Of a stretch of DNA of 41,423 bases, positions 1 through 41,423 are shown piece after piece; position 1 is the first letter of the stretch; every line of letters starts with the position of its first letter. Under the pieces are notes generated by a model that made no database searches, had not been told where the DNA came from, and saw only the letters and a list, made by a program, of their open reading frames with translations. This stretch comes from Macrostomum lignano (Eukaryota), in NCBI GenBank assembly GCA_002269645.1, contig NIVC01004578.1, positions 1 to 41,423 on the forward strand, written 5' to 3'. Both the position numbers and the translations under genes were made by a program.

Positions 1-1290
1 CTTGTTAATCTACTGCTGCCACTTGCTAATCTACTCTGCCACTTGCTAATCTACTCTGCCTTGCTAATCTACTCTGCCACTTGCTAATCTACTCTGCTGC
101 TGCAAATCTACTCTGCCGCTTGCAATCTACTCTGCCGAATCTACTCTGCCACTTGAAATCTACTCCTGCTTTGCTAATCTACTGACGTCTGCAATATAAA
201 GTCTACTCTGGCCACTTGCAAATCTACTCTGCCAATGAAAAATCTACTCTGCCTTGAATCTACTCTGCCGCTGAATCTACTCTGCCGCTTGCTAATCTAC
301 TCTGCCGCTTGCTAATCTATCTGCAATTGAAATCTACTCTGCCACTTGCTAATCTACTCTGCCTCTTGCTAATCTACTCTGCCGCTGCTAAATCTACTCT
401 GGCTTCTTGCTAATCTACTCTGGCCAATTGAAATCTACTCTGCAACTTGCAATCTACTCTGCTACGCTTGCTAATCTACTCTGCCGCTTGCTAATCTACT
501 CTGCCCTTGCTAATCTACTCTGCACTGCAAATCTACTCTACGCTTGCTAAATCTACATGTACTCTGCCGCTTGCTAATCTACTCGCCGCTTGCTAATCTA
601 CTCTGCCGCTTGCTAATCTACTCTGCCGCTTGCTAATCTACTCTGCCGCTTGCAAATCTACTCTGCCGCTTGCTAAATCTACTCTGACCGCTTGCTAATC
701 TACTCACCGCTGCTAATCTACTCTGGCCATTTGCAAATCTACTGCCGCTTGCTACTACTCTGCCACTTGCTAATCTTACCATTGCAATCTACTCTGCCAC
801 TACTAATCACTACCATGTCATCTACTCTGCACTGTGCTAATCTACTCTGCCATGTCAAATCTACTCTGCATTGCAATCTACTTTGCCACTTGCTAATCTA
901 CTCTGGCCGCTTGCTAATCTACTCTGCCATTGCAATCTACTCTGCCATTTGCAAATCTACTCTGCCACTTGCCAATCTACTCTGCTGCTTTGCTAAATCT
1001 ACTCTGCCATTGCTAATCTACTCTGCCATTTGCAAATCTACTCTGGCCATGTGCAAATCTACTTTGCACTTGCTAATCTACTCTGCTGCTAATCACTCTG
1101 CCATTTGGCTAATCTACTCTGCCATTTGCTAATCTACTCTGCCACTTGCTAATCTACTCTGCCATTTGCAAATCATACTATCTGCTTGCTAATCTACTCT
1201 GCCATTTGCTAATCTACCTGCCACTGGCTAATCTACTCTGCCATTTGCTAATCTACCCTACCATTTGCTAATCTACTCTGCATTGCAAAT
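1..1290. repeat. Degenerate ~20-bp minisatellite (CTTGCTAATCTACTCTGCCA)n, running off the window start
   Basis: Unit read directly from the sequence, with many small indels. ORF 692..1132 is a by-product. Confidence 0.95.
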
Positions 1291-1826
1291 CTACCAACCC
1301 ACTTTTACCAAGTCATTTAAGCCTACTCAATCACTTGTGAGTCTGCTTTAATTGCGCACAGATTAAAGCAGCCGCATCAGAGAACTACTCACAAGTGCAT
1401 TTATTGCAAAAAAAAAATTTAACCTTCATCGCTAATGAACTGACGAAGCCGAGACCTGAGACAATTAACAGTGTAGCACAGACAGACACACACATGTCCC
1501 AGAAATAAAGCAGGCTTTGAACTTTCAAAGCCTATGCTGCCTAAACACACTCAGTTATAATCCTGCTTTCTGCTATGTTCAGCGTTTTATCTCTTTATCC
1601 CTCTTTTATCTCTTCTCTCATCTCATCTCGCCTCTCATCTGCCTCTCTCATTGGTTGCCCTTGAAGTAAAAAAGTTTGCTCATCCCTGATAGAACTGGGT
1701 TTCTGACTAAAAAGAGAGAAGATTGACTGTAAAGCGTTAGTCAGAGTTTTGGGAGGAGGGACAGACGAAGGAGAGGAAACATGCAACGCGTACGAGAGAG
1801 ACGCACAGAAGTCTCACTTTAGCGAG

Positions 1827-2029
1827 GTGGGTTCACAAACGCGAAATTTCACAACCGCTAAATTTTTTCCAGTCACTTCACAACCGCGATAACTTCACAA
1901 CCGCTAAATGTCATCTACGAGCGTACTTTCACAACCGCGAAACTTCACAACCGCTAAATCTGAGATTAGCGGCTGAAGTTCGCGCTTATGAAAGTGACTG
2001 CAATTTTTGCGCGTTGTGAAAGCAACCCC
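1827..2029. mobile_element. Candidate MITE with internal TTCACAACCGC repeats
   Basis: Five direct TTCACAACCGC copies plus inverted copies. Imperfect inverted ends (GTGGGTTCACAA ... TTGTGAAAGCAACCCC). TAGCGAG flanks both sides (1820-1826, 2030-2036). Confidence 0.45.
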
Positions 2030-3864
2030 TAGCGAGCACATGCGCCTGGCTGTGAAAAGGGGCCCAAACGACGTAATAAACACAGCCAAAGGACTGCAAG
2101 TTCAACTTGGCAGGGAGGGGGGCGGGGCCTGGCACTTTCCCGTCTCTTCTGTGCTACTATATCGCTTAACTCCACCTCCAACTTGTGGGGGGGGATATTA
2201 TTCCCAATAAAAAATGGCCCCCGAGTCTGCGGGGGGCGCGACAAAAATGCAGCCTTCTAAGCAACAGCTTCTCGCGGAAGCAGATGTCAGCGAACGCGAA
2301 AGAAACAGTGTGCCAAAACTGAATAGGGAATGCATGCAGACCTATAGACTGTCCAATGGGGTGGGAGATTATCCTCACAAGTCAGCTGCGCAGGATGAAG
2401 ATGAGAAAGGCAAGGGGGTGCAGAGACGCAACTCGATGAGGAGCCTTGAGAAGGGAGTAAAAATGACAGGGCGGGTGATGACTGCTCGCGAGCCGAGCGT
2501 TAGCTTCTCTCAGAGCGCCGCTAGGCAGCAAACATTCGATGGGAGAACACGGGAGCAGAGAAGCGGCATGCATGATTGATGAGGCGGTGTCAGGACCGAG
2601 AGAGCCACAGAGCAGAGAGGAAAAAGTGAAAGTGAGACGTCCGCCTCAGGCCAGCAACACACAGAGAGCTAGTTGGAGAGGCAGGGACAGGCACCTAATC
2701 TAGTTGTACAATGCATCTATCTATCCAATCAGTCTAGCGATGCCAGCTCAGCATTGGAGGGCAGTTCGAGACCGCCCAGCTCGGAGCCCGCATTGTCCGC
2801 AATCGAGCATAACAAGGAAATGAGCGAGGGAGAGGATAGATAGAGATAGAGAGGCCGTGTCTGATGGGAATCCTCGCGAGAATCTTCACAGAGGAAAACG
2901 AAGGCATAAGACGCCTCTCTATTTCTCCTTCTCATCTCCCATCTCTCTCTCTCTCTTTCTCGTTTTACTTTCAAGTTTTCAGAGAGTTTAATAGCTATGA
3001 GGCTGTGCCAGAAATTACGTAACAGCACGGCATTTCGTAAGGAGGATGTCTTTAATTTAGTAAGAGGACTGGATGAGCGGCTGGGATCAGCATGCGATGG
3101 GGGATTTGCGGGTCGGGGGGGGGGTAGCGCTGTATGTCCAACTGTATATTAAGGCTCAGTATATAGCGATGGAGAGGAAGCAGATTGGCCGTCTGACGGA
3201 ATTAAGCCCCGGGATTATAAATACATCCGGCGGCGATTCCGAAGACTGATAAAGACGTCTGTACGAGGCTGGTCCAGATAACGATATTTAGTTTCTCAAT
3301 TAATCAATAATTCTAGCAGGTCGAAATATGTTTTGACTGATGAAAGGTGGCCAGGTGGAAAGGTTGGCATGCAGCCAACTCTGTATTTCTCTGTATTTGT
3401 TAACTTTATTAAAGTCAACCAATTCAATCTATTGTAGCTTGTACATAGCAATCTATCTAGGATGTGATCTGAAATATGAATTTCAGAGAACCCTAGTGCT
3501 TGCGCGATTAACATAACGAAAAACATTCCGAGTTCAATAATGATGTAGTGAGAGCTGAGCAGTGTTCTCAAACATAGCCTGATGTTGGCTTGCAAATTCT
3601 CAATCTCCCCCAGGATTGAGTAGGTTCCGGCAATGAATTATGGCGTGTCGAGAGTGTAAGACTGGAGAGAATATTCGCGCACGAGTGAGCCCGAAGAGGC
3701 GAGATGAGGACATGCGCGGCGACTGGGATGACGAGAGGAAGGGAGCTGCTCCTAGCCAGCCTCCCGTCTCTGATTCCGACTTGAGCAGGAGATTATGCCT
3801 CATCTCATATCCTCTTCTCAGTTCATGGATTTGTGATTTACACCTTGTTCAATTTGAGCTTGTC

Positions 3865-4056
3865 TGCTTTCTAGCACTCTGCTTCTACATTTGTGCTGGC
3901 GCTGCATTTCTGCATGGCTCTCTGCTTCCACATCTCTGTTGGTGCTCTGCTTTCACATTTCTGTTGGCGCTCTGCTTCCACATCTCTGTTGGCGCTCTGC
4001 TTCCACATTTCTGTTGGCGCTCTGCTTCCACATCTCTGTTGGCGCTCTGCTTCTAC
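3865..4056. repeat. 25-bp minisatellite (GCTCTGCTTCCACATYTCTGTTGGC)n
   Basis: About 7 tandem units visible. Confidence 0.9.
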
Positions 4057-4761
4057 ACCGCGGCGCCCCTGCAGGCGCTTACTCAGACATTCCTACACGA
4101 ATCGCTTCACCCCCTAACAGCAGCGTGGCAATTCAATCAATCAGAAGAGCTTACAAAAGAGAGCTCGAAACATGCTGGCGCCGCAGCCCCCCAGCCCATC
4201 CAACCCGGTGCCCTTCCCTGGAGAGAAAGGCAAAAAGCAGGGAAAATGGGAAAATTTGAAAATTTTGAAGGCAGAAGCTCCGCTGCAGTGAAAAAGAAAT
4301 GGGACGCGAGAGTAAGGGAAACGAAATGAAAAAGGGAGACGGGCAGACAGAAAGACAAAGGCTGCGAGTCGGGTCGGCCAGATGGGATAATTCTCCCACT
4401 TCCTATCTAATAACGCAACTGCCAGCCACTCTGACTCATGTGCGGCAGCTGAGAACCTTGGTTAGAGTCGTCGGGGGAGCGAGGTGAGGAAGGTGAGTCA
4501 AGGTGAGCCCCCCCATCCCTAATAACTGGCGACATGCAGAGGGGGCAAAACTACCAGCCTTGTGAAAATGGGGGAAAACACGATTGAACGGGGCAGGGGA
4601 GGTGACGGTCGGTTCGCGTAAATTTATTGAGCATTATTGTATTGAGCAAGTCTTTCTTCTCATGGGCTCTAATGCAGTTAGTTAGATTAAATACGCATAT
4701 ATTTGCTAGTGCAACAACGCAACAGTGGACTGCACATGCTCCCAGACAGCCGGTACACCAG

Positions 4762-5650
4762 TACATGTATAGAGTGGGTTGGGACTCAATGTACATACGA
4801 GCTATATTCAGACTGGATGTACATCTAGGATTGGACTCAGTGTACATGTATTCAGGCTGAAGTACATCTAGGATTGGATTCAGTGTACATGTATTCAGAC
4901 TGATGTACATCTAGGATTGGATTCAGTGTACATGTATTCAGACTGAAGTACATCTAGGATTGGATTCAGTGTACATGTATTCAGACTGAAGTACATCTAG
5001 GATAGGATTCAGTGTACATTGTATTCAGACTGAAGTACATCTAGGATTGGACTCAATGTACATGTATTCAGACTGAATGTACATCTAGGATTGGACTCAA
5101 TGTACATGTATTCAGACTGGATGTACATCTAGGATTGGACTCAATGTACATGTATTCAGACTGATGTACATCTAGGATTGGACTCAATGTACATGTATTC
5201 AGACTGATGTACATCTAGGATTGGACTCAATGTACATGTATTCAGACTGATGTACATCTAGGATTGGACTCAATGTACATGTATTCAGACTGATTTACAT
5301 CTAGGATTGGATTCAATGTACATGTATTCAGACTGATGTACATCCAGGATTGGACTCAGTGTACATATATTCAGACTGATGTACATCTAGGATTGGATTC
5401 AATGTACATGTATTCAGACTGAAGTACATCTAGGATTGGACGCAATGTACATGTATTCAGACTGGATGTACATCTAGGATTGGACTCAATGTACATGTAT
5501 TCAGACTGATGTACATCTAGGATTGGACTCAATGTACATGTATTCAGACTGATGTACATCTAGGATTGGATTCAATGTACATGTATTCAGACTGATGTAC
5601 ATCCAAGATTAGACTCAATGTACATGTATTCAGACTGAAGTACATCTAGG
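4762..5650. repeat. 43-bp minisatellite (TGTACATGTATTCAGACTGATGTACATCTAGGATTGGACTCAA)n
   Basis: About 20 units. Each is a 20+23-bp dimer whose halves both start TGTACAT. Confidence 0.95.
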
Positions 5651-5770
5651 ATTGTACCCACCCATACAAACTGATAGGCCGCCCGTCTACCGACTCGCAA
5701 ACGGTGACACATACATATAATGTACTGTACAAATGTACATCTACGTAACAACAAGAGGCAAAAAACTCAC

Positions 5771-5927
5771 CCGACTTAAAGGAGAACTCAGACAGCAAAA
5801 TCCAGTCCGCGGTCGAGTCAAAGTACAAGCGCACTTTAACAAATCGTCCGACTCGATTGCCCACCTGGATGCTGATTGGCCGAGTGAACTGGCCCACCGA
5901 GTCGCGGCTGACTGCGCGCTCCACGGG
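5771..5927 (-). CDS. DDR: DDR-family receptor exon 6 (end of DS-like domain)
   Basis: PVERAVSRDSVGQFTRPISIQVGNRVGRFVKVRLYFDSTADWILLSEFSFKS resembles the DDR DS-like C-terminus. TACAG acceptor and G|GTGAG donor. One base short of phase compatibility with the previous exon. Confidence 0.85.
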
Positions 5928-5956
5928 CTGTACAGATAAGCATACAAACAAATATA

Positions 5957-6144
5957 ACTGACTGACTGACTGACTGACTGACTGACTGACTGACTGACTG
6001 ACTGACTGACTGACTGACTGACTGACTGACTGACTGACTGACTGACTGACTGACTGACTGACTGACTGACTGACTGACTGACTGACTGACTGACTGACTG
6101 ACTGACTGACTGACTGACTGACTGACTGACTGACTGACTGACTG
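5957..6144. repeat. Perfect (ACTG)47 microsatellite filling most of a DDR intron
   Basis: 188 bp of uninterrupted ACTG. Confidence 0.98.
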
Positions 6145-6152
6145 AATCTCAC

Positions 6153-6693
6153 CTGTCAGCGAACCGCTCGCCGCCAATGCTGAAGAAGAGCTCGGCCTTG
6201 GAGAACAGGCGCGTGTTCCAACTGAGGAAATCGTTATTAGTATCAATGTTGACGCTGTTGAACCGGCGCACCTTGTCGAATTCGAATAGCAGCTCGACGT
6301 TGTCGCGATTGTCGCCGAACTGTCGCCGATTCCAGCCGACATAGGGCAGCCCGGCGATGCCATCGTCCATGGGGTCGGCGCCGGGCGACACTTTGCTGGT
6401 GACGTAATCAGTCAGCTGGCCCAGGCCGCCCGACATCCAGCCGTTGCTAATGACGCCGTCGTAGTAGTGGTCGGAGAAGTCCGCCCGGCCGGAGGGCACG
6501 CGGTGGCCCTGGGGCCCGGAGTAGGCCACCACGCCCTGGTAGGTGGGGCAGCCGAACAGCTCCAGCTTGAGGCAGACGCTCACATCGCCGGAGTCCGGAT
6601 TGATGGGATAGATGCGCAGCACCTTGGCAACTAGGGCGGCTTCAGGCTCAGGTAGTTGCGCTTGTCCTTCAGGTCGGAGTTGCCTTTGATCAT
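6153..6693 (-). CDS. DDR: DDR-family receptor exon 5 (end of DS domain plus most of DS-like domain), with a 1-nt frameshift at 6634-6636
   Basis: MIKGNSDLKDKRNYLSLKPP/LVAKVLRIYPINPDSGDVSVCLKLELFGCPTYQGVVAYSGPQG...YDG...GGLGQLTD...YVGW...VELLFEFDKVRRF, which are DDR hallmarks. CGCAG acceptor and AG|GTGAG donor. Confidence 0.92.
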
Positions 6694-6773
6694 CTGCGAT
6701 GGGGATTTGGGAATGCCATTAAGCTTGGTTAATAAATGTTCATTTCTGAGTTCATCAGTGAAACCGCTCATCA

Positions 6774-6925
6774 GGGGTTGTAGCCTAGAGGTTAGAGCGT
6801 CAGACTCACGACTGACTGAAAGGTCGGGGTTCGATTCTCGATCTACTCGGAACAATTTGTGTCCTTGAGCAAGATACTTAACTCTGCATTGCTTCAGTTC
6901 ACCCAGCTGGGGTAATTGAGGTTGT
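6774..6925 (+). mobile_element. tRNA-derived SINE with CORE-like central domain
   Basis: A box TAGCCTAGAGG (6781-6791) and B box GGTTCGATTC (6828-6837). Then GTGTCCTTGAGCAAGATACTTAAC (6859-6882), similar to the CORE-SINE motif GTGACCTTGGGCAAGTYACTTAAC. Confidence 0.75.
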
Positions 6926-7512
6926 GTGTGCAGGTGTAATGAGTTATTTTTGTGCTTTTCTTGCCTGCTTTGTATTGAGCACTACACTGCACTGCTCAAA
7001 TTATGGATATCAATAGGCTTCATAATCTATCAAGATGGCCGCTATTTACGGACCCAGCGGAACCGTGAGAATCAATCGAATCTGGCAGGCGCAGGCAGGA
7101 TTCTCAGCAGCTGCGGCCTCCCATCATCGTCTCCCATTCGGTGCTCTCAGCCTAAAAACAATACCTACTCAAGTGGAATCGACCGGAACAGGTGGGAGTC
7201 TAGATATGATTATCAATGAGGAGGTTAAAGAGTGAGAAGAAAAGACACACGAAATCCAAATCCCAATAATTAGACTGGCCGAGTGGGGGAGGCGAGGGCG
7301 CCATCGCTGCGGCTTGAGCATAAAATTCCCATAATGAGGATTTCTCGGTCCTGGAAGAAGCGAACCTTATGCCGATAGCTACTCGAGTAGTTTTGCTATT
7401 ACGCAACACAATCAGAGCCGAATTTCCGTTCTTAAATTTTCATCCAAGTCTTTGTCACTGACTCACTGAACAAGGCGGATAAAGACTTTGTAAGGAGAAA
7501 AATGCGACTTAC

Positions 7513-7620
7513 AACTTGTCTGTGGAATATGCCGTTCGTGCTGCTGCGCAGGGTGTAGTTCCTGAACGGCTCGTCCTCCGTGCGCTTGTACTGGATCACC
7601 ATCATCTTGGTGAACTCGCC
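7513..7620 (-). CDS. DDR: DDR-family receptor exon 4 (DS domain)
   Basis: CCCGCAG|GEFTKMMVIQYKRTEDEPFRNYTLRSSTNGIFHRQV|GTAAGT. 108 nt, phase 0/0, compatible with both neighbouring exons. Confidence 0.85.
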
Positions 7621-7673
7621 CTGCGGGTGGCGGGTGCGGCTCGCCTTGCACTGCTTGGCTGGGCAGACCGGAC

Positions 7674-9097
<1,424 letters not shown>

Positions 9098-9506
9098 ACA
9101 AAGAAAACCGCACAGTCCAATTCCATTGTCAAACTGCCCTCATAAATCATGGTAAATTTCCCGAGATATGAAAACTCTGGCCCATTCCACTCGGCAGCGC
9201 ATGTCGCGGCATAAACACAGTGGCCCGGCAATGAAAAATTGCTGATTAAACAAACTCATTTTCAGACGTGAAAGAAAAAAAAACGAGGAAAGACAGACAG
9301 AAAGTAAAACTGAGAAGCCCCCTGAAAAGTGAGCAAACACAACAACTGGCTTACAAGGAGGTGGGCTGAACCACACACACACACAAGCACACACACTTGT
9401 GTACAGAGCGAAAGCACCGCATGTTTAGCAAGCGAAAGCACTCAATTTTCAAAAGTGGCCCCACATACACCCGTGTTCATATAATACGCATATATCACAG
9501 TGTTTG

Positions 9507-9634
9507 TCAAGACCCCAATCGAGTGCAGTTTGTGAGTTGTGTTTGAGCATAGCAGAACAAAGACTCAATATTGTTAAGTGGGTGGGGATCGTGCCCACTA
9601 AGTCGGCGGTCTGTACACTCGATTCGGGTCTGGA
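9507..9634. repeat. 128-bp segment bounded by 19-bp inverted repeats (possible MITE)
   Basis: TCAAGACCCCAATCGAGTG (9507-9525) matches the reverse complement of 9616-9634 at 17/19. Internal AGTGGG/CCCACT hairpin. Confidence 0.4.
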
Positions 9635-10809
9635 TTAGAAAATCTGATTTCAACTCTCACTTCACGGGTCTCTCATACGACAGCAGGCTCAGGCACCGAC
9701 CGCTATTTACTCAGCGGAGCAATGGGGAGCATGGATAGGAAATTCCAAACCCCCTGCAGCAGGGAGGGTGCAACAGAGTCAATAAGGACAAGGCCTAGTC
9801 AAAAACTTTGCTGCCTTGCTTGCCTGCTTCTGCTAGCAAAACTAAAAGAAGAATGGATGAGGAAATTTCAATAGATTCCTAACCGGATAAATATCCCATA
9901 GTTTTGGGACGCGATTGCAAGCCCAAGACTGCTGGTTAAAAAGACAATCAATTAGAAAATTTCCAACCAATTGATACAGAAGTTGATTTACAACAACACA
10001 ACTCAATCAGAGTCGCTGAATCACAATTGCATTGCAGTACAGACTTAGTCATTCTAGAGCCTCACTGATAAGACGGACCCAGTCCATGCAGTATTTGCAC
10101 AATAATTCCAAACGCATTCGTCCATAGCCATAGAGATAAAGACATTAATAATTTCACCGATGGCTTGGGGGGGGGGGGGAGAAGGCCGGTGATCAGAAAA
10201 GCCGGCCTAAAACCCCCAGTTAGGAATTCGTGTGATGCGGGACACATAAAATGTAATGCACATTGTGCGCCGTTTGTATATATTAGGATATTAACCGCCG
10301 CCGCCAGCGCTGCAACAGGGGCTAATCAAATATTAAGACTGGGAGACAGAGGAGGCAAAACACAGATAAAAAAGACCTGCAAGGCTGAGTCACAGTTAGC
10401 AGGCAGAAGCCGAAATCATTTTCAGCGCGACATACACAAAAGCTATGCATGGTTACCAGACAGAAAAAACCTATTAGAACCCCCATTCAGCATAAACTTT
10501 GCCAGCGCAATATCAGTTTGTATATACAGAGATCAGATGTATTTCAGCTTTTTTGTATAGAAAAAATGCTGAATCTCAGCCTGAAAGACAAAGACAGAAA
10601 ATGAAATAGAGTGTAACCCGATTCCATTAGTTTGATTGACAAGGCTAATCTTGACAGGCCTCGAGTCTGTAGCTTGGCCTGCTGCTCTTGATTTTGTGAT
10701 CAAAGTGATGGAGCAAGGGCAGACAGGTGACGAGAAGCAGGTCTTTGTCTCAGGTCTTTTTCTGGCATCATAAATTAGGCCGATTGAAGGTGAGAATAGA
10801 GAAGCAGTC

Positions 10810-11075
10810 AATTCAGCGCCTCAGGCAGTATTTTAGCGCCAATTCAGCGCCTCAGGCAATATTTTAGCGCCAATTCAGCGCCACAGACAATATTTTAGCG
10901 CCAATTCAGCGCCTCAGGCAATACTTTAGCGCCAATTCAGCGCCACAGACAATATTTTAGCGCCAATTCAGCGCCACAGGCAATATTTTAGCGCCAATTC
11001 AGCGCCTCAGGCAATATTTTAGCGCCAATTCAGCGCCGCAGGCAATACTTTAGCGCTAATTTAGCGCCACAGGCG
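10810..11075. repeat. 31-bp minisatellite (AATTCAGCGCCTCAGGCAATATTTTAGCGCC)n
   Basis: About 8.5 units. Confidence 0.95.
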
Positions 11076-11140
11076 GTACACTTGTTCAAAAGTTAGTTGT
11101 CAGCTAACAAAAACTGAGAACACAGTCAGCTGTAACTCAC

Positions 11141-11291
11141 CAGATCCACAGATTTGTGCTGCCTTGGCACAGTGAGCAGGTTGCTAATAATTCTCGGCTC
11201 GGGATATTCAATCTGGAGCCATTCCAGCATCTCGTTGGTCTTCAGCTGGTGCTGGGGGCACCAGGCCTGGTCGCTGGAGCCATCAACGATT
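11141..11291 (-). CDS. DDR: DDR-family receptor exon 3 (DS domain)
   Basis: GACAG|A-IVDGSSDQAWCPQHQLKTNEMLEWLQIEYPEPRIISNLLTVPRQHKSVDL|GTGAG. 151 nt, phase 2/0. AWCP...EWLQI is a discoidin motif. Confidence 0.88.
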
Positions 11292-11449
11292 CTGTCGATT
11301 CGGTGTTGGATGCGAGGAGAATTTGAGTGTTTGGGTTACTTTTGGGAAAAGTTTTGACAGCCTGAATGAGATGAGATGAGATATGGAAAGAGATGAGACA
11401 TTGAAAGAGATGAGACATTGAAAGAGATGAAATTTAGAAAGAGACTAGC

Positions 11450-12530
11450 AATCTACGCCCCCCGTTGGGGAGCCAAAGAAATGCAATACACGTTTTTTTA
11501 ATAAGCTACATGTATCCTTGAAATCTTAAAAAATCTCCTATCAAACCTTGTAAGCCTTGACATGTCAGTAATTCCCCCCCACAAGCTTAAACATATCAAC
11601 TTCCCCCCTTGACATCTCAGCCATGCCCCCAAAAAGCCTTGGAAATCTAAAAATATCTGTCAACCTTCTAACCCTAACCCTAACCTAACCCTAAAGCATT
11701 GAAATTTCAGTAATTCTCTCTAAGAGTCATTATAGCACTACTACAGCATTATAGCGATTCCCTGCAAGCCTCGACATCGTAGGGATTCCCAAATGAATAT
11801 CTTAACTTCGACATGAAGCTTCTTTTATTTTTTACATTACGCTTTTTTAATCAGCGATCCCTCCCCTGAGGAGGCATCAAATAATGTAATAAAAAGTTTT
11901 CAATAAACTACATGTAGCTTCTGACTTTAGCCTTGAAATCTCATTTATACCCCCGTGAGCCTTGACATCTCAGCTATTCCCCCGTAAGCCTTAACATGTC
12001 AGCGATGGCGCCCATAAACCTTGAAATCTGAAAAATCCCCTGTTAACCTTGAAACTCGATAAAATATAACCCTCAACCCACACCTGACCTAAACCTAACT
12101 TTAACCCAACATAAAGCCTTGAAATCTCAGCAATTCTTCTCCCCTAAGCCTTGACATTTTAGTGATTCCTTCTTTAAGAATCACAGCACTATAACGATTT
12201 CCACCTAGCTTTGACATCGTAGCAATTCCCAAATGAATCTTTTAACTTCGACATGACTTTTCTTTTATGTATATATAGTGCTACTTTTATTTTTTACATG
12301 ACTCTTCTTCTATCAGCGCCTCCCGTGGCGAGCCAACAAAGAATGCAATAAAAAAAATTGAGTAAAGTACATGAACTTTGAATTAGCTTCTGACTTTTGC
12401 TTTGACATCTCAGAAACCCCCCCCCCCCGTAATCTCAGTTATTCTCTGAGAGCCTTGACGTCTCAGTTTTTCTCCCCAGCACAGCATTATAGCTGCATTT
12501 AATTTTTCCATGACACCTTTCATGTCTGAC
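11450..12530. repeat. Three diverged ~410-450-bp units inside the Helitron 3' region
   Basis: Homologous starts near 11457, 11860 and 12317 (hairpin plus CCAAAGAATGCAATA-like sequence). Shared AGCCTTGACATCTCAG sub-repeats, TAACCC-like tract and CGACATGA..TTCTTTTAT block. Confidence 0.8.
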
Positions 12531-15135
12531 ATGACGCTTCTTTTATTCTACTATGATGCTTCTTAATTTTTTAAATGACACTTTCATTAGTTTTTAAATG
12601 ACGCTTCTATGATTTTTTCATGACGCTTCTATGATTTTAACATGACGCTTCTATGATTTTTTCATGACGCTTCTATGATTGTTTACATGACGCTTCTATG
12701 ATTGTTTATATGACGCTTCTATGATTTTTAAAATGACGCTTCTATGATTTTTTAAATGACGCTTCTATGATTGTTTACATAACGCTTTTATGATTTTTAC
12801 ATGACGCTTCTATGATTGTTTACATGGCGCTTCTATGATTGTTTACATGACGCTTCTATGATTGTTTATATGACGCTTCTATGATTTTTTACATGACGCT
12901 TCTATGATTGTTTACACGATGCTTCTATGATTTTTTTCATGACGCTTCTATGATTTTTTACATGACGCTTCTATGATTTTTACATGACGCTTCTATGATT
13001 TTTACATGACGCTTCTATGATTGTTTACATGACGCTTCTATGATTGTTTATATGACGCTTCTATGATTTTTTACATGACGCTTCTATGATTTTTTACATG
13101 ACGCTTCTATGATTGTTTACACGATGCTTCTATGATTTTTTACATGACGCTTCTATGATTTTTTACATGACGCTTCTATGATTATTTCATGACGCTTCTA
13201 CGATTTCTGCAGGACGCTTCAATGATTTTTACATGACGCTTCTATGATTTTTACATGACGCTTCTATGATTGTTTGCATGACGCTTCTATGATTGTTTAT
13301 ATGACGCTTCTATGCTTTTTACATGACGCTTCTATGATTTTTTACATGACGCTACTATGATCTTTACATTACGCTTCTATGATTGTTTACATGACGCTTC
13401 CATGATTGTTTACATGACGCTTCTATGATTTTTTACATGACGCTTCTATGATTGTTTACATGACGCTTCTATGATTTTTACATGACGCTTCTATGATTTT
13501 TAAATGACGTTTTTTTGATTTTTAAATGACGCCTCTATGATTTTTTAAATGACGCTTCTATGATTTTTATATTACGCTCTTACGATTTTTTACATGACTC
13601 TTCTATGATTTTTACATGACGCTTTAATGATTTTTTCATGACGCTTCTACGATTTTTTACAAGAAGCTTCTATGATTGTTTACATGACGCTTCTATGATT
13701 GTTTGCATGACGCTTCTATGATTGTTTACATGACGCTTCTATGATTTTTTACATGACACTTCTATGCTTTTTACATGATGCTTCCACGATTTTTTACATG
13801 ACGCTTCTATGATTGTTTACATGACGCTTCTATGATTTTTTACATGACACTTCTATGCTTTTTACATGATGCTTCCACGATTTTTTACATGACACTTCTA
13901 TGATTTTTTAAATGACGCTTCTACGATTTTTTACATGACGCTTTTATGATGTTTTAGATGACGCTTCTATGATTTTTTACATGACGCTTCTATGATTTTT
14001 ACATGACGCTTCTATGATTGTTTACACGATGCTTCTATGATTTTTTACATGACGCTTCTATGATTTTTTACATGACGCTTCTATGATTTTTACATGACGC
14101 TTCTATGATTGTTTACATGGCGCTTCTATGATTGTTTATATGACGCTTCTATGATTTTTTACATGACGCTTCTATGATTTTTTACATGACGCTTCTATGA
14201 TTGTTTACACGATGCTTCTATGATTTTTTACATGACGCTTCTATGATTTTTTACATGACGCTTCTATGATTATTTCATGACGCTTCTACGATTTCTGCAG
14301 GACGCTTCAATGATTTTTACATGACACCTCTATGATTTTTACATGACGCTTCTATGATTTTTTACATGACGTTTTTTTGATTTTTATATGACGCTTCTAT
14401 GATTTTTTACATGACGCTTCTATGATTTTTACATGACGCTTCTATGATTTTTACATGACGCTTCTATGATTGTTTACATGACGCTTCTATGATTGTTTAT
14501 ATGACGCTTCTATGATTTTTTACATGACGCTTCTATGATTGTTTACATGACGCTTCTATGATTGTTTACACGATGCTTCTATGATTTTTTACATGACGCT
14601 TCTATGATTTTTTACATGACGCTTCTATGATTATTTCATGACGCTTCTACGATTTCTGCAGGACGCTTCAATGATTTTTACATGACACCTCTATGATTTT
14701 TACATGACGCTTCTATGATTTTTTACATGACGTTTTTTTGATTTTTATATGACGCCTCTATGATTTTTTAAATGACGCTTCTATGATTTTTATATTACGC
14801 TCTTACGATATTTTACATGACGCTTCTATGATTGTTTACACGATGCTTTTATGATTGTTTACATGACGCTTCTATGATTGTTTACATGACGCTTCTATGA
14901 TTGTTTGCATGACGCTTCTATGATTGTTTACATGACGCTTCTATGATTGTTTACATGACGCTTCTATGATTGTTTGCATGACGCTTCTATGATTTTTTAC
15001 ATGACACTTCCACGATTTTTTACATGACGCTTCTATGCTTTTTACATGATGCTTCCACGATTTTTTACATGACACTTCCACGATTTTTTACATGACGCTT
15101 CTATGATTTTTTACATGACGCTTTTATGATTTTTT
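12530..15135. repeat. 23-bp satellite (ACATGACGCTTCTATGATT[T/G]TTT)n inside the Helitron
   Basis: About 2.6 kb, over 100 units, with higher-order duplications. Confidence 0.97.
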
Positions 15136-16209
15136 TAGTTTTCTTGGCGTTAAAGAGCTTTAATTAAAAAAACTCTACTCTCTAAAAATTCGAACCATCG
15201 TTTCTGCATTTAGCAGTTCAGTCTGTTTACCTCTAGGCTAGCTCTCATCGTTTTGATAACATGAATTCAGCACTTATAATTATAAGTTTCAAAACTCCAA
15301 GCATAGAGTAAATCACACGAGGCAGTTCTTACATAATCAATTTCTCAGTCAGTCAGTATCAGTTAACAATATTGTTGCGCAATCTAAATCAAGTCTGGTG
15401 CTACGCTTCCACACTGCATTTTCAATACTGTGACGCAATTCAAGTCGGAGTTACAATTCAGTTATGATGTAATCCATTTCAGAATCAGAATTCAACCAGT
15501 CAGTTTTTTCTCTAGCATTCTTACAATGCATTTCAAGTCGAAAAGTTTGCTTGACCTTTGCAAAAAAGCATGTTTTTCGAATATTTAATCGCTTTAACAT
15601 GGAGCAATTTCTTAGCCAAGATGCATGTACCGTCCCAGGAAAATTTCTGATCGAACAGTGCAAGTTCGAAGAAAATCGGTCCAGCCATTTTTTCTCTAAT
15701 CGATTGCGTACAAACAAACAACTCATTTTTAGTATATAGGATGAAATATTGAAAAAGATGAAATATGGAATGAGATAAAGGATGAAATGCTAAATCAATT
15801 CAACAATTCAAGCAATTTAACACGCAAGAAAATACGCAGTATTTCTTGCAGCAGCATTTTGAATGCCAAAAAGCGAAAGGTGCAGTGTAAAATTCTAAAA
15901 AAAGCAATACAACCCCTCCGAAAATCAGGAAAATCCCAGAAAAAGCACACTTTACTCTGCTTGTCGATTAGTCATCCTATCCCTAACTTTAAAACATTCA
16001 AAAGAAACAGTTTAGATTGAATCTAAAAAGAACAAAGAAGCGAGAAAAATCCTAGTGAGTCACCGACAGGTACGAGCGGCATTCCATTCTGTGTCGTATT
16101 GCGCTTTTTACGCTCAAATGAGGTGACAAATTTTAATCAGAAGCCAATTTCAATAAAAAACGGATTTTGCATTAATTATAATGTAAGACGTCTTTTGTTT
16201 GGAAGGATC

Positions 16210-16590
16210 CTACGTTCTTGGCGTCCCTAGCAATCCGTTCTTTCTTTCTCGAGGCCTCAGCAACTCCGTACCTTTATAGCGTCCCTAGCAACCTGTACCC
16301 TTCTAGCGTCCCTAGCAACCTGTACCTTTCTAGCGTCCCTAGCAACCTGTACCTTTCTAGCGTCCCTAGCAGCCCGCGTAACGTTCTAGCGTCCCTAGCA
16401 ACCCCGTACCTTTCTAGCGTCCCTAGCAACCCCGTATACCTTTCTAGCGTCCCTAGTAACCCCGTTCCCTCCTAGCGTTTCTAGCATTCCCGTACTTTCC
16501 CAGTGGCCCTAGCAACCACGTTCCTTCTTTCTAGCATCCTAGCAACTCCGTACCTTCCTAGCGTCCCTAGCAACCCGGTACTTTCTTAGC
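16210..16590. repeat. 27-bp minisatellite (TCTAGCGTCCCTAGCAACCTGTACCTT)n
   Basis: About 12 degenerate units. Confidence 0.9.
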
Positions 16591-17289
16591 TACGCAGCGC
16601 TTTCCAAGCAATTCTCCTTTAGCCCTAAAAATGAATCTCTAAAGAAGCGCAGTGACAACTGATTTGTTTTAACATGCGAATGCATCTGGCAGAATGGAGG
16701 TATTTAAATAGGACAAATTAGCGAACTACAGCCTTGGGGCTTTCTGGGCAAAATTGCATTTAGCTTTGCAGCAGACAGCAAAGAACTAATCTCAGCCTTC
16801 CAATTCTTGCCTCAATCTCCCCATCTGCTCAGGTCGCGACCCCTATTTTGGCTTCCAATAAACCAAAACCCATCACCCCCCTTCTCCGATCCCAGAAGCA
16901 TCGCAGGAGCACAATCTGTAGCTAAATTATATCTCCCCACCAGCAAAAAACGAAACTCCGAAAGCAATTTCCCTTTCCTTCGTTAGTTAGAGCCCGCAAG
17001 GGGGGGGACAGCAGCAGAGAGAATTCTGCTTCTAGCTTTTAAGTTCCTTCGCTTCGGGCTTCGGGCGAGAATTAGGGAAGGGGGCGGGGGAGACGAGACG
17101 TGAGCTGGAAAGAGGGAAGTAACAAACACAGTGGGAGCTGCAAGTAGCGGTTTAGACAGGGGGACCGGGCAGTTGCCTTGAATTCGTATTTGCAAGGCAG
17201 GAAGCAACAAAAGTTGATACTCGCTGCTAACAAGAAGCGACAAAGACATTGAGGCTGAAGACTGAAGAGGAGGGGCGGGAGAATATGGA

Positions 17290-20140
17290 GTAGAAGAGTA
17301 GGAGACAAGGTAGAAGAGACAGGGGAGAGTAAGAGAGTGAGAGGGAAGAGTAGGAGAGTGAGAGGGGAGAGTAGGAGAGTGAGAGGTGAGAGTGAGAGGT
17401 GAGAGTAGGAGAGGGAGAGTAGGAGAGTGAGAGTAGGAGAGTGAGAGGGGAGAGTAGGAGAGTGAGAGGTGAGAGTAGGAGAGTGAGAGGGGAGAGTAGG
17501 AGAGTGAGAGGTGAGAGTAGGAGAGTGAGAGGGGAGTAGGAGAGTGAGAGATGAGAGTAGGAGAGTGAGAGGTGAGTAGGAGAGTGAGAGGTGAGAGTAG
17601 GAGAGTGAGAGGTGAGTAGGAGAGTGAGAGGTGAGAGTAGGAGAGTGAGATGGGAGAGTAGGAGAGTGAGAGGGGAGAGTAGGAGAGTGAGAGGTGAGAG
17701 TAGGAGAGTGAGAGGGGAGAGTAGGAGAGTGAGAGGTGAGAGTAGGAGAGTGAGATGGGAGAGTAGGAGAGTGAGAGGGGAGAGTAGGAGAGTGAGAGGT
17801 GAGAGTAGGAGAGTGAGAGGTGAGTAGGAGAGTGAGATGGGAGAGTAGGAGAGTGAGAGGTGAGAGTAGGAGAGTGAGAGGGGAGAGTAGGAGAGTGAGA
17901 GGTGAGAGTAGGAGAGTGAGAGGTGAGTAGGAGAGTGAGATGGGAGAGTAGGAGAGTGAGAGGTGAGAGTAGGAGAGTGAGAGGGGAGAGTAGGAGAGTG
18001 AGAGGTGAGAGTAGGAGAGTGAGAGGTGAGTAGGAGAGTGAGATGGGAGAGTAGGAGAGTGAGAGGTGAGTAGGAGAGTGAGAGGGGAGAGTAGGAGAGT
18101 GAGAGGTGAGAGTAGGAGAGTGAGAGGTGAGTAGGAGAGTGAGATGGGAGAGTAGGAGAGTGAGAGGTGAGAGTAGGAGAGTGAGAGGGGAGAGTAGGAG
18201 AGTGAGAGGTGAGAGTAGGAGAGTGAGAGGTGAGTAGGAGAGTGAGAGGTGAGAGTAGGAGAGTGAGAGGTGAGAGTAGGAGAGTGAGAGGTGAGTAGGA
18301 GAGTGAGAGGTGAGTAGGAGAGTGAGAGGTGAGAGTAAGAGAGTGAGAGGGAGAGTAGGAGAGTGAGAGGTGAGAGTAGGAGAGTGAGAGGTGAGTAGGA
18401 GAGTGAGATGGGAGAGTAGGAGAGTGAGAGGTGAGAGTAGGAGAGTGAGAGGTGAGTAGGAGAGTGAGAGGTGAGTAGGAGAGTGAGAGGTGAGAGTAAG
18501 AGAGTGAGAGGTGAGTAGGAGAGTGAGATGGGAGAGTAGGAGAGTGAGAGGTGAGAGTAGGAGAGTGAGAGGTGAGAGTAGGAGAGTGAGAGGTGAGTAG
18601 GAGAGTGAGATGGGAGAGTAGGAGAGTGAGAGGTGAGAGTAGGAGAGTGAGAGGGAGAGTAGGAGAGTGAGAGGTGAGAGTAGGAGAGTGAGAGGTGAGT
18701 AGGAGAGTGAGATGGGAGAGTAGGAGAGTGAGAGGTGAGAGTAGGAGAGTGAGAGGGGAGAGTAGGAGAGTGAGAGGTGAGAGTAGGAGAGTGAGAGGTG
18801 AGTAGGAGAGTGAGATAAGAGAGTAGGAGAGTGAGAGGTGAGTAGGAGAGTGAGAGGGGAGAGTAGGAGAGTGAGAGGTGAGAGTAGGAGAGTGAGAGGT
18901 GAGTAGGAGAGTGAGATGGGAGAGTAGGAGAGTGAGAGGTGAGAGTAGGAGAGTGAGAGGGGAGAGTAGGAGAGTGAGAGGTGAGAGTAGGAGAGTGAGA
19001 GGTGAGTAGGAGAGTGAGAGGTGAGAGTAGGAGAGTGAGAGGTGAGAGTAGGAGAGTGAGAGGTGAGTAGGAGAGTGAGAGGTGAGTAGGAGAGTGAGAG
19101 GTGAGTAGGAGAGTGAGAGGTGAGAGTAAGAGAGTGAGAGGGGAGAGTAGGAGAGTGAGAGGTGAGAGTAGGAGAGTGAGAGGTGAGTAGGAGAGTGAGA
19201 TGGAGAGTAGGAGAGTGAGAGGTGAGAGTAGGAGAGTGAGAGGTGAGTAGGAGAGTGAGAGGTGAGTAGGAGAGTGAGAGGTGAGAGTAAGAGAGTGAGA
19301 GGTGAGTAGGAGAGTGAGATGGGAGAGTAGGAGAGTGAGAGGTGAGAGTAGGAGAGTGAGAGGTGAGAGTAGGAGAGTGAGAGGTGAGTAGGAGAGTGAG
19401 ATGGGAGAGTAGGAGAGTGAGAGGTGAGAGTAGGAGAGTGAGAGGTGAGAGGTGAGTAGGAGAGTGAGAGGTGAGAGTAGGATAGTGAGAGGTGAGAGTA
19501 GGAGAGTGAGAGGTGAGTAGGAGAGTGAGAGGTGAGTAGGAGAGTGAGAGGTGAGAGTAAGAGAGTGAGAGGGGAGAGTAGGAGAGTGAGAGGTGAGTAG
19601 GAGAGTGAGATGGGAGAGTAGGAGAGTGAGAGGTGAGAGTAGGAGAGTGAGAGGGGAGAGTAGGAGAGTGAGAGGGGAGAGTAGGAGAGTGAGAGGTGAG
19701 AGTAGGAGAGTGAGAGGTGAGTAGGAGAGTGAGATGGGAGAGTAGGAGAGTGAGATGGGAGAGTAGGAGAGTGAGAGGTGAGAGTAGGAGAGTGAGAGGT
19801 GAGTAGGAGAGTGAGAGGTGAGTAGGAGAGTGAGAGGTGAGTAGGAGAGTGAGAGGTGAGAGTAAGAGAGTGAGAGGGGAGAGTAGGAGAGTGAGAGGTG
19901 AGTAGGAGAGTGAGATGGGAGAGTAGGAGAGTGAGAGGTGAGAGTAGGAGAGTGAGATGGGAGAGTAGGAGAGTGAGAGGTGAGAGTAGGAGAGTGAGAG
20001 GTGAGAGTAGGAGAGTGAGAGGTGAGTAGGAGAGTGAGAGGTGAGAGTAGGAGAGTGAGAGGTGAGAGTAGGAGAGTGAGAGGTGAGTAGGAGAGTGAGA
20101 GGTGAGTAGGAGAGTGAGAGGTGAGAGTAAGAGAGTGAGA
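17290..20140. repeat. Purine-rich satellite of 21/19-bp units (GTAGGAGAGTGAGAGGTGA[GA])n
   Basis: About 2.85 kb. The plus strand is essentially C-free. Source of the spurious 1039-aa ORF. Confidence 0.97.
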
Positions 20141-21144
20141 GAGGGAAATTGGGAGGGAGAACTTTAAAGAAGAGGAAGGCTCCAAAGCCACACCATTGTC
20201 TAAATAGCCTCAGTGATTGCTGATGACATACGCATGCTGAGGCAGGAGAATGAGAGAAAAATATTTGATGCCATCAGCAGATCGCAAATCAATCGTCACC
20301 TTCGCATTGTAATCTAATCCAAATTTTTAACAGGCTATTTAGCTCCAAAAGAGTTCTGTAGTATGTAGCCATGTAGCTGTGACAGTCCTGGCAATTGCTA
20401 CATTTTGTCGTTAAAGATCTAAGCCGTGGTGAAGCATCTGGTCCTCATCAAATATGCCTCTTATAATTTCCTAGCAAGGCTGGCTGCACACACTGCAGGT
20501 CGCACAAAGTCATCCAGCGCTTGAATGTGATGTGAATGTGTTTGCAAACCGAGGAAAGAGAGAGAGAAAAAAAACTGGTGCCTGCACACAAAGAGTGTTT
20601 GCAGGCTCCGAGGCTGCCGGTTCTGGCGCATTCGGGCGGCGTAGCAGCCAGGGGAAGTCGTCGATCTTTGAACGGGGACTTGGCTTTTCTTGTTTCTGTT
20701 GGCTGTCTTTCAGCAGTGCCTGGCCTGTGCACACATCAACTAAACACAGGCAACACTCAGCACACCCCACACAGAAACACTTGCGTTCCTGCAGAGAGAG
20801 AAGTGTTGTAGCGAATTGCGTAAAAATAATGCGATAATAACAGAATAAACACTGCTGGAGAGGCCGTGGGGAGGGGGGGTCTTCGCTCGTAAAGAAAAGT
20901 TGCAGAGTTCTCGCGTTCCGCATTGCCAGAGGCCAGCGTGGCCTCTGGATTCTTTCGATCAGTTCAGCCAATAATTAATTCATTTATTGCACGTCGCAGG
21001 TTGCTTAATATTGGTATTTTACGGATGAACTAATTTTTTGCAAGAAAAGTACGCGGGAGGCCAGCGTGTCGTTTGAGTTCCTGCACCTCCCGTACACCGC
21101 CCTCTGGCGCTTATTCATAGCGCACTTTTTGAAGCTATAGTCTT

Positions 21145-22045
21145 GCTGATGGCGCTCTTCATGGCAACCTGATGGCGCCCTTTCATGGCAAACATGATGC
21201 CGCCCTTCATGACATCCTGATGCCGCCCTTCATGACATCCTGATGACGCCCTTCATGACATCCTGATGCCGCCCTTCATGACATCCTGATGCTGCCCTTC
21301 ATGACATCCTGATGACGCCCTTCATGACATCCTGATGACGCCCTTCATGACATCCTGATGCCGCCCTTCATGACATCCTGATGACGCCCTTCATGACATC
21401 CTGATGACGCCCTTCATGACATCCTGATGCCACCCTTCATGACATCCTGATGCCGCCCTTCATGACATCCTGATGACGCCCTTCATGACATCCTGATGCC
21501 GCCCTTCATGACATCCTGATGCCACCCTTCATGACATCCTGATGGCGCCCTTCATGGCAACCTGATGGCGCCCTTCATGACATCCTGATGGCGCCCTTCA
21601 TAGCAATCTGATGGCGCCCTTCATGACATCCTGATGCCGCCCTTCATGACATCCTGATGCCGCCCTTCATGACATCCTGATGCCGCCCTTCATGACATCC
21701 TGATGCCGCCCTTCATGACATCCTGATGCCGCCCTTCATGACATCCTGATGACGCCCTTCATGACATCCTGATGCCGCCCTTCATGACATCCTGATGCCA
21801 CCCTTTAATGGCATCCTGATGGCGCCCTTCATGGCAACCTGATGGCGCCCTTCATGACATCCTGATGGCGCCCTTCATAGCAATCTGATGGCGCCCTTCA
21901 TGACATCCTGATGCCGCCCTTCATGACATCCTGATCCGCCCTTCATGACATCCTGATGCCGCCCTTCATGACATCCTGATGCCGCCCTTCATGACATCCT
22001 GATGACGCCCTTCATGGCATGGCGCCCTTCATGGCATCCTGATGA
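21145..22045. repeat. 23-bp minisatellite (CATGACATCCTGATGCCGCCCTT)n
   Basis: About 38 units. An internal block is duplicated (about 21553-21610 and 21831-21890). Confidence 0.96.
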
Positions 22046-22671
22046 TGGTACCCTTTATAAGCTCAACCTGGCGTCTCCTCAAACCAACCAGAGCTCAAAA
22101 CCTCGCAAGTTGCAGCCCCTCCCTAACAGTTCAGGCGTGAATCCAGTTCGCCTACAAGTGTAAAATTCGATAAGCTGGCCTAAGCTGAGTCACACACTGC
22201 AAAAACTCGACAGTAAAAACATGGGCAACATGCTCAACATGACATAAAATATACACTAAGGTTATTTTTTTCTAAAAAAACAACGACATCAAAACGCACG
22301 CAAGGGATGCTCAATCTCAGAGACATGTTCGGTGTAAAAAATCATACTTAAATAGGCTGAGCAACATTGGAGTCGATTCGATCTCACAGCTACACATGGC
22401 GTTCTCACACAGGACAAAGAGCGAGGGTAGGGAGAACACGCGCATCGGGGATAAAGAGGAGGAGCTGAGTCTGGCTGACTCAAGAAAAACAAGCGACACC
22501 CAGGCGGTGACTGGGAGGGCAGCAAGACTGACTTCTGGTGCCTAAAAATAATATCAGGATGTACTAATAACATGACGAGGCGCCAGATACTTTAAATGCA
22601 GCTACTGATACTCCCGCCGTTTACCCAGATAAAAGATAAAATTACCCAGATTAGCAATTCAATTAACTTAC

Positions 22672-22789
22672 ACGGCTTTATTGGCATAAAATTCTGCGTA
22701 CACCGAGCTGCTGCTGAAGCTGCTCGGCGGTAGGTTTTGCACCAATCGAGTGGTCAGGCCTTCGCCACAGGAGACATCCGGCTCGGAGC
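22672..22789 (-). CDS. DDR: DDR-family receptor exon 2 (start of DS domain)
   Basis: CCGCAG|GC-SEPDVSCGEGLTTRLVQNLPPSSFSSSSVYAEFYANKA-GT|GTAAGT. 118 nt, phase 1/2. Aligns to the DDR pattern C..ALGM...IPDS.ISASS.W and fits exons 1 and 3 in phase. Confidence 0.8.
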
Positions 22790-22834
22790 CTGCGGAATGG
22801 CGGAATGGTCGCGTATGAGTCTCCGGTAGATCAG

Positions 22835-23660
22835 CCACTACTCATGATCCACGATAGATCTGTCACTCTACTCATGACCTACAATGGATCTGTCGCTCTA
22901 CTCATGACCTACAATGGATCTGTCGCTCTACTCATGACCTACAATAGATCTGTCACTCTACTCATGACCTACAATGGATCCGTCACCCTACTACTGACCC
23001 CCTCAGATAGATCCGTCACTCTACTCATGACCCCCTCAGATAGATCCGTCACACTACTACTGACCCCCTCAGATAGATCTGTCACTCTACTCATGACCCC
23101 CTCAGATAGATCAGTCACTCTACTCATGACCTACAATAGATCTGTCACTCTACTCATGACCCCCTCAGATAGATCCGTCACACTACTCCTCATTACCCCC
23201 TCAGATAGATCTGTCACCCTACTACTGACCCCCTCAGATAGATCTGTCACTCTACTCATGACCTACAATAGATCTGTCACTCTACTCATGACCCCCTCAG
23301 ACAGATCAGTCACTCTACTCATGACCTACAATAGATCTGTCAGGACTGTCACTCTACTTATGACCTACAATGGATCTGTCACTCTACTCATGACCTACAA
23401 TGGATCCGTCACTCTACTCATGACCCCAGATAGGTCCGTTACACTCTACTCATGACCCCCTCAGATAGGTCCGTCACTCTACTCATGACCCCCTCAGATA
23501 TATCCGTCACTCTACTCATGACCCCCTCAGATAGGTCCGTCACTCTACTCATGACCCCCTCAGATAGATCCGTCACTCTACTCATGACCCCAGATAGGTC
23601 CGTCACTCTACTCATGACCTCAGATAGATCCTTCACTCTACTCATGACCTCAGATAGATC
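22835..23660. repeat. 30/33-bp minisatellite (GTCACTCTACTCATGACCCCCTCAGATAGATCC and GTCACTCTACTCATGACCTACAATAGATCT), left copy
   Basis: Tandem units read directly. Confidence 0.95.
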
Positions 23661-24096
23661 TGTCATCAACACAAGCAATTGCAGCATCTGACAATCCTAA
23701 CTTTTCTAGTTTTATCAATCAACTTTAGCCACGATTCCCTGCCAATGGCTTATATAGGACAACAAGAAGGACGCCCAGGGACAGATTTGATGTCCAAGAG
23801 CGACCTGGCAGCTACACTTTAACTGCTAAGCCTTATCTGTAACTAAAGCCCGGGCTTAGGAGTCGGAAAGCAAAAGAAGCGCCAGAGATAAAAGCGGCGG
23901 GCGGGCTGGTGAACAGTAAATACGAGTTTGCAAGCTATAAAGTAAACTAGCAGCTATGGAGTGTAATGCCAGAGAAGGCAGATGGGTCAAGATGGATTGA
24001 TTTGAAAACTTGCCTCTATCTGTTTATCGCAATACGCGAGCGTATAGTCCACCAGTTTTCTAGAAACCTGGCTGGGGAACTGAAAGAGTCATATAC
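23137..24096. repeat. Left copy of ~1-kb direct duplication flanking the retrotransposon
   Basis: 23661-24096 equals 27186-27621 with 1 mismatch in 436 bp (G24075/C27600). The same order of minisatellite variants precedes both copies. Confidence 0.95.
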
Positions 24097-24108
24097 TCAT
24101 ATATCATA

Positions 24109-26475
24109 AAGGAGAATGTCCAGAGTCGTGTTCATCCCGAAACCCGCCAAGGGTGACTACACCAACGTGAAATCTTTCCGGCCCATCAGCCTCACTTCCT
24201 TTTGTGTTAAGCTGATGGAGAGGCTCATCCTGTGGAGGCTTCGAGAGTGCGACCTGCGCTCCGACCCCGTCAGTAAGTACCAGTACGCCTTCCAGCCCGG
24301 AAAGACGACTGAGCATGCTCTCCATGCCATTACCTCCAAGATCGAGAGTGCCATCCTTAGCAAACAACTCGCTTGCGGATGTTTGTTGACTTCGAAGGAG
24401 CCTTTGACAATGTCCTTTTTCGCTCCTTCAGAAACTCTCTTTCCCGCAGGAATGTGAGACACAGCATTGTTCGCTGGATTTATTTTATGATCCGCAATAG
24501 GTTTGCGACATCTACGCTTATGGGCGTTACCTACACCCGAGCGGTGATGAAAGGCGGCCCGCAAGGTGGCGTGCTAACTCCACTTCTTTGGAATCTCGTC
24601 ATGGACGAACTTCTAACCGCTGACATTCCCAGCAGTATCACCAGGGCGGGCTACGCTGATGACGTTGCCGCGGTCGTCAGCGGACCTGACCCCGCCACTC
24701 TGCGCAACCTGATGCAACAATTCGCCGACAAGGCGGCTGACTGGGCCACGCAACATGGCCTAAAAATCAGCGTCACGAAGACTGTCGCTGTCGTTTTCAC
24801 CAAGCGCCGTGCGTGGGAGATGAAAAACCTCACTGTCTATGGCAGAAACATCCCCTTCAAGAAGGAGGTCAAATACCTCGGTGTGACGCTAACGCATGAC
24901 CTGCGCTGGACGAAGCACCTTGATAACGTCATCGGTCGGGCAAAACGCTGCTTTGCCCAGCTGCGCAGAGCCATCGGGCCAACCTGGGGCCTCTCGCCTA
25001 GAACAGTCCGTTGGATTTATACCGGCATCATCCGGCCCAGTATCACATACGCGAGTCTCATCTGGACTAGCGTGCTGGAGCAGAAGACCGCCCGTCAGCG
25101 CCTACACCAGCTGCAGGGCAGCATTTGTCGTGCCATCACAGGTGCGTACCCGTCTACCCCTTACGAGGGGCTGAACACTATCCTTAATCTCCCTCCGCTT
25201 CACCTATTTATTAGGGCGGAGGCTATGAAGTCCGCCTCCCGACTTATCAGAGATAAAACGTTAAATAACGTACCCTCTGGCTTTATGCCAATGAAAACCT
25301 TAATCCCGCATATGGACTTTGTCCGCCGCGACCTCAACAACATCCACATGGACCTGGGCAATGTGGACAGTCGACTCCCCGCCCTCAACATCAGGAGGGG
25401 CTTCCAGACCGCCATCCCTGGCCGAGACAACATTCCGCTGGATGTCGGCGTGAACCGGCGCAGCCAGGGCATTCACTGCTTCACCGACGGCTCGCTGTTC
25501 AACGGCCGCGCTGGAGCGGGTATTGCCATTTTCCACGAGGGTAAGATGCTTCTCCAGGAAAGTCTGCACCTCGGTGAGAACACCTCAGTTTTCCAAGCTG
25601 AAATTTGCGCCATTGAGCAGTGTGCCCAGCAACTGTTTCAGGCGAACATTAATAATTTTGACATTAATTTCTACACTGATAGCCAAGCTGCTATTAAGGC
25701 CTTAACCACTGAGAATATCTCCGCTGCTACAGTATCTCAATGCCACCGCAGTGTGCAATCTCTCTCAGTCCTTAACAGGATTAGAATTATCTGGACACCT
25801 GGTCACAGCAACATCCTGGGCAACGAGCTAGCGGACTCTCTCGCCAAGGAGGGCAGCAACCCAGACGGCAAGCACCGTCTGATGAGGCTACCCACTCCAA
25901 GGTCGCAAGTCACCCGCCATATCCACAGGTGGCTCCATCAGCAGCACCAGCTCCACTGGAACAGCTGCACCGAGTACAGGCAGAGCCGCTCTGCCATGCC
26001 TAACCTGAACAGGAAAGTCTCTGATTACCTGATTTCGCTTAACAGAACCGACCTCAGGGAGATGTGCATGGTCCTAACCGGCCATGGTTTCTTCCAGAGA
26101 CATATCTCGTTGCAAACCGGTTGCCCTCCCACCTGTCCCTTCTGTGGCATAGGAGAGGAGACCGCGGAGCATCACGTCACCTTCTGCCCTTACTTCAACA
26201 AGGCGCGGCACAAATACATCGGCCACCCCCAGCGGATGGACGAGCTGACCACCCCGGACAATATCCGTGACCTTCGCGCCTTCGTCCGTGACTCCGGCCG
26301 GATGAGGGTCGCTGATGTCTCCACTGTGAACCTGCCGACTACGACTACTGGCGGGGACCGGGTGCACCCCCAAGGTTAATCCTTGTGCTCTTTTACCTTG
26401 GGGTTGCGATAGGGGCCTCGCGGCCTATTCGCGGCGCCTGCGCCCCCCGTCAGTAGTAAGTAAGTAAGTAAGTAG
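24109..26475 (+). mobile_element. 5'-truncated non-LTR retrotransposon with RT, RNase H and CCHC knuckle (I-group, probably LOA/R1-like), antisense in DDR intron 1
   Basis: RT and RNase H ORF, a ~95-bp 3' UTR and a (TAAG)4 tail at 26457-26472. No endonuclease or ORF1 present. Clade assignment is inference from motif style. Confidence 0.95.
24116..26379 (+). CDS. Reverse transcriptase-RNase H polyprotein fragment (~754 aa if the 1-nt frameshift at 24377-24378 is corrected)
   Basis: [52 protein letters not shown]. RNase H motifs FTDGS, QAE, YTDS, WTPGH, NELAD. C-terminal CPFC-X8-H-X4-C. Confidence 0.93.
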
Positions 26476-27621
26476 GTCCGTCACTCTACTCATGACCCCT
26501 CAGATAGATCCGTCACACTACTCCTCATGACCCCCTCAGATAGATCTGTCACCCTACTACTGACCCCCTCAGATAGATCTGTCACTCTACTCATGACCTA
26601 CAATAGATCTGTCACTCTACTCATGACCCCCTCAGATAGATCAGTCACTCTACTCATGACCTACAATAGATCTGTCAGGACTGTCACTCTACTTATGACC
26701 TACAATGGATCTGTCACTCTACTCATGACCTACAATGGATCCGTCACTCTACTCATGACCCCAGATAGGTCCGTTACACTCTACTCATGACCCCAGATAG
26801 GTCCGTTACACTCTACTCATGACCCCAGATAGGTCCGTCACTCTACTCATGACCCCTCAGATAGATCCGTCACTCTACTCATGACCCCTCAGATAGGTCC
26901 GTCACTCTACTCATGACCCCTCAGATAGGTCCGTCACTCTACTCATGTCACTCTACTCATGATAGAGATCAGATCCGTCACTCTACTCATGACCCCCTCA
27001 GATAGGTCCGTCACTCTACTCATGTCAGATAGATCCGTCACTCTACTCATGACCCCAGATAGGTCCGTCACTCTACTCATGACCTCAGATAGATCCGTCA
27101 CTCTACTCATGACCCCAGATAGGTCCGTCACTCTACTCATGACCTCAGATAGATCCTTCACTCTACTCATGACCTCAGATAGATCTGTCATCAACACAAG
27201 CAATTGCAGCATCTGACAATCCTAACTTTTCTAGTTTTATCAATCAACTTTAGCCACGATTCCCTGCCAATGGCTTATATAGGACAACAAGAAGGACGCC
27301 CAGGGACAGATTTGATGTCCAAGAGCGACCTGGCAGCTACACTTTAACTGCTAAGCCTTATCTGTAACTAAAGCCCGGGCTTAGGAGTCGGAAAGCAAAA
27401 GAAGCGCCAGAGATAAAAGCGGCGGGCGGGCTGGTGAACAGTAAATACGAGTTTGCAAGCTATAAAGTAAACTAGCAGCTATGGAGTGTAATGCCAGAGA
27501 AGGCAGATGGGTCAAGATGGATTGATTTGAAAACTTGCCTCTATCTGTTTATCGCAATACGCGAGCGTATAGTCCACCAGTTTTCTAGAAACCTGGCTGC
27601 GGAACTGAAAGAGTCATATAC
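26473..27621. repeat. Right copy of the direct duplication (30/33-bp minisatellite 26473-27185 plus unique 436 bp)
   Basis: The diagnostic CAGGACTGTC variant occurs at 23341 and 26676. This array is about 190 bp longer than in the left copy. Confidence 0.95.
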
Positions 27622-28179
27622 GCTTTGGGCTGGGCCTCTCTATACGTGGGCAGTTAAATTCGTGTAAACTGAAACCTTACACAGGTAAAATGCATGAATG
27701 GCCTAAAAAGTTTCTGCAACAGCCCCGCTCGGTCCCCAAGGAGCAACCCCTAAACTCCCATAAAGTCTTGGAAAGTTTTTTAAAACCACCCTTTGGCATC
27801 TGTCTGTCGCATTGCAACTTGCCTAAAGCCAAAGGTGACTCATGCATGCGAGCCGCGTAACCGCCGGACACGGGGTCATTCAATACCAACCCCGGTGCTA
27901 GGAAACTTTAACACGGGCGGCCTCGATTGTCAAAGATTATCTTTAACCTTGCATGCGATATTGTTTACACGATTGCTTTATTATACTTTATATTTATACT
28001 CTGAAGAGTAAGACTGGTATTGATACAGCGCGTGACTAACAGGCCAGGTCACGAAAGGTGACGAATCGCTTTTGATATTGTCGCGCATGTTTGAGAAGTA
28101 AATTGAAATCCTCAATTTGCAGCAGGATCTCAAAAAAACTGTCATTTCGACACCCTAGTCAAAAGTATAAGTGAATTTG

Positions 28180-28440
28180 GTCATCACACTCCAGTCATTT
28201 GGTCAGCACACTCCAGTCGTTTGGTCAGCACACTCCAGTCGTTTGGTCAGCACACTCCAGTCGTTTAGTCATCACACTCCAGTCATCTGGTCATCACAGT
28301 CCAGCCATTTAGTCATCACACTTCAGTCATTTGGTCATCAGACTCCAGTCATTTAGTCATCATTTAGTCATCACACTCCAGCCATTTGGTCATCAGACTC
28401 CAGTCATTTAGTCATCACACTCCAGTCATCAAGTCATCTG
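28180..28440. repeat. 22-bp minisatellite (CACTCCAGTCATTTGGTCATCA)n
   Basis: About 11 units. Confidence 0.92.
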
Positions 28441-29064
28441 GTTAGTACACTCACGTCATTAGCTGATTTTCTTAAATCCAGCCATAAAATCTTCAGTCAT
28501 AGGATTAATTTACCAACCGATACGATACAAGCTAGCCTAATTTGATACAGTACATGAATTGATTCCACCCCTGGGAAATATCCCTAATGCAACTCGAGAC
28601 AAGCATGCAGAAGGGTTAAATGGGTTCCAGCTCTATTGGATAACATATGCTGCACGTATGTTCAGTCGGGTCAAGCCGGGCAGGCAACCACTGTAGCCAT
28701 ATAGCTGTAGAATTTGTCAAAAGCACATCCAGCATTTCGGGGGCAAAGAAAAGAGATGGGCTCTTCAGTTTTCCCCTTTCTTCCCCTTCCCGGGGGAGCC
28801 GCAAAAGCAGAATCTTGGGCTAGAGTTATATGCAGCTAGACAGGCGGGGAGCAGTGAGAGTCCGACACCCGACATTAAGCAGCTTAGAGGCCACTTTTCA
28901 AATCCCAAAACAAATTATAAGGGTTGCCGGCGCTATGGCTATTTAGACTCGAGAGCCCTATTGCAGCGCATGGCTTAAGTACGCCAGACGCCTACACAAC
29001 CTGCGCCACGCTGTGAAATGACTTACCTGTGAAAGAAACCCTAAAGCAAAATTAACGCAGTTTT

Positions 29065-29128
29065 GGGTAAACGGCAGGAGTAACTATGACTGTCTTATCA
29101 AGCCTAAATGCCTCGGCATCTAATTAGT
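29065..29128 (+). pseudogene. Isolated 28S rRNA fragment (helix 69-71 region, R2/I-PpoI target)
   Basis: 29065-29097 matches GGGTAAACGGCGGGAGTAACTATGACTCTCTTA at 31/33 and 29106-29128 matches AAATGCCTCGTCATCTAATTAGT at 22/23 (28S consensus recalled from memory). The central AGGTAGCC is replaced by TCAAGCCT. Confidence 0.85.
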
Positions 29129-29559
29129 ACCGCGCCGCGCCGTACTAATCGCCGCTCGCCGTACGCGCCGCGCCGCGCCGTATTAGATCCGCGCCGGACG
29201 CCGTCCGCCAAAATGCCCATGCGCTGCAATCAGGCTCGAGAGTAAGACCGCGTGTGGCAACTGTGGTTCCATTTTGCAAGTCGGGAAATTCCAGAAGAAG
29301 CTGACAGCATGCGGGCGCGCGGTGGAGAGCAGCAAAGAAACTGGATACCATACGACTATAGGCAGGCATTAAAGAAATTAACGAGCACAAAAAAGTCAAA
29401 GAAGAAAGGCGCAGACAAGGGTAAACTGATCCAGGCTTCAACTTCTATGAAAAGTTTTCACTTTAAATCAGTTGTCGGCAAACTTTTTTTACTTCAAGGG
29501 CTTTATTTCAAGATAAAGAACCTAGCTAATGGCTGCATGCCAGATGAGAGCGGAAAGAG

Positions 29560-30095
29560 GGGGAATAAGATATGAGGGAGAAAAGTGGAAAGAGAGGAGA
29601 GAGAGAGAGGAGAGAAGAGAAAGGAGATAAGAGGGGAGAAAGGAGAGAAGATAAAAGAGAAGTGGTGAGGAGAGAAAAAAAGAGAGAAGAGGAGAGAGGA
29701 GAAAAGAGAGATGGGAGTGAGGAGAGAAGAGGAGAGAAGAGGGGATTGAGAAGAGACGAGAAGAGAGAGAAGAGGGGAGTGAGGAGAGAAGAGAAAAGAG
29801 AGATGGGAGTGAGGAGAGAAAAAAGAGAGAAGAGAAAAGAGAGAAGAGGGGAGAGAGGAGAGAAGAGAAAAGAGAGAAGAGGAGAGAGAGGATAAAAGAG
29901 AAAAGAGAGAAGAGGAGAGAGAGGATAGAAGAGGGGATTGATGATAGAAGAGAAGAGAGAAGAGGGGAAAGAGAAGACAAGAGAAAAGAGAGGAGAGGAG
30001 AGAGGAGAGAAGAGAAGAGAGAAGAGACGAAAGAGAAGATGAGAGAAGAGAGAAGGGGGAGAGAGGAGAAGGGAGAGAGGAGAGAAGGGAGTTCG
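29560..30095. repeat. GA-rich low-complexity tract
   Basis: Nearly pure purine plus strand. Confidence 0.9.
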
Positions 30096-33048
30096 AGCGG
30101 GTCGGATTGCTGTTGTGAAATTTTAAAGGACTGGAGAGCCGGATAGAGAAGCTTCCCTTGCTTTAAATCTATATCGATCTAGACACAACTAGATGTTTAT
30201 AGATTAGATTAGGTTAATCTATAGGTTGAAGTTGAATCAATCTCAAATAAAACACTGCACACATGGACAGCTGAAGTAGCAGGACGCAACAGTTGATTTT
30301 CTTAGAAATAAGCTGGAGAACTTTGCTTGTTTGCATGCGATCTGGATTCTCCGAAGGTGAGGGACAAAACATGGAGTCAGGAGTTTCACATGCGTTTGAC
30401 TATTTCCCCGAGAAAGGAAAAACTACACAGTATAGGACGACTTCTTTCATTCTATAGACACATCTGAGTCCACTTTCAGGACAACTTGACTGTCCAATAT
30501 CCAGTTCAGCGTGGAAAATGCATGCCCTGAATGGCAGTTCGTGGCAGACCATATAGGTGGGGCTCGACCCGACTTGAAAATTCAAATGCGCAAAAGCAAA
30601 AACTATAAGATTATTACGAGTAGCATATCAATCAATGTCACTTTCTCTTCGCTGGTTCTCTGGAATCTGTGCTCTCTGTGCTGCTCTATTGAGTACTACA
30701 GTATAGAATACAGAACTGTCTGACTATAGAGCTTCTAAGCTTCATTGAATAAGCAATCCAACCAGCTCAAGGTTTGTGTCGCTTCTCAGCTCTCTTCTCT
30801 CTATACTCTCTCCCCTCTCAACTCCTCTCGTCACTCCTCTTATATCTTCCTCATCTCATCTCTAAACTTATCTCTCATCATCTATCCTCTCATTTCGTCT
30901 CTCCTCAGAAAATTTATTTTCTCACTCTATACATATAAACCAAAAAGCCTGTCAGATGCAAAATCCCAAAGGCTAAAACAAACTCAGTCGAGCACAGTTG
31001 AGAGCACAGATAGATTATAGATAGATGCATGGATGCCGGGCAGTTAAAATAATTGCTGCGCTGCCAAGCAGCATGCGGAGCGGCCATTTTTGGGAAGAGT
31101 TTACGCAGCGCAGCTCACCACGTCCAGCTGCAGTCTCCATCTGCTGAATACTCTGATTTATCGCGAGTCCCTGCAGCCGCGAAAATCGCAAACTGCATAG
31201 CCAGCAGGGCCGTCCCATCTCTCAATCCCAAATATCTGGCCGCCCCAGACTATCCCTAGTCCATATCTAAACTGACCCATTTCGAAGCTCCCCTATGCAT
31301 TCTTTTATAAGCTTATTTGTTTTTGTGTTAACCTCAGTTCCGATGAATACTAGACAATGGTCATCAATTTTACAGAGCTATTCATTTATTTATCCCATTT
31401 TGTGCATATATAACAGATTGCCTTCCTAATTAGGAAATATAAGATCCGCTGAACTTTCCTATGTAAAACTAAAACTATATGCTAAGTGCATTACAGCTTG
31501 AAGCTTACATGTATGCATACATAAAAAACGTATAGTAATACTTTCTTAACTTTGCACAGACAAAAGGAAACAATTCTGCCTTCTTCAATAAAGCTAAACA
31601 AAGAGAGCAAACGAAGATTTGCTTTCAGAGAGAGAGAGAGAGAGAGAGTTTTACCTGTGCACAATGCAGGTACGTATAAAATGTGTACAGGTGGGGTCAC
31701 TCAGCTAAGTGCGAGTTTAGTGCGTGGGTGGACCGCTACATTATAATATAATTATCTATGTACAACAATGCACTGTAGCAGTGCAAAGTGCTTCGTGTGT
31801 GGCTGAATGCAACCTCATCTGCACATGCTGAGACCTGACCCCGTCCTGACTCCCATTTATATTATTAACATGCATATCTATACGTATGCTATAAAACGGT
31901 CAACTGAGAGGTCTTTGTTGATTGAGACTTGAATTGAAAGACTGCAAAAGAGAGGGTTAGAGAGGTGAGGCGTGAAAACATGCTTCTTTGTCTTGCTGTG
32001 CACGCGGCATGCGTGAGAGACAGTGAGCGGCAAGGGTTGACAGAGTGCAATCTTCTTACAAACTGTAAAGTAAATCCCCAGACTCCAATCCAATCGATGC
32101 AGTACAGACGGGGTAAATGGATGTAGCTTTAATTTAAAAAAATTAAAACTATCGTTTTTAACGATGTCTTAGTAGGACTAGGAGGACTAAGAGGCGGTGT
32201 ATCTACAAAAGTACACAAAGAACTACGATTAATAAGGCTATTTTATTCACCTATTATACTTTACATCAAGACCATTTATTCACCAATAGTAATTCACAAA
32301 ATAGTATTCACCGAAGCTGAAGCCAGGATAATTGAGCCAAGATAAGATAACGATAATTATATTATTATTAGCAAATCATTTATTTTATCACTGATTTGAA
32401 AAATCTATGCCTGTATTCTTCGCTTCATAATAAACGTATAACTTGGGCAATAATCTTTCCGAGAAATGCCCGCTCCCTGCGGTCTCGGATTTATTGAGTT
32501 GAGTCACACATTTCCCGAATTCGGGAGTCCCATATGTTTGGAGGGGGAGGCGGGGCGACTGCTCACACTGCTCACTCATATTTCGTCTTTTGCGATGTTT
32601 GTTGTGCGCCCCGCTGTGCGTGTGCGAGTTCGGCAGTTGAGCAGTGGGCTTCTTTCTACATCAGCCTATCTAAAATCAACATTTTATCAAGCAGCATATG
32701 GCAGATCTGGAGTCCTTGACTAACCTAGCTCTAAAATTGCTTATAAAGTTAGTAAGCAGAGATAGACTAACAGGAATCCGCTGATTAAACAGTTTGTGGC
32801 TCAGTGGTTGGCTGCTTTTTTCAAGCACGTGCTTTGAGTACAAACTAACAGGGGGTCCCATTTCAACCAATCCTTCCCTATCCCTGGCTGGGCCCCGACG
32901 CCTCACCAATCAAATATTCAACTCAAGTAATCTTATCTTTTTTATTTTAATTTCTCTACTCGATTGATTCCTCTTGTCCTGGACGGGACCTGTCCTGGGA
33001 TAACCCCTAATATCTCAGTTAAATAGCATAAAATAACAAAAAACTTAC

Positions 33049-33133
33049 ATATTATTCGACTTGGCATCCACAGCAGGAGCAGACACGGCAGCAATAGCTG
33101 CTGCAAAAAAGAGATGCTAAATTGTCTGATCAT
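33049..33133 (-). CDS. DDR: DDR-family receptor exon 1 (signal peptide)
   Basis: MIRQFSISFLQQLLLPCLLLLWMPSRII-T|GTAAGT. Hydrophobic leader, and the phase-1 donor joins exon 2 in frame (T+GC=Cys). No homology support beyond this fit. Confidence 0.7.
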
Positions 33134-34269
33134 GTCGATGCGATCTCTCTCATTTACTTGTTAAGTTTCGGATTGAATTCGATGATAAATACGGACGGTT
33201 GTAGTTAAATCCTGACACTTGTGAAAACAGTGCAGACAAGGCAAACGGGGTACTCAAGCGGCAGGTCCCTATTGCCTTTGGTAGCACTGTGGGCCGGGGA
33301 CAAGGGCATTGGGGTTGAAGAATATGGGCCTGTAGGCCTTATTTATTATACTGCTCTTGGGCTGGGGGAAAGGAAGATTGGGGTGGAGTGGACGGGGCCC
33401 CAAAGCTGCTGCAGCCAATCAACGATCGCGGAGGCAATTTTGCGCCCCAACCCCCCACTCTGACCATTTAGGGCCAAAAGATCGCTCGGGCAGGGGACTA
33501 GCCTTGTGTGAGACCAATAAAGTGACTAATGTACGCACAATAGAAATGTGGACAAATAAGGGGACAACAAGTTCTTGAAATTAAACTCTCTTGACTCGCT
33601 CTTTGATTTTCTGTACTATGCTACAGCCTATAGATAGAGACCAGAGGCCAGACTAGAGAGTGAAACAAAAAAAGCGGAAATCTACCCAAAGTTAGATATA
33701 TACATTGTTGTTAGAATAGCCATTTTTCCATAAAAATGTCTAGCCAGCCAAGCTATCATCCTAGCATTTGAATCATTTACTAATTATATCTGCCGAGCAG
33801 TTTGCTTTTATAAGCTTCTTTCTTTTTATAAGCTTAGTTACTAATCTTGATCCTATATCGTCGCAAATTCTGGCACCGAATAAAGCTATTTACGGGCAAT
33901 AAAATACGGTAACTCAAGTAATCCAGTTAGTTAAACTGTAATGAAAAAGTTGGTTCCGCCATTTTAGGCAAAAATATTCCAGCACACTTGGACTAAATTT
34001 TATTTTAGCGCCGCTTTGCTTTTTAAAATGTATCCAAAGCCAATTGAGTCAGTATAATGCAGAGAAATTAAAGTGAAGCGGTGTGAGTTGATTGGCTTTT
34101 CAACAGAAGCTACGCATATAATACAAAGGTCTATGCACTGAGTTTCTACATTTGAACTAGTCTGTGTTAATCTTTTGTTTATTATAAGTTCTAACTAAAA
34201 ATATTGAAGAATACAATTTTGAAAAAAAGGTGAAGACTTGTCATAAAAAGAGACTAAGGAGTGAGACTT

Positions 34270-35590
34270 TGATGAGATTCAGAGGGAGAGTCAGCTGTTC
34301 AGAGGGAGAGTCGGATGAGATTCAGGGGGAAAGATTCAGAGGGAGAGAGTCAGATGATCAGATTCAGAGGGAGAGAGTCAGATGATCAGATTCAGAAAGA
34401 GAGAGTCAGATGATCAGATTCAGAAAGAGAGAGTCAGATGATCAGATTCAGACAGAGAGAGTCAGATGATCAGATTCAGACAGAGAGAGTCAGATGATCA
34501 GATTCAGACAGAGAGAGTGAGATGATCAGATTCAGACAGAGAGAGAGTCAGATGATCAGATTAAGAGGCAGAGAGAGTCAGATGATCAGATTAAGAGGCA
34601 GAGAGAGTCAGATGATCAGATTCAGAAAGAGAGAGTAAGATGATCAGATTCAGAGGCAGAGAGAGTCAGATGATCAGATTAAGAGGCAGAGAGAGTCAGA
34701 TGATCAGATTCAGAGGCAGAGAGAGTCAGATGATCAGATTAAGAGGCAGAGAGAGTCAGATGATCAGATTCAGAGGCAGAGAGAGTCAGATGATCAGATT
34801 AAGAGGCAGAGAGAGTCAGATGATCAGATTCAGAGGCAGAGAGAGTCAGATGATCAGATTCAGAGGCAGAGAGAGTCAGATGATCAGATTAAGAGGCAGA
34901 GAGAGTCAGATGATCAGATTAAGAGGCAGAGAGAGTCAGATGATCAGATTCAGAAAGAGAGAGTCAGATGATCAGATTCAGAGGCAGAGAGAGTCAGATG
35001 ATCAGATTAAGAGGCAGAGAGAGTCAGATGATCAGATTCAGAGGCAGAGAGAGTCAGATGATCAGATTCAGAAAGAGAGAGTCAGATGATCAGATTCAGA
35101 CAGAGAGAGTCAGATGATCAGATTCAGACAGAGAGAGTCAGATGATCAGATTCAGACAGAGAGAGTCAGATGATCAGATTCAGAGGCAGAGAGAGTCAGA
35201 TGATCAGATTCAGAGGCAGAGAGAGTCAGATGATCAGATTCAGAGGCAGAGAGAGTCAGATGATCAGATTCAGAGGCAGAGAGAGTCAGATGATCAGATT
35301 AAGAGGCAGAGAGAGTCAGATGATCAGATTAAGAGGCAGAGAGAGTCAGATGATCAGATTAAGAGGCAGAGAGAGTCAGATGATCAGATTCAGAGGCAGA
35401 GAGAGTCAGATGATCAGATTCAGAGGCAGAGAGAGTCAGATGATCAGATTCAGAGGCAGAGAGAGTCAGATGATCAGATTAAGAGGCAGAGGGAGTCAGA
35501 TGATCAGATTCAGAGGGAGAGATTCAGGCGGAAGAAGATTCAGAGGGGAGAGAGTCAGAAGGAGAGATTCAGGAGAGATTCAGAGAGAGA
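34270..35590. repeat. 30-bp minisatellite (GAGAGAGTCAGATGATCAGATTCAGAGGCA)n between the two genes
   Basis: About 40 units. Source of the MIRFRGRESQ ORFs. Confidence 0.96.
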
Positions 35591-37491
35591 TGCTCAGCAA
35601 CAACACCCCACTCAGTAGTTCGGTCAGTCAGGTAAATAAAATCAGTCACATTTTTAATAAAGAGAACGCCTCATTGCCGTAAAATTTCTTTTTCTTACTT
35701 TGACTGCAAAATAAATAAAGAATTAAGTCACTGATTAATTTTAGAACGTTGCTTTGAAAAAAAAACAGTGAATACGAACTGCATGATCATCAAAGGTTTT
35801 AAAACCTTTCACATGTCCATGTCACTGCGACACTGCTGCAATGCATTTCTAGACTTGGCTGTCTTACATGTAGATAAAAATAGAAATTACAAACAGCAGA
35901 TAAATAAAGGCCGCCTTATTAAGAGTTTTGCTGTCTAACTGGCAAACTTGCCTGTTTAACGAGTTAACTTGCTTGATTAGCTAAAATGTATACTTTTTCT
36001 TCTGTGTATTTGGTGTTGCTGTGAGAGAGGAGAGGAGAGAAAAAAGAGGAGAGGGGAATAGAAAGAAGAAATGAGAAAGAGGAGAGAGCAGGGGAGAGAG
36101 GAGAGGGGAGAGGGGAGAGTTGGTAAAGTTTGGTTGGGAATGGAAGAAACCAGTACACATGAGAGGATGTACATGTACAGGCTTTATAAATCCTATTCAT
36201 GGGGTAGAAAATAGACCTAGTTTTTAAGAAATCGGCCTAAATTTATAGATAAATTATCACTTGATTTGGCTCACAACCACCCAGCCAAAAATTAACTGCA
36301 TGCTGCTAAACGGACTACGAATTAAATAAATATCAAATCAAAATTAAACGCCGGAATGCAAGAAGTATATGATGTACGTGATGTACAGGAATGTAGCAAT
36401 TGTGGAGGATCGGGTTTTTCCTGGAAATGCACTGCATTCATCTGGATGAATTGGAACTGCGCATATTTTATATAGCGCTATATATCAACTGCGTAATTCG
36501 CGAAGATATGAATTAGTATAGTTCAAAAAAGTATGCATTTCTGATACTTTCCAATGCAGCGCGATATGGTGCATATTTTCCTTTATTTGAATTTAGCTGT
36601 AATTTAGAACCTACATGTACATGTATCGGCTAGGGGTGCCAAAAGTTGAGGGTGCCAACAGGACTTTAATTTAGCGTAGTGTACGTGGCTCCATAGTAAC
36701 TATGTTAGTGATGCCGGAAAGACACAGGGCGAGCTCTGAATAGCACCATTTAGAACTGACGATTTAGATGTGCATGGGCGCGTTAGAAAATTTCGGCGTT
36801 TTTTAATTAGTTGTTTAGTGTAAATACTATCAGAATTAACGCAGTGCTGAATGGGGTTGCCCGCCATTGACAAATTTGGTCGGCAAAAATCTATTTTTTA
36901 GTAGCATGCTAAATTTACTGTCAATACGACAATTACTTCGTATGCGTCGCTTTAAAGGCCTCCCAGCTAATTTCTAAGACGATCGATGGTAAAGTCTCAT
37001 AACTCCAGTTGTATACTCGTATGGTACCATAATGGCAAATTTTAGAACTTTCTTGAAAGCATCGACGAGTCATTGTTTTTGTGTCGAAAGATTTTATTTA
37101 TGTTTAAGCCAATTACGTCAGCTCCATAAAAAATATAATCTTTTTTTGATTTTAACCTCGAATCCCCCATGGAACTGTTAATTAGGCAATTGATTTCCGG
37201 TTTTATTAATCTTTGGTCTTAACAGGTAAAACAAATATACCAAGGTCTGCTATTCATGAGACTTAGATTGTAAAATGTCTTTAAAATTAAGTCATAATAA
37301 AGTATTTATTATATTTCGAAAATTCTAAATCTTATACGTATTATCAGTTTCCTAGTAGGCTGAGACGATAGCAAAATTTAATGGAAAATTTTCGAGTTTA
37401 TTTTATTCTTGAGGCTTGCCTTCTAAACGTTTACGATCACAACAGGCAGAAGTGCATTGTTATATCCTGTTAAATTAATAAAACTATCAGA

Positions 37492-37654
37492 ATGTTTGTG
37501 GCCCCTAGTGTCACACATTCCGTCAAAAACAGCACACTATCAGTTTATGAACGTCAAGTTCCACGCCAGTACGAAGATGCAGCTGGAATCCAGCGCGGTG
37601 CTTACTCGGCTCAGTATTTCCCTGTTAGGCCACTGCTCAGAGCCGGAGAATCAG
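37492..37654 (+). CDS. XRRA1: XRRA1-like exon 1 (start codon uncertain)
   Basis: AYSAQYFPVRPLLRAGES resembles the XRRA1 N-terminal NCFPARNLLR. Donor G|GTATG is phase 1 and fits the next exon. Confidence 0.7.
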
Positions 37655-38454
37655 GTATGCGACTTTTTCGAAATAATTGAACTTGTACACTTTATTTGTT
37701 TAATAAGGTTTTAATACAGTGAACTACGAGCGTATATGAAATTGTTTTTTTGTATTCGTATCTATTTCGGATTGAACAGCCAACGAAGAAAAAGCATTAG
37801 AAATTCAGCTTCTAATTAAATTAAAAAGTGCCAAAAATTTCCAAATTTTATTGCATGATTACAGTTTTTGATAAGCTAAGCTTTTTAGAGCTAAGTATTT
37901 TAAATAAAGTTGTTTTCTGTGAAACCAATAAGAAGCAGCAAAAAACTATTTTATTATTTTATGCTTACTGGTTTAGGCCCCTCAATAAATTGTTTATTTT
38001 TAATTCGGACATTATGTTGTATGATCAAATCTTAGTTAACTTCAATAATTTCTATACTGCGATAATCAGCTATTATACATTTATATTTTGTTCACATTTC
38101 TTTGAAGAAGTTATCATACACTAAGCTTACTGCTAATATTTTTATCTTAATAAGCCAAATAAGCCTTGTGCTGTTGTGCATTGAATATAACCAAGTTCAA
38201 ATTTGTTAAAATAGCTCCAGAACTTAAAAATTAACTTCAGACGTTGATTAGTTGTACTGCTTTAATATCAAACATCCATGTAGAATTTTAAGTATTTTTG
38301 GGAATCTAATGGTAAGAAAGTTTCAATTTGTCTGAAAAGTACAATTTGGAGACACTTCTCTATATATGTATGCACTTAAATTTGTTTCTATATTCTTCAT
38401 AATTAAATGACAATTGTGCTAATAATTCACAATTATTATTACAATTATTATCAG

Positions 38455-38639
38455 ACGGCGCCTGGCTGGTTGCTCACAAGGCCGAGGAGCGGCGGCGATT
38501 CAACGAACTGCTGTCAAAGCAGCATCGCGCCAGCAAGCGCCAGGCGGCAGCTGCCGGATCTTCTGGCCGCGGCAACAGCGGCGGAGCTGGTACCCAGGCG
38601 GACGGGGAAGAGCAGACCTGTCTCGATGGATTCTACCTG
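38455..38639 (+). CDS. XRRA1: XRRA1-like exon 2
   Basis: TCAG|(D)GAWLVAHKAEERRRF...CLDGFYL|GT. 185 nt, phase 1/0. Confidence 0.8.
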
Positions 38640-38775
38640 GTCAGACAGAGTGACAGACTCAGGATCGGCTAGGGGCTTTCTTAGATTTAGAAGCAGCAAG
38701 TGGGATAGTCCTTAGGCTATTCAATGTAGAAATGGTGTCCCGCATCTGATCTGATAAATCTCATTAATTATGCAG

Positions 38776-38920
38776 CTTCGAGTTGTTCGCGTTGACGATC
38801 CTTCGTTTGTCTGCCACGTGGACGTCAGCGGGCGGAATCTGACTGAAGTGAAAGAGGAAGATTTGCAGCTGTTTGACAGTGTGACCAGTTTGAAGGCTGG
38901 CGAGAATCTGCTTAGACTGG
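38776..38920 (+). CDS. XRRA1: XRRA1-like exon 3 (LRR)
   Basis: LRVVRVDDPSFVCHVDVSGRNLTEVKEEDLQLFDSVTSLKAGENLLRL-G|GTGAG, compared with XRRA1 KPSDLCTINVSG...KENDF..F.SV..INASENLL. Confidence 0.88.
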
Positions 38921-38939
38921 GTGAGGAATTTTCAAGATG

Positions 38940-39520
38940 AGCAGCGTGAGGTGGGTGTGCGGAGTGAGGTGGCCGTGCGGAGTGAGGTGGATGTGCAGTG
39001 TGCGGTGGGTGTGCGGAGTGAGTTGGGTGTGCGGAGTGAGGTGGATGTGCAGCTTAAGGTGGGTGTGCGGGGTGAGGTGGCTGTGCGGGGTGAGGTGGCT
39101 GTGCGGAGTGAGGTGGCTGTGCGGAGTGAGGTGGCTGTGCGGAGTGAGGTGGCTGTGCGGAGTGAGGTGGCTGTGCGGAGTGAGGTGGCTGTGCGGAGTG
39201 AGGTGGATGTGCAGTGTGCGGTGGGTGTGCGGAGTGAGTTGGGTGTGCAGAAAGAGGTGGGTGTGCGGAGTGAGGTGGATGTGCAACATGAGGTGGATGT
39301 GCAGCGTGAGGTGGATGTGCAGCGTGAGGTGGCTGTGCGGAGTGAGGTGGATGTGCGGAGTGAGGTGGATGTGCGGAGTGAGGTGGATGTGCGGAGTGAG
39401 GTGGATGTGCGGAGTGAGGTGGGTGTGCGGAGTGAGGTGGATGTACGGAGTGAGGTGGATGTGCAGAGTGAGGTGGCTATGCGGGGTGAGGTGGATGTGC
39501 AGAGTGAGGTGGATGTTTGG
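38940..39520. repeat. 18-bp minisatellite (GTGCGGAGTGAGGTGGAT)n filling XRRA1 intron 3
   Basis: About 32 units. Confidence 0.95.
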
Positions 39521-39600
39521 TTTAGCGAGTAAAGAAGTAGTATGAAACAATGTCAAAATGCAAAGATTATTTCAAACTATTACCTAATTATTCTAATCAG

Positions 39601-39698
39601 AGCCACTGAATGGATTTCCCAACCTGCGCGAACTGGAGATCCCATTCAACGGACTAAGAAATCTACAATTGACTGCTGACTCGTTTCCTAATTTAGAG
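39601..39698 (+). CDS. XRRA1: XRRA1-like exon 4 (LRR)
   Basis: (E)PLNGFPNLRELEIPFNGLRNLQLTADSFPNLE|GTGAG. 98 nt, phase 1/0. Confidence 0.9.
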
Positions 39699-39821
39699 GT
39701 GAGGCGTCGAGGTGACTGGGCGATGTTTTTAGCCCAGTACGAGTGTAACATTATTGAAGTGAGCCACTGATAGTTTGTGCCCCATACATATAGCAATTTA
39801 GAATCCGCCCACAATTTCCAG

Positions 39822-39967
39822 TTCCTGGATGTGTCCTACAACGAACTGACAAAAGACGATCTTTTCAACATCGGTCTCTTGAAACGGCTTCGTCGACTAC
39901 ACGCTGGTGGAAACGGACTCGCGGAACTGCCCGAAGATATGGCGCTGCCGGATATTGCTGTTGACGG
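39822..39967 (+). CDS. XRRA1: XRRA1-like exon 5 (LRR)
   Basis: FLDVSYNELTKDDLFNIGLLKRLRRLHAGGNGLAELPEDMALPDIAVD-GG|GTGAG. Phase 0/2. Confidence 0.9.
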
Positions 39968-40073
39968 GTGAGCTGCGTGTGAGAGTGAAGTGATGATGGG
40001 AGCTGCGTTTGAGAATGAATTTCAACTACTCATAGTACTAACGTGTTTCTAATGCTTGAACTGTAATTTTCAG

Positions 40074-40088
40074 CCACGGCAAAATAAA
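40074..40088 (+). CDS. XRRA1: Candidate 15-nt microexon of XRRA1-like gene
   Basis: TTTTCAG|CCACGGCAAAATAAA|GTAAG. Phase 2/2, frame-preserving. Confidence 0.45.
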
Positions 40089-40315
40089 GTAAGCCGATGC
40101 GGGATTAAGATTTACCTGCGTATTGCTGTTTGTTTGAAGCCTCTAAATACGACGGCTTGATGCCAGCATTTATGATTCTGTTTGCCAACCTTCGTCGATA
40201 TGCTTTTGAATATTAATAATTAGCTATTTTTAATTAATTTACACGTAGCTGTCTTTTGGTTGGCATTTAATGCAAGACAATAAACAATAAAATCGTTCAT
40301 TTTTATCAATTTTAG

Positions 40316-40414
40316 AGAGGCACAGCAAAGATTTCAAAGTCTCGAGTGCCTCATGCTGGACGACAACCGACTGTCCGATCCCAAGGCGTTTGCGTCTCTG
40401 GCTACCCTCAGAAA
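40316..40414 (+). CDS. XRRA1: XRRA1-like exon (LRR)
   Basis: EAQQRFQSLECLMLDDNRLSDPKAFASLATLR-AA|GTGAGT, compared with XRRA1 RFPALETLMLDDNRLSNPSCFASLAGLRR. Confidence 0.92.
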
Positions 40415-40424
40415 GTGAGTGCAG

Positions 40425-41040
40425 AGGGGTCAGGGGGGGGCAGCCACACATTGACAGAAGAGCAGCCACACACTGACAGAAGGCCAGTCACACACTGACA
40501 GAAGGGCAGCCACACACTGACAGAAGGGCAGCCACACGCTGACAGAAGGGCAGCCACACACTGACAGAGAGGGCAGCCATACACTGAAAGAGAGGGCAGC
40601 CACACACTGACAGAGAGGGCAGCCACACACTGACAGAAGGGCAGCCACACGCTGACAGAAGGGCAGCCACACACTGACAGAGGGCAGCCACACAATGACA
40701 GAAGGGCAGCCACACGCTGACAGAAGGGCAGCCACACACTGACAGAGAGGGCAGCCACACACTGACAGAGGGGCAGTCACACATTGACAGAAGAGCAGCC
40801 ACACACTGACAGAAGGCCAGTCACACACTGACAGAAGGGCAGCCACACACTGACAGAAGGCCAGTCACACACTGACAGAAGGGGCAGCCACACATGACAG
40901 AAGGGCAGCCACACACTGACAGAAAGGGCAGCCACACACTGACAGAGAGGGCAGCCACACGCTGACAGAAGGGCAGCCACACACTGACAGAAGGGCAGCC
41001 ACACACTGACAGAAGGGCAGCCACACACTGACAGAGAGCT
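40425..41040. repeat. 22-bp minisatellite (CAGCCACACACTGACAGAAGGG)n filling an XRRA1 intron
   Basis: About 28 units. Confidence 0.95.
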
Positions 41041-41071
41041 CACAAGCCATCGAACTGGCGCACCCCTGCAG

Positions 41072-41365
41072 ACTGAAGGTTCTCAGCCTGGAGAAGAACG
41101 AGTTCAGCGGCATCCCCTACCTGCGAGTGACGGAAGACGCAGACGGGCTGTCGGTGTCGCTCTCGCCGACCTCGACTCGCCGACAGCGCTCCAGCAAGAG
41201 CGCCCGCGGCAGCAGAGGCTCGCGATGAGCTCTGCCAGAAAGCCGCAGCTGCAGCAGAAACAGCCGCAGCAGGCCAACGAATCTGGCGCTGGCCGACGAA
41301 CTGACTGTGGTCGGGGGCCCGAAACCCGCTTTTCAGCGCTCGCCTGAACGACGCAGCAGCGCCGA
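41072..41365 (+). CDS. XRRA1: XRRA1-like exon (LRR plus low-complexity linker), interrupted by an in-frame TGA at 41226-41228
   Basis: CTGCAG|A-LKVLSLEKNEFSGIPYLRV..., compared with XRRA1 LKKLSLDENRIIRIPYL. The same frame resumes after the TGA and reaches GA|GTAAG at 41365. Confidence 0.75.
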
Positions 41366-41423
41366 GTAAGCAAAAGTCTTTGGAAGAAGAAAAAGAGGCT
41401 GCAAGGGAAGCAAAAGAAGTTCC

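What the first reader, a model, noticed from the sequence alone, without database searches (positions are those of the whole stretch)
23137..27621. Non-LTR retrotransposon flanked by a ~1-kb direct duplication: giant TSD or a repair-coupled insertion
Seen: 960 bp (23137-24096) precede the 5' junction and reappear right after the (TAAG)n tail (26473-27621). The 436 unique bp differ at one base, and the minisatellite variant order is shared but about 190 bp longer on the right. The tail joins the target through TAG microhomology. Established: TPRT TSDs are usually under about 20 bp, and the 126-bp TSD of rotifer R9 (recalled) is considered exceptional. Inference: first-strand priming occurred in the minisatellite and second-strand resolution about 1 kb away, with slippage during gap fill-in, or the insertion was copied from a homolog during break repair. 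If typical of the family, this is a retrotransposon that duplicates kilobase blocks and propagates minisatellites.
Basis: partly seen in the sequence, partly recalled or inferred. Interest (0 to 1): 0.8.

Follow-up and report, generated by a model that had tools for sequence, protein, structure and literature searches.

The report
Truncated LINE flanked by 1-kb duplication
A dead, 5'-truncated LINE retrotransposon in a flatworm (Macrostomum lignano-like) genome sits exactly at the joint of a ~1-kb tandem duplication of its target, which is best read as an unusually long target-site duplication, an outcome already documented for human L1 and a Chlamydomonas LINE, and it could not be checked against reads or other copies.

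Summary
Window 23137-24096 (960 bp) recurs at 26473-27621 (1149 bp). The last 539 bp differ at one base. The first nine minisatellite units keep the same variant order. The right copy carries about 189 bp of extra, partly irregular units. Between the copies lie a 14-nt filler, a 2.36-kb 5'-truncated non-LTR element (RT, RNase H, CCHC; one 1-nt frameshift) and a (TAAG)4 tail.

Protein matches of 90-99% place the family in Macrostomum lignano. The geometry is what one TPRT event with its two strand breaks about 1 kb apart, or a cDNA end joined to a sister chromatid, would give.

This is a known kind of event. Human L1 gives TSDs over 100 bp, and over 1 kb in NER-deficient cells. L1 bridges tandem duplications in tumours. 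Dualen-4b insertions in Chlamydomonas carry duplications of median 900 bp.

Its family-wide and minisatellite-propagating idea is untested, because no other M. lignano DNA was reachable. About 38% of the window is tandem array, so landing in one needs no targeting.

A chimeric assembly in this neopolyploid genome cannot be excluded. Interest is modest.

The parts
22838..23136 (.). Upstream part of the 30/33-bp minisatellite. It is not duplicated and is continuous with the left copy.
   Evidence: TRF array 22838-23665; unit map; the alignment shows no partner for it in the right copy.
23137..24096 (.). Left copy of the duplicated target, made of minisatellite 23137-23665 plus unique sequence 23666-24096. 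Its right end abuts the 5' side of the insert.
   Evidence: Alignment to 26473-27621; 539-bp block with 1 mismatch.
24097..24110 (+). 14-nt filler TCATATATCATAAA at the 5' junction. Its first 7 nt repeat the target end TCATATA (24089-24095).
   Evidence: It is absent from the right-copy flank and is not element-coding when compared with P0001. A 7-mer match to the flank has P of about 0.02 in shuffles.
24111..26456 (+). 5'-truncated non-LTR retrotransposon body. RT spans about 24134-24891, with a 1-nt deletion after 24378. RNase H spans 25471-25857, the CCHC knuckle 26122-26190, the stop codon 26377-26379 and the 3' UTR 26380-26456.
   Evidence: Pfam RVT_1 (2e-18 and 1e-7) and RNase_H (4e-13); ORFs; 98% identity to P0001 and 90-99% to M. 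lignano UniRef entries; CCHC coordinates.
26457..26475 (+). (TAAG)4 tail plus TAG, which is shared with the start of the duplicated block and is a possible 2-3 nt microhomology.
   Evidence: Sequence. It is the only (TAAG)n in the window, with 0.12 matches expected by chance. The tail is a family feature: the P0016 C-terminus ...RRLRPPSVVSK translates the 3' UTR plus GTAGTAAGTAAG.
26473..27621 (.). Right copy of the duplicated target, made of minisatellite 26473-27190 plus unique sequence 27191-27621. Its left end abuts the tail. It carries about 189 bp of extra units, including irregular ones at 26933-27036.

Best explanation
One aberrant target-primed reverse transcription (TPRT) event made both junctions.

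Shown directly:
- The insert is a 5'-truncated copy of an APE-type LINE family of Macrostomum lignano with a (TAAG)n tail.
- The tail abuts the left end of one copy of a roughly 1-kb target block.
- The truncated 5' end abuts the right end of the other copy, through 14 nt of filler.

Inferred sequence of events:
1. A 3'-OH in the bottom strand inside the minisatellite, at a ...GATAG/GTCC-type unit, annealed to the UAAG repeats of the element RNA and primed cDNA synthesis.
2. Reverse transcription aborted in the RT region.
3. The free cDNA end was not joined 5-20 bp away. It was joined about 1 kb downstream, to a top-strand 3' end at window position 24096/27621.
4. That distant end could have been a second nick on the same duplex, or an end on the sister chromatid.
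5. The joint was made by microhomology or polymerase-theta-like end joining, which left templated filler.
6. Fill-in or replication then left the 1-kb block on both sides, which amounts to a kilobase target-site duplication or local tandem duplication.
7. The minisatellite part later diverged, or diverged during fill-in.

The inserted copy lacks ORF1, the endonuclease and the N-terminal part of RT, so it is inert. The result is a structural scar rather than a functional module.
For: - Duplication and its boundaries.
- Element identity and 5' truncation.
- The family has an APE endonuclease: P0017 against the L001 APE ORF gives 43% identity, and that ORF matches Pfam Exo_endo_phos_2.
- The tail is intact and is a family feature. 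This argues for priming on the RNA 3' end rather than random cDNA capture.
- The filler copies the adjacent 7-mer. 5' extranucleotides and extremely long TSDs are both associated with 5'-truncated L1 (PMC2912911; PMC11702581).
- The flanks are not LINE-derived, and there is no second element copy or second tail in the window.
- Precedents for the size: L1 TSDs over 1 kb (PMC5223499), L1-bridged tandem duplication through the sister chromatid (PMC7058536) and Dualen-4b with a median of 900 bp (PMC9977147).
Against: - The two copies are not identical. The minisatellite differs by 189 bp and by 5 point or indel changes. Mismatch density is 5/320 there against 1/539 in the rest (Fisher p = 0.03). 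A strict TSD is identical at birth, so extra events or error-prone fill-in must be assumed.
- No empty site, spanning read or second family copy could be examined.
- M. lignano assemblies are known to contain expanded or chimeric haplovariants (PMC10733133).
- The endonuclease preference of the family is unknown, so the 3' junction cannot be scored as endonuclease-dependent.
Confidence: 0.6

Rival explanations
1. Assembly chimera. Two haplotypes or subgenome copies each carry an independent insertion of this family. One lies after the unique block and the other inside the minisatellite. The assembler joined them through the near-identical LINE sequence and so created a false duplication.
For: M. 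lignano is a neopolyploid, and its assemblies are oversized and described as error-prone, with expanded haplovariants (PMC10733133). The right minisatellite has variants absent from the left array, namely 32-nt C4 units and irregular units, as allelic arrays might.
Against: This needs two same-orientation insertions of one family within 1 kb at allelic sites. That is far less likely a priori than a single long-TSD event (inference). The 539-bp block differs at only one base. The unique segments show no homopolymer-type noise, so local consensus quality looks good. Both junctions lack homology, so each must exist in real reads.
Confidence: 0.15
2. Endonuclease-independent, repair-coupled capture. 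A spontaneous break or stalled fork in the fragile minisatellite was repaired with misalignment, producing a tandem duplication. A LINE cDNA or RNA was used as a patch at the joint.
For: The insertion point lies inside a minisatellite in a region that is 38% tandem array. There is templated filler at the 5' joint. The right array carries complex rearrangements. L1 intermediates are known to recombine with independent DSB ends (PMC7058536; PMC11702581).
Against: The element's 3' end is complete, with its family-specific (TAAG)n tail joined directly to the target. In my recollection of Morrish et al. 2002, endonuclease-independent L1 insertions are often 3'-truncated or tail-less. This rival shares most steps with the best explanation and differs only in who made the first break.
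Confidence: 0.15
3. Real unequal homologous recombination between two LINE copies inserted about 1 kb apart on homologues. This would leave one hybrid LINE at the joint of a duplication.
For: The product would be indistinguishable in this sequence from what is seen: no matching short TSDs and one LINE at the joint.
Against: It needs two independent nearby insertions plus a crossover. There is no trace of a second copy, a second tail or short TSDs. A sister-chromatid version would leave three LINEs, which are not seen.
Confidence: 0.05
4. An LTR-type element, with the 1-kb direct repeats acting as LTRs around an RT/RNase H core.
For: It superficially resembles direct repeats flanking RT and RNase H.
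Against: - The RT is of the non-LTR type. Relatives carry APE and a C-terminal CCHC, and are named jockey or Lian.
- The ORF is truncated inside RT.
- There is a simple-repeat tail.
- No protease or integrase is present.
- The left 'repeat' is continuous with 300 bp more of the same minisatellite.
Confidence: 0.01

Closest known systems
Long-TSD outcomes of human L1 retrotransposition (Gilbert 2002/2005 and Symer 2002 as cited in PMC5223499; Servant et al. 2017)
   Same: A 5'-truncated LINE insert with an intact tail, extra nucleotides at the 5' joint, and a TSD of hundreds of bp to over 1 kb. This is attributed to a distant second-strand break.
   Different: Those events were recovered in cultured, often repair-deficient human cells with a poly(A)-tailed L1. 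The case here is a fixed or assembled germline copy of a (TAAG)n-tailed, RNase H-bearing LINE in a flatworm, and the two copies have since diverged in a minisatellite.
Dualen-4b_cRei LINE of Chlamydomonas reinhardtii (Lopez-Cortegano et al. 2023, PMC9977147)
   Same: LINE insertions flanked on both sides by a duplicated target of median 900 bp, interpreted as exceptionally long TSDs.
   Different: For Dualen this is a family trait seen in many de novo events, and it is tentatively ascribed to its two endonucleases (APE plus RLE). The element here has no RLE: only about 60 residues follow the CCHC knuckle. Only one copy is known.
L1-mediated tandem duplications in tumours and L1-overexpression models (PMC7058536; PMC11702581)
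   Same: A single short LINE insert with its tail sits at the joint of a direct tandem duplication. The published model is a cDNA joined to a 3' overhang downstream on the sister chromatid.
   Different: The scale differs (22.6 Mb in the tumour case, small duplications in the model system) and the context is somatic.
R9 of bdelloid rotifers (Gladyshev and Arkhipova 2009)
   Same: A non-LTR element with a TSD far above the usual length (126 bp, as quoted in PMC9977147).
   Different: R9 is an R2-superclade, RLE-type, rDNA site-specific element with a constant TSD. The element here is APE-type, sits in a non-rDNA minisatellite, and has a TSD about eight times longer that is seen only once.
I / LOA / R1-type LINEs with simple-repeat tails (for example the Drosophila I factor with (TAA)n, from my own knowledge)
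   Same: The family has the architecture APE, RT, RNase H and C-terminal CCHC, with a short tandem-repeat tail in place of poly(A). Relatives L001 and L002 have (TGA)n or (ATG)n tails.
   Different: Clade placement was not tested phylogenetically. The best named relative is only about 35% identical (Lian-Aa1-type protein P0107).

Membership tests
APE-type non-LTR retrotransposon (LINE) with RNase H | Reverse transcriptase domain of the non-LTR type | tested here: met
   Pfam RVT_1 2.1e-18, with the upstream fragment at 1.4e-7. Homologues include jockey- and Lian-named proteins.
APE-type non-LTR retrotransposon (LINE) with RNase H | RNase H domain downstream of RT, followed by a C-terminal CCHC knuckle | tested here: met
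   Pfam RNase_H 4.1e-13 at residues 367-495. CPPTCPFCG...HHVTFCP lies at 26122-26190.
APE-type non-LTR retrotransposon (LINE) with RNase H | Apurinic-like endonuclease N-terminal to RT | tested here: inconclusive
   It is absent from this copy because of the 5' truncation at about 24111. It is present in the family: P0017 residues 281-369 are 43% identical to the APE ORF of relative L001, which matches Exo_endo_phos_2 at 3e-23.
APE-type non-LTR retrotransposon (LINE) with RNase H | 3' end formed by poly(A) or a simple repeat, with no LTRs | tested here: met
   (TAAG)4 at 26457-26472. The same 3' end is read through in P0016.
Named clade (I, LOA, R1, Nimb ...) | Phylogenetic grouping of the RT with reference members of the clade | not tested
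   No reference set (Repbase) was available. There are only about 35% identity hits to a Lian-like protein.
TPRT target-site duplication (long-TSD class) | The same target segment directly abuts both ends of the insert. Its left end must meet the 3' tail and its right end must meet the 5' end. | tested here: met
   The alignment boundaries are 23137/26473 and 24096/27621.
TPRT target-site duplication (long-TSD class) | The two copies are identical apart from later mutation | tested here: inconclusive
   The unique part and last units match at 538/539 positions, but the minisatellite differs by 189 bp and 5 small changes.
TPRT target-site duplication (long-TSD class) | An empty site with a single copy of the segment exists (allele, paralogue or outgroup) | not testable with these tools
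   No M. lignano DNA is in any searchable collection.
TPRT target-site duplication (long-TSD class) | The 3' junction lies at the family's endonuclease cleavage motif | not testable with these tools
   No other genomic copies were available to derive a motif.
Family-wide long-TSD LINEs (Dualen-4b_cRei, R9) | Most or all copies of the family carry long TSDs | not testable with these tools
   Only one copy is in the window, and none could be retrieved elsewhere.
Dualen clade | A restriction-like endonuclease in addition to APE | tested here: not met
   Pfam finds only RVT_1 and RNase_H. Only about 60 residues follow the CCHC motif, which is too short for an RLE domain.

The most novel reading that the evidence does not exclude
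Kilobase target-site duplications could be a recurrent property of this (TAAG)n-tailed, APE-only LINE family in Macrostomum lignano, perhaps favoured by insertion into minisatellites. The family would then be a measurable source of small tandem duplications and of minisatellite spread in a metazoan germline.
Probability: 0.06. Interest if true: 0.55.

Novelty: new member of a known kind. Interest (0 to 1): 0.3.

Why it matters
If the structure is real, it is a naturally occurring, germline-transmitted example of a LINE insertion resolved with its two breaks about 1 kb apart, in an animal. The junction details are still legible: an intact simple-repeat tail, abortive reverse transcription and templated filler.

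Such cases show that LINE integration intermediates create small segmental duplications outside cancer cells and algal mutation-accumulation lines. They also give a concrete locus at which second-strand resolution can be studied in a regenerating flatworm model.

The case does not open a new category. A single copy in an error-prone neopolyploid assembly carries limited weight until reads or other copies are examined.

Tried and rejected
- Other copies or tails in the window: none were found by self-BLAST, tblastn with family proteins, or a (TAAG)3 scan.
- Flanks as old LINE remnants: a tblastn HSP of P0002 ran upstream of the junction to 24029. A sensitive search of 27150-29000 with 120 homologues gave only noise with E >= 0.004, so this was rejected as an extension artefact.
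- Retrieval of other M. lignano copies or an empty site: exact-protein look-ups for two window ORF versions, P0001 and P0005, found nothing. Both metagenome scans, one by protein and one by 3'-UTR DNA pattern, also found nothing.
- Relatives L001 and L002 (51-54% amino-acid identity): these are full-length 5.2-kb elements with (TGA)n or (ATG)n tails, but their contig flanks are too short to read TSDs.
- RNA-gene target: there were no Rfam or tRNA hits, so this is not a snRNA-, tRNA- or rDNA-specific insertion.
- LTR-element reading: rejected (see rivals).
- 3'-transduction reading: considered and rejected. The right-hand block would have to be carried by read-through and then land precisely next to its own source sequence.
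- Dualen membership: rejected because there is no RLE.
Full report
**What is in the sequence**

The window is eukaryotic and very rich in tandem arrays. At least 15 different mini- and microsatellites cover 37.6% of the 41 kb.

A 30/33-bp minisatellite occupies 22838-23665 and again 26473-27190. Self-BLAST finds one long non-tandem repeat in the window, 22945-24096 against 26473-27621.

A semi-global alignment fixes the register as 23137-24096 against 26473-27621:
- The last 539 bp (23558-24096 and 27083-27621) differ at one base, G at 24075 against C at 27600.
- A unit-by-unit map shows that the first nine units are the same variants in the same order, including a unique 36-nt and a unique 39-nt unit. 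They carry five small differences, three of them in the first 30 bp.
- In the middle, four left units (134 bp) face eleven right units (about 324 bp). These include three irregular units at 26933-27036 and several 32-nt 'C4' units that do not occur anywhere in the left array.
- The last three units are identical.

**The insert**

The sequence between the copies codes, on the + strand, for a reverse transcriptase, an RNase H and a CCHC knuckle.
- RT: Pfam RVT_1 at 2e-18, plus an upstream fragment at 1e-7.
- RNase H: 4e-13, at 25471-25857.
- CCHC knuckle: 26122-26190.
- The reading frame is open from 24116 to the stop at 26377-26379, apart from a single 1-nt deletion after 24378. Family protein P0001 reads ...[17 protein letters not shown], whereas the window shifts frame at GGA^TGTTTG.
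- An 80-nt 3' UTR follows, then (TAAG)4 at 26457-26472. This is the only such repeat in the window, with 0.12 expected by chance.

A database search gave dozens of Macrostomum lignano UniRef entries at 88-99% identity, and P0001 at 98%. The window therefore comes from M. lignano or a very close relative.

Gene model P0016 ends in ...RRLRPPSVVSK. This is the translation of this 3' UTR running into GTAGTAAGTAAG, so the tail is a family feature.

Family gene models carry an N-terminal segment that is 43% identical to the Exo_endo_phos_2 ORF of a 54%-identical full-length relative, L001, which is 5.2 kb long. The family is thus an APE-type LINE of about 5 kb. The copy here is truncated inside RT and lacks ORF1, the endonuclease and the start of RT.

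Relatives L001 and L002 end in (TGA)n or (ATG)n, so simple-repeat tails are typical of the group. I did not place the element in a named clade. The best named relative is a Lian-like protein at about 35% identity.

**The junctions**

At the 3' side the tail is followed by TAGGTCCGTCAC..., and the left copy starts TAGATCTGTCAC.... A 2-3 nt overlap between tail and target is therefore possible but cannot be proven.

At the 5' side the element does not begin at 24097. P0001 reads ...[13 protein letters not shown], and the window matches only from GGAGAATG at about 24111. The 14 nt at 24097-24110 (TCATATATCATAAA) belong neither to the element nor to the downstream flank. Their first seven bases repeat the target end at 24089-24095. 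The probability of such a match is about 0.02 in shuffles. Templated filler of this kind is a signature of microhomology or polymerase-theta-type end joining (established knowledge). 5' extranucleotides occur in 14.6% of 5'-truncated human L1 insertions (PMC2912911).

**What it most likely is**

The block that abuts the tail with its left end is the same block that abuts the truncated 5' end with its right end. This is the geometry of a target-site duplication.

One event explains both junctions:
1. Priming occurs on the RNA tail at a bottom-strand 3'-OH inside the minisatellite.
2. Reverse transcription aborts.
3. The cDNA end is joined about 1 kb downstream, either to a distant second nick on the same duplex or to an end on the sister chromatid.
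4. Fill-in follows.

Evidence and its basis:
- The flanks are not LINE-derived.
- There is no RNA-gene target.
- An intact family-specific tail argues for genuine target-primed synthesis rather than random capture of a cDNA fragment (inference, plus recalled properties of endonuclease-independent L1 insertions).

What does not fit a textbook TSD is the divergence of the minisatellite halves. Mismatch density is 5/320 there against 1/539 elsewhere (Fisher p = 0.03), and there is the 189-bp rearranged middle. Error-prone fill-in across a repetitive 1-kb gap, later minisatellite mutation or conversion, and origin of the two copies from different chromatids are all compatible with this. They cannot be separated here.

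**Rivals**

- Assembly chimera of two haplotypes that each carry an independent insertion. M. lignano is a neopolyploid whose assemblies are oversized and described as error-prone (PMC10733133). This needs two same-orientation insertions of one family within 1 kb. The unique segments look cleanly polished. I give it about 0.15.
- Endonuclease-independent, break-repair-coupled capture in a fragile minisatellite. This shares most steps with the favoured model and differs only in who made the first break. About 0.15.
- Real unequal recombination between two nearby insertions. About 0.05.
- An LTR-element reading. It is excluded by the RT type, the tail, the truncation and the continuity of the left 'repeat' with more minisatellite.

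**Comparison with what is known**

- Human L1 gives TSDs over 100 bp in up to 10% of HeLa events. In NER-deficient cells most inserts exceed 100 bp, and 38% of those exceed 1 kb. This is explained by a distant second nick (PMC5223499).
- 5'-truncated L1 in HeLa shows 'extremely long TSDs' (PMC2912911).
- L1 overexpression yields small tandem duplications at insertion sites (PMC11702581).
- A single L1 bridges a 22.6-Mb tandem duplication in a tumour, with the cDNA joined to a sister chromatid (PMC7058536).
- De novo Dualen-4b_cRei insertions in Chlamydomonas are flanked by duplications of median 900 bp, read as exceptionally long TSDs. That paper also quotes 126 bp for R9 (PMC9977147).

The present element is not a Dualen. 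It has no restriction-like endonuclease, because only about 60 residues follow the CCHC motif. If the long TSD were a family trait, the dual-endonuclease explanation could not apply here.

**What could not be done**

No other M. lignano DNA was reachable:
- Exact-protein look-ups failed.
- The contigs of the two relatives have flanks too short to read TSDs.

Three things therefore remain untested: the TSD length distribution of the family, its target preference, and the existence of an empty site or of spanning reads. Because 38% of the window is tandem array, insertion into a minisatellite needs no special targeting.

**Verdict**

However, the phenomenon is a known kind, the family-wide idea is unsupported, and an assembly artefact is not excluded. 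This is a new member of a known kind, with interest of about 0.3.

Noticed in passing
window 1-41423 (arrays listed): The window is 37.6% tandem array, with at least 15 unrelated mini- and microsatellites. Several are strongly strand-asymmetric: 17321-20146 is a purine-only 21/40/61-nt array with GC skew 1.0, and 7674-9097 is a 1.4-kb (CAGA)n array with AT skew 1.0.
   Followed up: partly
window 5646-6622, minus strand: Two exons encode a discoidin-domain-receptor DS-like domain (Pfam PF21114, 5.6e-27 and 3.7e-9). They are split at profile position 123/124 by a GT...AG intron of about 240 nt that consists almost entirely of a perfect (CAGT)47 microsatellite (5957-6145).
   Followed up: partly
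window 26453-26475; proteins P0017, P0023, P0043, P0073, P0083: The (TAAG)n tail contains repeated GTAAGT, the consensus 5' splice donor. Many M. lignano UniRef gene models are chimeras of this LINE's C-terminal or 3'-UTR translation with unrelated host domains (GTPase/E3 ligase, RRM, amino-acid transporter, thioredoxin). The tails may therefore act as splice donors, either for real or only for gene predictors.
   Followed up: no
L001 1-5211 and L002 1-5187 (JGI metagenome samples 3300040778 and 3300040779): These are full-length relatives of about 5.2 kb with 51-54% amino-acid identity. Each has an ORF1 without a Pfam match, an APE ORF and an RT-RNase H ORF, and ends in (TGA)n or (ATG)n. They are apparently animal LINEs assembled from environmental samples.
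   Followed up: partly
window 26933-27036: The right-hand array has three irregular minisatellite units: two 14-nt stubs GTCACTCTACTCAT, and a scrambled unit ...CATGATAGAGATCAGATCC. It also has 32-nt 'C4' units. All are absent from the whole left array.
   Followed up: partly
window 28175-28438: A second, unrelated 22-bp minisatellite lies only about 550 bp downstream of the duplicated block, so the insertion sits between closely spaced arrays.
   Followed up: no
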